In this document: in pieces, positions 1 to 64,000 of the stretch
Position numbering within the stretch: position 1 is the stretch's first letter
How the letters are laid out: each line of letters begins with the position of its first letter
Source: Candidatus Spongiisociaceae bacterium
GTDB taxonomy: Bacteria > Actinomycetota > Acidimicrobiia > Spongiisociales > Spongiisociaceae
NCBI GenBank assembly: GCA_965202665.1
Contig: OZ241841.1
Location: 1,996,189 to 2,060,188, forward strand
Direction of reading: 5' to 3'
Length of the DNA: 64,000 bases
Notes under the pieces: generated by a model
The model's database searches: none
What the model saw: only the letters and a program-made list of their open reading frames with translations
What the model was told of the DNA's origin: nothing
Program-made: the position numbers and the translations under genes

Positions 1-894
1 GCTGATTTGGAGTTGGGTCCCAGCTTGGCGTATCTGGCCATGGCTGAGGGTGACGCCGACTTCTGGGTGAACAGCTGGTATCCGATTCACAACAGTTGGT
101 TGGCCAACGAGTTGCCGGACGGCTCCTTAGTGGGCGATCATCTTACGGTGGTGGGCGAGGAGATGCCCGCGGGCGGTTTGCAGGGTTTCCTGATCACGAA
201 GAGCTTCGCCGAGGAATACGGGATAACGACGCTTGATGATCTGAACGGCAATCCGGATGCGATCGCCGCGTACGACGCCCAGGATGCCACGCCGGGCAAC
301 GGGGTGGCGGAGATTTACGGTTGTCCGGAGTCGTGGACCTGCGATGACATCATTGAAAGCCAGATCGCGTTTTCGGGCTGGGATAACATCGGCCAGGTGT
401 TGGCCGGGTACGACGCCATGTTCGCGGAGGCGTCGGCGAAGGCCAGCGAGGGGGCTCCGATGGTGGCCTACACTTGGACGCCGAGTTCCTACATCACCCA
501 GTTGCGGCCGGGGGACAACGTAGTGTGGGTGGGGGTGGAGGATGTGCTCGATGATTCCAACCCGTTGGATCGGGAAGGGGGCGAGGAATGGGATCAGCGG
601 CCGGGTACGGCGACTCTGAGTTCGGAGTCCTGCCCGGATGCGGTAGAGCGCGGCACCTGCCAGTTGGGGTGGCTGGCGGCGGACATTTTGGTGACCGCCC
701 GCAACGACCTGTTGGAAAACCATCCGGCGGCGGCCAAGCTGCTGGAGCTGGTCGAGCTGAACGTGGTGGACGTGTCGTTGCAGGTGGTGGCTCAGGACGG
801 CGGAGAAACTCCGAAGGATCTGGCTACGCAGTGGATCGCCAACAACCAGAGCAAGGTTGACTCCTGGTTGGCGGTGGCCCGCGCCTCCGCCTGA
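1..894 (+). CDS. glycine betaine/osmoprotectant ABC transporter substrate-binding protein (ProX/OpuAC-like), 5' end cut by window edge
   Basis: ORF 7..894 is in frame with position 1 and open to the window start. Aromatic-rich OpuAC-type motifs (FWVNSWYPIHNSW). A terminator-like hairpin follows. Confidence 0.5.
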   Translation, partial: ADLELGPSLAYLAMAEGDADFWVNSWYPIHNSWLANELPDGSLVGDHLTVVGEEMPAGGLQGFLITKSFAEEYGITTLDDLNGNPDAIAAYDAQDATPGNGVAEIYGCPESWTCDDIIESQIAFSGWDNIGQVLAGYDAMFAEASAKASEGAPMVAYTWTPSSYITQLRPGDNVVWVGVEDVLDDSNPLDREGGEEWDQRPGTATLSSESCPDAVERGTCQLGWLAADILVTARNDLLENHPAAAKLLELVELNVVDVSLQVVAQDGGETPKDLATQWIANNQSKVDSWLAVARASA

Positions 895-920
895 CGCTGG
901 TTCCTCCGTTTTAACGGAAA

Positions 921-950
921 GGGCGCCCCGCAAGCGGGGCGCCCTTCCTT
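921..950 (+). terminator. intrinsic terminator-like hairpin downstream of the ProX-like gene
   Basis: GGGCGCCCCG-CAAG-CGGGGCGCCC perfect 10-bp stem followed by a TTCCTT run, 27 nt after the stop codon. Confidence 0.45.
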
Positions 951-1182
951 ATGGATTCGCCGACCATCGTGACCATAATCCAGGTGGCCGGCGAGCCCGC
1001 GCGGCGGTTCGCGGAACTCGAAGGGAACCCAGTTCCCGGCGGAACTGGGGGAGTCCGCAGAACCTGCGCTGGCACCCCCAAACATACCATGCCGGTGGGA
1101 ATATTGTCAAATGCCCGTAAGGCGGATGCGGGTTTATCCGACAAGGCGGCGAACGAAGCGCCGTCCTGTGGAAGTCCTTAAA

Positions 1183-1356
1183 AAGACCCGGCCCCAACAG
1201 GGCCGGGTGGTCAAGTGTTTCAAGGGCCTAACGGCCTTGAAACGTAGCGCTAGCGTCATTATACACATTTGTCTTTCGGGTTGTCAAGCCGTCCGCCGAA
1301 TTTCTTCATCATCTCCTGGGCCGGTGGATCGACACTGTTGCCTCGGGGTAGCTGGC
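1183..1356. repeat. copy 1 of a ~175-bp duplicated segment (3' end and terminator region of an NYN-family gene)
   Basis: Near-identical to 1850..2024 by direct comparison. Begins with hairpin ACCCGGCCC-CAACA-GGGCCGGGT, followed on the minus strand by a T-run, so it is a minus-strand terminator. Confidence 0.75.
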
Positions 1357-1445
1357 GGGGCCATGCTCGTTCCGTATGACCACCGGCCACTGGGGCGCTA
1401 GGCGTACTTGGCCAGGACGTTGGTGACGGTTTGGTTGTTGCATAA
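1357..1445 (-). pseudogene. remnant of a second NYN-domain gene (internal fragment fused directly to the repeat)
   Basis: Nucleotides 1362-1395 match 2328-2356 inside the intact NYN gene. Translation APQWPVVIRNEHGP versus [14 protein letters not shown]. The frame is broken by stop codons. Confidence 0.4.
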
Positions 1446-1724
1446 GTGAGGACGATCAGCCGCATCCTCCGCCGCCACGGGATGTTGCGTCTGTGGGAAT
1501 GCGACCCGCTGACCGGCGAACCGCTCAAAATCTCTCCCGGGCCGGTGGTGCGGTATGAACGTGAACGGCTTGGTGAGTTGCTGCATATGGATGTTAAGAA
1601 GCTTTCTTCCATACCGCCCGGCGGTGGATGGAAGACCCACGGCCGGGGCAACGCCCCCGCCGGAGGGGCGGGGTGGACTTTTGTGCACTCTGTCGGAGGA
1701 ACACTACCAACCAGCAGACTGTAA
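1446..1724 (+). mobile_element. IS481-family transposase remnant (central fragment only, no ends)
   Basis: VVRYERERLGELLHMDVKKLSSIPPGGGWKTHGRG matches the IS481 transposase motif RYER..PGEL.H.DVKKLGRIP.GGGW..HGR. The N-terminal HTH and the catalytic DDE region are absent. Confidence 0.5.
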
Positions 1725-1849
1725 CCAACCTACCGGCCATGTACATCTAGGAACAAAGACCTCCCACTGGTCTCTGGCGGCAATCAACCTGTTTCGCGGA
1801 GGCGGGTTTGCGCGGCGGGGCGACGCGCGGTCTTTTGAGAGCGGTTAAG

Positions 1850-2024
1850 AAGACCCGGCCCTAACAGGGCCGGGTGAGTAACTGTTTCAAGGACCTAACG
1901 GCCTTGAAACGTAGCGCTGGCGTCATTATACATATTTGTCTTTCGGGTTGTCAAGTCGTCTGCCGATTTTTTCTTCACCATCCCCGGGGTCGGTGGACGG
2001 ACCCCACTGCCTCGGGTAGTTGGC
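1850..2024. repeat. copy 2 of the ~175-bp duplicated segment; overlaps the last 17 codons and terminator of the NYN gene
   Basis: Direct sequence comparison with 1183..1356. Confidence 0.75.
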
Positions 2025-2712
2025 AAGATGTGAAATCCGCTTTTGACAGTTGGTACCACCAATGTCCGCCCCTGCCATCCGTCGGCTTGCCCCGCAGATC
2101 CCCGGCTCTTGGAGAGGGGCTGGGGTTAACGGTGCCGATTGGGGCCCGTAGGCGACATGCTTGGATGGGCAACCGCAGATCGCTGTCGTTGGAGATGACG
2201 ATTGCGGCGTCGACGCGTCCTTTTAGTACATCCAGTAGCAGATGCGAGGCTACGTTCACGTCTGAGCCTTTTTCTTCGATTCGCAGATAGGAGACCATGA
2301 ACCGGGCGTTGGGAACGGCTGCGCCCTGCTCGTTCTGTATAACCACCGGCCACCGGGACGTGACGATCGAAGGACGACCCTCTTGGTCTTTGGTCGCAAG
2401 TAGCCCGTTTCTCACCCTGGTGCTGAAACGGCCTTGTTCCAAGTGGTCGATGGAGCGGTGATCCTGTAACGCTCTAACGTAGGCATCTTGGTCCAGGCGC
2501 CCTTGGCGGTTGTGTTGACCGTCGATGAAGGCGGTGCAGTAGACGATCCGCTCGATTACCGCTCCCTGCTCCGTCCAGTCGCGCCGCCGGTCGATCAATC
2601 GTTGGCTCAGCTGGCGGAGGTCGAGCCATCGCCATTCGGGGATTCCCCGGCCGAACAGGGCCCTGCCCCCGTAGTAGAGGTTGAAGCCGTCAATGTACAC
2701 GCCCACTTTCAT
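1975..2712 (-). CDS. NYN-domain (LabA-like, PIN-fold) protein
   Basis: An internal Met at codon 280 of ORF 1975..3549 gives [16 protein letters not shown], a typical NYN N-terminus. The upstream part of that ORF is antisense to ppc. The gene is divergent from ppc with a 66-bp spacer. Confidence 0.6.
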
Positions 2713-2778
2713 GTTTCTCTCCCGGTAGCGGATGCTCGGATGACCCGCCCAATATAACCGGCGGGTAGATTTACGGAT

Positions 2779-5511
2779 ATGGGAACCGAACCAGCGGAAA
2801 TAGGCGGCGGCGCCGAGGCGGGGGCGGACCCGTTGGAGGTGGTGGACGCCGAACTGCGGGCCGACATCCGGCGGTTGGGCCGGCAATTGGGCGACACGCT
2901 GGTCCGCCAGCACGGGGAGGACCTGTTGGAGTCGGTGGAGGCGGTCCGCACCCTTTCCCGGCGGTTGCGCCTCGCCGAATCGGAGGTTTCCCGGGAGCTG
3001 ACCGAACTGCTGGCCGCCGCCGATCCGGAACGGGCCAGCCTGTTGGTGGGGGCCTTTACCGTCTACTTCCATTTGGCCAATGTGACCGAGCAGGTCCATC
3101 GGGTGGAGGATATGAACGCCGAGGGGGACACCTCCGAACGGCGTTTTGCGGAAACCTTGCGCGCCCTGGTGGAGGGCGGGGTTGCGGCGGACGAAGTAGC
3201 GGCCTTGGTTAACCGCACCGCCCTCAAGCCGGTGTTCACCGCCCACCCCACTGAAGCCACACGCCGTTCGGTGTTGGAAAAGTTGGCCGAAATCGCCCAA
3301 GCCACCGCCGCCCGCAATCGCGAGCGGGCCACTCCCTCCGACCGGGCCCGCATCGATCGGCGGATCAACGAACTGTTGGAGGCCGTGTGGCAGACCGACG
3401 AGATTCGCGCCCGCCGCCCCGATCCGATCGACGAGGCCCGGTTTGTCCGTTACTACTTGGATCAGACCATCCGCGAGGCGATGCCCGCCTTGCTGGATTC
3501 CATCGCGGCCGGGATGGGGGCCATCGGAGGGGAGCTGGCCCCCGCCCACTCCCCAATTAGGTTCGGGTCATGGGTGGGCGGCGACCGGGACGGAAATCCC
3601 AATGTGACCCCGGAGATGACCGAAGCGGTGTTGCTCCAGCAACGCCGGGAATCACTGGAAATCCTCCAAGACCAGGTGCGGGAGTTGGCAAGTCAGATGA
3701 GCGTCGGTTCGCAAGTGGCGGGGGCGCCCGCCGAGATGCGCCAGTTCATCGCCCGCCACCAATCCGACTTCGCCGAAGAGTTGGCTGCCGGGGATCCGGA
3801 TCAGCCCTACCGCCTGGCCTGCTCCGTCATCTTCCAGCGGTTGCGGGAGGCCCGGGACGGGGGTCGGCGCGGCTACCGCAGTCCGGGGGAGATGCAGGCC
3901 GATTTGGCTGCGCTGGATGCGTCGTTGCGGGCCAACAAAGGTGAGTTGCTGGCCGAGGGACGGTTGGCCCGGTTGCGGCGGACGGTGGATATGATCGGGT
4001 TCCACTTGGCCGCCTTGGACATCCGCCAGCACACCGACAGCCACCACGATGCGGTGGCCGCCCTCGCCGCCCCCCTCGGCGTTGATTACGCCGCCGCCGA
4101 CCGCGCCGCCCGTATCGCTTACCTGTCCAAGGAGTTGGACAGCCCCCGCCCGCTGGCCCCGCCCGGCCGGGAAGACGTTCCGGAGGCCCTGGCCCTGTTT
4201 GAAACGTTGCGCCGATGCCTGGATGAGTTGGGCGATGAGGTGGTGGACTCCTACATTATTTCCATGACCGCCGGCCCGGACGATGTGCTGGCCGCGGTGG
4301 TTCTGGCCCGGGAGGTGGGGTTGGTGGACTTGGACCAGGGCGTTGCCCGGCTGGACTTCGTTCCCCTGTTTGAAACCATCGACGACCTGCGTTCCCTGGG
4401 CGAAACCCTTACCGCCCTGTTTGCCATTCCCGCCTACCGGAGGCTGGTGGAGGCGCGGGGCGGGGTGCAGGAGGTGATGGTCGGCTACTCCGACTCCAAC
4501 AAAGACGGCGGAATAACCACTTCGCAATGGGAGATTTACAAGGCGTTGCAGGCGATTCGGGATGTTTCCGAAGCGACCGGGGTGCGGGTGGAGGTGTTTC
4601 ACGGCCGGGGCGGTTCCATCGGCAGGGGGGGCGGTCCCACCCACGCCGCCATTCTCAGCCAGCCGGACGGGGTGTTGGACGGGGTGGTCAAATTCACCGA
4701 ACAAGGCGAGGTGATCGCCGACAAATACGGGTTGCCGGAGCTGGCCGTTCAGAACCTGGATTTGGCCCTGTCGGCTTTGGTGGAGGCCTCGGCGGGCGGC
4801 TCCGCTCCTCCGGCCGACCCGGCGGACGCCGGCCGCTGGAGCCAAATAATGGACCTGATGTCGGAGGCCGCCTATCGGGCCTACCGCGACTTCGCGCAGA
4901 CCCCCGGAATGGTGGAATATTTCGTTTCTTCCACTCCGGTGGAGGAGTTGGCCAGTCTGAACATCGGCTCCCGTCCCGCCCGCCGGGTGGAAGGCGGGGG
5001 GGATGTGGCCGACCTGCGGGCCATCCCCTGGGTGTTCGGTTGGACCCAGTCCCGCCAGATCATCCCCGGTTGGTTCGGGGTGGGGGCCGGGTTGGAGGCG
5101 GTGCGGGAAGCCGGATACGGGGAGGAGGCCTCCCGGATGTACCGGGAGTGGCCTTTTTTCCGGATGTTCGTTTCCAATGTGGAGATGACCTTGGTCAAAA
5201 CCGATCTGGGGATCGCCCGCCATTACGTAAACAACCTGACCCCCCCCGAACACCGGGGCTTGCTGGAGGTGATCTCCGCCGAGCATCGTCGCACCGTTTC
5301 CGGTTTGACGGCGGTGACCGGAGCGGAATTGTTGGCCGACCGCCCCCTCCTGCGGCGCACTTTGACCGTGCGGGACGCCTACCTGGATCCCCTGAACGTG
5401 CTTCAGGTGGAGTTGCTGTCGCGCACCCGGGCGGGCGAAGCCGACAAACACCAGCGGGCCCTGTCGCTGACCATCAACGGCATCGCCGCCGGAATGCGCA
5501 ACACCGGCTGA
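2779..5511 (+). CDS. ppc: phosphoenolpyruvate carboxylase
   Basis: 910 aa; PEPC signatures VFTAHPTE and [10 protein letters not shown]. Confidence 0.95.
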
Positions 5512-5521
5512 CCCGCGCCGG

Positions 5522-7056
5522 TCAGGTTTTAAAGTAAACCGCCGTCCGCCGGGACCCTTCCATCCGCAGTCGGCCTTGGTCCCGTAACCGCCGTAGCAGG
5601 TGGGTGGCTCTGGTGGGGTCAATCAGGCACAATTCGGCTACTTCGCTCCGAGTTATGGAGCCGTTGGCCTCCACATAGTTCATCACCAGCCGTTCCCGTC
5701 TGGCCCACCTGCTGGCCCGCTGGTTTAAGCCAGTCCCAGATTCAACTGGATGGATTTGGGGCAACGGCGCTGTTGGGCCTTGGAACTGGTATTCATTTCT
5801 GGCCTCGTAAAATTCCATCAGATCCGACAGGGGAAACCGTTGGCCGTTGCGGCTCCCCTCCCTAAGTTGCCGGACCATTTGCTTGTCGGCCAATCCGGGG
5901 GCGACGCGGGCTACAACCTGGCGTGGGTCGCTACCGCCGTAATCGGGCGGCGGGCGCCCCAGCAACAGCTGTCCCTCAAAAATACGAGCGATGCCCCGTC
6001 CGGTGCGTTCCACCAGGCCGGCCCCTTTGAAAGCATCGACCAGCCGGGGATTGCGCGCCCGGGGAGGAGCGATTATTAGATTGGCGAGGGTTATCCCCTC
6101 CGGAAAGCCGCCGGGGTTGGAGACCGTTAGCGCGCCGTCGCTGATCTGCACCAGCGTCATTCCCTGATCCGCGTAGTCGCGATGGATGAGGGCGTTGGCG
6201 ATCAGTTCGCGGATGGTTACTTCGGCGAAATGAGGCAAACCGATGCGCTGGGAATCGAGATCCATTTCTTCTTCGGAGTTGCGGGCCCGCACCCGGTCGG
6301 ATATTTCCGCCATTGCCTTGAGCAACGGGATGCGCCGTATCTCATTGACCCGTACCTGCAGATGATCCAGCTCTTGAAAGCCGACTTCGTAGGCGGGCAG
6401 ATGTTTGGCGATGGCCTTTTCTTTGCCGAATAACAACAAAGCCCCTACCGTGATGTTTTCCTCCGAGTCGGTGAGGTTCAGGGCTTGCAGAAGGTCATGG
6501 TCGGAGAGACTGGTTAGGGTTTTGTCGCCGTCTGATTCCGCCATCTCCCGGAAACGGGAAAATTCGGCATCGGAAAGATCGCTCTTGGTCGCCGCAGATA
6601 AAGTTACGCTGGAAAAATCCAGCACGCCGATGCTGCCCGCTCGCCCCACCACTTATGGGGCCGCATAGGAAGACACTCCGGTTGCCCGTGTATGTCCAGC
6701 GTTCGGCGTAGGAACTTGCCGGACTTGGTGGAAACAACATCCTGTCCAACCGGGACCTTAACGGCGATCACTTCCTTGCCGTTGATGGGTACCACCTGTA
6801 CGGCGGCATCTACCGCTGGTTCGGTGCGGCTGGCGATCAACGCTTGCAGTCGCTCTGGATCTGTGTGCCTGCCGTGACGAGGTTCAGCTCCGGTGATATT
6901 TCCTTGGTCGTCAACCCCGACCAGAAGCCAGCCTCCGCGTCCGTTGGCTAAACAGACCACCGATTCCACTAGATCCTTGTCGTTTGCGCGACTTTTGAAC
7001 TCGACGTTGAGCGTCTCGCCTTCGGAAACCAGGCCCTGGAGAGTTGTAGTGTCCAT
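5522..7056 (-). pseudogene. AlbA_2 (Schlafen-like) + HATPase_c_4 + wHTH putative ATP-dependent DNA-binding regulator, interrupted by a frameshift near 6605-6650
   Basis: ORF 6604..7056 carries the AlbA_2 domain (LNVEFKS...GGWLLVGVDD...KFLRRTLDIHGQPECLPMRP). ORF 5522..6652 continues in another frame with SIGVLDFSS, then the ELIANALIHRDY HATPase motif and a C-terminal wHTH. The two ORFs overlap by 49 nt. Confidence 0.65.
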
Positions 7057-7298
7057 ATGGCTATTATACCACTTTAGGCCAGGTTTTGCGTTTCGGGTTT
7101 GTAAGGGGTGTTGTTAAAGTTTGTATAGCTCTGGTTTTTTTGCGCATTTTTTGGGTTTGCGCTTATAATTTTTGTAAAATGAGGGAACTTTTTTGTTAAA
7201 GTTTGTAAAGGCCCCTGATTTTACGTCATTTTAGAGGCCAGTTTTGCGTAAAATTTTCTGGGGTGCCAAAAACAGGGGATTTTTTACGCGGATGGGTT
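7057..7298. other. AT-rich non-coding spacer with short direct repeats (GTTAAAGTTTGTA twice), atypical for this GC-rich genome
   Basis: Composition and repeats read directly. It lies between the stop of the gcvT-like gene and the start of the AlbA_2 gene. Confidence 0.5.
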
Positions 7299-8423
7299 TT
7301 AAAATTTTACGGGGGTGATGAAAGGGAGGGGGTGGGCGACGGCGGTGCGGGGGAGGCCGTCCGCCTCGGTTTGCAGTCGGGTTTCGGGTTGGGCGCAGGG
7401 GCTTTCCACGAACACGTAGCCCAGGTTGGTCTCGAAGCGGGGGGAGTAGCAGGCCGACGTCAACACCCCCACCGTCCGTCCTCCGGCGGTTACCGGGCGG
7501 TGTTCGGGGAAGGCCGTTATAGGCGGGCCGTCGATGTAGGCGCCGGTCAGCAGGCGATGGGGCGGGCGCTCCGCCAACTCCTCCAAGGCGGCCCGTCCCA
7601 CGAAGTCCGTCCCGGGCGGGAACTCAACCAGCCTCCCGAACCCCAACTCGTAAGGGTTCACCGAATCGTTCATGTCGGTTCCGTAGGAAAGAATGCCCCC
7701 CTCCATGCGGCGAATCTGGTTGGGGGAGCCGGGTTGCGCTCCATAGGGTTCCCCCGCCGCGAACACCCGGTCCCACAGCCGCCCTCCCTCCGCTGCATCG
7801 GTCAGGAAAACCTCGTAGCCGAACTCGCCCGACCAGCCGGTGCGCGACACCAAAAGTTCCATTCCGTCCAGACGGGTCCAGGCCGCCCGGTAGTAGCCCA
7901 GGTTGGCGATGTCCTCCCCGAACAGATCGGTCGCCAAAGCTTTTGATTTGGGTCCCTGGATCTGCAGGGGCGAAACGTCGGGCTCGCGCACTTCCACTGC
8001 AAATCCCCGTTCGGCGGCTATGGCCTGCGCCCACAGCAACACATCCCGGTCGGCCAGCGACAGCCAAAACCGGTCTTCGGCCACTCGCAACAACACCGGA
8101 TCGTTCACCACGCCCCCCCGGTGATTGCACAGAAACGTGTAGCGGGCCCGGGCCACCTCCATCCGGGAAACATCCCGGGTGCACAGGTACTGGGTGAGCG
8201 CCAAGGCGTCCCGCCCGCGGATTTCCACCTGCCGCTGGCATCCCACATCCCAGACGGCCACGTCCTCCACCAAGGCCCGGTATTCCTCCAGCGTCCCGGC
8301 GAATCGGCTGGGCAGAATCATATGGTTGTAGACCGTGGCCCCTTTGGCCCCGGCGGCCAAGGCCCGCTCCAAAAAAGGGGAGGGGCGGAGACGGGGGGTG
8401 CGTTCCAGGGCCAGGTCATCCAT
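7299..8423 (-). CDS. glycine-cleavage T-protein family aminomethyltransferase (GcvT/DmdA-like, folate-dependent)
   Basis: 374 aa with a GcvT-fold sequence. Start overlaps the MFS stop by 8 nt (operon). Confidence 0.7.
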   Translation of the reverse strand: MDDLALERTPRLRPSPFLERALAAGAKGATVYNHMILPSRFAGTLEEYRALVEDVAVWDVGCQRQVEIRGRDALALTQYLCTRDVSRMEVARARYTFLCNHRGGVVNDPVLLRVAEDRFWLSLADRDVLLWAQAIAAERGFAVEVREPDVSPLQIQGPKSKALATDLFGEDIANLGYYRAAWTRLDGMELLVSRTGWSGEFGYEVFLTDAAEGGRLWDRVFAAGEPYGAQPGSPNQIRRMEGGILSYGTDMNDSVNPYELGFGRLVEFPPGTDFVGRAALEELAERPPHRLLTGAYIDGPPITAFPEHRPVTAGGRTVGVLTSACYSPRFETNLGYVFVESPCAQPETRLQTEADGLPRTAVAHPLPFITPVKF

Positions 8424-9576
8424 CAGGTTTCAAATCTCCCGATTCGGAGTCGGCGGGGGCGGAGGATTTCCGGTGGCGGTAGGCCAGCCAGAAGGTAAAG
8501 GCCAAAGCCCCGGTCGCCAGCAGCGAAACCGCTGGCCGCAGGGTGTTGATGCGGTCGAACCACGCTCCTACCAGGGCCACCGTAACCCCGCCGATGGCCG
8601 CCGCGGCGGTCAGTCCCAAGGTTACGGCGCGCAACGCCAACGGCGGGGGCATTTCCCGGTCGGCGGCCAGGCCCATCAATCCCCACACCGGATAGTGGAA
8701 GGCCGCGTAGCAGAGGGCCGTCGCCGCCAAGGCCGCGTATGACCAGAAGTTGGCCGCGGCCAGCAACGCCGCCGTATAGATGGAGGCGGTTACCACTATG
8801 GCGCGCACCGGCCCGGCGCGGTCGGCCAAAGACCCGATGGGGGCGGCCGTCGCCAGAACCGTCAACCCGATCAGCCACCACAGGGCGGCGGCCGCCAACG
8901 GTCCCGCCCCCAACTCGTCGACGGCCGCCACCGTCAAATAGACCCCCATCGTGAAACCGGTTACCGCGGTGGACACCGAGGTGATGATCACCGTCCGTCC
9001 GGCGGTCATCCCCCACACCGCCCGCAACGAACCCGACCGCTCCGGCGGGGGCCCCACCGGGGGGAGGGGCCGCCTGATCATGATGGGGACCGCCGCCGTC
9101 GCTACCGCCGCGCACCCGGCGGCGAACAGGAAGGCCAGTCGCCAATTCTCCGTTCCGGTCAGGGACCAGATGAAGAAACCGTTCAGGGCGGTCCCGATGC
9201 CCGTGCCTGAAGAGGCCATGCTCATCACCAGCCCCCGCCGTTGCGCGTCCGTCACCCGCCCGGCGGACTGCAGGGTGGAGGCCCAGTTGAGGGGGGCCGA
9301 CATACCGAGGGTGACCACGCACAGGGCCAGCACCGGGGCGGAACGGACCGACGACACCAAGAGAAGCCCGGCCCCGGTCAGGGCGTAGGTTCCCATCAAC
9401 AGCCTCCGCAAACCGAAGCGGGCCGCCACCCGGGGGGTCAGGGCCGCCCCCAGGCTGTAGGCGAACATGGCGGCCGACACCGCCAAGCCCAGCGCCCCGT
9501 AGCCGGAGTCCATGGAACGCGAGATGCGGGGCAACATGGCGGGAATCAAACCCATCCCGAACCCGTGGGTGACCAT
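8416..9576 (-). CDS. MFS transporter
   Basis: 386 aa, polytopic and hydrophobic, with MFS-like helices. Sits between the FDH FeS gene and the gcvT-like gene. Confidence 0.65.
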   Translation of the reverse strand: MVTHGFGMGLIPAMLPRISRSMDSGYGALGLAVSAAMFAYSLGAALTPRVAARFGLRRLLMGTYALTGAGLLLVSSVRSAPVLALCVVTLGMSAPLNWASTLQSAGRVTDAQRRGLVMSMASSGTGIGTALNGFFIWSLTGTENWRLAFLFAAGCAAVATAAVPIMIRRPLPPVGPPPERSGSLRAVWGMTAGRTVIITSVSTAVTGFTMGVYLTVAAVDELGAGPLAAAALWWLIGLTVLATAAPIGSLADRAGPVRAIVVTASIYTAALLAAANFWSYAALAATALCYAAFHYPVWGLMGLAADREMPPPLALRAVTLGLTAAAAIGGVTVALVGAWFDRINTLRPAVSLLATGALAFTFWLAYRHRKSSAPADSESGDLKPDG

Positions 9577-9629
9577 GATCCCCCAACCGAAGAGAACCCC
9601 GGCCGCCGGAGCTTTGAGACGGGGCCCGG

Positions 9630-10580
9630 TCAGGAGCGGGCCCTCCGCAGAACTTCGTCGATGGGGGTGGATGCCAAGTCGCCCACCTCCTGCACGTATT
9701 CATACCCGAACCGCCCTTTGATGCACAGGTGGCCGGAGGTTATCGCATGGTCCATGGGGGAAGTCACCTTGACGATCCGGTTGTCCTGCACATGCAGTTC
9801 CAGGTTGCAGCCCACCCCGCAGTAGGAGCAGACGGTCCGCGTCACGGTCTGACGTTCCTCCGCCCACATCTCCGCCTCCCGCAGTTCGTGTTCGCTGCGG
9901 AACATAAGAGCCCCGGTGGGGCAAACCCCGATGCAGTTACCGCAGAACACGCAGGCCGAGTCGGTCAGCCCGGTGTCGAATTCGGTGGAAATGCGGGCCT
10001 CGAATCCCCGCCCTGCCACCGCGATGGCGAATGTATTCTGGGCGTCTTCGCCGCAGGCCTCTACGCACTTGTAGCAGAGTATGCACCGGGAATAGTCCCT
10101 GATGTACAAGGCGTTGTCCACTTTTACCGGTTGCCGCACGGTTTCCGCCTCCTGTCCGTTGACGGGGGGATGATGGCCCGCCGTCCGCCGATCGCGGTCC
10201 TCGGCGGGGGGAGCGGGCGGCCCATAACGGCGCGGGTCGCATCCGTACTCTTCCATCCAGCGGCGGGTTTCCCCGTCTACCAGATCCAGGTCCGTGGAGG
10301 AGGCCAGAAATTCCAGCACCATACGCCGGGAAAGACGCACCCGTTCGCTGTCGGTGAAGACCGCCATCCCCTCCTCCGCCGGGCGGCTGCAGGAGGGGAT
10401 CAGGGTGCGGGAGCCCTCCACTTCCACCACGCACACCCGGCAGACGTTCACCGGGGTCAAGTTTTCCAGATAGCAGAGGGTGGGTTGACCGAGGCCCGCC
10501 GTCCGGCAGGCGTCCAGAATGGTGTCCCCGGCGGCGACGGTCACCTCCGTTCCGTCGATGGTGATGGTCGTTTCACCCAT
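9630..10580 (-). CDS. fdhA: formate dehydrogenase alpha subunit, N-terminal FeS module encoded as a separate gene (2Fe-2S + two 4Fe-4S + start of the Mo domain)
   Basis: NuoG/FdsA-like N-terminus: CRVCVVEVEG, CILCYKCVEAC, CVFCGNCIGVCP, CSYCGVGCNLELHV, GHLCIKGRFGYEY. Ends 20 aa later with a non-homologous tail. Start overlaps the NuoEF stop (ATGGGTGA). Confidence 0.8.
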   Translation of the reverse strand: MGETTITIDGTEVTVAAGDTILDACRTAGLGQPTLCYLENLTPVNVCRVCVVEVEGSRTLIPSCSRPAEEGMAVFTDSERVRLSRRMVLEFLASSTDLDLVDGETRRWMEEYGCDPRRYGPPAPPAEDRDRRTAGHHPPVNGQEAETVRQPVKVDNALYIRDYSRCILCYKCVEACGEDAQNTFAIAVAGRGFEARISTEFDTGLTDSACVFCGNCIGVCPTGALMFRSEHELREAEMWAEERQTVTRTVCSYCGVGCNLELHVQDNRIVKVTSPMDHAITSGHLCIKGRFGYEYVQEVGDLASTPIDEVLRRARS

Positions 10581-12375
10581 CGCCCGACTCCAACAGTCCC
10601 AGTTCCGCCGCCGACCGGATGGCGGAGGAGGCGGTGTGCCCCAGTCCGCAGATGGAAGCGTCCGCCATCACCTGCGCCACATCCGAGAACAGATCCCACT
10701 CCCACTCCCCTCCGGCCAGGCGCCGTTCCAGCAGTTCTTCCTGCCGCACCGTTCCCACCCGGCAGGGGACGCACTGCCCGCACGATTCGTCCCGGAAGAA
10801 ACGGGCGATGCGGCGCGCGGCGTCTCCAAAGTCGGTTCCGGGCCCGAACGCGCACACCACCCCCGACCCCAGGGTCGCCCCCCGGGCCCGGGCGTCCTCG
10901 AAGGTGAGGGGCATGTCAAACTGGTCGGGGTCGACGAACACCCCCGCCGCCCCGCCCAGCAGAACCGCCGCCGCCCCGCCCCCGACGGTTCCGCCCGCCT
11001 TTTCCAGCAACCCGCCCAAGGTTTCCCCGAACTCCACCTCGTACAGCCCCGGCCGCCCCACATCCCCCGCTAGGCAGAACAATTTGGTTCCGGTGGAATC
11101 GGGGGTTCCCACCGCCGCGAAGGCCGCCCCTCCCCGCAATACGATTTCCGGCACGTTGAGCAAGGTTTCCACGTTGTTAATGACCGTGGGCCGCCCGAAC
11201 AGCCCCGCTACGGTGGGGAAAGGGGGCTTGTTGCGGGGCTCGCCCCGCTTGCCCTCGATGGAATTCATCAGGGCCGTTTCCTCCCCGCAGATGTAGGCCC
11301 CGCCGCCCCGCCGGATCTCAATGTCAAACGCCCGTCCCGACCCGGCGACGTCGTTTCCCAGCAGGCCGGCCCGCCGCGCCCCGGCTACGGCCTTCTCCAT
11401 TCTTTCCGTCGCCAAAGGATACTCGGCCCTTATGTACAGGTATCCGATCTCCGCCCCCACGGCCAGCCCGGCGATGGTCATGGACTCCGTCAGGGCGAAC
11501 GGGTCGCCTTCCATCAAAACCCGGTCTTTGAAGGTGCCCGGCTCGGACTCGTCGGCGTTGCAGATCAGATAACGGGGGCGGTCGGGGGAGCGGGCCACCG
11601 CCTCCCATTTGATCCCGGCCGGGAAAGCCGCCCCGCCCCGCCCCCGCAACCGGGAGGCCTTGACTTCTTCGATAACCCGCTCCGGGCCGATTTCGATCGC
11701 CCGGCGCAGGGCCGCGTAGCCCCCCGTCCGCCGATAATCATCCAGCGAAAGGGGATCCGCCGTCCCTATTCGGCGCAGCAACCGCAACCCGGCCTCACCC
11801 TGTTGGGGAAGGGGCGGCGGGGCCGGGGGAGGGGGGGCTTCCGAGTCGAGGCAGGCCGCCACATAAGCGGCGTCGGCCCCGGTCGCGGCCAAGTCGCGCC
11901 TACCCGCCCGTTGGATGAAAGCGGCCGGGGCCCGGTCGCACTGGCCCAGGCAGGGGCTGGGATGGACATCGCCCCGCCCCCGCAGCGAAGCCAGAATCTC
12001 CGTACCGCCCCTCCGCCGGCACACTACGTCGTCGCAGATGTGGGCCACCCGGCGGGGACGTTCCGTCAACGACAGCAGAGCGTAGAAACTGGCCACTCCG
12101 TAGGCTTCCGCCGGGGGGACGATCAGCCGCTCGCATATGTAATTGAGGGCCCCCCGGCTGATCCAGCCCACTTGATCGGAAACGGCGTGCAAAGCGGGGA
12201 GCAACAGATGTCGTCGTTCGATCATGCGCCGGTATCCACCCGGGGCGGTGCGCATCATCGGCGAGGGGCCGGCCTCCCCGTTTTCGGCCGGGTTCGCCCC
12301 CTCCTCCGTTGCGGGCGCGCCCAAGAGCCGGTCGACCGCCTCCCGCTCCTCGGCGGTGGGGGCGGCGGACATCAA
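10573..12375 (-). CDS. NAD(H)-binding FeS flavoprotein, NuoE-NuoF fusion (FdsG/FdsB-like diaphorase subunit)
   Basis: N-terminal NuoE-like thioredoxin fold (LLPALHAVSDQVGW...HICDDVVCR). NuoF motifs GGAAFPAGIKW, ICNADESEPGTFKDR, CGQCVPCRVGT. Confidence 0.85.
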   Translation of the reverse strand: MMSAAPTAEEREAVDRLLGAPATEEGANPAENGEAGPSPMMRTAPGGYRRMIERRHLLLPALHAVSDQVGWISRGALNYICERLIVPPAEAYGVASFYALLSLTERPRRVAHICDDVVCRRRGGTEILASLRGRGDVHPSPCLGQCDRAPAAFIQRAGRRDLAATGADAAYVAACLDSEAPPPPAPPPLPQQGEAGLRLLRRIGTADPLSLDDYRRTGGYAALRRAIEIGPERVIEEVKASRLRGRGGAAFPAGIKWEAVARSPDRPRYLICNADESEPGTFKDRVLMEGDPFALTESMTIAGLAVGAEIGYLYIRAEYPLATERMEKAVAGARRAGLLGNDVAGSGRAFDIEIRRGGGAYICGEETALMNSIEGKRGEPRNKPPFPTVAGLFGRPTVINNVETLLNVPEIVLRGGAAFAAVGTPDSTGTKLFCLAGDVGRPGLYEVEFGETLGGLLEKAGGTVGGGAAAVLLGGAAGVFVDPDQFDMPLTFEDARARGATLGSGVVCAFGPGTDFGDAARRIARFFRDESCGQCVPCRVGTVRQEELLERRLAGGEWEWDLFSDVAQVMADASICGLGHTASSAIRSAAELGLLESGDG

Positions 12376-12383
12376 CCGCAGGT

Positions 12384-14284
12384 CTATGGGGAAACTCCGT
12401 GCGGGACCGCCCGCTCAATGCGCACCGCGGTGGCTTTGAACTCGGAGGTGCCCGATTTTGGGTCCCAGGCGTCGGTGGTGAGCAGGTTGACATCCGCTTC
12501 GTCCGGGTCGTGGCAGCTCATAAAAGCCAACCCGCCCGCAACGACCGATGGAAGAACACCGGAACGGCGATGGAACCCCGGCGGGAGATGACATTCACCA
12601 GCTCGCCTTCCCGCAGTCCCATATGCTCCCCGTCCTCGGGGGCGATTTCCACCGCCGCCGCACCCCGCAAGGGAGAGTCGTATCCCGCCGACTGCACCCC
12701 GGTGTTGTAGGAGTCCAAGCGGCGGCCGGTGGTGAGGCGGATCGGGTATTCCCCGGACAGGCCGTCGCGCGGGGGGGCCCAAGGGGCGGGTGTGAAAGAG
12801 GCGGGCGGGCGGGTCAGGGGGCGCTCCCACAGGTCGCCGTGCAGGAACTGCGTGCCGGGATGCTTCTCGTCCGGGCAGGGCCACTGAATGCCCCCGGACG
12901 ACTCCAACCGGGTATAGGACATTCCGCGGTGCATGGGGGACAGGCTGCGCACTTCTTCCCACACTTCCTCGGCGGAGGGGAAACCCCACCCGCGGCCCAT
13001 CCGTTCCGCCAACCCGGAGATGATGTCCAGGTCGTCCCGGGCCTGGCCGGGGGGGTGAAGGGCCCGGCGCACCCGTTGCACCCGTCGCTCCGAGTTGGTG
13101 ACGGTGCCTTCCGATTCGGCCCATCCGGCGGCGGCCGGCAACACCACATCGGCCATTTGGGCGGTGCGGGTCAGGAAAATGTCCTGCACCACCAGAAAAT
13201 CCAGGCCTTCCATAACTTCCCGGACATGGGCGGCCCGGGCTTCGGACTGGGCCGGGTTTTCCCCGATGATGTACAGGCCGGTCAGTTCCTTGCGTTCCAT
13301 CGCCTCCAGCATGAGGGTGAGGTGCCAGCCGATGCGGGGCGGGACGGGCGCTCCCCAGCGGGTTTGGAACGGGGCGCGGAGGTCCGGGTCCTCCACATCT
13401 TGGAAACCGGGCAGTTTGTTGGGTATGGCTCCCATATCGCCCCCGCCCTGCACGTTGTTCTGCCCCCGCAACGGAACCAGGCCCGAACCGTAACGGCCCA
13501 CATGCCCGGTGAGCAGGGCCAAGTTGATCAGGGACAGCACGTTGTCGGTGGCGTTGTGATGTTCGGTGATGCCCAATGTCCAGCAGATCTGGGCTGATTT
13601 GGCTGTTGCGTAATCGCGGGCCATCTGTTGGATGACGGCCGCCGGGACGCCGGTCACCTGCTCGCCGCGCCGCAAAGTCCACTCGTCCACCGCCGCCGCG
13701 TAGCCGTCGAATCCGGTGGTGGAGCGGGAAATGAAGTCCGAGTTATGCAGGCCGGCCGCGATTATCTCCCGTCCCACCGCGTTGGCTAAGGCGATGTCCG
13801 ACCCCACGTCGATTCCCAGCCAGGTATCCGCCCACTTGGTGGAGCTGGTGCGACGGGGATCCACCGCGTACATTTTCGCCCCCGCCCGCAAGCCCCGCAT
13901 CAGGTGGTGAAAAAAGATGGGGTGCGCCTCGCGGGCGTTGGAACCCCACAACAGAACCAGGTCGGTGGTTTCGATTTCTTGGTAGGAGGAAGTTCCGCCT
14001 CCCACTCCCAGCGCGGTCGCCAGACCGGCGACCGAAGGAGCGTGTCAGGTGCGGTTGCAGGAGTCGATGTTGTTGGACCCCATCACCGCCCGGGCGAACT
14101 TCTGCGCCAGGTAGTTGACCTCGTTGGTGGCCTTGGAGCAGGAAAACATCCCAAAGTCATTACCCCGGTGCCCGGACAGCCCGCGGGCCGCCTCATCCAG
14201 GGCTTGTTCCCATGAGGCCTCCGTCAACTCCCCGCCGCGTCGCACCAAAGGCGCGGTCAGCCGGACATTGTACGGTTTTGCCAT
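12384..14284 (-). CDS. fdhA: selenocysteine-containing formate dehydrogenase catalytic (Mo-bisPGD) subunit, with in-frame UGA at 14045-14047 and an apparent frameshift near 12540-12560
   Basis: ORF 14045..14284 ends ...NNIDSCNRT-TGA and continues in frame as HAPSVAGLATALG, the canonical C.R.U-H.PSVAGL selenocysteine site. ORF 12518..14005 covers the Mo domain. The canonical C-terminus (MSCHDPDEADVNLLTTDAWDPKSGTSEFKATAVRIE) is in the frame of ORF 12384..13682, which needs a 1-nt shift. RBS GGAGGTGAAAA lies before the 14284 start. Confidence 0.75.
14015..14033 (-). promoter_or_regulatory. SECIS element hairpin directing selenocysteine insertion at the UGA of fdhA
   Basis: On the mRNA strand: UGA + 11 nt + GGUCGCC-GGUCU-GGCGACC. 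The spacing and the GGUCU apical loop match the bacterial fdhF-type SECIS. Confidence 0.55.
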
Positions 14285-14345
14285 TTTTCACCTCCTTCCC
14301 CGGGAAATTTCCCGCGCCGGATTGGGGATGGGCTCCCCCCGGCTC

Positions 14346-16112
14346 TCAGAACAGGCCGACGATGCGCCCCTCCTCGTCCAGATCCACATCCATGTAGGCG
14401 GGTTTGGTTCCCAGCCCCGGCATAGTGCGGATCTCGCCCAGCAAGGGCACCAGGAAACCGGCCCCCACCGCCGCCCGCACTTCCCGCACCGGTACGGTGA
14501 ACCCGGAGGGGCGCCCTTTCAGGGTGGGGTCGTGGGACAGGGAAAGGTGGGTTTTGGCCATGCAAACGGGCAGGTAGCCGAACCCGGTGCGTTCCAAGTC
14601 GGCGATCTGCCCGTTGGCGGCCGGGGAGTACTCCACCCCGGCCGCTCCGTATACGTCGCGGGCCACGGCCTCTATTTTTTCCTTGATGGACAACTCCAGA
14701 GGATACAGGAAACGGAAATCCCGTTCGCCCTGCGCCGCATCCGCCACCGCCTCCGCCAAGCGCAAAGCCCCCTTCCCCCCCTCGGCCCAGTGGTGGGCGG
14801 TGACGGCGGCCGTCGCCCCCGATTCGAGGGCCGCCCGTTCCACCGCCTCCAACTCGTGCTGCGTGTCGGTGGGGAAGGCGTTCACGGCCGCCACCACCGG
14901 CACTCCGAAGCGCCGGGCGGTCTCAATGTGCGCCGTCAGGTTGCCCAAGCCGGCCTGCAGCAACGGCAGGTTCTCCTGGGTGTAAGCCGAATCCAATCTC
15001 CGCCCCGCCACCACCCGCGGTCCCCCCCCGTGGGTTTTCAAGGCGCGGACGGTGGCCACCAAAACCACCGCATCCGGCGCCAGCCCCGAAGCCCGGCATT
15101 TGATGTTGAAGAACTTCTCCATTCCCATATCGGCCCCGAACCCGGATTCGGTTACCACGTATTCTCCCAGATGCAGGGCCAGCCGATCGGCCAGGATGGA
15201 GGAGTTGCCGTGGGCGATGTTGGCGAACGGCCCGGCGTGCACGAAGGCCGCTTGGCCCTCCAGGGTTTGCATGAGCGTGGGATGCAGGGTGTCTTTCATC
15301 AAAACCGCCACCGCCCCCGCCACTCCCACATCGTCCAAGGTGATCGGTTCGCCGGCCTTGTTGCGGCCGATTACCACCCGCCCGCAACGTTCCCGCAGGT
15401 TGCGCAGGGCGGAGGGGTAATCGTTGCCGTCTGCCAAGGCCAAGATGGCCATCAGTTCGGACGCCACCGTGATGTCGTATCCGGTTTCCCGGGGGCGCCC
15501 GTCCAGTCGCCCGCCCAACCCGACCACGACGTTGCGCAGCGAACGGTCGTTTATGTCAACCACCCGCCGCCATTCGGTGCGGAACACGTCGATGTCCAGC
15601 CTTTCCAAACCGACCGCCTCCAGTTGATCATCGGACATGCGCCGTTCGTGGTACCAGCGGGCGTCGATGGCGGCCGCGGCCAGGTTGTGGGCGGCGCTTA
15701 TGGCGTGGATGTCCCCGGTCAGGTGCAGGTTGAACTCGTCCATGGGGACCACTTGGCTGTAGCCGCCCCCGGCCGCCCCCCCTTTGATGCCGAAGGTGGG
15801 GCCCATGGAGGGCTGGCGGATGGCGGCGACGGCCCGTTTGCCCAACGCCCCCAGGCCCTGGGTGAGGCCGATGGTGGTGGTGGTTTTGCCTTCTCCCAGC
15901 GGGGTGGGGGTGATGGCGGTTACGTCGATGTATTTGCCCGTCGGACGGGAGCCAACTCGTTTCAGGATGTCCAAGTGCACTTTTGCTTTGGCGTGCCCGT
16001 AGGGGATCAGCTCGTCCGGTTCTATGCCCACCGAGTCGGCGACTTCGGTTATCGGACGCACCCGGGCCGCTTGGGCGATGGCCAGGTCGGAGGGTACTTT
16101 GGCGTAGGGCAT
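14346..16112 (-). CDS. fhs: formate--tetrahydrofolate ligase
   Basis: GEGKTTTTIGL P-loop and Fhs-wide similarity. Start set at the internal Met (MPYAKVPSDLAIAQA) of the over-long ORF 14346..16445. Confidence 0.9.
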   Translation of the reverse strand: MPYAKVPSDLAIAQAARVRPITEVADSVGIEPDELIPYGHAKAKVHLDILKRVGSRPTGKYIDVTAITPTPLGEGKTTTTIGLTQGLGALGKRAVAAIRQPSMGPTFGIKGGAAGGGYSQVVPMDEFNLHLTGDIHAISAAHNLAAAAIDARWYHERRMSDDQLEAVGLERLDIDVFRTEWRRVVDINDRSLRNVVVGLGGRLDGRPRETGYDITVASELMAILALADGNDYPSALRNLRERCGRVVIGRNKAGEPITLDDVGVAGAVAVLMKDTLHPTLMQTLEGQAAFVHAGPFANIAHGNSSILADRLALHLGEYVVTESGFGADMGMEKFFNIKCRASGLAPDAVVLVATVRALKTHGGGPRVVAGRRLDSAYTQENLPLLQAGLGNLTAHIETARRFGVPVVAAVNAFPTDTQHELEAVERAALESGATAAVTAHHWAEGGKGALRLAEAVADAAQGERDFRFLYPLELSIKEKIEAVARDVYGAAGVEYSPAANGQIADLERTGFGYLPVCMAKTHLSLSHDPTLKGRPSGFTVPVREVRAAVGAGFLVPLLGEIRTMPGLGTKPAYMDVDLDEEGRIVGLF

Positions 16113-16265
16113 GGGCTTCCTTGCTGAGGATGCGTTGCGGATGCGAAATTTCATATTACCACGATACGGAACAGTTCCGCATTGCGGTACGGGCGGGTTT
16201 CCCGCCCGCAAACGCCTGCAAAAATAAAACCGGGATACTAGGGTGTAGCCAACTGGGCGGTTAGG

Positions 16266-17534
16266 ATGGGCAAGGGGGGCGAACATGCCGCGGGAGAGAG
16301 GAGCGGAGTGTCTGAATCTAACGGGGACGCTATCGTCCGCTTGGAGAACGTATATAAGATTTTCGGGCCGCAACCGCACGGTCGGGCTTTTGACCTGACG
16401 CGGTCCGGAGTCGGCAAAGACGAGGTGTTGCGGCAGTCGGGGCATGTGGTGGGCCTCAACGATGTAAACTTTTCAGTTCACCAAGGGGAGATTTTCGTGG
16501 TGATGGGTTTGTCTGGATCGGGCAAATCCACCGCCATCCGCACCGTCAACAAGTTGTTCCACACCACCTACGGACATGTGTGGGTGGACGGAACCGATGT
16601 GCAGACTTTGGACGGCAAAACCTTGCAATCGTTTCGCCGGGAGAAGATGGGGATGGTGTTTCAGCATTTCGCCCTCTTCCCGCATCGGACGGTCATCTAC
16701 AACGTGGGCTACGGGCTGAAAGTGCAGAAGGTGGACAAAAGGGACCGGGATGCGGCTTCTATGAAAGCGCTGTCCCTGGTGGGGTTGGAGCCCTACGCCG
16801 ACAACCTGCCCCGGGAACTGTCGGGGGGCATGCAGCAACGGGTGGGCTTGGCCCGGGCGCTGGCCTCCGACCCTGACATTTTGCTGATGGACGAAGCCTT
16901 CTCCGCGTTGGATCCGCTTATCCGCCGCCAGATGCAGGACGAGATGATGGAAATCCAGAACGAGTTGCACAAGACCATTCTGTTTATCACCCACGATCTG
17001 AACGAGGCCCTGCGCATCGGGGATCGGGTGTGCATCATGAAAGACGGAGCGGTGGTGCAAATCGGCACCCCCGAGGAAATACTGACCGAACCCGCCACCG
17101 GTTACGTGGCCGAGTTCGTCCAAGATGTGGACCAGGGGCGGGTAATCGAAGTGCGGGAGGTAATGACCCGGCCCGATCCGTTGCAGGCCGGAATGACCCT
17201 GACGGAGGCGGTGTCCCACATCGGGGACCGCACCGGGGCCTTCGTGGTGGATGGGGACGGCCGTCCCGCCAGCCTGCTCACCCTGTCCGACGCGTTGCGG
17301 GCCGCCGGGACGGGATCCTCCGACATGAGCGCCGCCCTGCGCCAGGACTTCGACCAGACCGACGTCCACACCTGCCTGAACTCGGTGTACGCCGCCGCCG
17401 GACGGGGGTTGCCGATAGCGGTGGTGGACGAGTCGGGGGTGTTGGTGGGCAACCTGGATCCCCGGTTGATCATGGAGGAGATGGGACGGGTGGAGCAACT
17501 AATCGACGGCTTTGAACGGGAGACGTTCCTATGA
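16266..17534 (+). CDS. proV: glycine betaine/proline ABC transporter ATP-binding protein with C-terminal CBS pair (ProV/OpuAA)
   Basis: Walker A GLSGSGKST, LSGGMQQRV signature, tandem CBS domains at the C-terminus. Alternative GTG start at 16308 with a GAGGAG RBS. Confidence 0.85.
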   Translation: MGKGGEHAAGERSGVSESNGDAIVRLENVYKIFGPQPHGRAFDLTRSGVGKDEVLRQSGHVVGLNDVNFSVHQGEIFVVMGLSGSGKSTAIRTVNKLFHTTYGHVWVDGTDVQTLDGKTLQSFRREKMGMVFQHFALFPHRTVIYNVGYGLKVQKVDKRDRDAASMKALSLVGLEPYADNLPRELSGGMQQRVGLARALASDPDILLMDEAFSALDPLIRRQMQDEMMEIQNELHKTILFITHDLNEALRIGDRVCIMKDGAVVQIGTPEEILTEPATGYVAEFVQDVDQGRVIEVREVMTRPDPLQAGMTLTEAVSHIGDRTGAFVVDGDGRPASLLTLSDALRAAGTGSSDMSAALRQDFDQTDVHTCLNSVYAAAGRGLPIAVVDESGVLVGNLDPRLIMEEMGRVEQLIDGFERETFL

Positions 17535-19708
17535 GTTGGATAACCAGGTTCGCCAATTTGCTGGCCCAGGCCGGCGGCGCCGAAGGAGTTGAAGGGGGGG
17601 TGGGAATTCGGGACAACAAATTGTTGGACGAGTGGCGCATACCTTTTGGCGACTGGGCCGAACAAGCGGTTTTCTGGATGGACAACAACCTGCAGACCCT
17701 GCTGGATATCGCCAACTGGCCTTTTGAAAGGATGATCAGCTTCCTGGTGCGGGACATTCTCAGCAACGTGTCCTGGGTGTGGGTGGTGCTGGTGATGATG
17801 ATCGTCGCCACCCTGGTGCGCAACATCAAAGTGGGGGTGTTCGTGGGGGTGTCCCTTTTCATATGCGGAATCTTGGGAGACATTTATTGGCTGGAGACGG
17901 CCCGCACTATCGGGTTCGTAGGGGTGGCGGTGGTGTTGTGCGTGATCGTGGGGATACCGATCGGCATCGCCTGCGGCCGGTTTGACGGCATCTGGAAGGT
18001 GGTGCGGCCGGTTTTGGACGCCATGCAGGTTATCCACTCCTTCGTCTATATGTTGCCGTTTATTTTCTTCTGGGGAATCGGCGAGGTGTCGGCCACGATG
18101 GTAACCATGGTGTTCGCCCTCCCTCCGCTAATCCGCCTCACCAATCTGGGAATCCGCCAAGTGCCCGCCGATGTGGTGGAAGCCTCCCGGGCCTACGGGG
18201 CTTCGGAACGGAGGGTGTTGTTCGATGTTCAGATTCCGCTGGCCCGGCCCGCCATTATGACCGGCATCAACCAAACCTTGTTGCTGTCCATTTCCATGTT
18301 GGGAATCGCCGCCATTATGGGGGCGGGGGGTTTGGGGCGCCTGCTGTTCCAAGCCATCAACAACCAGGACGTATCCCAAGCGGCCGCCGCCGGGTTGGCT
18401 TTCTTTTTGGTGGCGGTGGTGCTGGACCGGATGTCCCAGCGGGAGGAAACCGATTCCGCCAACCTGTTCCGCCGCATCCGCCTGGCTTGGGCGCACCGTC
18501 GCGACCCGGAGGTCCTGCTGGAGAATCAAGAGGCCTCCGCAGTGGTCAAGTTCAAGGAAACCCACCGCTACGCTCCGGTGACGGCCGCCGAGCGCCTGCC
18601 GATGGTGCTGGCCGTGGCGGGCGGCGCCTTGGCTTTGTTGTCGGTGTTTCTGCCTTGGACCGCCGATGCGGGCAAGATGAGCGCTTACGGACGATGGGCG
18701 GATCTTTCCACGGAAGGCGAGATGGCGGGGATGGTGTTCAGCGGTTTGCATTCCTCCGGAGGCAGCTGGTTCGGCATTTCCATTCTGTTTTTCAGCATTT
18801 TCGCCATTTTGGCGGTGATCGTAGGCTGGGCCCGTCCGGGGCGCGGTCCCCGCTGGCTGGCGGCGGATGGAGCGGTGATCGCCTCCTTGGGGATTTTGAT
18901 TCTGGCCGTCGCTCATTTGCTGGCCCGGCCCGCCTCCGCGTCCATTCCCAACGCTCTGCATCCCGGTACCGGACTGGGGGTGGTTTTGGCGTTGGCGGGG
19001 GGCTTGGCGGCGGTCGCCGGGTCCATTTGGTGGATGTGGTTAGCCGATCACACCCCGTTGCACCCGCTCCGCTCCGAGGTGGCTTGGGGCAGGTTGATCG
19101 GGGCGGGGGTGGCTATTTTGGTTTTGGTAATAGGAATGTTTTCCGGTTGGAGTTTCGACGAACGGGAACGGGAAATCATCACTCCGGAATTGCAGGCGCA
19201 GATCGATCAACTGATGTGGGAGGCGGAGCAACCGGGGGCCGACTTGGGGGCGATCGCCACTGAGTTGCTGGTGTTGCGGGCGAAGGCCATCCGTTCGGAG
19301 CGATTGGTAACGGACGGGTTGAGCAGCCAAGGACCGGGTTTGGGCCTGTGGGGGCTGATCGTCGGGGCGCTGGGGTTTTTGGCCAGTCTGTTCGCCATCG
19401 GCCTATTCGGTTCCGATGAACGAAGACTCTGGCATTGGAGCACGATTACGGCCGGGTTGGGGATGGGAGCCGCTTTGATCGGATTCGCCTGGGTTTTCAC
19501 CCATGTCCGGTCGGCCGACCCCAACTATCTGACCGGAATCGGGGCCTTTTTAACCATGGCCGGCGGAATGTTCCTGGTGGCTTCCAACATGTCGGTGCTG
19601 AAAGAGTTCCGACGAGCCAAGGTGTACGACGATCCTCAAGTTGAATCAGGGCCGGACGGCCAAGCGGCGGAGCAGACCGCAGAGGAGCGGGCGGAGGCCC
19701 TGGTTTGA
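17531..19708 (+). CDS. proW: glycine betaine ABC transporter permease (ProW/OpuAB) fused to a ~420-aa uncharacterised polytopic membrane domain
   Basis: N-terminal ~300 aa is a typical ProW permease with the EAA-like loop (EASRAYGASERRVLFDVQIPLARP). The remainder is hydrophobic helices with no motif I recognise. Start overlaps the proV stop. Confidence 0.75.
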   Translation: MSWITRFANLLAQAGGAEGVEGGVGIRDNKLLDEWRIPFGDWAEQAVFWMDNNLQTLLDIANWPFERMISFLVRDILSNVSWVWVVLVMMIVATLVRNIKVGVFVGVSLFICGILGDIYWLETARTIGFVGVAVVLCVIVGIPIGIACGRFDGIWKVVRPVLDAMQVIHSFVYMLPFIFFWGIGEVSATMVTMVFALPPLIRLTNLGIRQVPADVVEASRAYGASERRVLFDVQIPLARPAIMTGINQTLLLSISMLGIAAIMGAGGLGRLLFQAINNQDVSQAAAAGLAFFLVAVVLDRMSQREETDSANLFRRIRLAWAHRRDPEVLLENQEASAVVKFKETHRYAPVTAAERLPMVLAVAGGALALLSVFLPWTADAGKMSAYGRWADLSTEGEMAGMVFSGLHSSGGSWFGISILFFSIFAILAVIVGWARPGRGPRWLAADGAVIASLGILILAVAHLLARPASASIPNALHPGTGLGVVLALAGGLAAVAGSIWWMWLADHTPLHPLRSEVAWGRLIGAGVAILVLVIGMFSGWSFDEREREIITPELQAQIDQLMWEAEQPGADLGAIATELLVLRAKAIRSERLVTDGLSSQGPGLGLWGLIVGALGFLASLFAIGLFGSDERRLWHWSTITAGLGMGAALIGFAWVFTHVRSADPNYLTGIGAFLTMAGGMFLVASNMSVLKEFRRAKVYDDPQVESGPDGQAAEQTAEERAEALV

Positions 19709-21258
19709 TCCCCCCGCCCCGCCGGGCTGAGCTACCGGGCGGCGAGCGGGACCGGGTTGCAGTTCGGCTGGAGGGCATTTCCAAACGGTTTCCGGGCGTG
19801 GTGGCTAACGACGACATCAACTTGGAGGTGGAAAAGGGGGAAATTCACGCCATCTGCGGGGAGAACGGGGCGGGTAAGTCCACGCTGATGAAAATCCTCT
19901 ACGGAATGCAACAACCGGACGAAGGCCGTATTGAGATTATGGGGGAGGAGCGGCGATTTTCCTCCCCCAAGGACGCCATCGGTTTGGGGATTGGGATGGT
20001 GCATCAGCATTTTATGCTGGCCGACAACCTGACCGTGTTGGAAAACGTAATTCTGGGAGCGGAGCCGGTGATCGCCGAGGTGATTAATTTCGCCGACGCC
20101 CGGGCCCGGTTGAGCGAGTTGGGGGAGGCGTACGGGCTGAAAGTGGGATTGGACGACCGGGTGGACACGTTGGAGGTGGGGGAGCGGCAACGAATAGAAA
20201 TCATCAAAATCTTGTACCGGGGGGCCCAGATTCTGATTCTGGATGAGCCGACCGCGGTGCTGGTCCCCCAAGAAGTGGAGGAGTTGTTCCGCAATATGCG
20301 GGAGTTGAAAGCCCAGGGACACACCTTGATTTTCATCGACCACAAACTGGACGAGGTGTTGGAAATCGCCGACACCATCAGCGTGTTGCGGGGCGGCCGG
20401 TCGGTGGCGACCGTCAAACCGGAGGAGGTGACCGCCGGGGACTTGGCGGAGCTGATGGTCGGTTCGGAACTGCCCAAGCCCGCCACCACTTCCACCACCG
20501 TAACCGACCGGGCGGTAGTGGAAGCCTCCGATGTTTCGGCGGTGGACGAGGAGGGCGTGGAACGTTTGAAAGGGGTCAGTTTCACGGTGCACGCCGGGGA
20601 GATTGTGGGGGTGGCCGGCGTGGAGGGCAACGGCCAGGCGGAACTGATAGAGGTCCTCCTGGGGATAACTCCGGCCGCCGCCGGCCGGATTTTCCTGCAC
20701 GGCGAGGACGTAACCGAGCTGTCGGTGCGCAAGCGCCGGGAGGCGGGACTGGGGTACATAGCCGAGGACCGCCAACGGAGGGGGCTTCTGCTCACTTCCC
20801 CGGTGTGGGAGAACGCCATTTTGGGTCATCAGACCCGTCCCGAGTTCGTGCGCTCCCGGGTGTGGATCAACGAACGGTCCGCCCGTCGCCATTCCGCCGG
20901 AATGGTGGACCGGTTCGATGTGCGCACCCCGGGGGTGGACACCCCCATTCACGCCCTGTCCGGCGGCAACCAGCAGAAACTGGTGGTGGGGCGGGAAATG
21001 TCGGTGGACTGCAATCCGTTGATAGCCGCCCATCCCACCCGGGGGATAGACGTGGGTTCGCAGGCCGCCATCTGGGAGGATTTGCGGGCCGCCCGGCGGG
21101 GCGGGCAAGCGGTTTTGCTGGTCTCCGCCGACCTGGAGGAGTTGATCGGATTGAGCGACTCCCTGCTGGTGATGCTTAGGGGGGAGATAGCGGCCCGCCT
21201 GGATCCTTCCCGGATCACCCCCCGCCAGTTGGGGGCCTATATGACGGGGGCGGCGTGA
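19705..21258 (+). CDS. ABC transporter ATP-binding protein, duplicated-ATPase CUT2 type (nucleoside/BMP or sugar family)
   Basis: Two ABC cassettes (GENGAGKSTLMKIL and GVEGNGQAELIEVL). Confidence 0.8.
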   Translation: MIPPPRRAELPGGERDRVAVRLEGISKRFPGVVANDDINLEVEKGEIHAICGENGAGKSTLMKILYGMQQPDEGRIEIMGEERRFSSPKDAIGLGIGMVHQHFMLADNLTVLENVILGAEPVIAEVINFADARARLSELGEAYGLKVGLDDRVDTLEVGERQRIEIIKILYRGAQILILDEPTAVLVPQEVEELFRNMRELKAQGHTLIFIDHKLDEVLEIADTISVLRGGRSVATVKPEEVTAGDLAELMVGSELPKPATTSTTVTDRAVVEASDVSAVDEEGVERLKGVSFTVHAGEIVGVAGVEGNGQAELIEVLLGITPAAAGRIFLHGEDVTELSVRKRREAGLGYIAEDRQRRGLLLTSPVWENAILGHQTRPEFVRSRVWINERSARRHSAGMVDRFDVRTPGVDTPIHALSGGNQQKLVVGREMSVDCNPLIAAHPTRGIDVGSQAAIWEDLRAARRGGQAVLLVSADLEELIGLSDSLLVMLRGEIAARLDPSRITPRQLGAYMTGAA

Positions 21259-22397
21259 GAGCGGCGGTCCGCATCGTGGGTCCGCCGGTGGCGGCCCTGC
21301 TGTTGGCGGCGGCGGTGGCCGGGTTGATACTCTTGATCTCCGGGGCCAATCCGCTGGTGGCCTTCGGCAACGTGTGGGAGTACGGTTCCCGGTTGGAAAC
21401 CCTGCTGGAATCTTTGAACCGGGCCACTCCGCTCTACATTTCCGGGATCGCCTTCGCCATCGCCATGCGGATGAACCTGTTTCAAATCGGGGTGGAAGGG
21501 CAGTACATTCTGGCCGCCTTCATGGCCGCTTACGTGGGGGCGGCGGTGGGGCCCCTGTTCCCCCCCCTGCACATCGCCATTATCCTGCTCACCGCCATGG
21601 CGGTGGGGGCGGCCTGGGCGGGTTTGGCCGGGTTGATGAAAATCACCCGCAACGTGCACGAGGTCATCTCCACCATAATGCTCAACGCCATCGCCGTGGC
21701 GGGGGTGGTCTCCTTTCTGCTGGGCCGGTGGGCCATCCCGTTGGAGTCGCTGGACACCCGCTTGGCCGACATTCCCGAAACCGGATGGTTTCCCAGCCTC
21801 AACCCGGTGGTGGAATGGTTCACCCGCGACATCAGACGGGTGGATCTGACCTCTTTCATCTTGGTGGCGGCGGCGGTGGGGGTGGTTTACCACTTGCTGG
21901 TCAACCGCACCCGGCTGGGTTACGACCTGCGGGCCACCGGGGTCAATCCGTGGGCGGCGGAGGCCAGCGGGGTGCCTCCCAAGCGGACCATCATGCTGGC
22001 CATGTTGCTGAGCGGGGCGGTGGCGGGCTTGGTGGGGATGGCCGACCTGTTGGGCGACCAGTATTTCTACAGCCTGCGCTTCCCGCAAGGTTTGGGTTTC
22101 ACCGGCATCGCGGTGGCGTTGGTGGGGCGCAACCACGCGGTGGGGGCGGCCTTTGCCGCCGTCGCCTTCGGCTGGCTGGAGCGGGCCTCCGGGGTGTTGG
22201 AAGTTCGGGGCGACGCTCCGCGGGAGGTGGTCACCATTATGGTGGGGGTGGTGATCCTGTTCGCGGTGATCGCCTACGCCTTGGCCCAGCGCCGGCGCCG
22301 AATTGAAGCGGCGGCCGCGGCCGCCGACCAGATGAAGGAACGGGCCGTCGTCCGGGTCGGGGGATCGGGGGACGACGGGCGGGAGGCTGACATATGA
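21255..22397 (+). CDS. ABC transporter permease (CUT2 family)
   Basis: Polytopic permease; start overlaps the ATPase stop. Confidence 0.8.
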   Translation: MRAAVRIVGPPVAALLLAAAVAGLILLISGANPLVAFGNVWEYGSRLETLLESLNRATPLYISGIAFAIAMRMNLFQIGVEGQYILAAFMAAYVGAAVGPLFPPLHIAIILLTAMAVGAAWAGLAGLMKITRNVHEVISTIMLNAIAVAGVVSFLLGRWAIPLESLDTRLADIPETGWFPSLNPVVEWFTRDIRRVDLTSFILVAAAVGVVYHLLVNRTRLGYDLRATGVNPWAAEASGVPPKRTIMLAMLLSGAVAGLVGMADLLGDQYFYSLRFPQGLGFTGIAVALVGRNHAVGAAFAAVAFGWLERASGVLEVRGDAPREVVTIMVGVVILFAVIAYALAQRRRRIEAAAAAADQMKERAVVRVGGSGDDGREADI

Positions 22398-23671
22398 GCA
22401 TGACCGAAGAGCGGCCGCTCAGCCTTTCCCAGCCGGGGATGCTGCCCCGTTACCGGTGGATACTGTACGGGTTGAGCGGGATTATGTTGCTGGCGGTGAC
22501 CCAGCAGTTCGCCGCCCTGCCCACTGAAGATCTGACCTCCAGCGGCACCTGGTCCATCGCTTTGGCTTGGTCGGTGCCCATTTTGCTGGCCGGCCTGGGC
22601 GGCATGTTCTCCGAACGGGCCGGGATCGTCAACATCGGACTGGAGGGGATGTTGATTCTCGGCACCTGGTTCGGGGCTTACGGAACGGTGGTGGCCGGGC
22701 CGTGGGCGGGGATGCTGATGGCGGGTATCGCCGGGGCGGTGGGCGGACTGATCATGGCCGCGGCCGCGGTCGGATTCAACGTGGATCATATTATCGCCGG
22801 GGTGGCCATCAACCTGATGGCCCCCGGTTTGACCCGCTTCCTGTCCGATGTGCATTTCTCCGACCGGGGCGGCTCCATTACCCAGTCGCCGGTCATCTCC
22901 GGGGTGAGCGATTTCACCTTGCCCATCCTGGCGGGCGGAACCATCCTCGGATGGCGGAGCCCGGACCTGTTGGGGGCGATCGAGCGGTCGGGCTGGTTTT
23001 TCATCTCCGACTTTGCTGGCGTCCTGCGCGGGTTTGTTTTTCAGATGTCCTGGTTCACCCTGCTGGTCTACCTGTTCGTGCCCTTCTCCATTTTCCTGTT
23101 ATGGCGCACCAAGTTCGGCCTGCGGTTGCGCAGTTGCGGCGAGCATCCGCAGGCGGCCGATTCCCTGGGGGTCAACGTTTACAAGTACAAGTACTACGGG
23201 GTGGTGATCAGCGGGGCCCTGGCCGGGGCGGGGGGCGGCTTTCTGGCCATTCAGCTGTCCGGCGTCTACAAGGAGGGGCAGACGCAGGGCAAAGGGTTCA
23301 TCGGTTTGGCCACCATGATTTTCGGCAACTGGAACCCGTTGGGCACTGCCCGGGGGGCCATCCTGTTCGGGTTCACGGAGACCCTGCGCTTGCGGGATCC
23401 CAACGCGGCCCACGGGCTGTTGTTGCTGGTGGTGATCTCGGTGGGTCTTTTAATCCTGTGGCGCATCCTCCGCAAACGGGGCGTGGGAACCTGGCAGTTG
23501 GCGATTGTGGCCATCGCCGTCGGATACTGGTATTTCAACTCCACCGGGGTGCCCAACCAGTTGCCGGCCATCACCCCCCACATCGTGGTGCTGGTGGTTC
23601 TCCTGTTCGCCACCTCCCGATTGCGTCCGCCCGCCTCCGCCGGCCTGCCCTACCGCAAGGGCGAAGATTAG
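22394..23671 (+). CDS. ABC transporter permease (CUT2 family, second subunit)
   Basis: Polytopic permease; start overlaps the preceding stop. Confidence 0.8.
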   Translation: MSMTEERPLSLSQPGMLPRYRWILYGLSGIMLLAVTQQFAALPTEDLTSSGTWSIALAWSVPILLAGLGGMFSERAGIVNIGLEGMLILGTWFGAYGTVVAGPWAGMLMAGIAGAVGGLIMAAAAVGFNVDHIIAGVAINLMAPGLTRFLSDVHFSDRGGSITQSPVISGVSDFTLPILAGGTILGWRSPDLLGAIERSGWFFISDFAGVLRGFVFQMSWFTLLVYLFVPFSIFLLWRTKFGLRLRSCGEHPQAADSLGVNVYKYKYYGVVISGALAGAGGGFLAIQLSGVYKEGQTQGKGFIGLATMIFGNWNPLGTARGAILFGFTETLRLRDPNAAHGLLLLVVISVGLLILWRILRKRGVGTWQLAIVAIAVGYWYFNSTGVPNQLPAITPHIVVLVVLLFATSRLRPPASAGLPYRKGED

Positions 23672-23691
23672 CTGTTCCGCGAGGTCCCGGC

Positions 23692-24531
23692 ATGGTTGAG
23701 ATCATCCCCCACATCGACGATATCGGGGTCACGTTGGGGTCGGTGCGGGCCATGGAGGAGCTGGCCGGCCGGGGGTTTGTCACTTCCGGTTCGGTTATGG
23801 CCCCCTGTCCCTGGTTGGCGGAGGCGGCCGCCCTGTCCGCCCGCCGCCCGGAGCTGGATCTGGGTCTGCATCTCACGCTCACCTCCGAGTCGGCGCGTAT
23901 GCGCTGGCGGCCCCTTTCCACCCGCTCCCCCGCCTCCGGGTTGATCGACGGGGACGGGTTCATGTGGCCCACGGTTCCGCAGTTGCGGGCCAACGCCCAT
24001 CCGGGGGCGGTGGAGGAGGAACTGGAAGCCCAGATTGAGGCGGCCCGCCGGGCGGGGATGGAGCCCACCCATCTGGATCATCATATGGGAGCGGCTTTCG
24101 CTCCCGAGTTCGCCGCTCTGACCGTGCGCATCGCCCGTCGCCGCCGGTTGCCGGTTTTGATACCGGCCGACCCGGCCGCCTACGCGGGGGTTCTGGAGTG
24201 GGGGGAGGCCGATATGCGGGTTCTGGAGGAGGTGCGGGACCGGGAGCAAGCCGCCGGCGCGGTGTTGGCGGACCGGTTTTTGATGGGTCTGGCCTTCCAA
24301 GACGAGGAGCCCGACGCGGTTTATCGGCGTTTTTTGGCTGAAGCGGAGGGTTTGACTTTTCTGTCGTTGCACTGCGACTCCCCCGGCGAGGTTACGGCCG
24401 TCCACCCCAACGACGCCGGCTGGCGCATCGCCGAATACGAGTGGGTCAAAGCGGGGGCCGCCCCTCTGCCCGACGGAGTCCGCCTGACGGACTTCCGGTC
24501 GCTGTCCGCCCGCTGGCGTTGGCCTGCCTAA
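23692..24531 (+). CDS. ChbG/YdjC-family carbohydrate deacetylase-like protein
   Basis: MVEIIPHIDDIGVTLGSVRAMEEL...GSVMAPCPW is a YdjC-like N-terminus. The internal ATG at 23692 is chosen because ORF 22567..24531 otherwise runs in an alternative frame across the permease. Confidence 0.65.
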   Translation: MVEIIPHIDDIGVTLGSVRAMEELAGRGFVTSGSVMAPCPWLAEAAALSARRPELDLGLHLTLTSESARMRWRPLSTRSPASGLIDGDGFMWPTVPQLRANAHPGAVEEELEAQIEAARRAGMEPTHLDHHMGAAFAPEFAALTVRIARRRRLPVLIPADPAAYAGVLEWGEADMRVLEEVRDREQAAGAVLADRFLMGLAFQDEEPDAVYRRFLAEAEGLTFLSLHCDSPGEVTAVHPNDAGWRIAEYEWVKAGAAPLPDGVRLTDFRSLSARWRWPA

Positions 24532-24570
24532 AGGTTCCGAGAACAATGCAAACCCGCCCGAAATTTCGGA

Positions 24571-24790
24571 GTTTGACAGAGTTTATGCGTTTCGCATAAG
24601 GTTGATAAGGTGGGGTTAGGTTTGTATAACTCTCCATCAGCGAGGAAGTTTGACAGAGTTTATGCGTTTCGCATAAGGTTGATAAGGTGGGGTTAGGTTT
24701 GTATAACTCTCCATCAGCGAGGAAGTTTGACAGAGTTTATGCGTTTCGCATAAGGTTGATAAAGTATAGTAAGGTCTGAATAACTATGGA
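24571..24790. repeat. tandem direct repeat, 77-bp unit x 2 identical copies + 1 diverged copy, each with promoter-like hexamers and a 17-bp palindrome
   Basis: Units 24571-24647 and 24648-24724 are identical. Unit 3 (24725-24790) diverges in its distal half and runs into the ATPase start codon. Not a CRISPR array: units abut with no spacers. Confidence 0.85.
24583..24753 (+). promoter_or_regulatory. three evenly spaced copies of the perfect palindrome TTATGCG-TTT-CGCATAA (candidate operator array), plus a TTGATA-N17-TATAAC promoter-like element in each of the two identical units
   Basis: Palindromes at 24583-24599, 24660-24676 and 24737-24753. TTGACA and TTGATA hexamers. A further palindrome CCGAAATTTCGG at 24558-24569. 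Confidence 0.5.
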
Positions 24791-25970
24791 CGTAAACGAA
24801 AATCCGTATCGCCCCGGAGCCGGTACCAGGCCTCCGGTGCTGAGAGGACGCGATGATCTATTCGCCCGCTTCGAGGGCATAGTAGAACATGCACTCCGCG
24901 GGCGGCCCGGTAAAAGCTTGGTGTTGCTGGGCTTGCGCGGCGTCGGCAAGACCGTGTTGTTGAACCAGTTCGTCAGTCTCGCCGAGCAGAAGGGTTACAG
25001 CACGGGACATATGGAGGCCGATGAATCCCAGGACCTGCGTTTGTTGATGGCCATGCGCCTGCGTCGGATTCTGCTGGCCTTGCAAAGACGACGCCCGTCG
25101 CAAAAAATTATGCGGGCGTTGCGGATACTGAAAGCCTTCAGCTACCAGTTGCCGGATGGTTCCCTTGTCACTTTGGATGTGGAGGCGTTGCGGGGTTACG
25201 CCGATTCCGGCGTTATCGGCGATGACCTAACGGATTTGCTGGTCGCCGTAGGGGAGGCGGCCGCAGGCCAGGAGCGAGGCGTGCTGTTGGCGGTAGATGA
25301 AATTCAGTATTTGGCGAAAGAGGAGTTGGGAGGGTTGATTGCCGCTATTCACCGTACCACCCAACTGGATCTTCCGGTGGTGCTGGTGGGAGCCGGCCTG
25401 CCCCAGTTGCCCAAATTGGCGGGTGAGGCTAAATCTTACTCGGAACGGTTGTTTGAATTTCCCTTTGTCAACTCTTTGTCGGAGGAAGACGCCGCGGCCG
25501 CCATCGCCCTGCCGGCGGCGCCGTTGGGAGTGGAGTTTGCGGACGCCGCCTTGGAAGCCATCTTCGCCAACTCAAAAGGCTATCCGTATTTTCTGCAGGG
25601 TTGGGGTTATTACGTATGGAATGAGGCCGGCGTCTCTCCGGTTGGTCCGGAGGCGGTGCGGGCCGCGGCCGAGTTGGTCGTCAAGCATCTGGATCGCGAT
25701 TTCTATGCGATGCGCTTTGATCGCTTGACTCTCAAAGAAAAAACATATTTACGGACTATGGCCGAATTCAAATCCAGCAAGATACGCTCCGGGGATATCG
25801 CCGCCCGCCTCGGGGTTCCGGTGGAGAACGCCGCTCCCCGGCGCAGCGCCTTGATCCGGAAGGGCATGATTTACAGTCCCGGGTACGGCGAGACGGCTTT
25901 CACCGTCCCCATGTTTGACGATTTTTTGCGGCGGCAGATGCCGGATTTTCAGGCGGCGACGGGCGATTGA
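24786..25970 (+). CDS. AAA_16/STAND-like ATP-binding protein with C-terminal winged-helix domain
   Basis: N-terminal NPYRPGAG..PPVLRGRDDL followed by Walker A GLRGVGKT and Walker B LLAVDEIQ. Codon usage is visibly AT-richer than the host genes (gta, ata, aaa, tta codons). Confidence 0.65.
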   Translation: MDVNENPYRPGAGTRPPVLRGRDDLFARFEGIVEHALRGRPGKSLVLLGLRGVGKTVLLNQFVSLAEQKGYSTGHMEADESQDLRLLMAMRLRRILLALQRRRPSQKIMRALRILKAFSYQLPDGSLVTLDVEALRGYADSGVIGDDLTDLLVAVGEAAAGQERGVLLAVDEIQYLAKEELGGLIAAIHRTTQLDLPVVLVGAGLPQLPKLAGEAKSYSERLFEFPFVNSLSEEDAAAAIALPAAPLGVEFADAALEAIFANSKGYPYFLQGWGYYVWNEAGVSPVGPEAVRAAAELVVKHLDRDFYAMRFDRLTLKEKTYLRTMAEFKSSKIRSGDIAARLGVPVENAAPRRSALIRKGMIYSPGYGETAFTVPMFDDFLRRQMPDFQAATGD

Positions 25971-26160
25971 CGGCTGGTTGGATTTGGCGGCCGGCCGGGT
26001 ATGGCGTATAATGCTTCCCTTGCGTCCGCTTGCGGGCGGGCGCGCGACCGTAGACAGCCGGCGCCGTAAAGCGTAAGCGGCCCGTTCGGGTCCGCCTGCC
26101 GAGGTCCTTCCCGGTCTCCGGGCGGCTGTCGCGGGTGGAGCAGAGCCAAGGAGAGACCAA
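25971..26160 (+). promoter_or_regulatory. rplJ 5' leader (possible L10 autoregulatory leader)
   Basis: 190-nt GC-rich structured untranslated region immediately upstream of rplJ. Position only; consensus not verified. Confidence 0.3.
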
Positions 26161-26859
26161 ATGCCCCGACCGGACAAGGTCCAGGCAGTCGAAGATATCA
26201 AGCAACGGTTCCAGAATGCCTCAGCCGCTTTCCTGACTGAATATCGCGGGTTGCCGGTGGCCCGCCAGCAGGAACTGCGCGGGGCCCTGCACGACGCCGG
26301 GGCCGGATACAAGGTGCTGAAAATGTCCCTTACCCGCCGGGCGTTGGACGAGCTGGGGATGGAGGGGCTAGATGAATGGCTGACCGGCCCCACCGCCATC
26401 GCGTTCACCGGCGATGATCCCGTTCCGGCCGCCCGCGCCCTAGCCGACTTCGCCAAGGCGAACGACGCCTTTTTAATTAAGGGGGGATGGTTCAACGGGG
26501 AGGCCATCCCGTCGGAAGTGGTTTCCCGGCTGGCCAACATCGACTCCCGCGAGGCGCTGTTGGCCAAAACGGCGGGCGCTTTTAAAGGGCCCCTCAACAA
26601 GATGGCGGCGGTTATGGGTTCTTTCACCCGAGAGGCCGCCTCCCTGTTCTCCGCCCTGTTGGAACGCAAAGAGGAGATACCGTCGGAGGCCGCCCCCGTC
26701 GCCGGCGGCTCCGAAGAGCCGGCTCCGCCGGCCCAGGATGCCGCCCCGGCCCCCGATGTTGATTCCGAGTCCGTTCCTACCGCCGCGGCCGGAGAAGACG
26801 ACGAAGCGGACGGGGCGGAGGGCGCCGACCCCGATCAGATCACCCAAGACAATCAATAA
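26161..26859 (+). CDS. rplJ: 50S ribosomal protein L10, with acidic C-terminal extension
   Basis: L10 fold sequence; D/E/A/P-rich tail. Confidence 0.9.
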
Positions 26860-26875
26860 CGCGAAAGGACAAGCA

Positions 26876-27262
26876 ATGGCCAAAATGACCACCGACGAAC
26901 TGCTGGGCGTGTTCGAGGAGATGACCGTCCTGGAGTTGAAAGAGTTCCTAGACGCCTTCGAGGAGCGCTTCGATGTCACCGCGGCCGCCCCGGTGGCGAT
27001 GGCCGCCATGCCCGCCGGCGACGGCGCGGGCGCGGCCGAAGAAGAGGAAAAAGACGAGTTCGACGTGGTGCTCCTCGGCCCCGGCGACCAAAAGATCCAG
27101 GTGATCAAAGAAGTTCGGGCCCTCACCGGCTTGGGATTGAAGGAGGCCAAAGCGGTGGTGGACGACGCTCCGGGCGCCGTCTTGGAAGGGGCCTCCAAGG
27201 AGGAAGCGGAGGCGGCCCGGGACAAGATCGCCGCCGTGGGCGGGCAGGTGGAAATCCGATAA
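26876..27262 (+). CDS. rplL: 50S ribosomal protein L7/L12
   Basis: [30 protein letters not shown]...; internal ATG of ORF 26738..27262. Confidence 0.9.
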
Positions 27263-27564
27263 CCGCCGCCGTCCGGCCCCCGATTTGACAAGCCGCGCCG
27301 GCATCTGTTACGATGGCGACACACAAGTAGATCCGGTTTCCCCGTCGCCCGCCCGCAGGCGCGCGGGTCCGGGTTGCAATAACAGCCCGCCCCAAGCCGG
27401 GCTCCCCGATCCGGTATCGGCGGCTTGCGGCGATGGAAACGGCAGGTACGGGTTGCGCCCGCCTGTCTTTGCTGTGCCAGATTAAGTCGGCCGACGTTCG
27501 ATACCGGGCCCCGTCGGATGCCGGGCGGCTTGCCGGTTGCTATAGGGGGATAACCCCAAGGAGG

Positions 27565-30500
27565 ATGCTCTTGGCCGCTATCCGCGTCGCCGACCGCCTG
27601 TCGTTTTCCCAAATCCGGGAGGTGGTTCCCCTGCCGGATCTGCTTTCCGTGCAACACGACTCCTTCCGCCACTTCCTGGAAGAGGGGCTGGGGCGGATTT
27701 TCGAGCAGATCTCCCCGATAGAGGACTTTTCGGGGATGCTGGCCTTGGAAATCGGCGATCATCAGTTCGGCCCCGCCCCCCTCACCCCCGATGAGGCCAA
27801 GATGCAGGACGCCAACTACGCCCGCCCGTTGCGGTTCAAAGCCCGGTTCATCAACCGCAACACCGGGGAGATCAAGGAACAGGAGGTGTTCCTAGGCGAT
27901 TTCCCGATGATGACCGAAAAGGGCACGTTCATCATCAACGGCACCGAGCGGGTGGTGGTCAGCCAGTTGGTGCGCTCGCCCGGCATCTACTACGACCGGT
28001 CGGTGGACAAATCCACGCTCAAAGATTTGTACAGCAACAAGGTGATTCCCGGCCGAGGGGCCTGGCTGGAAATGGACATCGACAAGAAGAACACGGTGGG
28101 GGTGCGGGTGGACCGCAAACGCCGTCAGTACGTCACCGCCTTCCTGCGCGCCCTCGGTTTGGCGGAGAGCGATGAGCAGATACTGGCAATGTTCGATGGG
28201 GCGGGGTCCATCCGCAACACGTTGGAGCAGGACCCGATCACCGACCCGGAGGAGGCCCTGCTGGATCTCTACAAAAAACTCCGTCCCGGCGAGCCTTCCA
28301 CGGTGGAGTCGGCCCGGGGGCTGGTCTCCCAGCTGTTCAAAAACGAAAAACGCTACGACCTGACTCCGGTGGGCCGTTACAAGGTGAATCAGAAGTTCCG
28401 CAATCCCGATGACTTCGCCGCCGGGGACAACCTCCTCCAAGACGAGGACATTATCGACTCCATCAAATACCTGGTGTGCCTGCATGCCGGAGAAGCCTCC
28501 ATGACTTCGCAGTTGGGGATGCAGGTGGGCGTGGGGGTGGACGACATCGACCATTTCGGCAATCGCCGGGTGCGCACCGTGGGGGAGCTGATCCAGAACC
28601 AGTTGCGCATGGGTCTGGCCCGCTTGGAGCGGCAGGCCCGGGAGCGGATGAGCACCCAGGAGAGCGATGCTATCACCCCCCAGTCCCTGGTCAACATCCG
28701 TCCGGTGGTGGGGGCCATCAAAGAGTTCTTCGGCTCCAGCCAGTTGAGCCAGCTGATGGATCAGCCCAACCCGCTGGCCGGACTCACCCATCGCCGCCGC
28801 CTGTCGGCCCTGGGACCGGGAGGTTTGACCCGGGAGCGGGCCGGGTTCGAGGTGCGGGACGTGCATCCTTCCCACTATGGCCGGATGTGCCCCATCGAGA
28901 CCCCGGAGGGCCCCAACATCGGATTGATCGGTTCGTTGGCCACCTACGCCCGCATCAACCCGCACGGCTTCATCGAGACTCCCTACCACAAGGTGACCGA
29001 CCGCAAGGTCAGCACCAAAGTGGAGTACCTGACCGCCTCCGAGGAGGAGCAGTACGTAATCGCCCAGGCCAACGCCCCTTTGGACACCGACCGGGTTTTT
29101 GTAAGAGATCGGGTGCTGGTGCGCCGCCGGGACGATGATGTTGCTTTTGTCAGCCCGGACGAGGTGGACTATATGGATGTGTCCCCCAAGCAGATCGTGT
29201 CGGTGGCCACCTCCCTCATCCCTTTCTTGGAGCACGATGACGCCAACCGGGCCCTGATGGGTTCCAACATGCAACGGCAGGCGGTTCCCTTGGTGCGCAC
29301 CGAATCCCCCCTGGTCGGCACCGGGGTGGAGTATTGGGCGGCCCGGGACTCGGGGGAGATGTTGCTCTCCCCGGCGGCGGGGGAAGTGACGTTGGTGTCG
29401 GGGGATGAAGTTCACATCAAGGAGGAAGGCGCCAACCGCAAGCATCGGCTCCGGTTGCGCAAGTTCGAACGTTCCAACCAGGGGACTTCGGTTAATCAGA
29501 AGCCGGTCGTGACGGTAGGTCAGAAGGTCAAAAAAGACGACATTCTGGCGGACGGACCCTCCACCGCCGCCGGAGAGCTGGCTTTGGGCAAGAACCTGTT
29601 GACCGCCTTTATGCCCTGGAAGGGGCACAACTTCGAAGATGCCATAGTGGTCAGCGAACGGCTGGTGAAAGACGATGTTTTAACTTCGGTGCACATCGAC
29701 GAGCATGAGATCGAGGCCCGCGACACCCGGGCTGGCGACGAGGAGATTACCCGCGATATTCCCAACGTGGCCGAGGAGTCGTTGCGCAACCTGGACGAAG
29801 ACGGGATCATCCGGGTGGGGTCGGTGGTGGAGGCGGGCGACTACCTGGTGGGCAAGGTGGCCCCCAAGGGCGACTCGGAGATGACGCCCGAGGAGCGCCT
29901 GTTGCGTGCCATCTTCGGGGAGAAAGCCCGCGAGGTACGGGATGTGTCGTTGCGGGTTCCGCACGGCGAGTCGGGCAAGGTGATCGGGGTGCAGGTGTTC
30001 AGCCGGGACCAAGGGGCTGAGAACCTGAACGCTGGGGTCAGCCAGAAGGTGCGGGTCTACGTAGCCAGCCAGCGCAAAATCTCCGAAGGGGACAAGCTGG
30101 CCGGGCGGCACGGCAACAAGGGGGTCATCGCCAAGGTTCTGCCCGAAGAGGACATGCCCTTTTTGGCCGACGGCACCCCGGTGGATATTGTCCTGTCCCC
30201 GCTGGGAGTTCCCTCCCGGATGAACTTGGGCCAGGTGCTGGAAACCCATCTGGGGTGGGCGGCCGCCCAGGGTTGGCGCCCGTTCGATCCCCAAACCGGG
30301 CGTCCGGTGGAAAGCAACGGCGGGCCTGGCAAAAAACCGGAGAAGCCCAGCGACGGTTCGCCCCGCTGGTCCCGGTTGGCCACCCCGGTGTTCGACGGGG
30401 CCAAAGAAGAGCAGATCACCAACGTGATCGCCAACTCCCTGCCCAACCGGGACGGGGAGCGGCTGGTGAACGAAGACGGGAAAGCGATACTGTACGACGG

Positions 30501-30993
30501 CCAGACCGGCAGGCCGTTCGACACCCCGGTCACGGTCGGCTACCTGTACCTGCTGAAACTGGCCCACCTGGTGGATCACAAGATTCACGCCCGCTCCACC
30601 GGCCCCTACTCCATGATCACCCAGCAACCGATTGGGGGGAAGGCCCAGTTCGGCGGACAACGGTTCGGGGAAATGGAGGTGTGGGCCCTGGAAGCCTACG
30701 GGGCCGCCTACGCCTTGCAGGAGTTGCTCACCATCAAATCGGACGATGTGTTGGGACGGGTCAAGGTGTACGAGGCGATCGTGAAAGGCGACAACATCCC
30801 CGAACCGAGCATTCCCGAATCTTTCAAAGTGCTCATCAAGGAAATGCAGAGCCTGTGCCTGAACGTGGAACTGTTGTCGGTGGGCGAAGAGGTGGACCTG
30901 CAGGAGCTGAGCGAAAAAAGCGACGAAGCGTACCGCACGGCTGAGGATCTGGGCATCGATATGTCCCGTCCTGAGAAGCGGGAGGAAAACTGA
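27565..30993 (+). CDS. rpoB: DNA-directed RNA polymerase subunit beta
   Basis: RpoB-wide similarity. Start at the internal ATG with an AAGGAGG RBS ([20 protein letters not shown]). Confidence 0.95.
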
Positions 30994-31068
30994 CCCCTTC
31001 CCATCGACTGGAATGGGTCGGAACGGAAAGTCGAAATTTAGACGAAACACGGCGGCGAAAGGAGCAGT

Positions 31069-34000
31069 GTGCGCGAGCTGTTCGATGAACTGAAAATTGG
31101 TTTGGCGTCCTCCGATCAGGTGCGGTCCTGGTCGTTCGGGGAGGTGAAGAAGCCGGAGACCATCAACTACCGCAGCTTGAAGCCGGAGAAGGACGGGCTG
31201 TTCGACGAGCGCATTTTCGGTCCGCAGAAGGACTGGGAATGCTACTGCGGCAAATACAAGCGTTTTCGCTACCGGGGCATCGTGTGCGAAAAATGCGGCG
31301 TGGAGGTGACCCGCAAGGATGTGCGCCGGGATCGGATGGGCCACATCGACCTGGCCGCCCCGGTCACCCATATCTGGTTTTTCAAAGGAGTCCCCTCCCG
31401 GTTGGGGTATCTGCTGGACATGTCCCCCAAAAACCTGGAGATGATCATCTACTTTGCGGCCTACGTGATCACGGAAGTGGACGAAGGCAAACGGATGGTG
31501 GATCTGCCCGACCTGGAGGAGCAGATGCGGGCCGAGTTGGAAATTGTGGGGGAGGAGTTGGAGGAGTGGCGGTTGGAGCGGCTGTCCCGGTTGGAGAAGC
31601 AGGTGGAGCAGATGGAGGAGGCGGGGGCCAAGCTGGCGGAGGTGGCCACCGTGCGCCGCGAGGCGGAGCGGGAAATCAAGGATCGGGAGGAGAAAGCGGA
31701 GAAGGAACGCGAGTTGATCAAGGAGAGTTTTGCGGAATTTCGCGAGTTGCGTCCCAAAGATCTGGTGGAGCGGGAGGATTTGTGGAGGGAGATGCACGAA
31801 CGCTACTCGGCCTACTTCGATGGGGGAATGGGGGCGGAGGCGGTGAAGAAATTGCTGTCCAAGGTGGATTTGGACGCCGAGATGGAGGAGTTGCGGGAAG
31901 GTTTGCAATCATCGTCGGCGCAACGGAAACTGCGCTCCGGGCAACGTGTGAAGGTGGTGAAGCCCTTCTGGGAGGGCAAGCATTCGCCGGAGAGCATGAT
32001 TATAGAGGCGGTTCCGGTCATCCCGCCTGAGTTGCGACCCATGGTGCAGTTGGACGGGGGGCGCTTCGCCACCTCCGACCTGAATGACCTGTACCGGCGG
32101 GTGATTAACCGCAACAATCGCCTGAAGCGGCTGTTGGGGTTGAACGCCCCCGAGATCATCATCAACAACGAGAAGCGCATGTTGCAGGAGGCGGTGGACG
32201 CCCTGTTCGACAACGGGCGGCGGGGGCGGGCGGTGCCCGGTACCGGCAATCGTCCCTTGAAGTCTTTGACCGACATGTTGAAGGGCAAAGCGGGGCGGTT
32301 CCGGCAGAACCTGCTGGGGAAGCGAGTGGATTATTCCGGCCGGTCGGTGATCGTGGTGGGCCCGCAGTTGAAGTTGCATCAGTGCGGTTTGCCCAAGGTG
32401 ATGGCGTTGGAGTTGTTCAAGCCGTTCGTGATGAAGCGGCTGGTGGACCGGGATTTGGCGGCCGGCATCAAGGCGGCCAAGCGGATGGTGGAGCGGCAAC
32501 GTCCGCAGGTGTGGGACGTGTTGCGGGAGGTGATACAGGATCATCCGGTGTTGCTCAACCGGGCCCCCACTTTGCACCGGCTGGGGATTCAAGCTTTCGA
32601 ACCGTTGCTGGTGGAAGGCAAAGCCATACAGATTCATCCCCTGGTGTGCGAGGCTTTCAACGCCGACTTCGACGGGGATCAGATGGCGGTGCATCTCCCC
32701 TTGTCTCCGGAGGCGCAGGCCGAGGCGCGGGTGCTGATGCTGTCCACCAACAACGTACGTTCCCCGGCCAGCGGCCATCCCATCGTGTCCCCCTCCCAGG
32801 ACATGGTCATCGGCCTCTACTACCTGTCGGCGAATATCAAAAAAGAAGGCGCCTTGGGGACAGGCCGGTACTTTGCCGATCTGCCGGAGGCGTTGATGGC
32901 CTATGACTTGGGTGAGTTGGAAGTGCACGCCCCGATCAAAATTCGGATGGGCGATATGGCGGGCGACCCGCAGGTGCACGCCGAGCTGAAGGATCTGATC
33001 GGGTATCTGATCACCGACCAACCGGTGGATGGCCAGGTTCCGATGGACACCACTTTGGGCAAGGCCTTACTCAACCAAGCCCTGCCCGCCGATTTCCCGT
33101 TGATCGACGCTCCTTTGTTGAAGAGCGGCATCAAAGACCTGCTCGCTGAGATCATCGACCGCTACGACAAGGCGGTGGTGCAACGCACTCTGGACGGGCT
33201 CAAGGATTTGGGTTTCGCCTTTTCCACCCAGGCGGGGCTCACCGTGGGTTTGAACGATGTGACCACCCCGCTCGACAAGCCGAAGATACTTAACGAGGCG
33301 GAGGACAGGGCGCAGAAGAAGGAACGAGAGTACCAGCAGGGGAGCATTACCGCCCAGGAACGGGATCAGGAGTTAGTGGAGATTTGGAGCGAAGCCACCG
33401 AAGAGTTAACCCAGAAGGTGCGCACTTCCCTGTCCGATCAGGACTTCAACCCCATTGATATGATGATGAGCTCCGGCGCCCGGGGCAACATCATGCAGGT
33501 GCGCCAGATAGCCGGTATTCGCGGCTTGGTGGCTAACAACCGCGGACGCATCATCCCCCGGCCCATCAGGTCTAATTTCCGAGAGGGGATGACTGTGCTG
33601 GAGTATTTCATGTCCACGCACGGGGCCCGCAAAGGTCTGACCGACACCGCTCTGAAAACCGCCGACGCTGGTTATCTGACCCGCCGCCTGGTGGATGTGT
33701 CCCAAGAGATTATCGTCTCCGAAGAGGAATCGGAGGATCGGGGCATCGACATCCGCGTACGGGATGCAAAAGGCGATACCCTCCCCGACTTGCGCAACCG
33801 CATCTACGGGCGGGTGTTGGCCGAAGATGTGAAAGTGGATTACAAGTTGCGTATCACCCGCCCCGGTGATTCCAACTTCGAAGCTGGCCAAACCGTGGAG
33901 TTCACGAAGTTTGCGTCCGTCAAACGGGAGTTGTTGGAGGCTGGCAAAAAACCGGCCGAAGGTCGGCCGACGGGAGGTAAAACGGCCCTTACCAAGGATG

Positions 34001-35925
34001 GCGTGGCTCTGGAGGCGGGGGCGGTGATTGACCGCAAGGTGATGGTGGAACTGCAGGCTATGCCGGAAGTCGACTCGGTGCGGGTGCGTTCCCCGCTCAC
34101 CGACGAGATCCGGCACGGCATCAGCCGCGCTTCCTACGGGCTGAGCATGTCCACCAACCAACTGGCGGAACCGGGCGAGGCGGTGGGGGTGATGGCCGCC
34201 CAGTCCATCGGCGAGCCGGGCACGCAGCTGACCATGCGCACCTTTCATACCGGGGGGGTGGCCGATGAAACGGATATCACCCACGGCCTGCCCCGGGTGG
34301 TGGAGTTGTTCGAAGCCCGCTCCCCCAAGGGAAAGGCCATCTTGGCCGAGGCCAGCGGAAAAGTGCGCATTGACGATGGTGAAGAGGGGGTGCGCGCTTT
34401 GGTAATCGAATCCCCCCGGAGCGGGGAAGTCAAATACCGCTTGTCCCCCAACGCCCGGTTGCGGCCCGGGGTGCGAGAGGGGGGTGAAGTCGCCGCCGGA
34501 GATCAACTTACCGAAGGGCCGTTGGATCCCAAAGAGGTGTGCCTCATCAGAGGAGTGCGGGCCTGTCAGCAGTATCTGGTGGATCAGGTGCAGGATGTGT
34601 ACCGCAACCAGGGGGTGGAGATTCACGACAAGCACATCGAGCTGATCGTGCGGCAGATGTTGCGCAAAGTGCGCATCATCGAGCCCAACGACACCGATTT
34701 TCTGCCCATGCAGATGGTGGATCAGGGAGAGTTCCGGGACACCAACCGGGAGTTGGCGGCCGCGGGCAAGCAACCGGCCGAGGGCCGTCCGGAGCTGATG
34801 GGGATCACCAAGGCCTCGCTGGCTACCGAGTCCTGGTTGTCGGCCGCATCCTTCCAGGAAACCAGCCGCGTGCTCACCGAGGCGGCCATCAACGGACGCT
34901 CCGACTACCTGCGGGGACTGAAGGAGAACGTGATCATCGGCAAGCTGATTCCGGCCGGCACCGGTTCCGATGAATACCAGAAACTCCAACCCGAGCTGTC
35001 CCAGGCGCAGATAACACCCCCCTTGACCGGAGCCGACTGGTTGGCCGTGCGGGAGATGGAAGTATTCACCGAAGAGGTCGCCGGTGAGGCCGAGGATAAG
35101 GCCGCCCAAGCCGAGGAGGCCCGGGCCAGGGCGGAGGAGAAAAAGGCGGAGGTGAACGCCGCCACTGACGATGCCGAGAAATATACTTTGAGGAGGGAAA
35201 GAGACGAAGAATATGAACGGGCCGCCCGCTATGACCGGGAGGCGGCCGAGGAGGAGGAGCGGGCCGCGGCCCGCAAGTTGGCCCATGCCCAAGCGAAGGC
35301 GGAGGAGGCCGAGGAAGCCGAAGCGGCCGCCCAGGAGAAAGAGTTGGAACAGGCTCGCAAAGAGGCGGAAAAGGCCCGGCAAGCGGTGGAGAAGGCCCGG
35401 GAGAAGGAAGACAAGGCCGCCAAAACGCGCCGGGAGAGGGCCGCCAAAGAGGCGCAAAAATGGAAGGATCGGGCACAGCGGGCATTGCGAGAGGCCGAAG
35501 GGAAGCAGAAGCAGGTGGCTGATAAAACGGAGCAGGCTAAAGCCGCGCTGGATATAAGCGCAAAGGTGGATTTGGCGCGGCAGGTCGTGTCTGAATCCGA
35601 GAAGGTGATCCAAGGCGTACGGGAAGCGAGGAAAGCGGCAACGGTAGCCCAGGAGGCTGAAGTTAAGGCTGAGCTGGAAGATACAGAAGCGCCGCAGGTA
35701 ATAGAGGACGCCGAACAGGTGATCCTAGATGTGGAGCAAAAGGTTCAGGAGTTGCGGGCCTCGCTGGATGCTCCCCAACAGGATGCGGGAGCTATTGACA
35801 GATCCCTCGACGAGAACCGCGAGTCCTTGACGAGGATGGCCGTTACCTTGCAGAAGTTCACCGACTGGTTGAAAAAAATCGGCGAGCTCGTCGCCGATGC
35901 CCTAAAGAAACTGCTGGGAGGGTAA
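31069..35925 (+). CDS. rpoC: DNA-directed RNA polymerase subunit beta', carrying a ~330-aa K/E/A/R-rich coiled-coil C-terminal extension
   Basis: Canonical RpoC through ...[14 protein letters not shown] (about residue 1280), then a low-complexity charged tail to residue 1618. GTG start. Confidence 0.9.
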
Positions 35926-35927
35926 GA

Positions 35928-36284
35928 TTGTCGTACGGGGAATCTCTTAACCCGCTTCAGCTTTTTGGGGCGGCGCCCTTCGCTGGCCACGAGGGCAATC
36001 CGGCGGACTTCTCCCGTACGCTTAACGCTGTTCGGATTGGCGTTTCATGGAAGGGTCCTTTCAGTGATGCCATACAACTCATCGAGGCCGCTACTAAGTT
36101 GCCCGTGACGGCCGGCGGGGAGTTGGAGGGGCATATGGCGATCGCGGCGGGGAAAGCCATCGAGGCGGTAATGGGGCAAGTCTTTGAACTGCAGGCGGAG
36201 GCGCGCCGGTGCTTTTCTGCGGAGGCCATCGCCCATGCCGAGCGATGGCTGGCGGAAAACAGCCCCGCTGGAAACGGACGATGA
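35928..36284 (+). CDS. hypothetical protein (118 aa) immediately downstream of rpoC
   Basis: Open frame with a TTG start 3 nt after the rpoC stop. No recognisable motif. Its 5' part has atypical AT-richer codons. Confidence 0.25.
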   Translation: MSYGESLNPLQLFGAAPFAGHEGNPADFSRTLNAVRIGVSWKGPFSDAIQLIEAATKLPVTAGGELEGHMAIAAGKAIEAVMGQVFELQAEARRCFSAEAIAHAERWLAENSPAGNGR

Positions 36285-36316
36285 GGCGCGTGGCGGTTGC
36301 GAAAGGGGTCCCTGTT

Positions 36317-36346
36317 TTGACATAGCGGCGGGCCGGTCTGTATAAT
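36317..36346 (+). promoter_or_regulatory. consensus sigma-70/SigA-type promoter of the rpsL-rpsG-fusA-tuf operon
   Basis: TTGACA (36317-36322), 18 nt, TATAAT (36341-36346). Followed by a ~190-nt leader before rpsL. Confidence 0.55.
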
Positions 36347-36535
36347 GCGGGCCGTGCTTGCGCACATATTTACTCTCGTGCCCTGAGGGCCGGTGGTCCC
36401 GCCGCTGGCAACCGCAAGGTGGCGGGAACCCACACAAGAGAGTTGGCGCGTCGCATCGCCGGCGGGCCGATTACAGAAAACGAACGGGCAGGGTTGCCCG
36501 CGTCTTGCGCGCCTGCCCGCCCGCGAGGAGCAATT

Positions 36536-36907
36536 TTGCCAACCATACAACAGTTGGTGCGCCGGGGCCGCAAGCCCAAGGCGCGCAAGGAGAAGACGCC
36601 GGGTCTGGCCGGTTCCCCCCAGCGGCGGGGGGTGTGCACCCGCGTCTACATCATCACCCCCAAAAAGCCCAACTCCGCCCAGCGCAAAGCGTGCCGGGTG
36701 CGGCTCACCTCGGGAGTGGAGGTGACCGCCTACATCCCCGGCGAGGGGCACAACCTGCAGGAGCATTCCATCGTGCTCATCCGGGGCGGCCGGGTGCGCG
36801 ACTTGCCCGGGGTGCGTTACAAGGTCATCCGGGGGGCTTTGGATGCGGCCGGCGTGGACGGCCGCCGTCAGGCCCGTTCCCGCTACGGAACGAAACGGGA
36901 GCGATAA
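36536..36907 (+). CDS. rpsL: 30S ribosomal protein S12
   Basis: [12 protein letters not shown]...; TTG start after a GAGGAG RBS. Confidence 0.9.
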
Positions 36908-36908
36908 G

Positions 36909-37376
36909 ATGCGCCGCGCCCCCGCTCAACGCCGCCAGATCGAACCGGATCCGTTGTTCCGCAACATGCTGGTATCCCAGATAATCAACCAGGTTTTGCT
37001 GCGGGGCAAAAAGAACAAAGCCCGGCGCATCGTCTACGGGGCCTTGGAGTTGGTGGAAAGCCGCAGCGGCCAGGATTCCATACAGGTGTTGAAGCGGGCC
37101 ATCGACAACCTCCGTCCGCAGGTGGAGGTGCGCACCCGCCGGGTGGGGGGCACCTCCTACCAGGTGCCGATGGACGTCCGCCCCCGCCGCGCCTCCACTT
37201 TGGCCATCCGCTGGCTGATCGGGTTCGCCCGCCGCCGCCGGGAGAAGTCCATGGCCCATCGGCTGGCCGCCGAAATTATGGATGCCGCCAACAACACCGG
37301 GGCGGCCGTCAAACGCAAAGAAGACGTCCACAAGATGGCCGAATCCAACAAGGCCTTCGCCCACTACCGCTGGTAA
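36909..37376 (+). CDS. rpsG: 30S ribosomal protein S7
   Basis: [17 protein letters not shown]... Confidence 0.9.
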
Positions 37377-37380
37377 GACA

Positions 37381-39483
37381 ATGAGCTCCCCCCTTGCCCG
37401 ACTCCGTCAGTTTCCGCTGAGCCGCACTCGCAACATCGGGATCATGGCCCATATCGACGCCGGCAAGACCACCCTCACCGAGCGGGTCCTCTACTACACC
37501 GGACGCACCTACAAGTTGGGCGAGGTGCACGAGGGGGCGGCGGTGATGGACTGGATGGAGCAGGAGCAGGAGCGGGGCATCACCATCACCTCCGCCGCCA
37601 CCACCTGCGAGTGGCATGAGCATTGGATCAACATCATCGACACCCCCGGCCATGTGGATTTCACCGTGGAGGTGGAACGTTCCTTGCGGGTGCTGGATGG
37701 GGCGGTGGCCGTCTTCGACGCGGTGGCCGGCGTGGAGCCGCAGTCGGAGACTGTTTGGCGGCAGGCCGACCGCTACGAGGTGCCCCGCATCTGTTTCATC
37801 AACAAGATGGACCGGGTGGGGGCCGACTTCTACGCGGCCGTGGATTCCATCCGTGACCGGTTGGACGCCGTTCCGCTGGTGATGCAGATCCCGATCGGCT
37901 CCGAAGCCGGGTTCACCGGGGTGGTGGACCTGGTGGAGATGAGGGCGCACACCTGGCAGGGCGACGACGGCCGCACTTGGAACACCGGCCCCATCCCCGA
38001 TGAATATCTGGCGACCGCCTCCGAATACCGGGGCCGGATGCTGGAGCAGGTGGCGGAAGTCGACGAGAAACTGCTGGAGAAGTACCTGGAGGACTTGGAC
38101 ATTTCCCCGGGCGAGATCACCATGGCGGTGCGGGCGGGCGTCCTGCAACATTTATTCAATCCGGTGCTGTGCGGGGCCGCTTTCAAAAACAAGGGAGTGC
38201 AACTGTTGCTGGACGCGGTGGTGGATTACCTGCCCAGCCCGGTGGACCTGCCCGCCGTGTCCGGGTTCGTCCCCGGTCGCGAGGATCAGACTTTGCATCG
38301 CCCCCCCGCCGACGACCAGCCCTTCTCCGCCTTGGCCTTCAAAGTGATCAGCGACCCGCATGTGGGCAAACTCACCTATTTCCGAGTTTATTCCGGCCAA
38401 GCCTCCAAGGGCGGAACCCTGCTCAACACCGCCAGCGGGCGCAAGGAACGGCTGGGACGCCTGTTGCGCATGCACGCCAACCATCGGGAGGACCGGGAGG
38501 ATGTGTTCACCGGCGATATCGTGGCCGCGGTGGGACTGAAGCACACCACCACCGGCGACACCCTCAGCTCCGTGCGGGACCCGATCGCCTTGGAGTCGAT
38601 GTCCTTTCCGGCTCCGGTGATTTCGGTGGCTATCGAACCCCGTTCCAAGGCCGACCAGGAAAAATTGTCCGAGTCACTCAGCCGGTTGGCCGAAGAGGAC
38701 CCCACCTTTTTGGTGCGCTCCGACGAAGAAACCGGGCAGACCATCATCTCCGGGATGGGCGAGTTGCATTTGGACATCTTGGTGGACCGGCTGGTGCGGG
38801 AGTTTCGGGTGGACGCCAATGTGGGCCGCCCGCAGGTGGCCTACCGGGAAACCATCCGCGGCCCGGTGGAGAAGATGGAGGTGCGCCATATCAAGCAGAG
38901 CGGCGGCCGGGGCCAGTATGCGGTGGTGGTCGTTTCTTTGGAGCCCACCGGTCCCGGGGGCGGCTTCGAGTTCGTGGACGAAATCAAAGGAGGCTCGGTT
39001 CCCCGCGAGTTCATCCCCTCCGTCTCGGCCGGCATCCAAAACGCCCTGGACCAGGGGGTGCTGGCCGGCTATCCGCTGGTGGACGTACGGGCCCGCTTGG
39101 TGGACGGCTCCGCCCACGATGTTGATTCCTCGGAGATGGCTTTCCGCATCGCCGGGTCCCTGGCCCTGCGGGAAGCGGCCCGCCGGGCGGGCGTCAAAAT
39201 GCTGGAGCCGGTGATGGCGGTGGAGGTGGTCACCCCCGAGGAATATATGGGGGAGGTCATCGGCGACCTATCCGCCCGGCGGGGTAGAATAGGGGAAACC
39301 AACCAGCGGGGTTCGGTGCGGGTGGTAACCGCCCGGGTTCCGTTGGCCGAAATGTTCGGATACGTGACCGACCTGCGGTCCAAGACCCAGGGCCGGGCCA
39401 CTTCCACCATGCAATTTCATTCATACGACGACGTGCCCGAGCAGGTCGCCGGCGAGATAGTAGCCGCCGCCCGCGGCGAATAG
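37381..39483 (+). CDS. fusA: elongation factor G
   Basis: [19 protein letters not shown]...; native C-ending codon usage. Confidence 0.95.
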
Positions 39484-39500
39484 AACAGGAGGTAAGGGAA

Positions 39501-40691
39501 ATGGGGAAGCCGAGGTTTGAGCGTTCGAAGCCGCATGTGAATGTGGGGACGATGGGTCATATTGATCATGGGAAGACGACGTTGACGGCGGCGGTGACGC
39601 GGGTGTTGGCGGAGCGGGTGGGGGGTGTGAATGTTTTTTCGGCGTTTGATGAGATTGATAAGGCTCCGGAGGAGCGGGAGCGGGGGATTACGATTTCGAT
39701 TGCGCATGTGGAGTATGAGACGGAGAGTAGGCATTATGCGCATGTGGATATGCCGGGGCATGCGGATTATATTAAGAATATGATTACGGGGGCGGCGCAG
39801 GTGGATGGGGCGGTGTTGGTGGTGTCGGCGGCGGATGGTCCGATGCCGCAGACGAGGGAGCATGTGTTGTTGGCGAGGCAGGTGGGGGTGCCGTGTGTGG
39901 TGGTGGCGTTGAATAAGGTGGATTTGGTGGATGATGGGGAGTTGTTGGATTTGGTGGAGTTGGAGGTGCGGGAGTTGTTGGGGGAGTATGGGTTTGATGG
40001 GGATGGGGCTCCGGTGGTGCGGGTGTCGGCGTTGGGGGCGTTGGAGGGTGATGTGGGGGCGGGGGATGGGGTGATGGAGTTGTTGGGGGCGGTGGATGAG
40101 TTTGTGCCGGTGCCGGAGCGGCCGGTGGATTTGCCGTTTTTGATGCCGATTGAGGATGTGTTTTCGATTACGGGGCGGGGGACGGTGGTGACGGGGAAGG
40201 TGGAGGCGGGGGTGTTGCGGGTGGGGGGGGATGTGGAGGTGGTGGGGATTAGGGAGACGAGGAGGTCGGTGGCGACGGGGGTGGAGATGTTTCGTAAGTT
40301 GTTGGATGAGGGGAGGGCGGGGGATAATGTGGGGGTGTTGTTGCGGGGGGTGGGGAAGGATGAGGTGGAGCGGGGGCAGGTGTTGGCGGCTCCGGGGTCG
40401 ATTACGCCGCATACGGTGTTTGAGGCGCAGGTGTATGTGTTGACGAAGGAGGAGGGGGGGAGGCATAATCCGTTTTTCTCGGGTTATCAGCCGCAGTTTT
40501 ATTTTAGGACGACGGATGTGACGGGGAAGGTGGAGTTGCCTGGGGGGGTGGAGATGGTGATGCCGGGTGATAACACGACGATGACGGTCACGTTGGGGTC
40601 TCCTATTGCGATGGACGAGGGTTTGCGGTTCGCCATCCGGGAGGGGGGCCGCACGGTGGGGGCGGGCACCGTCACCCAAATCCACAAGTAA
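39501..40691 (+). CDS. tuf: elongation factor Tu, with grossly anomalous synonymous codon usage (third positions almost all G or T)
   Basis: Canonical EF-Tu protein ([29 protein letters not shown]). The nucleotide sequence uses essentially one G- or T-ending codon per amino acid for about 370 codons. Confidence 0.95.
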
Positions 40692-40719
40692 CCGACAAGA
40701 ACCGAACGGGAACGGGAAG

Positions 40720-41028
40720 ATGAAAAACTACAAGATCCGCATCAAACTGAAGGCGTACGATCACCAGGTGATCGACGAGTCGGCGCGCAAGATCGCCGAA
40801 ACCGTTATCCGCACCCAAGCCACCGTGCGCGGCCCCATCCCCCTTCCCACCAAGATCCAGCGCTACTGCGTCATACGTTCCCCGCACGTTTATAAAGACT
40901 CCCGCGAGCATTTTGAGATACGAACCCACAAGCGGCTGTTGGACATCCTCGATCCCACCCCCAACACGGTGGAGTCCCTGATGCGCTTGGACCTGCCCGC
41001 CGGGGTGGAAGCGGAGATCGAGACATGA
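40720..41028 (+). CDS. rpsJ: 30S ribosomal protein S10
   Basis: [15 protein letters not shown]... Confidence 0.9.
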
Positions 41029-41660
41029 GTTTGACCACCATTGTCGGCGAAAAGGTGGGGATGACGCAGATCTTCGATGAGGAGGCGCGGGCCCTCCCGG
41101 TAACGGTTATCAAAGCCGGCCCCTGCCGTATCGTCCAGATACGCACCCCCGAAACCGACGGCTATTCCGCCGTCCAGCTCGGTTACGGCCAAGCCCGCGG
41201 CGCCAATCGCCCCGTTTCCGGTCATTACGCCAAAGCCGGGGTGGAGCCCGCCCGGCGGTTGGTGGAAGTGCGGGTGGACGATGTTTCCGAGTTTGCGGTG
41301 GGGCAGGAGATCAAGGTGGAGGACATTTTCCAGCCGGGCGGCAAGGCGGATGTAACCGGCGTTTCCAAAGGCAAAGGTTTCCAGGGGGTGATGAAACGAC
41401 ACAACTTCCGGGGTCAGAAGGCCAGCCACGGCGCCCACAAAATCCATCGCGCTCCGGGGGCCATCGGGGCTTGCGCCACCCCCGCCCGGGTGTTCAAAGG
41501 AACCAAGTTGCCGGGCCGCATGGGGGCGGAGCGGGTCACCGTCCTCAACTTGGCGGTGGTGGGCGTGGACGCCGAACAGGGCCTGCTTTTACTGCAGGGG
41601 GCGGTGCCCGGCCCCAAAGGGGCGATGGTGTTCGTGCGGGAGGCGGTCAAGAATGCCTGA
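41025..41660 (+). CDS. rplC: 50S ribosomal protein L3
   Basis: L3 similarity, 211 aa. Confidence 0.9.
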
Positions 41661-42486
41661 TCTGTCCGCCCCCCTCTACGATTCCGCCGGAACCGAAAAG
41701 GGAGAGGTGGAGTTGGACGCCGACCTGTTCGGGGTGGAACCCAACCGGGCGGTGATGCACCAGGCGACGGTGGCCTATTTGGCGGGACGGCGGTCGGGAA
41801 CCGCCAAAGTCAAATCCCGCTCCGAAGTGCGGGGGGGAGGCCGCAAGCCTTGGCGGCAGAAAGGTTTGGGACGGTCCCGGCACGGGTCCATCCGCTCGCC
41901 CCTGTGGGTGGGGGGCGGCTCCGCTCACGGACCCCGGCCCCGCACCTACGCCCAGCGCACCCCCAAGAAGATGCGCGGCTTGGCCCTGCGCAGCGCCCTG
42001 TCCTGCCGGGCGGCGGAAGGGGCGGTGAAAGTGGTGGAAGATTTTGAATGGGACGTCCCCCGCACCCGGCGGGCGGCCGAGTTGCTAGCCGCCATCGGGG
42101 CGGACGGCAAGGCCTTGGTGGTGTTGGCCGGCGGGCAGGGGACGGCCGAAGCCTCTTTCCGCAACCTGCCGCAGGTGATTTTGGGCCGGGCGGGCCACCT
42201 TAACGCCTATGACGTGCTCTGGTCGGACACGGTGGTGTTTTCCGGTTCGGCCCTGTCCTATCCGGATCCGTTCGTCGCTCCCGGACAGGAAGCAGTCCCC
42301 GCCGCCGATTCCGAAGAAGATGTTCCCCTCCCCGAATCTCCCCCAACCGGGGAAACCGATGAAGGCGAGGCCCCGGTTGCCGAAACTCCGCCCGCGGACT
42401 CCGATTCCGAATCAGATTCCGAATCTGCGCCGGAGGGCGGGGAAGAGGACTCCGGGGAAGAAGAAGAGGAGGGGGCGAATGTCTGA
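41653..42486 (+). CDS. rplD: 50S ribosomal protein L4, with acidic C-terminal extension
   Basis: L4 core plus a ~65-aa D/E/S-rich tail. Confidence 0.9.
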
Positions 42487-42766
42487 TCCCCGCGACCTCA
42501 TCCTGGAGCCGGTGGTGTCGGAGAAGTCCTACGATCTCATCGAGCAACACAACACCTACACCTTTTTGGTGGATCGGCGGGCCACCAAAGATCAGATCCG
42601 CCACGCTATGGAGCGGATCTTCGATGTGCGGGTGGTCAAGGTCAACACCCTCATTCGCCGCGGCAAACGCAAGCGCACCCGATGGGTGATGGGGCGCCGT
42701 TCCGACATCAAGCGGGCCATGGTCACCTTGGCCCCCGGCGATTCCGTCGACGTGTTCGGGGTGTGA
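42479..42766 (+). CDS. rplW: 50S ribosomal protein L23
   Basis: [18 protein letters not shown]...; internal ATG overlapping the rplD stop. Confidence 0.9.
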
Positions 42767-42767
42767 G

Positions 42768-43601
42768 ATGCCGGTCCGAGGCCGCAAGCCCACTTCGCCC
42801 GGACGCCGCTTCCAGACGGTCTCCGATTTTGCCTCCGTCACCAAAGACAAGCCGGAGAAGTCGCTGCTGGCCAAGCAGAAGCGTTCTTCGGGCCGCAACA
42901 CCCACGGCCGCATCACCTCCCGGCATCGGGGCGGCGGCCACAAGCGCCGCTACCGGATCGTGGATTTCCGCCGGGAGAAGGACGCGGTTCCGGCCAAGGT
43001 GGCGGCGGTGGAATACGACCCCAACCGCAACGCCCGCCTCGCCCTGCTCCACTACTTGGACGGCGAAAAACGCTACATCCTGCATCCGGCGGGGGTGCAG
43101 GTGGGGGACATCTTGCAGTCCGGTTCCGGGGCCGAAATCCGGCCCGGCAACGCCCTGCCTTTGCGCAACATTCCGGCCGGGGCCATCGTGCACGCGGTGG
43201 AGTTGCGGCCGGGCGGGGGGGCCAAGATGGTCCGGTCGGCCGGGGCCGGGGCGCAGCTGATGTCCAAAGAGGCTGGGCGGGCCCTGTTGCGCCTGCCGTC
43301 CGGCGAGGTGCGCAATGTTCCTTTGGACTGCCGGGCCACCATAGGACAGGTGGGCAACGCCGAGGCCGAATTAATCAAAATCGGCAAAGCGGGCCGCAAC
43401 CGCTGGAAGGGGGTCCGCCCCCAGACGCGGGGAGTGGCCATGAACCCGGTGGATCACCCGCTGGGCGGCGGCGAGGGCAAGTCCTCGGGCGGACGGCATC
43501 CGGTGTCCCCCTGGGGCAAGCCGGAGGGCCGCACCCGGGACCGCAACAAGGCCAGCAACCGGGACATCGTACGCAGGCGGACCCGAAAGCGCCGGAGGTA
43601 G
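42768..43601 (+). CDS. rplB: 50S ribosomal protein L2
   Basis: L2 similarity, 277 aa. Confidence 0.95.
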
Positions 43602-43604
43602 GAA

Positions 43605-43886
43605 ATGGCCCGCAGTCTCAAAAAAGGCCCCTTCGTGGACGGTCATTTGCTCCGCAAGGTGGAGGCCCTCAACCGCAGCGGCCAAAAGAACGTCATCCGC
43701 ACTTGGAGCCGGCGCAGCACCATCATCCCCGATATGGTGGGTCACATCATCGCCGTGCACGACGGCCGCAAGCACGTGCCGGTTTACATTTCCGAGTCCA
43801 TGGTGGGGCACAAATTGGGCGAGTTCGCCCCCACCCGCACATTTCGCGGCCACGCCGGGAGCAAAGAGAAGGCGGCCGGAAGATGA
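43605..43886 (+). CDS. rpsS: 30S ribosomal protein S19
   Basis: [16 protein letters not shown]... Confidence 0.95.
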
Positions 43887-44248
43887 GGGCCGTCGCCCAC
43901 GCCCGCTATATTCGCCAGTCGCCCTACAAGGTGCGTTTGGTGCTGGATCAGGTGCGGGGGCGCCCGGCGTCCGAGGCGCGGACGGCCCTGCGCTTCTCCA
44001 ACCGCCGCGCCGCCGGCCCTATCTTGAAATGCCTGGATTCGGCCATCGCCAACCTCAACTCCAAGTTTGATCTGGGGCAGGACGTGGATTCTCTGGCCGG
44101 CGAAGTGAGGGTGGAGGAGGCTTACGCCGGCGAGGGGCCGACCCTGAAAAGGTTCCGTCCCCGGGCCCGGGGGCGGGCCGCCCGCATCCGCAAGCGCACC
44201 AGCCATATCACGATTGTGGTTTCCGATGAACGGGAGGAGAGGGAATAG
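43883..44248 (+). CDS. rplV: 50S ribosomal protein L22
   Basis: Internal ATG overlapping the rpsS stop; [20 protein letters not shown]... Confidence 0.9.
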
Positions 44249-45279
44249 TGGGGCAGAAAACCCACCCGTACGGGTTCCGTTTGGGCATCGTCACTGACTG
44301 GAAGTCGCGTTGGTTCTCCAACAAGGAATACCAGGACCTGGCCAATCAGGATTATCAGATCCGCGACTACCTGTGGCGGGAGTTGGCGCGGGGGGCGGTG
44401 TCCCGCATCGATGTGGAACGCACCCGCGACAAGCTGGTGGTGGAGGTGCACACCGCCCGTCCCGGGGTGGTGATCGGACGCAAAGGGGCGGAGGCGGACC
44501 GCATCCGCAACGGTTTGGAGAAGATGGCGGGCCAACCGGTGAAGTTGAACGTGGTGGAGGTGAAAGAGCCCGACTCCGACGCCCTGTTGCTGGCCCGGGG
44601 AGTGGCCGACCAGTTGGAGAACCGGGTGGCTTTCCGCCGGGCTATGAAACGGGCGGTGCAGACGGCGCTGACCGCCGGGGCGGAAGGGGTGCGCGTGGAA
44701 TGCTCGGGCCGCCTGGGCGGGGCCGATATGGGACGCCGGGAATGGTACCGGGAGGGACGGGTGCCTTTGCATACCCTGCGGGCCGACATTGACTACGGCC
44801 GGGCCACGGCCCGCACCACGGTGGGGGCCATCGGCGTCAAAGTGTGGGTCTACAAGGGGGATCTGGTTTCTTCTTTGAAGACCACCCGCGAGAAAATCGC
44901 CGCTGAGGCGGCCCTGGCCGCGGGCGGTCCCGCCGGACGGGTGATTTCGGCCAAGAGCCGGGCCGAGCAACGCACCGGCGAACGCAAGACCCCCCGCGTC
45001 ATCGAAGCGGGGGGCGGCAAGCGCCTGATCGAAGCGGGCGGCGGCCGCAAGGTGACCGCGGCCGAGGCCCGTTCCGAATACCGGGAGGCGGTGGAGGATC
45101 AAGAGGAGAAACTGGACATCCTGTCCGACTCCGGGGCCGATGAGGCGGGCGACTCTGATGCCGGGGAGCATACCCCGGAGGAGAGGGTCGGGGCGCCGGG
45201 TGATGGGACGGCGCCCGCCGACGGGACGGCCGAGGATTCGGATCCCCCCTCCTCCGAGGCGGGCGGGGAGGAAGAATAA
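44248..45279 (+). CDS. rpsC: 30S ribosomal protein S3, with long acidic C-terminal extension
   Basis: S3 KH/S3-C core plus a ~100-aa extension. Confidence 0.9.
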
Positions 45280-45692
45280 TGTTGATGCCCAAACGCACCA
45301 AGTACCGCAAGGTGCACCGGGGCCGCATGCGGGGCTACGCCAAGGGCGGGTCCGCCGTTTCCTTCGGCGACTACGGGATCCAGGCCTTGGAGCCGGGGCA
45401 CATCACCGCCCGCCAGATCGAGTCGGCCCGGGTGGCCATCACCCGCACCGTGCGACGGGGCGGCAAGGTGTGGATAAATATTTTCCCGGACAAGCCGATG
45501 ACGGCCAAACCGGCTGAGACCCGCATGGGATCCGGCAAAGGCAACCCCGAGTTCTGGGTGGCGGTGGTCAAACCGGGGCGGGTGATGATGGAGTTGTCCG
45601 GGGTGGGCGAGGATTTGGCCCGGGAGGCGATCCGCAAGGCGGGCCACAAGTTGCCCATCAAAACCAAGTTCGTGGTGAGGGAGACCGGATGA
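45279..45692 (+). CDS. rplP: 50S ribosomal protein L16
   Basis: [19 protein letters not shown]... Confidence 0.9.
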
Positions 45693-46126
45693 AGACTTAC
45701 GAAGCGCGCGAGATGACCTATGCGGAGCTGGTCGAAAAGTTGGAGGAGGCCAAGGATGACCTGTTCAACCTGCGCTTCCAGCTGGCGGTCAGCCAATCCG
45801 ACAACACCGCCCGCTTGGGCGAGTTGCGCCGGGACATCGCCCGCATGAGAACCGTGCTCAACGAATGGGAGCGGGACGGCCGCCCCCTCGGCTACGAAGA
45901 GGGGGAATATGAATGGGAGTCCCCGCCAGTCGACGAAACCGACGCCGAATTCCCAGAGGAGGAAGAAGCGGCGGCGGAGGAGGAGGATGCAGGGCCGATT
46001 CTGGAGGAGGAGACGGCGGCCGCTCCGTCCGATGAGCAAGAAGAGCAGGATGATGATTCCGTCGAGGAGCAAGCGGAGGAGGATGCCAAGCCCCGCCGCC
46101 GCTGGGGCAGGCGGAGTAAGAAATGA
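45689..46126 (+). CDS. rpmC: 50S ribosomal protein L29, with ~80-aa acidic C-terminal extension
   Basis: L29 core (first ~65 aa) plus an E/D-rich tail. Confidence 0.85.
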
Positions 46127-46386
46127 ACCAGGCTTCGCGTCCCCGCCGCAAGACCCGCACCGGGATAGTCATTTCCAACGCCCGGGACAAAACGGTCACC
46201 GTGCAGGTGAGGCGCGCCACCCGCCACCCCCGTTACGGCAAGATCGTGCCCGCTTTTAAAAACTTCCACGCCCATGACGAGGACAACGAATCCCGGGTGG
46301 GGGACCGGGTGCGCATCGTGGAAACCCGTCCCCTGTCCAAGACCAAGCGCTGGCGGGTGGCGGAGATTGTGGAGCGAGCCCGATGA
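46123..46386 (+). CDS. rpsQ: 30S ribosomal protein S17
   Basis: S17 similarity. Confidence 0.9.
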
Positions 46387-46751
46387 TCGGACAGGAGTCC
46401 CGTCTCAAAGTGGCCGACAACAGCGGCGCCCGGGAGGTGCTATGCATCCGCGTGCTGGGCGGTTCCCGCCGTCGCTACGCCCGGGTGGGGGATATGATCG
46501 TGGCCACCGTCAAAGAGGCCTCCCCCGGTTCCAACGTGCGCAAAGGGGAGGTGGTGAGGGCGGTGGTGGTGCGCACCGCCAAAGAACAACGGCGCCGGGA
46601 CGGAACCTACATCCGGTTCGACGACAACGCCTGCGTGTTGCTCAACGACCAGCGCCTGCCGCGCGGCACCCGCATTTTCGGCCCGGTGGCCCGCGAGTTG
46701 CGCGACCGGCGGTTCATGCGCATCGTTTCGCTGGCCCCGGAGGTGCTGTGA
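46383..46751 (+). CDS. rplN: 50S ribosomal protein L14
   Basis: [27 protein letters not shown]... Confidence 0.95.
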
Positions 46752-47056
46752 TGGCCGTTCGGGAAGGAGACCGGGTGATGGTGATCACCGGCAAGGACAA
46801 GGGACGGGAGTCCCGCGTGTCTAGGGTCATCCCCGATCGGGGGCAGGTAATCGTGGAAGGGGTGAACGTGGTGAAGCGCCACCAACGTTCCACCGGCCGC
46901 ACCCTGCAGGCGGGGATCATCGAAAAGAACATGCCCATTGACATTTCCAACGTGATGCTGATGTGCCCGGAGTGCGGCCCGGTGCGCACCGGGGCCGGTT
47001 TCGACGAAGCGGGAAACAAGTTCCGCCGGTGCGTGAAATGCGATCAGGAGATCTGA
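46751..47056 (+). CDS. rplX: 50S ribosomal protein L24, with C-terminal CxxC...CxxC zinc-ribbon-like tail
   Basis: KOW domain ([18 protein letters not shown]...), then CPECGPVRTG...RRCVKCD. Confidence 0.85.
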   Translation: MAVREGDRVMVITGKDKGRESRVSRVIPDRGQVIVEGVNVVKRHQRSTGRTLQAGIIEKNMPIDISNVMLMCPECGPVRTGAGFDEAGNKFRRCVKCDQEI

Positions 47057-47643
47057 TGGCGGACTCCGCAAACGGCCAAACTCCCCCGCCCCGTTTCAAA
47101 GTCCGTTACCGGGAGTTCGTGCACGCCCACCTGCAGGGGAAGCTGGGTTTGGACAACCCGATGCTGGTGCCCGACTTGGACAAGATAGTGGTCAACATGG
47201 GGGTGGGGGAGGCGGTGGCCGACGGCAAGCAGATCACCTCGGCCATGGAGGAGCTGGCGGTGATCACCGGTCAGAAGCCCCGCCTCAACCGGGCCAAACG
47301 TTCCATCGCCAACTTCAAAGTGCGGGCCGGCAATCCGGTGGGGGCGTCGGTCACCATGCGCGGCGACCGGGCTTGGGAGTTTCTGGATCGCCTGATTACC
47401 ATTTCCATACCCCGCATCCGCGATTTCCGGGGACTCAACCCGCGGGCTTTCGACGGACGGGGCAACTATTCTTTCGGGGTGAGCGAACAGCTCATTTTCC
47501 CGGAGGTTGATTACGACAAGGTGACGGCCGTGCGCGGCATGGACATCACCATATGCACCACCTCCGCCGACGACGAGGGGGCGGCCGCCTTTTTGGAAGC
47601 TTTCGGCTTTCCGTTCCGCGGTACCACCCCCACCGCGGTGTAG
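47056..47643 (+). CDS. rplE: 50S ribosomal protein L5
   Basis: L5 similarity; internal ATG overlapping the rplX stop. Confidence 0.9.
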
Positions 47644-47668
47644 GCGGACCGGGCAAGGAGAGCGCAAG

Positions 47669-47974
47669 ATGGCAAAAAAATCAATGATCGCCAAAAACAA
47701 GCGGCGCCAAGAGTTGGTTGCCCGCTACCGGGAGCGACGGTCCGAAGCGCTGGCCGTGATCAAGAACCCGGAAGCCTCTTTGGAGGACAAGCGGGAAGCC
47801 TATGACCTGATCGCCAAGATGCCCCGCGACGCCAGTCCCACCCGCAGCCGCAATCGGTGCCGGGTGAGCGGCCGGCCGCGCGGTTACCTGCGCCGCTTCG
47901 GCATGTCCCGGATTGCGGTGCGGGAGTTGGCCCATCGCGGCGAATTGCCGGGCGTGGTCAAGTCCTCCTGGTAA
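47669..47974 (+). CDS. rpsN: 30S ribosomal protein S14 (long, zinc-free form)
   Basis: 101 aa, no Cys quartet. Confidence 0.9.
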
Positions 47975-47999
47975 GGCGACGGGCAAGGAGAGAAGCGAC

Positions 48000-48401
48000 A
48001 TGATGACCGACCCCATCGCCGACATGCTCACCCGCATCCGCAACGGCAACCAGGCTTTGCACAAGGTGGTGACCATGCCCTCCTCTAAAATGAAGGAGGA
48101 GATCGCCAAATTGCTGGCCTTCGAGGGCTATGTGGACGGATACGACGTTTCCCCCGCCCCCCAGGGCAAGGAGCTCAGCATCCGCCTCAAATACACCGGC
48201 CGCTCCGACCGGGACCCCATCTTGCGCGGCTTGCGCCGGATTTCCAGCCCCGGCCGTCGCATCTACCAGGGGGCGGGCGAACTGCCCCGTTCCCAGGGCG
48301 GCCTGGGCACCATCGTGGTGTCCACCTCCGAGGGACTGATGTCCGACCGGGAGGCCCGCCGCCGCCGGCTGGGCGGCGAGATAGTTTGCGAAGTTTGGTG
48401 A
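48000..48401 (+). CDS. rpsH: 30S ribosomal protein S8
   Basis: MMTDPIADMLTRIRNGN... Confidence 0.9.
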   Translation: MMTDPIADMLTRIRNGNQALHKVVTMPSSKMKEEIAKLLAFEGYVDGYDVSPAPQGKELSIRLKYTGRSDRDPILRGLRRISSPGRRIYQGAGELPRSQGGLGTIVVSTSEGLMSDREARRRRLGGEIVCEVW

Positions 48402-48426
48402 GCGGGGCGAGGGCGAGGAGCAACGG

Positions 48427-48978
48427 ATGAGCAGGATCGGACGGCTTCCCATTCCCATTCCCGACGGGGTGGAAGTGGAGGTCCGGGAGGGCGCCCGCCC
48501 CCGAGTGACCGTCACCGGTCCGAGGGGGGCGTTGGAACGCACCTTCGGCGAGCGGGTGGCGGTGACCGTGCGGGACGGACAGTGCCTGGTGACCCGCATG
48601 AACGACGAAGCCCCCTCCCGCGCCCATCACGGCCTGACCAGGGCCCTGCTCAACAACATGATCATCGGGGTTTCCCAAGGCTACAGCAAGACTTTGAAGA
48701 TCGTGGGGGTGGGCTACCGGGCGTCCGCCAAAGACGGAGGATTGGATATTCAGATCGGTTTCAGCCACAATGTGGAGGTTTCCGGCGTGGAGGGAGTGGA
48801 ATTCGACGTTCCCGATCCCACCACCATCATCGTGAAAGGCCGCGACAAGGAGTTGGTGGGCCAAGTGGCGGCCGACATTCGCAAAATCCGCCCCCCCGAG
48901 CCCTACAAGGGCAAGGGCATCCGCTACGAGAACGAATACGTGCGACGCAAGGGCGGCAAGACGGGAGTGACCACCTAA
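48427..48978 (+). CDS. rplF: 50S ribosomal protein L6
   Basis: L6 similarity. Confidence 0.9.
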
Positions 48979-49346
48979 TGAGCGACATCCAAATTTCCCG
49001 CCGGCGCCGCCTGGGACGACTGCGCCGCCACCGGCGGGTGCGCAAGGGCCTGTCGGGCGCCGCCGACCGCCCCAGGTTGGCCGTGTTCCGCAGCAACCGT
49101 TACATTTACGCCCAAGTGATCGATGACTCCTCCGGGCGTACTTTGGCCGCCGCTTCCTCCCAGGAATCGGATTTGCGGGAACGCACCCTCACCGTGCAGA
49201 CCGCTTCCGCGGTCGGGACGTTGCTGGCCGAGCGGGCGGCCGCGGCCGGCGTGGAGCGGGTGGTGTTCGATCGGGGCGGTTACGCCTATCACGGCCGGGT
49301 GAAAGCCTTGGCCCAAGCAGCCCGGGAGGCCGGCCTTGACTTCTAG
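48978..49346 (+). CDS. rplR: 50S ribosomal protein L18
   Basis: Internal ATG of ORF 48582..49346, overlapping the rplF stop. Confidence 0.9.
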
Positions 49347-49890
49347 AAGAGATTCCCAGCCCGGCGCCCCCTACGACGAGCGGGTGGTGCAGATCAACCG
49401 GGTGGCCAAGGTGGTGAAAGGCGGGCGCCGGTTTTCATTCACCGCCCTGGTGGTGGTGGGGGACGGTGAAGGACGGGTGGGGGTCGGCTACGGCAAAGCC
49501 AAGGAGGTGCCGTCCGCCATTCAGAAGGGGATCGAGGCGGCCCGCCGGGCCATGTTCACCGTTCCCATGGCGGGCACCACCATCATCCACGAGGTGATGG
49601 GACGGCAGGGGGCGTCGCGGGTGTTGCTCAAGCCCGCCTCCCCCGGCACCGGGGTGATCGCCGGTGCGGCGGTGCGCCAGATTCTGGAAGCGGCCGGGGT
49701 GCGGGACGTCTTGGGCAAGTCGCTGGGTTCGCCCACCCACTTGAACGTGGCCAAAGCCACGGTCAACGCCTTGCGCTCCCAGTTGCGCCCGGAGGAGGTG
49801 GCGGCCGCCCGGGGCAAAACGCCGGAGGAGGTGACCCCTCCCGCCCTGCTGGCCGCCTACCGCTCAGCTGAGATGGCCCGGGCCGACTGA
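49336..49890 (+). CDS. rpsE: 30S ribosomal protein S5
   Basis: [25 protein letters not shown]...; TTG start. Confidence 0.9.
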
Positions 49891-49913
49891 CGGCGGGAGA
49901 AAGAGGTTTCCCG

Positions 49914-50123
49914 ATGGCCGAAAAGTCACCCGCCCCATCCGGCAGGTTGCGCATAACTTTGCGGCGCAGCCTGATCGGGGAAAAGCCCAAAACCCGGGCC
50001 ACGGTGCGCGGTTTGGGCCTGCGCCGCATTGATTCCGTCGTGGAGCACGCCGACACCCCCGACGTCCGGGGCATGGTGCGGCGGGTCATCCACCTAGTGG
50101 AAGTGGAAGAGGTTTCCCGGTGA
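49914..50123 (+). CDS. rpmD: 50S ribosomal protein L30
   Basis: 69 aa, L30 similarity. Confidence 0.85.
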
Positions 50124-50650
50124 ACGCCGAAGAGAACGCCGTGCCGGATTCCGCCGCCCCGCCGGAGGGGGAAGTAGCCGAAGAGGGGATCGCCGGGGGG
50201 AGGGGCGGCCAGTTGAAACTCCATCATCTGCGCCCGGCCCCCGGCTCCAAGCGCCGCAAGATACGGGTGGGCCGGGGGGAGTCGGGACGGCGCGGCAAAA
50301 CCGCCGGGCGGGGCATGAAGGGCCGCCTGGCCCGGGGCAAGATGCGCCCCGGCTTTGAAGGGGGCCAGACCCCGCTCCAGTCCCGCATTCCCCACTTGCG
50401 CGGTTTCAAGCCGGTCAACCGGCGGGAGTTTACGGTGGTCAATGTGGACGACCTCCGCGTTTTTCAAAAGGATTCGGCGGTGTCGGTGGACGACCTGCGC
50501 GACCAGGGCTTGGCCCGCAAACGGGGCCGGGTGAAGGTGCTGGGCCGGGGGGAGTTGGACAAACCGCTGGTGGTGCAGGCGCACGCCTTCAGCGCCTCGG
50601 CCCGGGCCAAGATCGAAGCGGCCGGCGGCCAATGCGAAGTCGTGGAATGA
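50120..50650 (+). CDS. rplO: 50S ribosomal protein L15
   Basis: L15 similarity. The GTG at 50120 overlaps the rpmD stop. An in-frame TTG at 50213 would give the canonical [14 protein letters not shown]-terminus (145 aa), so the start is uncertain. Confidence 0.85.
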
Positions 50651-50684
50651 CCGGTCGGCCGATGTTTCATCCGGAGGCGGCGGG

Positions 50685-52007
50685 ATGCTGAGCGTTTACC
50701 GTTACATGTTCCAGATCCCCGATTTGCGGGGAAAGATTTTCTTCACGCTGGCCATCTTCGCCATTTACCGGTTCGGGGCGGCGGTTCCGGTGCCGGGGGT
50801 GGAGCTGGATCGCCTGGAACTGCTGGCCGGTCAAACGCAGGGGGGCGCGTTGGGCCTGCTCAACCTGTTTTCCGGCAACGCGTTGGAGAACCTGTCGGTG
50901 TTCAGCCTGGGGGTTATTCCCTACATAACCGCCTCCATCATCATGCAGTTGCTGACGGTGGTCATCCCCAAACTGCAGAAATTGCAGGAGGAGGGGCAGT
51001 CGGGGCGGGAGGTGATCACCAAATGGACCCGGATCGTGACCGTGGTGCTGGCCCTGCTCCAGTCCACCGGCCTCACTTTCCTGTTCAGCCGGGAGACCAG
51101 TTTCACCGGCGGGGTGGTGGTCATCCCCGACTACACCCCCACCCGGGTGATGATCATGGTTATCACGATGACCGCCGGCACCGCCTTTGTGATGTGGCTG
51201 GGCGAGCTGATTACGCAACGGGGGGTGGGCAACGGGATGTCGCTTTTGATTTTCATCAGCATCGTGGCCGCCCTCCCCAGCCAGTTTTCCCTTATCTGGC
51301 AGTACACGGTTCCCAACGGCCAGACGATTATTTTCGCGCTCATCCTGGTCCTGTTTTTGGCCATGACGGTGGGCATAATTTTCGTGGAGCAAGGGCAACG
51401 GCGAATACCCATCCAGTTCGCCAAACGCATCCGGGGGCGGCGGGTGATGGGCGGCCAAAGCACCTACATTCCGCTCAAAATCAACATGGCGGGGGTGATC
51501 CCGGTGATCTTCGCCACCTCCATTCTGTTTTTCCCGGTCATCCTGTCCACCTCCCTGCCCGCCGCGGGCGGTTTCTTCGCCGGCATGCGCGATTTCGTAA
51601 ACCGGCACCTGTCCCCGTCCGGCTTTGAAACCGGCGCCACCAGCTGGGCGTACATCGGGGTGCTCTTTTTCCTGATCGTGTTCTTCACCTACTTCTACAC
51701 TTCCATCCAGTTTGATCCGGTGCGGCAGTCGGAGATGATCCAGCGCCAAGGCGGGTTCATTCCCGGCCAGCGCCCCGGCCAGCAGACCTCCCGCTACCTG
51801 TCCCGCATCCTGTACCGCATCACCCTGCCCGGCTCCATTTTCCTGGGGCTGATTTCGGTGTTGCCCGCCATCGCCTCCGCCATCTGGGAGATCCCGGTCG
51901 GGTTCTCCGGTGTGTCCATCCTGATCGTGGTGGGGGTGGCTTTGGAGACGATGAAGCAGATCGAAAGCCAGATCACGATGCGCAACTACGAGGGGTTCCT
52001 GACTTGA
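50685..52007 (+). CDS. secY: preprotein translocase subunit SecY
   Basis: 440 aa, SecY similarity. Confidence 0.95.
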   Translation: MLSVYRYMFQIPDLRGKIFFTLAIFAIYRFGAAVPVPGVELDRLELLAGQTQGGALGLLNLFSGNALENLSVFSLGVIPYITASIIMQLLTVVIPKLQKLQEEGQSGREVITKWTRIVTVVLALLQSTGLTFLFSRETSFTGGVVVIPDYTPTRVMIMVITMTAGTAFVMWLGELITQRGVGNGMSLLIFISIVAALPSQFSLIWQYTVPNGQTIIFALILVLFLAMTVGIIFVEQGQRRIPIQFAKRIRGRRVMGGQSTYIPLKINMAGVIPVIFATSILFFPVILSTSLPAAGGFFAGMRDFVNRHLSPSGFETGATSWAYIGVLFFLIVFFTYFYTSIQFDPVRQSEMIQRQGGFIPGQRPGQQTSRYLSRILYRITLPGSIFLGLISVLPAIASAIWEIPVGFSGVSILIVVGVALETMKQIESQITMRNYEGFLT

Positions 52008-52018
52008 ACGTTCCCGGC

Positions 52019-52564
52019 ATGAGGTTGATCTTCCTGGGGGCCCCTGGGGCCGGCAAGGGCACCCAGGCGGAGCGCACCGCGGCCTCTTTGGGCGTCCCGC
52101 ACATTTCCACCGGCGATATTTTCCGCCGGAACATGGCCGACGGCACACCGCTGGGCCGGCGGGTGCGGGAAATCGTGGAAGGGGGGGGCCTGGTCCCCGA
52201 TGAGATCACCACGCAACTGGTCGTCGACCGGCTCGCCCAGCCGGACGCCCTCTCCGGTTTCATCCTGGACGGATTCCCCCGCACCCTGGGCCAGGCCCGC
52301 GCTTTGGAGGAGGCGCTGGGCGATGAGGAGTTGCGGGCGGTGGTGGCTTTGGAGGTACCCTCCGATGAGTTGGTGCGGCGCATGCTGGCCCGGGGCCGGG
52401 CCGACGACTCCGAGGAGTCCATCCGCCGCCGCTTGCGGGTGTACGCCGAGGAGACGGAGCCGTTGATCGGCTTTTACCGGGACCGCGGTCTTTTGGTCGG
52501 AGTGTCGGGGATGGGCGGGCTTGAGGAGATCGCCGACCGCATTTTGGCGGGCCTCGGCGTCTGA
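52019..52564 (+). CDS. adk: adenylate kinase
   Basis: MRLIFLGAPGAGKGTQ P-loop. ATG at 52019 preferred over the TTG at 52004 that overlaps the secY stop. Confidence 0.9.
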   Translation: MRLIFLGAPGAGKGTQAERTAASLGVPHISTGDIFRRNMADGTPLGRRVREIVEGGGLVPDEITTQLVVDRLAQPDALSGFILDGFPRTLGQARALEEALGDEELRAVVALEVPSDELVRRMLARGRADDSEESIRRRLRVYAEETEPLIGFYRDRGLLVGVSGMGGLEEIADRILAGLGV

Positions 52565-52594
52565 ATACGGGGCCGTCCGCAGGTCGTAAGTCCG

Positions 52595-53368
52595 ATGATC
52601 ACCATCAAAAACCGCTCCGAGTTCGCCAAGATGGCGGAGGCCGGGGCGTGCGTGGCGGCGGTGCATGAGGCGGTGGCGGAGGCGGCCGGGGCGGGAGTGT
52701 CCCTGGAATTCCTGGATCAGGTGGCGGCCAAAGTGATCCGCTCCCGCGGTTGCCGGCCTTCTTTTTTGGGCTACCGGGGTTTCCCCGCCAATATTTGCGC
52801 TTCTCCCAACCAGGTGGTGGTGCACGGCATCCCCAACGGTTATCGTTTGGCGGAGGGCGACGTGCTGTCCATCGACGCCGGGGCCGTCTACGAGGGCTAT
52901 CACGGGGACGCGGCCATCACCATCGGCATCGGGGAGATCTCCCCGGAGGCGGAGCGACTGTTGGAATACACCCGGCGGGCCCTGTGGGCGGGGATCGATC
53001 AGACGGTGGCCGGGGCCCGCACCGGCGACATCGGGCATGCGGTGGAGATGGTGGGCGACGCCCAAGGTTACGGGGTGGTGCGCAACTACGTGGGGCACGG
53101 CATCGGGCGGGCCATGCACGAAAGCCCCCAGGTTCCCAACTACGGCCCCCCCGGCAAAGGAGTGCGCCTGAGAACCGGGATGGCCATCTGCATCGAACCG
53201 ATGTTCAATCTGGGAACCGCGGAGACGGTTCTGCAGGAGGACGGCTGGACGGTGGTCACCGCCGACTCCCATATTTCCGCCCATTTTGAGCATACGGTGG
53301 CCTTGACCGAGGACGGCCCGCAGGTGTTCACCGTCAGCGATTTGCTTTCCGCCCGCCCGAATGGCTAG
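52595..53368 (+). CDS. map: type I methionine aminopeptidase
   Basis: 257 aa, MetAP similarity. Confidence 0.9.
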   Translation: MITIKNRSEFAKMAEAGACVAAVHEAVAEAAGAGVSLEFLDQVAAKVIRSRGCRPSFLGYRGFPANICASPNQVVVHGIPNGYRLAEGDVLSIDAGAVYEGYHGDAAITIGIGEISPEAERLLEYTRRALWAGIDQTVAGARTGDIGHAVEMVGDAQGYGVVRNYVGHGIGRAMHESPQVPNYGPPGKGVRLRTGMAICIEPMFNLGTAETVLQEDGWTVVTADSHISAHFEHTVALTEDGPQVFTVSDLLSARPNG

Positions 53369-53515
53369 AATAATGATTCGGTCGCGGCGCCGGTCCCGGC
53401 GGGCCCGTTCGCGTCCGTTATGTTCGCGCAACCACAAGTTCCGCCTGGGCGGGAGCTTGTCCCGCCGCGGACAAAGTTAGCCGAAGACCAGCCGAACAAC
53501 CCGGGAGACGGGGAA

Positions 53516-53629
53516 ATGAAAGTAAAGCCGTCCACCAAAAAAATGTGCGACAACTGCCGGATAATCCGCCGCCGGGGGCGGGTGTGGGTGGTGTGCTCCA
53601 ATCCCCGTCACAAGCAACGACAAGGCTGA
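53516..53629 (+). CDS. rpmJ: 50S ribosomal protein L36
   Basis: [37 protein letters not shown] (zinc ribbon); internal ATG of ORF 53420..53629. Confidence 0.85.
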
Positions 53630-53679
53630 GCGCCGGGTTGCGCTAAGCGAATCTAGAAACAAAGGGCCCGAGAAACAAC

Positions 53680-54060
53680 ATGGCACGCATCGCAGGAGTC
53701 GACCTTCCCCGCGCCAAGCGGCTGGAGATCGGCCTGACCTACATTTACGGGATCGGAATTTCCACTTCCCGCCGCGTCTGTTCCGAGTTGCGCATCAACC
53801 CCGACACCAAAGTGCAGGAGCTGTCGGATGAGGAGGTGGCGGCCATCCGCTCCTACATCCAGGGCAACCTGCGGGTGGAAGGGGATCTGCGCCGCAACGT
53901 CAACCAGAACATCAAGCGCAAAATGGAGATCGGCTGTTATCAGGGACTGCGCCACCGACGGGGTTTGCCGGTGCGCGGCCAGCGCACCCACACCAACGCC
54001 CGCACCCGCAAAGGACGGAGCATCGCCATCGCCGGCAAGAAGAAGGTGGTTAAGAAGTAA
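53680..54060 (+). CDS. rpsM: 30S ribosomal protein S13
   Basis: [26 protein letters not shown]... Confidence 0.9.
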
Positions 54061-54449
54061 TGGCCGCCGCCCGCAAACGGACCCGTCGTCGGGAGCGCCG
54101 CAACCTCACGCGCGGTGCCGCCCACATCAAAGCCAGTTTCAACAACACCATCATCACCATCACCGACGTGAGCGGCAACACGGTGGCGTGGACTTCGGGC
54201 GGTTCGGTGGGTTTCAAAGGTTCCCGCAAGTCCACGCCCTACGCGGCCCAGGTGGCGGCCGAGGAAGCCACCCGCCGGGCCAACGAACACGGCATCCGCA
54301 AACTGGAGGTGATCGTGAGCGGCACCGGGACCGGCAAGGACACCGCGGTGCGAACCATGCAGAACCTGGGGATGGAAGTGACGCAGGTGCGGGACGTGAC
54401 GCCCGTTCCCCACAACGGTTGCCGCCCCAAAAAGCGGCGCCGGGGCTAG
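54060..54449 (+). CDS. rpsK: 30S ribosomal protein S11
   Basis: S11 similarity. Confidence 0.9.
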
Positions 54450-54459
54450 GAGGCGGCAG

Positions 54460-55068
54460 ATGGCCCGTTACACCGGACCCCGCACCCGCCGCAGCCGGCG
54501 CGTCGGCCAGTTGCTCGATGACAACAAGGCCAAGTACTACGACCGCCGCCCCTACCCGCCGGGGGAGCACGGCCGGCGCCGCATTCGGGAAACCGACTAT
54601 CTGATCCAGATGCGGGAGAAGCAAAAGATGCGCCAGATCTACGGGGTGCTGGAGAAGCAGTTTCGCCGCTACTACCGGGAGGCGGCCCGCAGCAAGGGCA
54701 TCACCGGCGACACCCTGCTTCAGTTTTTGGAATGCCGGCTGGACAACGTGGTCTACCGGGCCGGGTTCGCCCGCACCCGCCCCCAGGCCCGGCAGATGGT
54801 CAACCACGGCCATTTCCGGGTGAACGACCGCAAAGTGGACATCCCCTCCTACCGGGTGCGGGCGGGGGATGTGGTGACGGTCAAAGACCGTTCCCGCGAC
54901 TCCATCGTCATCCGACAGGCTTTGGACACGTTGGGCGAACGTATCACTCCGGGTTGGCTGGAGGTCCAACCCGATGACCGCCAAATCACGGTGTCGCAGA
55001 TACCCAACCGTTCTCAGATCGACACCGAAGTCCAGGAGCAACTGGTGGTGGAGTTGTACTCCAAGTAG
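54460..55068 (+). CDS. rpsD: 30S ribosomal protein S4
   Basis: MARYTGPRTRRSRRVGQ... Confidence 0.9.
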   Translation: MARYTGPRTRRSRRVGQLLDDNKAKYYDRRPYPPGEHGRRRIRETDYLIQMREKQKMRQIYGVLEKQFRRYYREAARSKGITGDTLLQFLECRLDNVVYRAGFARTRPQARQMVNHGHFRVNDRKVDIPSYRVRAGDVVTVKDRSRDSIVIRQALDTLGERITPGWLEVQPDDRQITVSQIPNRSQIDTEVQEQLVVELYSK

Positions 55069-55148
55069 CGCCGGCGCACGGGCGGGTCCCAAGCCGCCGG
55101 GCGGGGGAAGTTTGACAAATAAGCCAAGCAGGAGAGGCTGTAACACAA

Positions 55149-56111
55149 GTGCAAGCTTTGATAGTTCAACGTCCTGAAATTCAGTTCCGGTCGGTAACCC
55201 CGACGCGGGCGCAGTTCGTAGTGGAGCCGTTGGAGCCCGGGTTCGGGCACACTTTGGGCAACACGATGCGGCGCACTTTGCTGTCCCGTATTCCGGGGGC
55301 GGCGGTTTCCAGCGTCCGCATCGAGAAGGCCCCTCACGAGTTCACCACCGTTCCCGGGGTGGAGGAGGACGTGGTGGACATCGTGCTCAACATCAAAGGA
55401 TTGATAGTGCGCATGCTGGACCCGGAGCCGCAGGTGCTTACCTTGTCGGTGAAGGGCCCGGGCCGGGCCACCGCCGCCGACTTGAAAATTCCCAGCGGGG
55501 TGGAGGTGGTCAACCCCGACCTGCACATAGCCGCTTTGTCGGAGGGGGGCGTGTTGCAGATGGAACTGACCGTGGAGCAGGGGGTGGGATACCGGAGCGC
55601 CGAGAAAAACAAGCATTCCGATGTGATAGGGGTCATACCGGTGGATTCCATTTTTTCCCCGGTGCGGCATGTGGCTTTCCGGGTGGAACCCACCCAGGTG
55701 GGGCAGATGACCAACTTCGACCAGTTGGTGGTGGATGTGGAAACTGATGGTTCCATCGCCCCCCAGGAGGCGGTTTCCTCGGCGGGGAAGACCTTGCGGG
55801 AGTTGCTGGGCCTGTTCGCCGACGCCGGGGAGGGGATCGGTTTGGAGTTGGGCGACGTCCCGATAGCCGATGCGGTCGCCTCCGACTTGGATTTGGAAAT
55901 CGACGTGCTGGACCTGTCGGAGCGCCCCCGCAACTGCCTGCGCCGGGCCCACATCAACACGGTGGGCGATTTGGTGCGCTCCACCGAGAAGGATCTGCTG
56001 GCCATCACCAACTTCGGTCATAAGAGCCTGGAGGAGGTGATAGCCAAGTTGGACAGCCTCGGTTTGAGCATCGCCGCCCCCGAAGATGAGGAGGAGGAGG
56101 TTTCGGACTGA
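55149..56111 (+). CDS. rpoA: DNA-directed RNA polymerase subunit alpha
   Basis: RpoA NTD/CTD similarity; GTG start. Confidence 0.9.
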
Positions 56112-56461
56112 TGCCCCGTCCCCGCAAAGGCCGCCGCCTGGGGGGAGGCCCCGCCCATCAGAAGGCCATCCTGTCCAATTTGGCCCAGTCGCTGATTTGG
56201 GACGGGCGGATCACCACCACCCTCACCAAGGCCAAAGTGTTGCGCCCCTACGTGGAGAAGGTGATCACCAAAGCCCGCAAAGGCGGTTTGCATAACAGGC
56301 GCTTGGTGCTGGCCGACCTGCCCGACTTGGAGGTGGTCACCAAACTGTTCGACGAGGTGGGCCCACGCTACCGGGGGAGGCCGGGCGGTTACACCCGCAT
56401 CGTCAAAATCGGCCCCCGCCGGGGCGACAACGCCGAGATGGCCGTAATAGAACTAGTCTGA
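56111..56461 (+). CDS. rplQ: 50S ribosomal protein L17
   Basis: L17 similarity. Confidence 0.9.
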
Positions 56462-56550
56462 CCCCCGGCGCCGTCCTTCGCATTCTATTAACGCAACAGG
56501 ATGATACGATAGGCGGCAACGGACGACGCATAATGACAGAGGCGGGGTAA

Positions 56551-57045
56551 GTGTTTAGCCAGTTGGTTCGGGCGGGCCGTCTGGACCGGAGCTTTTTCAC
56601 ATCGCTGGTGTTCGAGGAGCGGGCGGTGGGCAACGCAGTGGCCATTATGGCCGGGCTGGGAATAATTATGTTCGCCCGCCTTTCGGTGTTTTCCATCGTT
56701 TACGCCGCCTTGTACGGGATGTTGCGGGGCCTCATTTCGGCTGGTTTTTTATGGGTGGCGGCCGCTCTGGTTTTCAGACGGTCGGGCCGGTTTCTGACCA
56801 CCTTCCGTCTGGCCGGGTTCGCCCACGTCGGGTTCGCCCCGGCGGTGGTGGTTTCGTTCGTACCGGGGTCCGTTCCGGGGGCGGTGTGGCTGTCCCTGGC
56901 GGCCCTGCTGGTTTCTTTGGCCTGGTACGGGGCGGCGATGAGCGTGGCCGCCGAGGCCCAGTTCGACCTGATCGGCGGTCGGGCCTGGCTGTGCGGGGCG
57001 GCGGCCGCAGTCGGATGGCTGATAGCCCGGCAGCTCGGCATATAA
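56551..57045 (+). CDS. small polytopic membrane protein (Yip1-like?), function unknown
   Basis: 164 aa, 4-5 hydrophobic helices; sits between rplQ and truA. Confidence 0.45.
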   Translation: MFSQLVRAGRLDRSFFTSLVFEERAVGNAVAIMAGLGIIMFARLSVFSIVYAALYGMLRGLISAGFLWVAAALVFRRSGRFLTTFRLAGFAHVGFAPAVVVSFVPGSVPGAVWLSLAALLVSLAWYGAAMSVAAEAQFDLIGGRAWLCGAAAAVGWLIARQLGI

Positions 57046-57052
57046 GTTTCTC

Positions 57053-57814
57053 ATGGCCGATCCGCCCATTGTTTTCCGACTGGATTTGTCGTACGACGGG
57101 GAGGGTTTTCACGGTTACGCCCGCCAGCCGGACCTGCGCACCGTGCAGGGCGAGTTGGAGCAGGCCTTAGCCCGCGTTCTGGGCGGAATAGGTTTCGAGA
57201 CCGAGGCGGCGGGGCGCACCGATGCCGGGGTGCACGCCCGTCAGCAGGTGGTGGGAGTGGTGTTGGAGGCGGGTGCTGGGGATCCGCCCGCCGCGGGCCG
57301 CCTGGCCGGGTCGCTGAGCAAGATACTGGCTCCGGAGATTGCCGTGTTCCGGGCGGTGCGGGCCCCCGCCGGATTTTCGGCCCGCTTCGACGCGGTGCGC
57401 CGCACCTACCGCTACCGCATCCTGAACCGGGAGTTCCCCGACCCGCTCCGCCGCCGTATCGCGTGGCATGTCAAACACCCGTTGGATGTGGAGGGAATGA
57501 ACCGGGCGGTGGGGCATCTGCGGGGCGAGCACGACTTCGCCTCCTTCTGCCGCCGGGCGGAGGGCCGTTCCACCGTGCGCACGGTGGAGAGGGCGGTGTG
57601 GAGTTCCCGCCCCGACGACATGCTCCGTTTCGAGATTTCCGCCTCCGCTTTCTGCCATCAGATGGTGCGTTCCATCACCGCCTGGTCGGTGGAGGTAGGC
57701 CGCGGCCGCCGCTCCCCGGAGGAAACCCCGTCCGTCCTAGCGGCCCAAGACCGGGCCGCCGCCGCCGGAGCCGCCCCGCCCCACGGCCTAACCCTCTGGC
57801 AAGTGGACTACTGA
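57053..57814 (+). CDS. truA: tRNA pseudouridine(38-40) synthase
   Basis: TruA similarity (RLDLSYDGEGFHGYARQP...RTDAGVHA). Confidence 0.85.
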   Translation: MADPPIVFRLDLSYDGEGFHGYARQPDLRTVQGELEQALARVLGGIGFETEAAGRTDAGVHARQQVVGVVLEAGAGDPPAAGRLAGSLSKILAPEIAVFRAVRAPAGFSARFDAVRRTYRYRILNREFPDPLRRRIAWHVKHPLDVEGMNRAVGHLRGEHDFASFCRRAEGRSTVRTVERAVWSSRPDDMLRFEISASAFCHQMVRSITAWSVEVGRGRRSPEETPSVLAAQDRAAAAGAAPPHGLTLWQVDY

Positions 57815-57853
57815 GTTCATATACGCACTGTATTCGGCTAAGCGTTGGCTTAA

Positions 57854-59836
57854 TCAAGGGTTGAGGACTGCTAGGAGTTGGTTGGCTTCTACTTGGTCGC
57901 CGGGGGTTATGTTGACCGAGGCCACCACCCCGGAGCGGGGGGCGGAGATGGTGTGTTCCATTTTCATCGCCTCCAGCACCACCAGCGGTTCTCCGGCTTC
58001 CACCTGTTGGCCGGCCGTCGCTTCCACCCGCAGGATTTTGCCGGGCATCGGAGAATGCAACGACCCGGTTTCGGCCTCCGCTTCCGCCACCGGCAGGCGG
58101 GGAAGCAGGGTCAAAGTCGCATCCGCTACGGCGGTATCCACGAACCGGCGGTCGCCCGCCCGGGCTACCTGAAAAATGCGGTCCACTCCCCGCCAACGCA
58201 GGCGCACCCGGTCGGGGGCGGCCTCCAACAGCTCCGCTTGCGGACGGGCCTCCCCGTCTATTTCCACCGTCGCCCCGTCCTCCCTCATCCGGTAGCCCAC
58301 TTTTATTTCCCGCTCCCCGAACCGGTACCGGTCGTAGATCAACTGGGAGGGGTTGTTGCGGTAGCCGGAGGGGACGGCGGCCAGTACCTTGGCCTGCGCC
58401 CTCCGCTCCGCTTGGCCCGCTAAAGAAGCCGCCGCGGCCATCGCCTCCAAATCCTCCCCTTCGGCCAGCGGCGCCCCCAGCCGGGCCGCGTCCTGGCGGT
58501 CCAGCCAGCCGGTGTCCGCCCGTCCCGCCGCAAAATCCTCGTGTTCCAAGATGCGCGCCAACAGTTCCCGGTTGGTGATCAGGCCGTGGATGCGGGCCGC
58601 CCGCAAGCCCGATGCCAACTTGCGGGCCGCCCCCGCCCGATCCTCCGCCCAAGAAATCGCTTTGGCCACCAGCGGATCGTAGAAAACGGAGATCTGCGAA
58701 CCCGACTCCGGTCCGGCGTCCACCCGCAGGCCCTCCGGAAACTCCAGACGATGCAGGGTTCCGGTCTGGGGCAGGAAACCCCGGGCCGGGTCCTCGGCGT
58801 ACAACCGGGCTTCGATGGCGTGCCCCCGCATCCCCCGCCGCCGCGCCGACTCCAACACCGGGGACAGGTCGGCCCCCTCCGCCGACCGGATCTGCAGCTC
58901 AACCAAGTCCAGGCCGGTCACCGCCTCGGTCACCGGATGCTCCACCTGCAGGCGGGCGTTCATTTCCAAAAACCAGAACGACCCGTCCTCTTCAACCAGG
59001 AACTCCGCCGTTCCCGCCCCCTCGTAGGACGCCGCCCGGGCCAGCGCAACCGCCGCCGCCCCCAGCCGTTCCCGCAGGTCGTCGTTCACCGCCGGGGAAG
59101 GGGCTTCTTCTATCACCTTCTGATAACGCCGTTGCACCGAACATTCCCGTTCAAACAGGAAACCGACGTTCCCGCGCCGGTCGGCCATCACCTGCACCTC
59201 GATGTGGCGGGGCCGCTCCAGGAACCGCTCCAGCAGAAGCGCCCCGTCCCCGAAAGCCGAAACCGCTTCCCGGCCCGCCGCCCGCGTCGCCTCCTCCAGT
59301 TCCCCCGCCTCCCGCACGATGCGCATGCCTTTCCCGCCGCCCCCCGCCGAAGCTTTCACCAGCAACGGAAACCCGACCTCCTCCGCCGCCTCCCGCAGGC
59401 CGGTCCCGTCCGCCGCCGCCCTCGCCGCCAGAACCGGAACCCCCGCCCCGGCCGCGATGGCCTTCGCCTCCGCCTTGGAACCCATCGCCCGCATCGCTTC
59501 CGTCGGGGGTCCGATGAAAATCAGCCCCGCTTCCCGGCAGGCGGCGGCGAAGTCGGCGTTTTCCGCCAGGAACCCGTATCCGGGATGGACGGCGTCCGCC
59601 CCCGCCGCCCGCGCCGCCGCCACCGTCTTGCTGATGTCCAAGTAGGAGGCGGAAGGTTCCGAACCCCCCAGATGAACCGCCGCCGACGCCTCCCGCGCGA
59701 ACGGCTCATCCGCGTCCGCATCCGAATAGACGGCCGCCGCGTCTATTCCCAGGCGGCGGCAGGTGCGGAACACCCGGCGGGCGATCTCCCCCCGGTTGGC
59801 GACCAGTATTCGGCGTATCGTTGCCTTCCCGTTCAT
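57854..59836 (-). CDS. acyl-CoA carboxylase alpha subunit (biotin carboxylase + biotin carboxyl carrier domain), methylcrotonyl/propionyl-CoA carboxylase type
   Basis: Biotin carboxylase N-terminus (RILVANRGEIA), ATP-grasp, and C-terminal biotinyl-lysine motif EAMKMEH. Start at the internal ATG of ORF 57854..60004. Confidence 0.85.
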   Translation of the reverse strand: MNGKATIRRILVANRGEIARRVFRTCRRLGIDAAAVYSDADADEPFAREASAAVHLGGSEPSASYLDISKTVAAARAAGADAVHPGYGFLAENADFAAACREAGLIFIGPPTEAMRAMGSKAEAKAIAAGAGVPVLAARAAADGTGLREAAEEVGFPLLVKASAGGGGKGMRIVREAGELEEATRAAGREAVSAFGDGALLLERFLERPRHIEVQVMADRRGNVGFLFERECSVQRRYQKVIEEAPSPAVNDDLRERLGAAAVALARAASYEGAGTAEFLVEEDGSFWFLEMNARLQVEHPVTEAVTGLDLVELQIRSAEGADLSPVLESARRRGMRGHAIEARLYAEDPARGFLPQTGTLHRLEFPEGLRVDAGPESGSQISVFYDPLVAKAISWAEDRAGAARKLASGLRAARIHGLITNRELLARILEHEDFAAGRADTGWLDRQDAARLGAPLAEGEDLEAMAAAASLAGQAERRAQAKVLAAVPSGYRNNPSQLIYDRYRFGEREIKVGYRMREDGATVEIDGEARPQAELLEAAPDRVRLRWRGVDRIFQVARAGDRRFVDTAVADATLTLLPRLPVAEAEAETGSLHSPMPGKILRVEATAGQQVEAGEPLVVLEAMKMEHTISAPRSGVVASVNITPGDQVEANQLLAVLNP

Positions 59837-59846
59837 GCCGCTCCCC

Positions 59847-61382
59847 TCACATCCGGAACACGCCGAAATGGCCGGTTCCCGCCACCTCGCCGGAGTGGAC
59901 GGCCGACAGGGCGATGCCCAGCACGGTGCGGGTGTGGCGGGGGTCGATGAGGCCGTCGTCCCGCACCCGGGCCGTGGAGTAATAGGGACTTGACTCTTCT
60001 TCAATCTGCTGTTCGATGGCTTCCCGCCGGGTCGCCGCCTGCTCCTCGTCGTATTCCGCGCCTTTGGCCTCCGCCGCGTTGCGGGCCACGATGTCCAGCA
60101 CCCCCGCCAACTGCTCCGGCCCCATCACCGCTATTTTGTGGCTGGGCCAGGAGAACACGAACCGGGGGTCGTAGGCGCGCCCGGCCATCCCGTAGTTGCC
60201 CGCCCCGTAGGAGGCCCCCGCCATGAGGGTTATGTGGGGCACGGCGGAGTTGGTGACCGCGTTGATCATCTTCGCCCCGTCTTTGATGATCCCCCGCCGT
60301 TCGTATTCCCTCCCCACCATGTAGCCGGTGGTGTTTTGGATGAACAGGATGGGGATGTCGTGCATGTTGCACAGGGAGATGAACTCGGTGGCTTTCTGCG
60401 CCTCCTCGGAGAACAGGACCCCTTGCTGGTTGGCGATTATTCCCAGAGGGAAGCCGTGCAGCGACCCCCAGCCGGTGACCAGCGACCGCCCGTACAGCTG
60501 CTTGTATTCGCCGAAGCGGGAGCCGTCCGCCAGCCGGGCGATCACCGCCCGCATGTCGAACGGGATGCGCAGGTCGGCGGAGGCTATCCCCAGCAGGTCC
60601 TCCGCCGGATGCAACGGGTCGTCCGCCTCCCAGACGGGCCCGTAGCCCAGCTTTTTCCACTTCAAATGGGCCATGATCATCCGCCCGATGCGCAGGCAGT
60701 CGTATTCGTCGGCCGCCAGGTAGTCGGACAGGCCGGACACCGCGGAATGCATTTCCGCCCCGCCCAGTTCCTCGTCGGTGCTGTCCTCCCCGGTGGCCAT
60801 TTTCACCAGCGGCGGGCCTCCCAGAAACACTTTGGCCCGTTCTTTGATCATCACCGAATAGTCGGCCATCCCCGGCACGTAGGCCCCGCCCGCGGTGGAG
60901 GAGCCGAACACCAGGGCGATGTTGGGAATGCCCGCCCGGGACATCCGGGTCTGGTTGCGGAACCATTTTCCGCCTTCCACGAACACTTCCGCCTGGGTGG
61001 GCAGGTCCGCCCCGCCCGACTCCACCAGGCTGATGAGGGGCAGGCGGTTCTGAAAGGCGATTTCCTGGGCGCGCAAGGTTTTGCGGGTGGTGAAAGGGTT
61101 CATGGACCCTCCCCGGGAGGTGGGGTCGTGGCCCAGCAAAACGCATTCCACTCCCGACACCGCCCCAATTCCGGTAACCGCGTTGCCCCCGGTGGGAAAG
61201 CCGGTTCCCGCCGCCGCCAGCGGGGACAGTTCCAGAAAAGGGGAGTCTTGGTCGAGGAGCAGTTCGATCCGTTCCCGCACCAGCAGTTTGCCCCGTCGCC
61301 GGTGCCGCTCGATGTAGCGGGGGCCGCCTCCGGCCCGGGAGTCCGCCAGGCGGGATTCCAGCTCCGCCAAACGTTCCAGCAT
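59847..61382 (-). CDS. acyl-CoA carboxylase carboxyltransferase (beta) subunit
   Basis: Carboxyltransferase-wide similarity. Start at the internal Met (MLERLAELESRLA). Confidence 0.85.
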   Translation of the reverse strand: MLERLAELESRLADSRAGGGPRYIERHRRRGKLLVRERIELLLDQDSPFLELSPLAAAGTGFPTGGNAVTGIGAVSGVECVLLGHDPTSRGGSMNPFTTRKTLRAQEIAFQNRLPLISLVESGGADLPTQAEVFVEGGKWFRNQTRMSRAGIPNIALVFGSSTAGGAYVPGMADYSVMIKERAKVFLGGPPLVKMATGEDSTDEELGGAEMHSAVSGLSDYLAADEYDCLRIGRMIMAHLKWKKLGYGPVWEADDPLHPAEDLLGIASADLRIPFDMRAVIARLADGSRFGEYKQLYGRSLVTGWGSLHGFPLGIIANQQGVLFSEEAQKATEFISLCNMHDIPILFIQNTTGYMVGREYERRGIIKDGAKMINAVTNSAVPHITLMAGASYGAGNYGMAGRAYDPRFVFSWPSHKIAVMGPEQLAGVLDIVARNAAEAKGAEYDEEQAATRREAIEQQIEEESSPYYSTARVRDDGLIDPRHTRTVLGIALSAVHSGEVAGTGHFGVFRM

Positions 61383-61481
61383 CGCCTCCCGGTTGCGTTG
61401 GAAAAGCGGCTGGCCGGGGTCCGCCCCGGAGGGGAGAACCGGCAATTCGGCGGAGGAGGGGATCACAAACCCGGATAATAG

Positions 61482-62789
61482 TTGCCCGCCGCGGCGGGCG
61501 GGCGGGGGCGCGGTTCCGCTATTGTGTGGCCAGTCGGACAGGCAGGAGAAGGTTTGGACTTCCAATATTCATCCCGGGTGGAGCGGTTGCGGGAAGAGTT
61601 GCTGAATTTTATGGAGGAGCGGGTGTATCCCGCCGAGCCGGCGTACGAGGAACAGATGGCGGCGGCGGGGGACCCCGGTTTTCATCCTCCGATCATGGAG
61701 GATTTGAAAGCGGAGGCCCGGCGGCGGGGGTTGTGGAACCTGTTCCTTCCCGACCCGGAGCTGGGGGCCGGGTTGTCGGTGCTGGAATACGCCCCTTTGG
61801 CGGAGATCACCGGGCGCAGCATTGAAATCGCCCCGGAGTCGGTCAACTGCTCCGCTCCCGACACCGGCAATATGGAAATCCTGCACATGTTCGGAACCCC
61901 GGAACAGAAGCGCCGTTGGCTGCATCCGTTGCTGGACGGGGAGATTCGTTCCTGTTTTTCCATGACCGAACCGGATGTGGCCTCCTCGGACGCCATGAAC
62001 ATCCGCACCCGCGTGGAAAAAGAGGGGGACGAGTACGTGATCCGGGGGCGGAAATGGTTTTCCACCGGGGCCATCAGCCCCCGTTGCCGGGTGTCCATCG
62101 TCATGGGGGTTACCGATCCGCAAGCCGAACCGTACCGCCGGCAGAGCATGGCGCTGGTTCCGATGGATGCGCCGGGGGTGGAGGTGGAGGCCGATTCCAG
62201 CGTGTTCGGCTACCACGACCGGGGAGGGCACGGGACCATCCATTTCGACGGGGTGCGGGTTCCGGCCGGAAACCTGCTGGGGGAGGAGGGGGGCGGGTTC
62301 GCCATCGCCCAGGCCCGCTTGGGGCCGGGCCGGATTCATCATTGCATGCGGGCCATCGGGATGGCGGAGCGGGCCTTTGACATGATGTGTTCGCGGGCGC
62401 TGGCCCGGGAAACCTTCGGGTCGGCGGTGGCCGGGCACGGGGTGGTGCAGGAATGGATAGCCGACACCCGGCTGGCCATAGAACAGGCCCGCCTGTTGGT
62501 GCTGAAAACCGCCTGGTTGATCGACGTGGCCGGAACCCGTTCCGCCCGGGTGGAAATTTCGGCCATCAAAGTGGCGGTGCCCCGCATGGTCAAACTGGCG
62601 CTGGACCGGGCCATCCAAGTGTTCGGGGCGGCGGGGGTGACGGAAAACTTTCCGCTGGCCCGGATGTACGCCCATGCCCGCACCCTGCAGATAGTGGACG
62701 GCCCCGACGAGGTGCACCAAAGATCCCTGGCCCGCCGGGAACTGCGCCGTTACCAACCCGGCCACGTCCCCGACCCCTACCCCGCCTGA
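61482..62789 (+). CDS. acyl-CoA dehydrogenase family protein
   Basis: ACAD N/M/C domain similarity. Start uncertain: alternative TTG at 61554 with an AGGAGAAGG RBS. Confidence 0.8.
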   Translation: MPAAAGGRGRGSAIVWPVGQAGEGLDFQYSSRVERLREELLNFMEERVYPAEPAYEEQMAAAGDPGFHPPIMEDLKAEARRRGLWNLFLPDPELGAGLSVLEYAPLAEITGRSIEIAPESVNCSAPDTGNMEILHMFGTPEQKRRWLHPLLDGEIRSCFSMTEPDVASSDAMNIRTRVEKEGDEYVIRGRKWFSTGAISPRCRVSIVMGVTDPQAEPYRRQSMALVPMDAPGVEVEADSSVFGYHDRGGHGTIHFDGVRVPAGNLLGEEGGGFAIAQARLGPGRIHHCMRAIGMAERAFDMMCSRALARETFGSAVAGHGVVQEWIADTRLAIEQARLLVLKTAWLIDVAGTRSARVEISAIKVAVPRMVKLALDRAIQVFGAAGVTENFPLARMYAHARTLQIVDGPDEVHQRSLARRELRRYQPGHVPDPYPA

Positions 62790-63468
62790 CCGCCCGCCCC
62801 GGGTTCCGCAGGCAACAATAGGGCCCACTTGCGCTTGCGACGAGCCGGCACGCGGCAGCGAATTGCCAATCGGTAGGCCCTCTCGGCGGTGATAGGGCCG
62901 CCGGGAGGGTAGCGTCTTGTCATTTTACGATAAAAGTCGTTGGCAAAGAAAAATGACGCCCGCGGCGACTATGAAAAATGCGCCGGCAAGGGTGACCGCT
63001 ACCGCTACCGGCGGCGTCCCGTTGGCGATGAACCAACTGAGCCCCCCGAACATGACCCACGCCGACCCAAGGAGGGCGGTGTTCTTGGCCGATATTCTCC
63101 TCCTGGGCAACAGGCGGCCGGTTGGGGAAGAGCCGGGCTCGTTACGCGAGGAGCGTCCGCGAGGCGGGGCGTCGTCCTGCGAGGGGCGGGTTGCGTTTCG
63201 GTCAGCATCGGCTGTTTGCCGGACATGCGCGGAGAAAGCGGCCTGGGATTCGGTGCGGTCTTCAGGCTTGGAATGCGGCACGATAGAGAATGTAGCGTAT
63301 TTGAGGAAGTAGCGGTACCGCCGGGTATGCGCCACGTAGCGGAAGCCGGCCGGGTTTTTGTCACACCCTCCTGTTTATCTTGCATGAGGCGGGCGGGCAC
63401 ATGGGACCGCCTCGGAAAATATCGGGAATGTTGGGAATAAAAATCGGACAAGGAGGGTTATACGGGTT

Positions 63469-63765
63469 ATGGATACGCGATTGACGCTCGTACCGGACGA
63501 CGCCCCCGCTTGGTCGGAGGACGACACTTGGCGGGACTTGGCGGCTTGCCTGGGGTTTGACAGCGATGTCTTCTTCCCCGACGACATGGACGCCGAGGCG
63601 GTGGCGCGCGCCAAGGAGGTGTGCGAATCCTGCCCGGTCGCCGGCAACTGTCTGGAATGGGCTTTGGAAACCAACCAGACGGAAGGAATTTGGGGCGGTT
63701 TTACCCGTTTCGAGCGGCGGGCCGTCAAGCGGCGCCGGCAACGGCGGATGCGGGAAGCCGGATAA
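63469..63765 (+). CDS. whiB: WhiB-family (Wbl) FeS transcriptional regulator
   Basis: Four conserved Cys (C...C.SCP..G.C) and the GIWGG turn followed by a basic tail. Confidence 0.8.
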   Translation: MDTRLTLVPDDAPAWSEDDTWRDLAACLGFDSDVFFPDDMDAEAVARAKEVCESCPVAGNCLEWALETNQTEGIWGGFTRFERRAVKRRRQRRMREAG

Positions 63766-64000
63766 ACGGTCCGCGGTCCGGCCCCCGTCGGCCTTTTCCA
63801 CCGCAGGCCTTTGCGGCATTGACCGCGTAAAACCGCCGGCGGCGGGTAGCCTGCGACCCGGATGCGCTCTTTCCTCGATTTCCTACTTGATCAGTTGGGC
63901 AATCTGGGGCTCAGCCTGCTCCTCTTGGTGGTGGTGTTGACGGCGCGGGCCCTGGTTCTGCGCGCCCTCATTCCCCGTCTGGACGGCTCCGAATCGGTGT

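Follow-up and report, generated by a model that had tools for sequence, protein, structure and literature searches.

The minus strand of the 64-kb window, i.e. the whole stretch of 64,000 nucleotides of Candidatus Spongiisociaceae DNA analysed here, very likely encodes a three-polypeptide, cytoplasmic and probably NAD+-linked formate dehydrogenase (FDH) of the FdsABG/Fdh1AB type, in which the alpha subunit is split and selenocysteine (Sec) would be inserted via a SECIS element. Downstream of a formate-tetrahydrofolate ligase (FTHFS) gene on the same strand, the gene order is catalytic Mo/W gene, NuoE-NuoF fusion and a gene for a 316-aa FeS protein (Table 1). The first gene would supply the catalytic Mo/W-bisPGD body, in which selenocysteine coordinates the metal, the NuoE-NuoF fusion the FMN and NAD(H) site, and the last gene a HoxU-like iron-sulfur subunit also bearing the FS0 4Fe-4S domain. 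FS0 would then bind the catalytic body in trans, and the predicted wiring would connect bisPGD, FS0, two [4Fe-4S] clusters, a [2Fe-2S] cluster, the NuoF [4Fe-4S] cluster, FMN and NAD+. We infer this subunit assembly, NAD+ as acceptor and the physiological role proposed below and, by homology, formate:NAD+ oxidoreductase activity.

Table 1. Features of the formate dehydrogenase locus and its neighbours (positions refer to the window)
Feature	Position	Strand	Evidence or remark
GcvT-like aminomethyltransferase	7299-8423	-	Pfam GCV_T + GCV_T_C; downstream of FeS gene
MFS transporter	8416-9576	-	Pfam MFS_1; downstream of FeS gene
FeS subunit, 316 aa	9630-10580	-	Pfam Fer2_4, Fer4_7, Molybdop_Fe4S4
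NuoE-NuoF fusion flavoprotein	10573-12375	-	Pfam 2Fe-2S_thioredx + Complex1_51K + NADH_4Fe-4S; NCBIfam
Catalytic Mo/W-bisPGD subunit	12384-14284	-	Pfam Molybdopterin 6e-66 + Molydop_binding 3e-21
Last 48 codons of cap domain, out of frame (LAFMSCHDPDEADVNLLTTDAWDPKSGTSEFKATAVRIERAVPHGVSP)	12384-12530	-	Translation
Frameshift site: GGG run, GGGG in every conspecific assembly	12531-12533	-	DNA alignments with relatives and ~99% identical contigs
SECIS hairpin GGUCGCC-GGUCU-GGCGACC	14015-14033	-	11 nt after UGA; conserved core 14016-14032
Selenocysteine codon UGA in CNRT-U-HAPS (putative)	14045-14047	-	Aligned with active-site Cys of Cys-type FdsA 9wxb_B
Formate-tetrahydrofolate ligase (FTHFS)	14346-16112	-	Pfam FTHFS E=1e-247

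The catalytic gene starts with the ATG at 14284, after AAGGAGGTG, and its product comprises domains II-IV only; the alignment with FdsA covers residues ~305-932. The FS0 [4Fe-4S] domain, which normally opens the catalytic subunit, is absent from the pterin-binding polypeptide, here as in 80 of 80 relatives. It occupies residues 245-297 of the FeS protein (Molybdop_Fe4S4), together with a HoxU/NuoG-N-like [2Fe-2S] domain, two ferredoxin-type [4Fe-4S] clusters and a C-terminal tail. The Fdh-alpha model TIGR01591 is divided at the same point. The FeS protein matches its positions 1-53 (56.2 bits) and the catalytic product positions 53-672 (621.4 bits), so the junction is exact, as the earlier note had claimed in stating that the FeS module ends precisely where the catalytic gene begins. 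The simple sum of both scores (677.6) exceeds the curated cut-off of 666.25 only with the two polypeptides pooled. When FeS residues 1-297 were joined to the catalytic product, a single alignment stretch (query 4-921) to 9wxb_B was obtained with E=7.5e-181, and the joined product was likewise collinear with FdsA of RcFDH (6tg9_A) and with MeFDH1 (7e5z_A). At the junction, it differs from fused alpha subunits by a 4-residue insertion only. This unbroken collinearity with FdsA-type chains bears out the proposal that one alpha subunit is encoded by two genes in reversed order; in the parallel comparison with FdhF, Escherichia coli FdhH (1aa6_A) strongly matched the catalytic part. Among 65 FeS sequences, 16 ligand cysteines are invariant.

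The split is not a peculiarity of this genome. In 80 related species genomes that we fetched, almost all labelled as marine or sponge Acidimicrobiia, the alpha subunit is split in every case and fused in none (protein identity 65-87%), and the order catalytic gene, NuoEF, FeS is kept in 65 of 68 complete loci. Seven conspecific assemblies show the same split, which also occurs in two Vicinamibacteria MAGs. Fused homologues start only at ~40% identity in a search of 50%-identity representatives that returned mostly fragments. The earlier note had interpreted the 20-aa non-homologous tail of the FeS protein as a sign of a rearrangement breakpoint. The tail indeed has no counterpart in fused enzymes, but it contains a motif, LGDLxxTPIDxVLxRAR, that is conserved in about half of the 64 relatives for which we inspected the C-terminus, and is thus no breakpoint leftover. 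Universal splitting, constant order and a conserved tail argue for an old, selected architecture, that is, for an ancient gene fission of the alpha subunit. An exact junction with an extra tail could also be expected from a recent rearrangement or mis-assembly of a normal fused fdsA. The probability of that origin is negligible in view of the same split in 80 independent species-level and 7 conspecific assemblies and the order shared by nearly all complete loci. Moreover, each gene has its own start, the FeS start overlaps the NuoEF stop by 8 nt and the tail motif is conserved. In the literature on FDHs of Acidimicrobiia or sponges, on FdsA/B/G in Actinobacteria and on Spongiisociaceae, we found nothing on this architecture. 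This subunit layout of a known enzyme class is apparently undescribed.

The catalytic product reads MAKPYNVRLTAPLVRR...CNRT-TGA-HAPSVAGL. In alignments to FdsA-type chains, CNRT-U-HAPS falls on the C-H of FdsA and VPLRGQNNVQGGGDMG on PLRGQNNVQGSCDMG; the protein has the U-H dyad as well as the Arg within LRGQNNVQG. The active-site His and Arg are conserved across all FDHs (PMC7171172). TGA occupies the Sec position in 80 of 80 relatives, in which the ~550 codons 3′ of it are kept as protein. In every conspecific contig covering the site, gene callers split the catalytic gene at the UGA into ORFs of 79 and 540 aa. The assignment as a selenocysteine formate dehydrogenase is supported by the U-H dyad with its Arg, by a UGA at the position of the catalytic Cys and by the invariance of this codon.

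An fdhF-type SECIS hairpin would direct the reading of the UGA as selenocysteine. Such a hairpin had been proposed 11 nt downstream of the in-frame UGA, and we located it there, at 14033-14015. Six of its stem pairs are paired in 96-100% of the relatives, and one pair varies (CG 65, UG 8, UA 3). As most pairs never vary, covariation statistics are weak alone and synonymous sites are more informative. Over the five hairpin codons, third positions have an entropy of 0.00, compared with 1.2-1.9 bits in flanking four-fold codons. Invariance of the five codons at the third position, next to codons that vary freely, indicates that the hairpin is under constraint at the RNA level. A check by folding and by a SECIS model gave a divided answer: the hairpin is contained in the MFE fold, but the Rfam model SECIS_3 matched only under relaxed settings, full-length and exactly placed (13992-14050), with 22.6 bits against a gathering threshold of 63. 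At gathering thresholds, Rfam returned no match in the whole window. Neither selA, selB, selC or selD nor, by ARAGORN, a tRNA-Sec was found in the 64-kb window or in 105 fetched loci, so that Sec decoding is argued here from conservation only. This conservation suggests that the UGA is decoded as selenocysteine. Sec machinery has been reported from another Acidimicrobiia order (bioRxiv 10.64898/2026.04.03.716425).

As written, the window copy of the catalytic gene is missing ~48 residues at the end of its cap domain. The body frame stops early (...SLRAGWLL-TGA, premature TGA at 12518-12520), the canonical C-terminus LAFMSCHDPDEADVNLLTTDAWDPKSGTSEFKATAVRIE... is encoded in a different frame, which ends at 12384, and the Molydop_binding profile covers this segment, in frame in all relatives, only after frame correction. 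A late 1-nt shift had been suspected around 12540-12560. The shift is real in the sequence but sits further downstream in the gene, at a G run that has three residues in the window and four in 7 of 7 conspecific assemblies (six metagenome scaffolds and one 2.76-Mb contig). All seven encode an intact 540-aa product. An exact-sequence look-up of the truncated 495-aa catalytic ORF and of the window's FeS protein retrieved no record, so the frameshifted product is shared by no other assembly in the collection searched. These comparisons identify a one-base loss that is private to the window assembly and no part of the enzyme design.

Recoding, which the earlier note had listed among the explanations, can be set aside. 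A -1 slip of tRNA-Gly at G-GGU-UGG would restore ...RAG-LAFMSCH..., and programmed -1 ribosomal frameshifting or transcriptional slippage could in this way yield a full-length enzyme. Such a mechanism is highly improbable, as the shift is absent from all 80 relatives and all 7 conspecifics and the site CGGGCGGGUUGG is not a slippery heptamer of the X-XXY-YYZ type. In addition, a run of three Gs is far too short for polymerase slippage.

From the sequence by itself, a consensus error and a strain-private null allele cannot be told apart, and we consider the chances of the two roughly even. To a sequencing or consensus error, with an intact fdhA in the organism, we assign an even chance. A G4 read as G3 is a homopolymer change, it is confined to one of eight assemblies of the species, and the 48 codons downstream are undamaged. 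Frameshift artefacts are also common in public MAGs of the clade, where for instance FTHFS in one locus (L025) and NuoEF/FeS in another (L035) are broken across frames. However, in ~57 kb compared with conspecific contigs there is no other homopolymer discrepancy except an intergenic C run that also varies among strains, and the indel pattern elsewhere looks natural.

This pattern is what speaks for a real, very recent and strain-private mutation, a null or crippled fdhA allele with which decay of the operon would have begun; we regard it as a serious possibility, a little short of an even chance. The other indels in the ~57 kb are in-frame, intergenic or compensated, and such a biologically filtered pattern points to an accurate assembly. 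Only one other deletion (~6655) shifts a frame; it lies outside any homopolymer, which also counts against a consensus error, and affects an SLFN_AlbA_2/HATPase_c_4 gene with shorter and differing calls in conspecifics (304 aa and 324 aa vs 511 aa). The rpoBC and ribosomal-protein genes, 36 kb in all, are free of frameshifts, but with two events, accessory and essential genes do not differ significantly in this respect (P about 0.1). Further points against decay are that the frame-corrected gene has no other disabling change, with TGA, SECIS, partner genes and out-of-frame C-terminus undamaged, that the frame is intact in all 87 other copies, and that the gain or loss of a single base in a G run is also the most frequent kind of residual consensus error. 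Frame switches flagged by a GC3/ORF heuristic in L10/L12 and L4/L23 were rejected, the translations being intact genes with acidic tails. Being private to one assembly, the frameshift matters as a caution only.

The diaphorase is one 600-aa protein carrying a [2Fe-2S] cluster, FMN, an NAD(H) site and a [4Fe-4S] cluster (TIGR01959, 425 bits). Its start is likely the ATG at 12372, and in conspecific contigs it is called as 599 aa. Among solved structures, it is closest to NuoF-like beta subunits from NAD-linked FDHs and hydrogenases; these include 6vw7_B, 9wxb_C, 6tg9_B and the fused 7e5z_B. By this homology, NAD+ is probably the electron acceptor. NuoF-like subunits are also found in bifurcating and NADP-linked enzymes, an observation that weighs against deducing NAD+ specificity by homology.

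The genes around the FDH provide a possible physiological frame. FTHFS, called as 588 aa in conspecific contigs, ends 61 nt upstream of the catalytic gene. Of 80 related loci, 37 have it within the fetched flanks, and in 22 of these it is the gene immediately upstream. The MFS transporter and the GcvT-like aminomethyltransferase downstream, also present in locus L001 and in conspecific contigs, probably represent a C1-metabolism context. Upstream of the locus lies a probable betaine-type ABC transporter. With the GcvT-like enzyme and this transporter as surroundings, the FDH would most likely oxidise formate released by the adjacent FTHFS during methyl-group oxidation.

Whether the split layout defines an undescribed functional subclass of soluble NAD-linked FDHs is a more demanding question, and we lean slightly towards such a subclass: FS0 in trans, Sec, fused NuoEF and no cluster A4, widespread in marine and sponge Acidimicrobiia and present in the two Vicinamibacteria MAGs. 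If this holds true, loss of the dimer-interface cluster may allow the enzyme to work as a single protomer. Soluble NAD-linked metal FDHs are studied as catalysts of CO2 reduction. To our knowledge, the characterised ones (Rhodobacter, Cupriavidus, Methylobacterium) have single-chain Cys-type alpha subunits. The clade would offer a natural Sec variant with FS0 on a separate subunit and one fewer cluster, and so a means to probe the modularity of the FS0-pterin interface. There is also a practical side. Databases name the FeS subunit 'NADP-reducing hydrogenase subunit HndD', 'YjgC' or '2Fe-2S protein'. Since the catalytic gene is moreover cut at the UGA, formate oxidation may be missed and hydrogen metabolism wrongly inferred, an annotation risk that concerns abundant marine and sponge bacteria.

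Among known enzymes, FdsABG(D) of Rhodobacter capsulatus and Cupriavidus necator (PDB 6TGA/6TG9, 6VW7; 9WXB) has the same NuoG-like FeS N-terminus, FS0, bisPGD body and NuoF- and NuoE-like parts, and FdsA shares the active-site His and Arg and aligns end to end with the joined FeS and catalytic product. In contrast to FdsABG, alpha here is made as two polypeptides with the break between FS0 and domain II, their genes stand in reversed order around the diaphorase gene, and NuoE and NuoF are fused. The metal ligand is Cys in FdsABG and would be Sec here. No gene resembling fdsD stood out. A further difference concerns the His-ligated cluster A4, which in RcFDH is off-pathway and located at the dimer interface (PMC7171172). 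Its ligands in RcFDH (His117, Cys121, Cys124 and Cys130) are missing here: the motif His-x3-Cys-x2-Cys-x5-Cys is absent from the aligned segment and from all 65 FeS sequences.

The soluble tungsten enzyme FDH1 of Methylobacterium extorquens (Fdh1AB; PDB 7E5Z, 7VW6) comes close in its beta chain (7e5z_B, 572 aa), which matches the NuoF part and which we take to be a NuoE-NuoF fusion itself. The alpha chain Fdh1A is collinear with FeS plus catalytic protein but is a single fused chain with an active-site Cys. The Sec-His active site is shared with E. coli FdhH (fdhF). The minimal SECIS of E. coli consists of the UGA, 11 nt and a short hairpin whose apical loop is GGUC(U), and the same arrangement is present here. 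FdhH, however, keeps its own FS0, has neither a NuoG-like module nor a NuoEF partner and is a member of formate hydrogenlyase.

In HylABC-FdhF2 of Gottschalkia acidurici and in HDCR, the FeS and flavoprotein parts of an FDH complex are subunits of their own. Together with the FwdB/FwdD split of formylmethanofuran dehydrogenase, they are precedents for an FeS wire and portions of a molybdoenzyme fold distributed over separate polypeptides. In these systems, either FS0 is retained by the catalytic subunit or the chain is divided at the C-terminal cap domain, whereas in the enzyme described here FS0 goes with the HoxU-like subunit.

The alpha subunit of this formate dehydrogenase (FDH) is divided between two genes, and the cut can be placed to the exact profile position. 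The iron-sulfur (FeS) protein covers positions 1-53 of the TIGR01591 (Fdh-alpha) profile and the catalytic product positions 53-672 (621 bits). The latter comprises 633 aa once the in-frame TGA is read as cysteine and the frame is corrected, and carries the domains Molybdopterin and Molydop_binding. Residues 245-297 of the FeS protein, annotated publicly as 'HndD', 'YjgC' or '2Fe-2S protein', form Molybdop_Fe4S4 (FS0), the small 4Fe-4S domain that normally opens the catalytic subunit; the protein also contains a [2Fe-2S] domain and two ferredoxin-type [4Fe-4S] motifs. These reading frames, domains and complementary profile ranges confirm an earlier note that described a split alpha subunit in reversed gene order. 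The note had also proposed aligning the joined halves to FdsA. FeS residues 1-297 plus the catalytic product gave one uninterrupted, collinear alignment (query 4-921) to soluble FDHs whose alpha subunit is fused, with E=7.5e-181 against 9wxb_B and matches to Rhodobacter capsulatus FdsA (6tg9_A, residues 27-932) and M. extorquens Fdh1A (7e5z_A). The junction carries just a 4-residue insertion (GRFGYEYVQ followed by MAKPYNVRLTAPL versus GRFAYGYAT, gap, HRDRILKPM), and the predicted Sec-His dyad is present, as is the Arg of LRGQNNVQG.

Features of the operon and of other genes in the window
Feature	Position	Strand	Remarks
Formate-THF ligase (FTHFS) gene	16112-14346	minus	ends 61 nt before catalytic-gene ORF
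Catalytic-gene ORF	start 14284	minus	strong AAGGAGGTG ribosome-binding site ahead of start
NuoE-NuoF fusion (NuoEF) gene	12375-10573	minus	second gene of three
FeS gene	10580-9630	minus	third gene; 8-nt overlap with NuoEF stop; 316 aa
SLFN_AlbA_2 + HATPase_c_4 gene	5522-7056	minus	private 1-nt deletion at ~6655
AT-rich intergenic stretch	7057-7298		~240 nt
L10	26077-26859		long acidic low-complexity C-terminal tail; 232 aa
RpoC	31042-35925		unusual length; 1618 aa as called in conspecifics
L4	41395-42486		long acidic low-complexity C-terminal tail; 277 aa
L29	45518-46126		long acidic low-complexity C-terminal tail; 145 aa

Scanning a single genome for each species yielded more than 549 relatives, of which the best 80 were taken (65-87% identity; nearly all Acidimicrobiia MAGs, many of them sponge-associated; the nearest a Candidatus Spongiisociaceae genome). 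Among these best 80, the catalytic, NuoEF and FeS genes lie adjacent on one strand in 60 loci, and five more keep this order despite an insertion; NuoEF-FeS is divergent from the catalytic gene in three, and a contig end cuts the locus in 12. None of the 80 has a fused FeS-catalytic gene, and the catalytic gene starts at the identical place in all. Judged by this comparison, the split is old and conserved, and the permuted order, kept in 65 loci, is not the rearrangement breakpoint that the earlier note suspected. Nor does the FeS tail mark such a breakpoint. It has no counterpart in fused enzymes. C-termini were read for 64 relatives, and its motif LGDLxxTPIDxVLxRAR recurs in roughly half of them, so the tail is a selected extension. 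In four of the interrupted operons (L015, L028, L030 and L032), a 2.4-5.2 kb insert separates the catalytic gene from NuoEF; the fifth (L080) has a gap of ~0.3 kb ahead of FeS.

Fused homologues turn up only from ~40% identity, with lengths of ~900 aa or as ~370-aa pieces; the latter length is consistent with truncation at a Sec codon. The split form also occurs, in the same gene order and at 65-67% identity, on two long contigs (1.4 and 1.95 Mb) labelled Vicinamibacteria (Acidobacteriota; Candidatus Marinacidobacterales; L048 and L077), which suggests lateral transfer among co-resident symbionts, or mislabelled bins. Both MAGs seem to stem from a sponge project of the same kind. L077 additionally carries a short relic, SCNRT-TGA-HAPSEAGG, at ~9009-9040. 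Located ~1.2 kb ahead of the genuine fdhA and without a surrounding ORF, it looks like a partial copy of the stretch around the Sec codon.

The catalytic ORF translates as MAKPYNVRLTAPLVRR...SCNRT, the TGA (14045-14047) and in-frame HAPSVAGLATALG..., and a TGA stands at the aligned position in all of the best 80 relatives. The hairpin GGUCGCC-GGUCU-GGCGACC that the earlier note had placed after the UGA is present in the minimum-free-energy fold and begins 11 nt past this codon; the published minimal E. coli fdhF SECIS has the identical spacing and GGUCU apex. The clearest evidence comes from synonymous sites. Third-position variation is zero in the five hairpin codons (GTC GCC GGT CTG GCG), whereas four-fold degenerate codons flanking them show 1.2-1.9 bits of entropy, and thus constraint at the RNA level falls exactly on the hairpin. 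Across 76 distinct sequences, six core pairs are 96-100% paired and one is variable (CG 65, UG 8, UA 3). Scoring with Rfam SECIS_3, a check proposed together with the fold, gave a full-length match placed exactly at 13992-14050 (minus strand), although its 22.6 bits are below the gathering score of 63. No sel genes or tRNA-Sec were found in the 64-kb window or the fetched flanks. A different order of Acidimicrobiia reportedly has Sec machinery (bioRxiv 10.64898/2026.04.03.716425).

Downstream, the ORF runs to ...SLRAGWLL-TGA at 12518, and the canonical C-terminus (LAFMSCHDPDEADVNLLTTDAWDPKSGTSEFKATAVRIE...), ending at 12384, sits in a different frame. This late frame change, part of the original appeal of the finding, is real as an observation but private to the window's assembly, which is one base short within Gly-Leu codons (CGGGCGGG-TTGG versus CGGGCGGGATTGG in the related locus L001). 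Through a 99%-identical FeS protein we reached conspecific contigs (~99% nucleotide identity), seven of which span the site: six metagenome scaffolds plus a contig of 2.76 Mb. Each of the seven reads GGGG and encodes an intact 540-aa product after the UGA, where the window reads GGG (12531-12533). Programmed recoding, one option of the earlier note, is rejected because these seven and all of the best 80 more distant relatives are in frame and no slippery heptamer occurs at the window's site. A real mutation in this strain and an error in its assembly are nearly balanced. For a mutation speaks that the remaining indels in ~57 kb compared with conspecifics are in-frame, intergenic or compensated, that rpoBC and ribosomal-protein genes, 36 kb in all, contain no frameshift, and that the sole other frameshifting deletion (~6655) lies outside a homopolymer, in a gene that two further conspecific contigs likewise call at reduced length. 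For an error speaks that the difference is a single base in G-run length, that the catalytic gene has no further disabling change once frame-corrected, and that obvious frameshift artefacts occur in other MAGs of the clade. In L025 (8102-9867) the FTHFS frame is broken, and in L035 (7258-9860) several frame changes break NuoEF and FeS; errors in the long-read consensus probably explain both, and they illustrate how commonly frameshifts arise as artefacts in public assemblies of this type.

The deletion at ~6655 (CATGAAG to CAT-AAG) splits its gene into ORFs of 150 and 376 aa. The gene is intact in the conspecific contigs L081 and L082 (511 aa) and in L001 (554 aa) and is called at only 304 and 324 aa in two others (L097 and L099); it may therefore be decaying or variable in the population. 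Between it and a GcvT-like gene lies an AT-rich stretch, in a 64% GC genome, with many A-runs and CAAAA-like repeats, by far the most indel-rich region across the ~99% identical strains. In the tail of rpoC, the window differs from other strains by a +1/-1 indel pair at 35812-35815 whose two shifts compensate each other.

All 16 FeS ligand cysteines are invariant in 65 sequences. The His-x3-Cys-x2-Cys-x5-Cys motif that binds cluster A4 in R. capsulatus FDH, the [4Fe-4S] equivalent of N5 in complex I, is absent across the whole split clade (65 sequences examined); a variable Pro/Arg/His-rich linker replaces this region (FeS residues ~90-150) in the window and its 80 relatives. From module content, ligands and conservation we infer how the complex would assemble and in which direction its reaction would run. 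The FeS subunit would supply a [2Fe-2S], two [4Fe-4S] clusters and FS0, which would attach in trans to the catalytic body at the place of domain I in FdsA, completing a wire from the pterin through the NuoF [4Fe-4S] and FMN to NAD+. Since A4 of the R. capsulatus enzyme lies at the dimer interface, outside the bisPGD-to-FMN pathway (PMC7171172), its loss should leave the wire unbroken and may remove electron exchange between protomers.

FTHFS lies within the flanks of 37 of the best 80 relatives, directly upstream in 22. The window operon is followed by genes for a GcvT-like aminomethyltransferase and an MFS transporter, and a probable glycine-betaine-type ABC transporter is divergent upstream. 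This neighbourhood suggests that the enzyme would oxidise formate arising from THF-dependent methyl-group oxidation.

We found no description of this layout in the literature on FDHs of Acidimicrobiia or Actinobacteria, sponge symbionts or Spongiisociaceae. Among solved structures, NuoEF comes closest to the NuoF-like subunits found in hydrogenases and NAD-linked FDHs, among them the Methylobacterium beta subunit 7e5z_B, likewise a NuoE-NuoF fusion. By homology, the split enzyme most likely works like a soluble FDH of the FdsABG/Fdh1AB type. Enzymes of this type from Rhodobacter, Cupriavidus and Methylobacterium have Cys in place of Sec; 9wxb_B, too, has Cys at the active site, whereas the split enzyme is predicted to have Sec at the aligned position. 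As predicted from its genes, it departs from two features by which the family is now defined: FS0 resides on a separate FeS protein instead of the catalytic chain, and cluster A4 is lacking.

Follow-up and report, generated by a model that had tools for sequence, protein, structure and literature searches.

What is the role of a tandem repeat that runs into the start codon of a lower-GC ATPase gene, and how did this gene come to stand directly upstream of rplJ? The initial annotation of the locus regarded it as a horizontally acquired module: either an autoregulated NTPase with an iterated operator, or an iteron-like origin with its initiator-type ATPase, left over from a plasmid or an integrative element. 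Here, we describe the repeat, the encoded protein and the wider ATPase family, based on the window (the whole stretch of 64,000 nucleotides, or 64 kb, that was analysed) and on homologous loci from other bacteria.

The repeat array and its setting upstream of rplJ

The array consists of three head-to-tail units of 77 bp, in which units 1 and 2 are identical and unit 3 is 77% identical to them (Table 1). TRF describes the region 24570-24762 as 2.5 copies of a period of 77 with 100% matches and a score of 386. The 100% identity of units 1 and 2 indicates a recent duplication or gene conversion, whereas unit 3 departs from both after GGTTGATAA. The 17-bp palindrome TTATGCGTTTCGCATAA begins at 24583, 24660 and 24737 and occurs nowhere else in the 64 kb, where 0.06 matches would be expected with up to three mismatches allowed. 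A further palindrome, CCGAAATTTCGG, lies immediately 5' of the array; the equivalent positions in the close relatives L001, L004 and L092 are not palindromic, and this element is probably incidental. These features agree with the initial annotation, which had described two identical units and one diverged unit, a palindrome in each, an extra palindrome upstream and an array running into the ATG of an AAA_16-type ATPase. It had also placed two promoter-like elements in every unit: TTGACA is present in all three, but TTGATA-N17-TATAAC only in units 1 and 2, as its counterpart in unit 3 (24756-24784) has AATAAC in place of TATAAC as the second hexamer.

Each unit is made up of one inverted site and four direct hexamers with a spacing of 9-11 bp (9, 11 and 10 within unit 1), and the window holds only three clusters of phased hexamers, one per unit (24595-24630 in unit 1 and 24672-24707 in unit 2). 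Relatives carry two to five tandem units of 47, 58 or 77 bp in which the hexamers are conserved and the left arm of the palindrome is variable. Judged by this comparison, the meaningful element is the hexamer array, and neither the 17-bp palindrome nor the exact 77-bp phasing that had been proposed as the operator unit. The 77-bp period is best read as a by-product of tandem duplication because relatives carry 47- and 58-bp units, and the amplification of units would be specific to this clade. A 30-nt degenerate core of the unit had 0 exact matches in JGI metagenome contigs. A copy-number polymorphism between strains with an identical protein (two units in a short-read and three in a long-read assembly) is not claimed here, as the difference may stem from assembly collapse.

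Table 1. Coordinates of the repeat units, the ATPase gene and the rplJ region, numbered from the first nucleotide of the window.
Feature	Position	Strand	Description
Palindrome CCGAAATTTCGG	24558-24569	.	Immediately 5' of the array
Unit 1, distal	24570-24646	+	One complete site array (repeat search)
Unit 1, inverted site GAGTTTATG	24579-24587		
Unit 1, direct sites	24595, 24604, 24615, 24625		CATAAG, GATAAG, GTTAGG, TATAAC
Unit 1, 17-bp palindrome	24583-24599		
Unit 2, distal	24647-24723	+	100% identical to unit 1
Unit 3, proximal	24724-24800	+	Canonical upstream region of the ATPase family; holds the ATG at 24786
Unit 3, inverted site GAGTTTATG	24733		
Unit 3, direct sites	24749, 24758, 24769, 24779		CATAAG, GATAAA, GTAAGG, AATAAC
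TTGACA	24573, 24650, 24727		Exact coordinates; one in each unit
TTGATA-N17-TATAAC	24602-24630, 24679-24707		Exact coordinates
TAAGGT	24770-24775		TAnnnT candidate for a -10 element, 10 nt before the ATPase ATG
Solitary AAA+/winged-helix ATPase, 394 aa	24786-25970	+	Pfam AAA_16/AAA_22, AF2 model, Foldseek
Walker A, GLRGVGKT	24930-24953		Residues 49-56
Walker B, LLAVDEIQ	25284-25307		Residues 167-174
Lid motif, GYPYFLQGWG	25578-25607		
Winged-helix-like domain	25722-25937	+	Residues 313-384; helix pattern of the model and Foldseek
Putative recognition helix VENAAPRRSALIRKG	25821-25865		
Predicted wing MIYSPGYGETAFTVP	25866-25910		
rplJ promoter-like site, TTGGCG-N17-TATAAT	25984-26012	+	3' of the ATPase stop codon
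rplJ 5' leader, conserved	26013-26160	+	Alignable with the spacer between rplA and rplJ in outgroup L094
rplJ (L10)	26161-26859	+	Pfam Ribosomal_L10; followed by rplL, rpoB, rpoC

The GC content is 45% in the array, 58.8% in the ATPase gene and 61-69% in the neighbouring genes, and the GC3 of the ATPase gene is 0.69 as against 0.76-0.87 in its neighbours, which bears out the AT-richer codon usage noted at the outset. The lower GC was rejected as a mark of recent transfer, because the offset is found in all members of the clade (GC3 of about 0.70-0.73, still atypical) and, where the host is GC-rich, the family as a whole tends towards a GC below that of the host. The ATPase gene ends 190 nt 5' of rplJ, and every relative, down to an RpoB identity of 86-87%, has it directly in front of rplJ. 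At that depth, the identities of the ATPase (77%), RplJ (80%) and RpoB (87%) are in line with one another, and the nearest homologues outside the clade also belong to Acidimicrobiia. On this comparative evidence, the gene is an old resident of the Acidimicrobiia clade and not the recent insertion that had been suspected. The initial annotation held that a position conserved across the lineage, together with host-typical codon usage, would argue against recent acquisition; the position is indeed conserved, and the codon usage is not host-typical. Its statement that the module separates rplJ from the usual upstream genes is correct, since the outgroup order is secE-nusG-rplK-rplA-rplJ. The rplKA-rplJL linkage appears to have been broken in the clade ancestor, with the ATPase gene inherited vertically beside rplJ since then, and the conserved rplJ leader would mark the right-hand side of the rearrangement breakpoint.

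The ATPase and its structural relatives

The encoded protein is matched by Pfam AAA_16 (PF13191) with 45.9 bits against a cut-off of 32.6, over residues 19-201 and the entire profile, and by AAA_22 with 34.8 bits against 27. Both the Walker A and the Walker B consensus of AAA+ ATPases are present; G49, G52, K55, T56, D171 and E172 do not vary among 79 homologues, and G54 hardly does. The AlphaFold (AF2) model, a structure prediction suggested in the initial annotation, has an overall pLDDT of 85.5 and a pTM of 0.83, with values of 65-76 in the C-terminal domain and below 50 in the wing. At E ≤ 0.001, Foldseek retrieved 316 PDB chains, with RuvB, Orc1/Cdc6, SSO1545 and ORC subunits at the top, and its alignments extend along the entire length of AAA+ proteins whose last domain is a winged helix. 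The AAA+ alpha/beta base and helical lid are seen in both analyses, and the model supports a three-domain AAA+/lid/winged-helix fold as in SSO1545, Orc1/Cdc6 and RuvB. The predicted C-terminal winged helix is therefore upheld by the model and by Foldseek but not by Pfam, in which the isolated C-terminal 100 residues found no match.

Assignment to better-known classes was not obtained from profile searches. Arch_ATPase/ATPase_2 (PF01637) reached 22.7 bits, below the cut-off of 33.2; the Orc1/Cdc6 model TIGR02928 reached 19.3 bits against 181.3, in the P-loop region only; the Hda model TIGR03420 reached 22 bits against 194.8, and Bac_DnaA is absent among the Pfam matches. A PDB sequence profile search reached ORC4 only at E = 0.53. 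The protein is not a STAND ATPase by its profile (nSTAND_NTPase5, 17.7 bits against 34) or its layout, as it stops after the winged helix. It lacks any Rep-family Pfam match and does not qualify as part of an iteron plasmid replicon. In PADLOC, the best match was mad8 (E = 4e-4, 18 bits), confined to the P-loop, which does not place the gene in a defence system; NCBIfam, PADLOC and the PDB sequence profiles gave sub-threshold P-loop matches only.

The best whole-chain structural matches are archaeal proteins of the Arch_ATPase family (PF01637), namely SSO1545 (2fna, TM 0.60/0.66) and PAB2304 (2qen, TM 0.58/0.64). These proteins of about 350 aa share the AAA+ base, the lid and the C-terminal winged helix and are likewise without an assigned function; the present family, at 15-16% identity, differs from them in being bacterial and in its defined cis array. 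To our knowledge, no cis array of this sort has been reported for archaeal Arch_ATPase proteins. As modelled, the relation is one of related fold and not of membership, because the best structural match in the PDB goes along with a sub-threshold score for PF01637. Archaeal Orc1/Cdc6 (Foldseek matches 2v1u, 2qby and 1fnn) is similar in its AAA+ and winged-helix domains, and its ORB/mini-ORB sites resemble the array in that repeated opposed sites adjoin the gene in an AT-rich region. In contrast, the sites described here are 6-mers with 10-bp spacing that abut the ATG; an unwinding element between the blocks is lacking, as are MCM and other replication partners, and the surrounding genes are ordinary chromosomal ones.

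By analogy, the proposed ATP-dependent oligomer on phased, oriented short sites and the proposed self-repression recall DnaA and its boxes, which serve the autoregulation of the dnaA promoter and form opposed arrays in oriC. DnaA binds DNA by the helix-turn-helix of domain IV, not by a C-terminal winged helix; the sequence and spacing of the sites also differ, and the Hda/DnaA-type model is sub-threshold. Iteron plasmids likewise have direct and inverted copies of a short site directly in front of the gene whose product binds them, and the analogy would lead one to expect autorepression. Iteron Rep proteins, however, consist of WH1-WH2 without an ATPase domain and use iterons of 17-22 bp with a spacing of about 22 bp, whereas the present locus has 6-mers at 10 bp, no Rep match and no replicon of its own. 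MalT and IniR are ATP-dependent multimeric regulators that combine an AAA_16-type or SSO1545-like ATPase with a DNA-binding domain; at 800-900 aa, with sensor repeats and a LuxR-type HTH, they regulate other operons, unlike the family of about 390 aa described here. The ATPase domain of mycobacterial IniR has been modelled on SSO1545 (PMC5760070).

Hexamer arrays and promoters across the family

Few bacterial phyla lack homologues of the ATPase, which are also carried by 118 plasmids and 58 IMG/VR contigs; clustering at 50% identity gives at least 1,500 groups (1523 at E ≤ 1e-30). The present protein also matches phrog_6841, to which no function is assigned. Family members are almost always 385-410 aa in length, without a fused effector or sensor domain. 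Databases label them merely as ATP-binding protein, and a full-text literature search found no description of the family. Among the 146 neighbours of homologues, 142 are singletons, mostly housekeeping genes; no conserved partner gene and no integrase, Rep or helicase partner was found beside the homologues. The one plasmid copy examined lies on a plasmid with its own typed replicon.

Across bacterial phyla, with Chlamydiae and Actinomycetota among the hosts, similar hexamer arrays lie directly 5' of homologues. At 77 homologous loci, which span nearly all phyla, exact 5-mer self-matches at a lag of 10 number 190 in the region -110 to -1 and 9 in a distal control, with 69 at a lag of 9 and 73 at a lag of 20. 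TTATA/TATAA words occur 83-86 times in the proximal regions (3.4 expected), inverted sites cluster at -70 to -40 and direct sites at -35 to -11, and the GC content is 41% in the ATPase-proximal upstream region and 58% farther upstream. Phased clusters of at least three sites are present in 25 of the 77 proximal regions, compared with five clusters in the other ~614 kb. The layout of unit 3 is a site-for-site match to the upstream regions of L011 and L008-L010, and nearly superimposable on that of L011. Arrays also precede a Legionella plasmid copy and many prophage copies, some at 31-32% identity. As the neighbours of homologues are unrelated, the array appears to travel with the gene, which supports the view that the ATPase gene and the repeats upstream of it constitute a self-contained module. 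The repeated sites overlap the promoter region of their own gene and are kept with it, as expected of an iterated operator. Few other family members have a secondary distal array, and hence there is no sign of selection over neutrality for the extra units.

Hexamer variants such as GTTAAC, CTAAAC and TAGAAC stay the same along a locus and change from one protein subfamily to the next, and the sites of L057 form a perfect 3+3 palindrome. By eye, the site class goes along with residues of the winged helix: ATAAG with APRR, GTTAA with ATVR and SQRHGE, and TATAA with RTGD...GPVRAKL. The variant tracks the protein subfamily in a way inseparable from shared ancestry. Mutual information over 276 variable columns placed only two winged-helix columns among the top 20 (hypergeometric p = 0.91). 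Covariation of hexamer and winged helix was rejected as evidence of binding, because the association is indistinguishable from phylogeny.

A scan for sigma-70 consensus promoters called no promoter-like pair of the array; TATAAC fails the T6 rule. The sole sigma-70-type call in 24300-26300 is the site before rplJ, which is kept in the clade (alignment A4). For the ATPase gene, TAAGGT at 24770 as the -10 element of a near-leaderless mRNA and the combination TTGACA-N18-TAAGGT are weak candidates. Among 80 loci of the family, the distance from a -10-like hexamer to the ATG is exactly 6 nt in 17 and 8 nt in nine, with 0-4 loci at each of the other offsets up to 14 nt; a Shine-Dalgarno-like sequence is present in only seven. 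Many family loci look leaderless from these counts, a layout that is not universal, as the L005/L093 subclade has a 55-nt leader after TATAAT. Rfam gave nothing at gathering thresholds over the whole window or at E ≤ 1 in 24400-26300, and the rplJ 5' leader has no Rfam match.

Explanations of the array

The autoregulated NTPase with an iterated operator, one of the two options of the initial annotation, is the reading best supported by the cis architecture of the family. We regard it as somewhat probable, on sequence grounds, that the ATPase binds its own promoter region as an ATP-dependent oligomer and thereby represses itself, and that the 77-bp repeats are an amplified operator plus promoter. 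In this mechanism, the winged helix would contact the hexamers (core ATAA), the ATPase would assemble as an ATP-dependent oligomer on one face of the DNA, and the bound protein would occlude its own promoter, resulting in negative autoregulation. The inverted block would lie at about -70 to -40 and the direct block at about -35 to -11, the latter overlapping the core promoter of a leaderless or near-leaderless mRNA. Each unit would then be a complete copy of the array and promoter region, tandemly amplified in the Acidimicrobiia clade; the ancestral duplication may have taken in the start codon region, with units 1 and 2 as a very recent re-duplication. By cooperative binding or by titration, the extra copies could serve as auxiliary operators, and they may be additional promoters as well.

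The same architecture could be a nucleation or loading site for an ATP-dependent filament or ring that acts on DNA in cis as a switch, a silencing or DNA remodelling device or a defence sensor, with autoregulation as a side effect and the extra units enlarging the platform. The fold common to Orc1/Cdc6-DNA complexes, RuvB and MuB filaments is consistent with such a role, as are the two opposed site blocks with helical-turn spacing on one DNA face, the uniform family length without a fused effector, the plasmid and prophage cargo and the several array copies kept across the clade. We consider it unlikely, however, given that the argument is one of structural analogy alone, that no partner gene to be loaded or activated and no PADLOC or NCBIfam membership was found, and that second arrays are absent from the 64-kb window and rare in the ~614 kb of homologue flanks. 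A simpler proposal, that the encoded ATPase does not bind the hexamers, that these are promoter architecture (UP-like or intrinsically curved DNA, or the target of a host factor) and that the repeats are neutral promoter duplications, draws on sites that are AT-rich, -10-like (TATAAT-like) and phased at 10 bp as in curved DNA, and on the mutual information, which shows no covariation specific to the winged helix. It is quite improbable in view of the locus-uniform and subfamily-specific variants GTTAAC, CTAAAC and TAGAAC, which are not A-tracts, of strict dyads such as that of L057, which are typical of specific protein binding, and of hosts from Chlamydiae to Actinomycetota that have no obvious common factor.

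An iteron-like origin with an initiator-type ATPase, whether active or the remnant of a plasmid or integrative element, is highly unlikely. The Orc1/Cdc6-like domain architecture, the opposed repeated sites beside the gene in an AT-rich region and the occurrence of homologues on plasmids and in viral contigs would suit it, but the scores for TIGR02928 and Hda are far below their cut-offs, the examined plasmid has a replicon of its own, and homologues stand beside unrelated housekeeping genes, with no partner of the integrase, Rep or helicase kind. There are also no mobile or replication genes and no GC-skew inflection at the locus, the site blocks abut the ATG and are separated by a few bp that contain no unwinding element, and inheritance beside rplJ is stable across the clade. 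Most improbable of all is that the palindrome acts as RNA, as a UUAUGCG-UUU-CGCAUAA hairpin in the 5' UTR serving as an attenuator, stability or protein-binding element. The hairpin is predicted to form, with an MFE of -7.3 kcal/mol for the unit (DNA parameters, z = -2.5), and in the clade units 85.7% of cells pair with G-U allowed, three pairs changing on both sides; this level of pairing was reached by 53 of 500 shuffles and comes from only six distinct sequences, and units of L092 and L004 have uncompensated changes in the left arm. At E ≤ 1 Rfam still offers nothing, an RNA function would explain neither the 10-bp periodicity nor the block of direct repeats, and in many family members the -10 element lies downstream of the array, which would leave the array untranscribed.

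Self-regulation alone does not amount to a function. A broader possibility, which we put forward only tentatively, is that the family forms an unrecognised class of portable modules, each a gene with its private landing pad. A bacterial Arch_ATPase/Orc1-Cdc6-like protein would undergo ATP-dependent assembly on the two opposed hexamer blocks in front of its leaderless gene, and what it delivers would be an activity on DNA, exerted at the pad or from it, such as a switch, remodelling or defence, and not mere self-repression. The pad would here be a variable-number tandem repeat of two to five units 5' of rplJL-rpoBC, which could adjust how strongly the ATPase is expressed and perhaps also how much read-through reaches the rplJL-rpoBC operon. 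Irrespective of the output, the local repeat provides a handle on a very large and vaguely labelled bacterial ATPase family, with a cis element that is clearly defined and readily testable and a fold common to replication initiators and RuvB. The family would offer a bacterial comparison for AAA+/winged-helix proteins that read oriented arrays of sites. In this genome, what would be an amplified operator and promoter now lies just 5' of the rplJL-rpoBC operon.

Repeat units and phased hexamers

The ATPase gene is preceded by three 77-bp units that carry a palindrome and run into its start codon, and this layout, described in the initial annotation, is borne out by repeat finders and motif positions. 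Three copies of the 17-bp palindrome TTATGCGTTTCGCATAA are present in the 64 kb, all of them in the array, compared with 0.06 matches expected for the whole 64 kb. The promoter pair read into every unit, TTGATA-N17-TATAAC, was located exactly, as were TTGACA and CCGAAATTTCGG, but its second hexamer is AATAAC in unit 3, and a sigma-70 scan called no promoter inside the array. The GC content of the array is 45%.

Features of the region, in window coordinates
Feature	Position	Size or identity	Remarks
Mechanical ORF	22567-24531	654 aa	Artefact of a high-GC open frame
YdjC-family gene proper	start near 23674	279 aa (L087-L089) or 285 aa (L001)	Sizes are gene calls of near-identical contigs
Period-77 array	24570-24762	2.5 copies, 100% identity	Tandem Repeats Finder
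Unit 1	24570-24646	identical to unit 2	Gap-free repeat finder
Unit 2	24647-24723	identical to unit 1	Gap-free repeat finder
Unit 3	24724-24800	77% identical	Gap-free repeat finder; diverges past GGTTGATAA; holds ATPase start codon at 24786
AAA_16 ATPase ORF	24786-25970	394 aa	Passes the Pfam thresholds of AAA_16 and AAA_22
TTGGCG-N17-TATAAT	25984-26012		In front of rplJ; only site called by the sigma-70 scan of 24300-26300
rplJ 5' leader	26013-26160	~150 nt	Conserved from the clade to an outgroup Acidimicrobiia genome
RpoC	31069-35925	1614-1623 aa in the clade	Window, L092 and L093

Each unit contains one inverted hexamer site (GAGTTTATG) and four direct sites spaced 9, 11, and 10 bp apart, which are CATAAG, GATAAG, GTTAGG, and TATAAC in units 1 and 2 and CATAAG, GATAAA, GTAAGG, and AATAAC in unit 3. 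Phased site clusters in the window are confined to these units. Read in this manner, the palindrome is where the inverted site meets the first of the direct ones, and the apparent promoter pair is direct sites 2 and 4. Since a unit holds the inverted site and all four direct sites, each is one full copy of the array typical of the ATPase family, and the 77-bp phasing just reflects how long the duplicated segment is. The three operator-like palindromes of the initial annotation are present, but the meaningful unit appears to be the phased hexamers.

The array across the ATPase family

Eighty homologous loci (45-60% identity to the ATPase) were sampled from GTDB species representatives in Actinomycetota, Proteobacteria, Chlamydiae, Planctomycetota, Chloroflexota, Bacteroidota, Verrucomicrobiota, Elusimicrobia, and others. 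On reading, almost every one carries an AT-rich short-repeat array within 160 nt 5' of the start codon, with an inverted left block and a direct right block that ends a few nucleotides short of the ATG. Site variants include TATAAC, GATAAA, and CATAAG/GTAAG, and more rarely GTTAAC, CTAAAC, and TAGAAC. Examples are the arrays of homologue loci L057 (cTTATAGgtagTTATAGccacTTATAGcgacttttcgCTATAAgtggCTATAActacCTATAAg) and L011 (gatCTTATGcatgagcgaCATAAGgtcGATAAAcctaaGTAAGctctatcaatATG); the proximal unit of the window, gagTTTATGcgtttcGCATAAGgttGATAAAgtataGTAAGgtctgaataactATG, is almost superimposable on the L011 upstream region. Exact 5-mer self-matches from -110 to -1, summed over 77 loci, rise to a sharp maximum of 190 at lag 10 (lag 9, 69; lag 20, 73), compared with 9 at lag 10 in a distal control. 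There are 86 TTATA and 83 TATAA words versus 3.4 expected, inverted sites are concentrated at -70 to -40 and direct sites at -35 to -11, and GC content is 41% versus 58% farther upstream. Phased clusters of at least three sites are found in 25 of 77 proximal regions versus five in the other ~614 kb. The array is also present 5' of a Legionella plasmid copy and of many prophage or viral-contig copies, some at merely 31-32% identity, and accompanies the gene across unrelated genomic contexts. These comparisons identify the repeats as the family's own cis element, built of oriented sites one helical turn apart.

The distance from a -10-like hexamer to the ATG is precisely 6 nt in 17/80 loci and 8 nt in 9/80, with 0-4 loci at any other offset within 14 nt, and a Shine-Dalgarno-like sequence is present in only seven of the 80. 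Because the hexamer hugs the ATG and Shine-Dalgarno sequences are few, many family members probably lack a leader and have a core promoter covered by the array. In a group of large IMG/VR viral contigs (L114-L125, 69-164 kb; homologues 34-37% identical), the gene follows a conventional TTGACA...TATAAT promoter and a Shine-Dalgarno sequence in place of the leaderless hexamer array.

A phased cluster starting upstream of -110 was detected in two of the 77 loci scanned outside the window, as an extension of the proximal array in L049 and as a separate distal array in L033. The tandem amplification in the window is peculiar to its clade. In L033 (Parachlamydiaceae), and probably also in L053, the second cluster comprises three phased TATAA(C/G) sites (-147 to -121 in L033) ~100 bp 5' of the main array, and it is the only separate distal array flagged by the scan outside the window's clade. 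At L012, about nine copies of an 8-bp tandem repeat (GCCCGATC) lie directly 5' of the hexamer array, about -160 to -90 of the ATPase start.

The ATPase and its proposed regulation

The window ATPase has matches in more than 8,000 clusters (90% identity), with ~60%-identity matches in Acidimicrobiia, Acidobacteria, and others, and an exhaustive profile search returned 1,523 clusters (50% identity) at E<=1e-30 and 5,586 at E<=1e-10. Nearly all members are 385-410 aa long, and the family thus lacks fused domains. Walker A, Walker B, and many further positions are invariant in homologue alignments. An AlphaFold model from a 79-sequence alignment (pLDDT 85.5, pTM 0.83; C-terminal domain 65-76, wing <50) matches RuvB, DNA-bound archaeal Orc1/Cdc6, ORC subunits, and the archaeal AAA+ proteins SSO1545 and PAB2304 in a Foldseek search of the PDB, with top TM-scores of 0.60/0.66 for SSO1545 and 0.58/0.64 for PAB2304. 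Each of these proteins is built from an AAA+ base, a lid, and a winged helix at the C terminus, and the model shows the same three-domain AAA+/winged-helix-type architecture for the ATPase. By sequence, the ATPase falls outside the families of these relatives, with sub-threshold scores for PF01637 (ATPase_2; 22.7 bits, cut-off 33.2), TIGR02928 (orc1/cdc6; 19.3, 181.3), and TIGR03420 (Hda; 22, 194.8). The HMM and structure checks suggested in the initial annotation upheld AAA_16 and the winged-helix-type fold but neither Arch_ATPase nor Orc/Cdc6. PADLOC and NCBIfam returned P-loop noise only, a Pfam scan of the isolated C-terminal region gave zero matches, the PHROGs match is a family of unknown function, and plasmid and RefSeq annotations go no further than 'ATP-binding protein' or 'AAA family ATPase'.

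We propose that the ATPase uses its winged helix to bind the array sites, forming an oligomer that depends on ATP and lies along a single face of the DNA, and that binding would repress transcription of its own gene, following the logic by which DnaA and iteron-plasmid Rep proteins repress their own promoters. The array covers the stretch that must contain the promoter. Site variants track protein subfamilies. Covariation of the winged helix with site variant failed to discriminate as a proxy for binding, the mutual-information signal being spread over the whole protein and not concentrated in that domain. The extra units may serve as auxiliary operators, by cooperativity or by titration, and TTGACA-N18-TAAGGT in each unit may provide additional weak promoters. 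For the autoregulated NTPase with an iterated operator envisaged earlier, an oriented site array that lies over the promoter region and travels with the gene is observed, and autorepression itself is what we infer.

The array could be a platform in cis on which the protein loads or nucleates, with an output that goes beyond autoregulation. This is the most interesting of the alternatives, and all observations are in keeping with it. Curved promoter DNA or host-factor sites are disfavoured, since non-A-tract variants are homogeneous within loci and the arrays contain strict dyads. The iteron-like origin with its initiator, raised in the initial annotation, is disfavoured by genomic context, by sub-threshold family-model scores, by inverted and direct blocks lacking any spacer between them, and by a search at the locus for a change in GC skew, where none was seen. 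An RNA hairpin formed by the palindrome is likewise disfavoured by uncompensated left-arm changes and zero Rfam matches, and the pair count across clade units gave it no clear support. Full-text literature searches found neither the ATPase family nor its site array described, and the closest precedent retrieved, the SSO1545-like STAND regulator IniR, is much larger. AAA+ proteins that bind DNA and have iterated sites next to the gene encoding them are a known kind of system, of which the window would hold a variant.

Lineage history and the rplJ neighbourhood

By RpoB, the host falls in Acidimicrobiia (72-75% RpoB identity to named MAGs) within a tight clade at 85-100%. In every clade member examined, the ATPase lies directly 5' of rplJ-rplL-rpoB-rpoC, encoding L10, L7/L12, RpoB, and RpoC. 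The array is present as two units in L001 (ATPase 99% identical), two with a diverged distal one in L004 (ATPase 89%), three 77-bp units with SNP differences and a left palindrome arm of ACGGG, ACGCG, or ATGCG in L092 (RpoB 95%), two ~58-bp units followed by TATAAT and a 55-nt leader in L093 (RpoB 86%), and five 47-bp units in L005 (RpoB 87%). All units share the core GAGTTT-N9-GC(A/G)(T/C)AAG(G/A)TTG. Because the distal units of L092 and L004 resemble the proximal unit through ...TATAACTtTGG, the original duplication appears to have taken in the start-codon region, and the identity of units 1 and 2 suggests recent re-duplication or conversion. Contigs encoding exactly the window protein have two units in short-read assemblies (L087, L089) and three in the long-read genome, a difference that may reflect assembly collapse of identical units.

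Two outgroups (RpoB 74-75%) keep the order secE-nusG-rplK-rplA-rplJ-rplL-rpoB without the ATPase, and this synteny check agrees with the earlier suggestion that the ATPase parts rplJ from its usual upstream genes. Neither rplK nor rplA was found in the 64-kb window. The canonical secE-nusG-rplKA-rplJL linkage is broken in the clade, with an ABC-transporter operon and a YdjC-family gene 5' instead. Past the ATPase stop codon, the rplJ promoter and leader show conservation, and their alignment with the outgroup rplA-rplJ spacer places the breakpoint between 25970 and about 25984. Since an ISL3 transposase replaces YdjC in L005, the left flank of the module is variable and the rplJ side fixed; in that locus, the transposase gene (4293-5681) is immediately 5' of the array (5690-5930).

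Across its range, the family is patchy and mobile. The neighbours of the 80 homologues are unrelated (142/146 singletons, mostly housekeeping enzymes), and homologues occur on 118 of 72,556 plasmids, in 58 IMG/VR contigs, and on one unverified INPHARED record only. In the window genome, however, the gene is old: it keeps the same position throughout the clade, and the closest homologues beyond the clade (63-67% identity) are again from Acidimicrobiia. Identities between L005 and the window of 77% for the ATPase, 80% for RplJ, 87% for RpoB, and 91% for RplL fit co-inheritance with the rplJ-rpoB neighbours. The atypical codon usage remarked on earlier is real (58.8% GC; GC3 0.69 versus 0.76-0.87 in surrounding genes) and is equally seen in L005, L092, and L093. 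The GC content of the gene follows that of its flanks (75 loci; r = 0.89, slope 0.79), and where the host exceeds 60% GC the gene lies on average 3.4 points below its flanks. The clade-wide low GC3 and the lower gene GC in high-GC hosts argue for a family trait and not a sign of recency, and the recent acquisition considered in the initial annotation is not supported, the position next to rplJ being conserved.

The rplJ leader, compared among the window and its equivalents in L092, L005, L093, and L094, shares the blocks GACCG-AGACAGCCGG, GTAAGCG, and CGCCTGCCGAGGTC. As it matched zero Rfam families even at E<=1, it may be an uncatalogued L10-leader variant. RplJ is longer in the clade (204-232 aa versus 188 aa in L094), and RpoC is 1304-1332 aa in outgroup Acidimicrobiia, a gap from the clade that points to a lineage-specific insertion of roughly 290 aa.

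Follow-up and report, generated by a model that had tools for sequence, protein, structure and literature searches.

A conserved C-terminal extension of the RNA polymerase β′ subunit in uncultured Acidimicrobiia, with a predicted rod-and-head architecture

Introduction

Few machines in biology are as conserved as RNA polymerase, and the additions that individual lineages have made to it, SI3 and the actinobacterial clamp insertion among them, have repeatedly proved to be regulatory handles. The β′ clamp insertion of Actinobacteria (as in mycobacterial RNA polymerase), SI3 of E. coli and Si3 of cyanobacteria are clade-restricted, surface-exposed, mostly helical and under selection, and they are internal and folded against the enzyme. 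Another kind of clade-fixed change is the rpoB-rpoC fusion of Helicobacter and Wolbachia, in which a change of frame in the rpoBC operon through loss of a stop unites two conserved subunits.

Here we describe an RpoC protein encoded in a 64,000-nucleotide stretch of DNA from a Candidatus Spongiisociaceae bacterium (henceforth the window, to which all coordinates refer). It carries an addition that likewise appears clade-restricted, surface-exposed, mostly helical and selected. By contrast to the clamp insertion, SI3 and Si3, this addition is C-terminal, comprises ~270 residues and is predicted to form a long free rod with a terminal domain. The same protein also has a charged helical insertion at approximately residues 140-300, the site of the actinobacterial clamp insertion. 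As in the Helicobacter and Wolbachia fusions, a stop of the rpoBC operon has probably been lost and the resulting frame is fixed in a clade, but the extension described here matches no protein in our searches. A full-text literature search found no description of such a β′ C-terminal extension.

Results

The rpoC gene of the window (31069-35925, + strand) has a GTG start and encodes 1618 residues. Its product is recognized as β′ by the catalytic NADFDGD motif, and all five Pfam Rpb1 domains (PF04997, PF00623, PF04983, PF05000 and PF04998) score above their cut-offs, the last ending at residue 1252. The gene order is rpoB-rpoC followed by rpsL-rpsG-fusA-tuf, as seen in the ORFs of the window and in gene calls on L081 and L098. 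The conserved core (β′ residues 1-1299; 31069-34965, +) comprises Rpb1 domains 1-5 and ends in GKLIPAGTG. Beyond this motif the protein continues for another 319 residues, and the rpoC frame is the best coding frame throughout this tail. A preliminary description of the DNA had put the tail at ~330 residues; the long tail is real, but its length is 319.

Tail residues 1-45 (34966-35100, +) are the counterpart of an ordinary Acidimicrobiia tail: by motif alignment with L001-L005, they share YQxLQPxL, then ADWLA and an acidic end. Past these ~45 matching residues, ~273 are extra. They comprise a stalk rich in E, K, R and A (tail residues 46-193; 35101-35544, +) and an AT-richer, faster-evolving head (residues 194-319; 35545-35922, +). 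The final 25 residues (35848-35922, +) make up a near-invariant, predicted amphipathic helix, as judged by hydrophobic moment and alignment. Tandem repeats of 9-bp and 21-bp units lie in frame within the stalk (at 35297-35329 and 35339-35400), and the head holds an internal 38-aa repeat (35575-35614 and 35689-35728) as well as a patch that is variable within the species (35776-35823). Between strains that are ~99% identical, the head region shows 14-17 differences per 420 nt. Downstream, the variable segment is bounded by a promoter of the rpsL-rpsG-fusA-tuf operon (TTGACA-18-TATAAT, a perfect 12/12 match; 36317-36346, +); this promoter is kept in the sister species and in L099, where it lies directly 3' of the rpoC stop. 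Rfam gave no match across 34900-36700.

Among 80 actinobacterial relatives, the sequence beyond GKLIPAGTG measures 34-88 aa. In the five closest Acidimicrobiia (L001-L005) the tails are 57-64 aa long and stop after the acidic run, and in the nearest GTDB genomes, in which the last 300 core residues are 68-74% identical to those of the window, they are 57-65 aa long. The preliminary description had weighed a lineage-specific β′ appendage against an in-frame fusion of an inserted gene and had named close relatives with the same tail as the finding that speaks against an insertion; such relatives exist. A homologous in-frame tail occurs in every relative traceable via ORF118 (the gene following rpoC, see below) or via an identical S12 protein, and these relatives make up two genus-level groups. 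The patchy distribution of a horizontal insertion, with absence from close relatives, is not seen, every traced relative having the tail. At the places with an identical S12 protein (10/10), RpoC measures 1614-1649 aa.

The RpoC core is 94% identical to its L088 orthologue, and the tails of the sister lineages are exactly 319 aa long and 82-84% identical, without indels. Across 12 tails from the window's genus there is not a single indel over the 319 residues, and stalk length is invariant. In L099, with a core that is 85% identical, the homologous tail reaches 353 aa at 48% identity and the stalk carries a 24-aa insertion, so that stalk length varies between genera. Independent contigs from ENA and Logan, at 99.1-99.8% identity to the window, also carry the 1618-aa in-frame gene, gaps relative to the window being restricted to one low-coverage (2x) contig. 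Some samples are rich in this organism, among them the one behind ERZ25070167 with 383x coverage. From a 90% cluster with 20 members, 15 are listed; 14 of these are 1618 aa long and the remaining one is a fragment of 508 aa. In L108 and four further cluster members, RpoC is 1498 aa long, with the stalk kept and the head deleted; the head is thus dispensable in at least one lineage. In uncultured Acidimicrobiia, the tail itself is fixed across a clade of family level.

We compared substitution rates along the gene at a dS that is ~0.13 everywhere. The core and tail residues 1-180 have a dN/dS of 0.07 and 0.08, respectively, and the head has one of 0.25-0.37; interspecies comparison puts the extension at 0.22-0.25, and a binomial test rejects neutrality (p = 3e-11). 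These substitution patterns place the tail under purifying selection, and ORF118 (dN/dS = 0.13-0.60) under weaker constraint than the tail. In the better-sampled comparison, dS is equal in tail and core. Against L088, L095 and L097, tail dS is 0.42 compared with 0.15-0.31 for the last 161 core codons, which fits weaker codon constraint, although a different history might produce it as well.

Codon use changes along the tail. GC3 is 0.81 in the core, 0.73 in tail residues 61-180, 0.66 in tail residues 181-319 and 0.68 in ORF118; the distal tail and ORF118 both rank within the lowest 0.5-0.8% of equal-sized segments drawn from the window's confident genes. Their synonymous-codon log-likelihood is ~0, as opposed to 0.50 +/- 0.12. 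The shift in composition suspected earlier is thus real under sliding GC and codon analysis, the GC3 of 0.66 in the distal tail falling in the lowest 0.5% of windows. The distal tail is enriched in ATA, CTA, ACA, GTA, GTT and GCT, and CTA is used by 2/139 distal codons and 0/1299 core codons. Among the AT-rich codons that the preliminary description had listed, ATA, CTA and ACA are indeed enriched, but TTA is absent from the distal tail; likewise, the tie that it drew between ORF118 and the distal tail holds for their shared low GC3 but not for their histories, which are separate. The strong GC3 dip is limited to the window's own lineage, and distal-tail GC3 in the sister species and L099 is 0.71-0.78. 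Most likely, the AT-richer codons reflect weaker codon and amino-acid constraint on a young, fast-evolving head. Because the dip is strongest in the window's own lineage and tail dS equals that of the core, relaxed codon selection fits these codons better than foreign origin does.

ORF118 (35928-36284, +) encodes a 118-aa protein from a TTG start, in a frame that differs from that of rpoC. It adjoins rpoC, as had been noted before, but the gap between the rpoC TAA stop and its start is 2 nt and not 3. At the junction (GGGAGGG-TAA-GA-TTG; 35916-35930, +), the last two Gly codons of rpoC are followed by the stop and the ORF118 start, and the Shine-Dalgarno sequence of ORF118 lies inside these two Gly codons, 5 nt upstream of the TTG. 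This Shine-Dalgarno/stop/start arrangement is conserved in L093, L095 and L097, and no terminator was found between rpoC and ORF118. The protein has 11 homologues (45-98% identity) with two invariant motifs, GGELEGHMAIAAG and FS.{2}AIA.AE.WL, the second of which reads FSPEAIAHAExWL in most members and FSAEAIAHAERWL in the window. It matches no family in Pfam, PHROG, NCBIfam or PADLOC; its AF2 model (pLDDT 77.8) is all-helical with four helices, and Foldseek found no PDB fold match to it. ORF118 is a genuine gene, whose small family is restricted to the clade and whose history is separate from that of the tail. In L108 the tail stalk is present without an adjacent ORF118, and in L099 the tail is present and the ORF118-family genes lie ~2.1 Mb away. 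Because ORF118 is absent from this site in L099 and its alleles carry a nonsense mutation in L106 and a frameshift in L103, it cannot be an obligatory partner of the tail. In L087 and L091, ORF118-family genes are located beside genes for an N6/N4 methyltransferase-HNH, Fic and AAA_23 and have GC3 values below those of the adjacent genes. Proteins of 211-219 aa encoded upstream of distant ORF118 homologues were considered as free-standing tails and turned out to be tandem double ORF118 domains; the head is not a diverged ORF118 domain either (hhalign probability 0.2%).

The AF2 model of the tail has a mean pLDDT of 83.7. Residues 2-22, with a pLDDT below 50, are predicted to be disordered and would act as a flexible linker. 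They are followed by one continuous predicted helix (residues 22-193) with a pLDDT mostly of 83-94, in a stalk model that was built from a single sequence and by a method that tends to draw charged low-complexity sequence as confident helix. In the head, three amphipathic helices (197-234, 242-268 and 274-317) are predicted to pack with the end of the stalk as a four-helix bundle. Foldseek with the tail retrieved generic or designed four-helix bundles only (~145 columns), and PDB sequence profiles retrieved only designed coiled coils and the IF1 helix. The idea that the head is a fused omega subunit was dropped, because Pfam gave no Rpb6 match.

The stalk is composed of 28% acidic residues, 26% basic residues, 29% Ala and 7% bulky hydrophobics. 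In the best register, bulky hydrophobics occupy 12-25% of the a/d positions of residues 46-180; a/d occupancy of the stalk is 0.5-0.88 once Ala is counted, and hydrophobic a/d occupancy in the head (residues 194-319) is 0.6-0.9. Given so few hydrophobics, the stalk is not a canonical hydrophobic-core coiled coil, and the "heptad-like coiled coil" of the preliminary description does not hold for it. In composition it is that of an ER/K single α-helix (SAH), being long, dominated by E/K/R and very poor in hydrophobics. Opposite-charge pairs from i to i+4 number 22, compared with 19.3 +/- 3.4 in shuffles (no enrichment), and like-charge i+4 pairs are slightly depleted (14 vs 18.8 in shuffles). 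As modelled, the stalk looks like a charged single α-helix or rigid spacer, a reading that is not established because the opposite-charge pairs are unenriched over shuffles.

Amphipathicity along the tail peaks in the last helix, whose hydrophobic moment is 0.63-0.65 and whose mean hydrophobicity is 0.08-0.16 over the last 18-20 residues. Within the window's genus the final 25 residues vary at few positions (D/N, A/V and L/V); in L099 they are 56% identical, with K, D, K, E, D and KK kept. The tail as a whole has a conserved net charge of -14 to -24. A conserved basic patch on the distal stalk, which had raised the idea of a nucleic-acid binder, is absent from L099, and that idea was dropped.

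We searched widely for relatives of the extension outside RpoC. A full HMMER scan of 1.84 billion representatives (50% identity) found no genuine tail homologue, and RpoC-fused tails may hide behind tail-less representatives there; the single match, P0001, is a 3000-aa tandem-repeat protein whose score stems from 17 copies of one weak match and is spurious. Pattern scans with the tail or the tail alignment retrieved nothing from GTDB species genomes or IMG/VR. JGI metagenome pattern scans retrieved no tail homologue, in the second scan (with low-complexity patterns) among the matches listed. The tail belongs to no family in Pfam, PHROGs, NCBIfam or PADLOC. There are no flanking insertion repeats around the extension and no integrase or transposase between rpoC and rpsL, so that the marks of a horizontal insertion, be it a donor homologue in the collections searched, flanking repeats or mobility genes, are missing. 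Every internal repeat of the tail is in frame; the spacings include 21, 63, 114 and 315 nt. Most likely, the extension grew in place: an ancestral stop after the acidic end would have been lost, and in-frame duplication of short helix-coding units would have lengthened the new segment.

Two other accounts of the extension were weighed against growth in place. An assembly error, or neutral read-through after a recent stop loss that exposes non-functional sequence, is what an orphan of low complexity and below-average codon adaptation might suggest, and long open frames do arise by chance in GC-rich genomes. However, short-read and long-read assemblies made independently from different samples agree, the tail is conserved over several species and two genera with a dN/dS of 0.08-0.37, and 12 sequences run across 319 residues without indels. 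This account is already refuted and retains next to no probability; the agreement of several independent assemblies also disposes of the sequencing error that the preliminary description had envisaged as removing a stop. Its notion of a lineage-specific β′ appendage is borne out by the homologous tails of all traced relatives and by purifying selection, and we conclude from the sequence evidence that the tail is a genuine, predicted-translated and selectively maintained β′ C-terminal appendage. The second account, capture of two genes as a foreign or mobile cassette (one for a helical protein, the other ORF118) in the rpoC-rpsL spacer followed by in-frame fusion of the first gene through stop loss, is less likely than growth in place and, on balance, improbable. 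It could build on an interval that is variable in Actinobacteria (0.1-4.4 kb in relatives), on the low GC3 and unusual codons common to the distal tail and ORF118, on the neighbours and lowered GC3 of the distant ORF118-family genes in L087 and L091, and on the orphan nature of the extension. Yet none of the collections searched holds a free-standing homologue of the extension, the tail occurs without adjacent ORF118 in L099 and L108, and the gene preceding the ORF118 homologue in L087 and L091 is a double ORF118 domain and not tail-like. A profile comparison of the tail with ORF118 was negative, and the GC3 dip is weak in the sister species (0.71-0.78). The lack of a free-standing homologue and of flanking repeats, together with a dS equal to that of the core, likewise argues against the in-frame fusion of an inserted gene that had been proposed at the outset.

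Discussion

Taken together, our analysis favors, with somewhat better than even confidence, a maintained β′ appendage composed of a rod and a docking head, grown in place, whose codons reflect weaker constraint. The C-terminus of β′ lies on the polymerase surface and adjoins omega. From there, a flexible linker of ~20 residues after the conserved β′ end would lead into the long E/K/R/A-rich helix, of which ~130 residues (roughly 19 nm) would be free, and this helix would end in a bundle of ~125-170 residues closed by the near-invariant amphipathic helix. Such a rod would place a small head for docking at a fixed distance from the polymerase. Judging from the model, the most likely role of the tail is that of a tethered docking appendage, an interaction platform that may recruit a partner to the transcribing polymerase or position the polymerase itself. 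In the window's genus, the prime candidate for a partner would be the protein of the translationally coupled ORF118.

Other functions would assign the key part to the terminal helix or to the stalk. By analogy with known targeting helices, the terminal helix might bind the membrane and the rod anchor some RNA polymerase near the envelope. Like the targeting helices of MinD and FtsA, the last helix of the tail is terminal, amphipathic (moment 0.65), lysine-flanked and GG-ending; the C-terminal ending of MinD is KKGFLKRLFGG. The hydrophobic moment of 0.63-0.65, the highest in the tail, comes with moderate hydrophobicity, pairs of Lys stand on either side, and the helix is the best-conserved segment of the head. 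We nevertheless consider membrane tethering doubtful. Unlike the MinD and FtsA helices, to which it has no homology, the last helix is predicted to pack inside the bundle (pLDDT 86-92) and has conserved acidic residues; those of the polar face stay the same even in L099, suggesting a specific protein contact over lipid. Moreover, the two terminal Gly codons are under a further constraint, as they contain the ORF118 Shine-Dalgarno, and L108 deletes the entire head, terminal helix included. We see an equally poor case, if not a poorer one, for self-association into storage or hibernation dimers or clusters, through heads or Ala-rich stalks, or for a net-negative steric or electrostatic spacer. 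The conserved net charge is compatible with these roles, Ala at many a/d positions could allow weak alacoil-type pairing, stalk length is invariant inside the genus, and the rod itself may hold some function since L108 retains the stalk alone. But the stalk is devoid of a hydrophobic seam, and its length differs between genera, as the insertion in L099 attests.

A docking appendage of this kind would be of interest in several respects. At 200-350 residues it is large, and it sits in an unusual place, the extreme C-terminus of β′, which is the topological position of the eukaryotic CTD. Its modules are mapped by natural variants, some of which have the stalk alone and others stalk and head, the coupled small gene being present or absent. 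It would provide an example of a sizeable structured domain, as predicted, arising in place on an essential, highly expressed protein, and it would illustrate that a "foreign-looking" codon signature can stem from a young, weakly constrained segment and not from transfer.

Two known systems invite direct comparison with the rod and with the appendage as a whole. Similar to the ER/K SAHs of myosin VI and X and caldesmon, and to engineered rigid EAAAK linkers, the stalk consists almost wholly of E, K, R and A without a hydrophobic seam, and AF2 predicts it as a long helix standing by itself; on this model it could serve as a spacer of defined length. It differs from ER/K SAHs in that its opposite-charge pairs from i to i+4 are not enriched over shuffles, and its Ala content (29%) is above that of the ER/K examples. 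The eukaryotic Rpb1 CTD is likewise an extension past the final conserved region of the largest subunit, which is the homologue of β′, and it offers a conceptual parallel for a tethered platform by which factors reach the polymerase during transcription. By contrast, the CTD consists of disordered YSPTSPS heptads regulated by phosphorylation, the tail is predicted to be a rigid helix with a folded bundle, and its translation contains no YSPTSPS-type heptads; the likeness is one of analogy only, without homology. We put forward, as a tentative idea that is more likely wrong than right, that the tail is in principle a bacterial counterpart to the Pol II CTD, a rod-and-head arm that a family of Acidimicrobiia would have evolved without a recognizable precursor. 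It would bring factors specific to the clade to the transcribing polymerase, the co-translated ORF118 family being the first to consider. If so, the arm would act near omega and the RNA exit side and would represent a way of regulating or coupling transcription that has no described precedent in bacteria, for which the head-less L108 lineage and the ORF118-null alleles would be ready-made genetic controls.

The RpoC reading frame runs far past its conserved end

The rpoC gene (31069-35925, forward strand) comprises 1618 codons and encodes Pfam Rpb1 domains 1-5, the final domain ending at residue 1252. Beyond the conserved GKLIPAGTG sequence (last base 34965), the frame continues for 319 residues to a TAA stop at 35923-35925, confirming the long tail of the preliminary description, which had put it at ~330 residues. 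By contrast, the length after PAGTG was 34-88 aa in all 80 actinobacterial loci recovered and 57-64 aa, with an acidic run at the end, in the five nearest Acidimicrobiia; the nearest GTDB species representatives show 68-72% identity over the last 300 residues of the RpoC core. Since the first ~45 residues of the tail (…ADWLAVRE…EAED) match the ordinary Acidimicrobiia tail motif by motif, the true extension amounts to ~273 residues, starting near 35101. We refer to its charged predicted helix (tail residues 46-193) as the stalk and to the predicted helical bundle that follows (194-319) as the head. Along the entire tail, the rpoC frame outscores the other five as coding sequence. On the opposite strand, an open frame of 735 codons (33406-35613) overlaps rpoC and most of the tail; its coding score is negative, and it was rejected as a gene and taken as a GC-rich shadow ORF.

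The 118-codon ORF said to follow rpoC (henceforth ORF118) is present at 35928-36284 (forward strand) with a TTG start and in a frame different from that of rpoC, beginning 2 bases past the stop rather than 3 nt. Downstream lie a perfect forward promoter (TTGACA-18-TATAAT, 36317-36346) and rpsL (TTG start at 36536), followed on the same strand by rpsG, fusA and tuf.

The tail is a clade feature under purifying selection

An exact-sequence look-up of ORF118 returned nine contigs. The six listed were assembled from different samples (ENA and Logan) and share 99.1-99.8% identity with the window. In all six, rpoC stays open as far as the identical stop, the sole rpoC gaps occurring in one contig at 2x coverage. 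ORF118 homologues of 64-70% identity led to further species (loci L088, L093, L095 and L097), whose RpoC is 1614 aa long or truncated by the contig end and whose tail is exactly 319 aa, 82-83% identical to that of the window and free of indels; L088 and the window share 94% identity in the RpoC core. An exact match to the window's S12 protein was found in ten more places, all ten with an RpoC of 1614-1649 aa. One of these, L099, on a circular contig of 3.17 Mb, has an RpoC core 85% identical to the window's; its 353-aa tail is homologous (48% identity), longer by insertions of 24 and 9 residues, and retains the terminal helix. Five members of the 90% cluster around L099 are RpoC proteins of 1498 aa (P0031, P0032, P0034, P0036 and P0038). 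In the one inspected, P0032 (locus L108, 5001-9497), a 202-aa tail bears the stalk and lacks the head: the first ~178 tail residues are kept at 81% nucleotide identity to L099, while ~515 nt for the distal stalk and head are absent, with a short acidic end instead, just before the same rpsL promoter. The tail is a clade feature over at least two genus-level groups, and the head was lost in one lineage.

Between the window and L088, L095 and L097, dN/dS was 0.22-0.25 for the extension (dS ~0.42; p = 3e-11 against neutrality) and 0.07-0.14 for the last 161 core codons. Against L103-L105, with dS ~0.13 in every part of RpoC, it was 0.07 for the core, 0.08 for tail residues 1-180 and 0.25-0.37 for residues 181-319. 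Over short time, stalk constraint matches that of the enzyme core; the head evolves ~4x faster and is under purifying selection nonetheless. When ~99% identical strains are compared, the head stands out as a local hotspot: it has 14-17 differences per 420 nt, half of them non-synonymous. The differences concentrate at 35776-35823, and none occur in the proximal tail, ORF118 or the spacer. Local recombination or diversifying change could account for this cluster. At 35812-35815, four adjacent bases change from GAGA to AGCC among strains, converting DENR in the head to DSHR or DNHR.

A sequencing error removing a stop, raised earlier as a possible cause of the long frame, is excluded by the six contigs from different samples that all reach the same stop. 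More generally, an assembly artefact or neutral read-through is ruled out, because these assemblies keep the frame and the tail is conserved and selected. The tail is a clade-wide appendage of beta' in the translated frame, modular in its stalk and head, as the proposal of a lineage-specific appendage had anticipated.

A predicted rod ending in a helical bundle

A single-sequence AF2 model of the tail (mean pLDDT 83.7) predicts disorder at residues 2-22, a long helix at 22-193 and further helices at 197-234, 242-268 and 274-317. In a Foldseek search of the PDB, this model matched exclusively designed or generic four-helix bundles over ~145 columns. Based on this layout and these matches, the long helix probably packs its end with the head into an up-and-down bundle, and ~130 of its residues (~19 nm) would remain as a free rod.

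Acidic residues make up 28% of the stalk, basic residues 26%, Ala 29% and bulky hydrophobics 7%, and bulky hydrophobics occupy 12-25% of its a/d positions, so the coiled coil first read into this charged sequence is not a canonical one. The stalk resembles a charged single alpha-helix, or a rigid linker of the EAAAK type, although salt-bridge pairs at i to i+4 were not enriched relative to shuffled sequence. The last 20-25 tail residues are the most amphipathic stretch (hydrophobic moment 0.65) and near-invariant, with charged residues retained even in L099. RpoC contains a second charged helical segment at residues ~140-300 (~31480-31970), presumably the actinobacterial clamp insertion, where local GC skew is very high (0.36-0.47).

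Sequence features favour growth in place

The AT-richer codons noted in the distal tail and continuing into ORF118 were borne out: GC3 falls from 0.81 in the core to 0.73 in tail residues 61-180, 0.66 in residues 181-319 and 0.68 in ORF118. Set against segments of equal size from the window's confident genes, residues 181-319 and ORF118 rank in the lowest 0.5-0.8%, and the synonymous-codon log-likelihood of both is ~0, against 0.50 ± 0.12. ATA, CTA, ACA, GTA, GTT and GCT codons are enriched in the distal tail. The dip in the head is strong solely in the window's own lineage (0.64-0.67) and mild in the sister species and L099 (0.71-0.78), a pattern consistent with a segment that is young, evolves fast and is under relaxed constraint on codons and amino acids.

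Such composition had also suggested an in-frame fusion of an inserted gene. The extension had no match in Pfam, PHROGs, NCBIfam or PADLOC, and no homologue was detected in GTDB genomes, JGI metagenomes, IMG/VR or the PDB. HMMER over 1.84 billion representatives likewise gave no genuine homologue, although tails fused to RpoC may hide behind tail-less 50% cluster representatives. Its sole match (P0001, E = 3.7e-14) was spurious, a 3000-aa protein of ~170-aa near-identical tandem repeats, whose score adds up 17 copies of a single weak match; it is a caution on repeat proteins in whole-library scans. We found neither flanking repeats around the extension nor mobility genes. The tail does contain in-frame repeats, a 9-bp unit (x3.7), a 21-bp unit (x3) and a 38-aa repeat connecting two head helices (35575-35614 and 35689-35728), and core and tail have equal dS against L103-L105, so that nothing here points to a separate history. 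Together, these observations disfavour fusion with a captured foreign gene and favour an extension that grew in place once the ancestral stop was lost.

ORF118 has its own history

ORF118 is a real gene with 11 homologues at 45-98% identity, sharing invariant GGELEGHMAIAAG and F-S-x-x-A-I-A-x-A-E-x-W-L motifs. Its frame outscores the other five in this region, but weakly. AF2 predicts four helices (pLDDT 77.8), and this fold had no match in the PDB. Its Shine-Dalgarno sequence, GGGAGGG, coincides with the two Gly codons that close the rpoC frame and lies 5 nt upstream of the TTG; because this arrangement is conserved, ORF118 translation is probably coupled to rpoC. Constraint is weaker than on the tail (dN/dS 0.13-0.60): the L106 copy has an in-frame TAG at codon 67 (about 6090) within the invariant GGELEGHM motif, that of L103 a 1-nt insertion near the 3' end that alters the C-terminus, and that of L105 a 3-nt deletion.

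The history of ORF118 is separate from that of the tail. The L099 genome lacks any ORF in the interval from rpoC to the rpsL promoter and carries three ORF118-type domains ~2.1 Mb away, in a double-domain 211-aa protein and a 108-aa protein, adjoining an ABC transporter operon, a methyltransferase, a Fic protein and an AAA_23 protein. In the L099-type loci L087 (6326-7722) and L091 (6338-7327), a two-domain protein of 211-219 aa is likewise followed by a 108-aa single-domain protein. These arrays neighbour N6/N4 methyltransferase-HNH, Fic-like, AAA_23 and SLH-domain genes, in what looks like a variable island. All traced family members come from tail-bearing genomes; the clade being narrow, this co-occurrence is no more than a hint.

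The ~190-nt rpsL 5' leader (36347-36535), between the perfect promoter and the TTG start, is more conserved than ORF118 across species (window, L088, L093, L095, L099, L103 and L108). Its consensus adopts a conserved multi-hairpin fold of 50 pairs, 4 with compensatory changes, and no Rfam family matched it. It may be a ribosomal-protein operon leader.

A candidate docking arm on RNA polymerase

The C-terminus of beta' is surface-exposed and adjoins omega. Judging from this site and from its predicted shape, the tail would most likely serve as a tethered docking arm on beta', with the ORF118 protein as a candidate, non-obligatory partner. Alternatively, the last tail helix, with its amphipathic character, may tether to the membrane, or the tail may act in self-association or as a spacer.

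Our literature search found no description of such a beta' C-terminal tail. The tail belongs to the general kind of lineage-specific RNA polymerase additions, from which it differs in its location at the extreme C-terminus, its predicted free rod and head and the absence of a detectable homologue. Its parallel with the Rpb1 CTD is confined to position and presumed logic.
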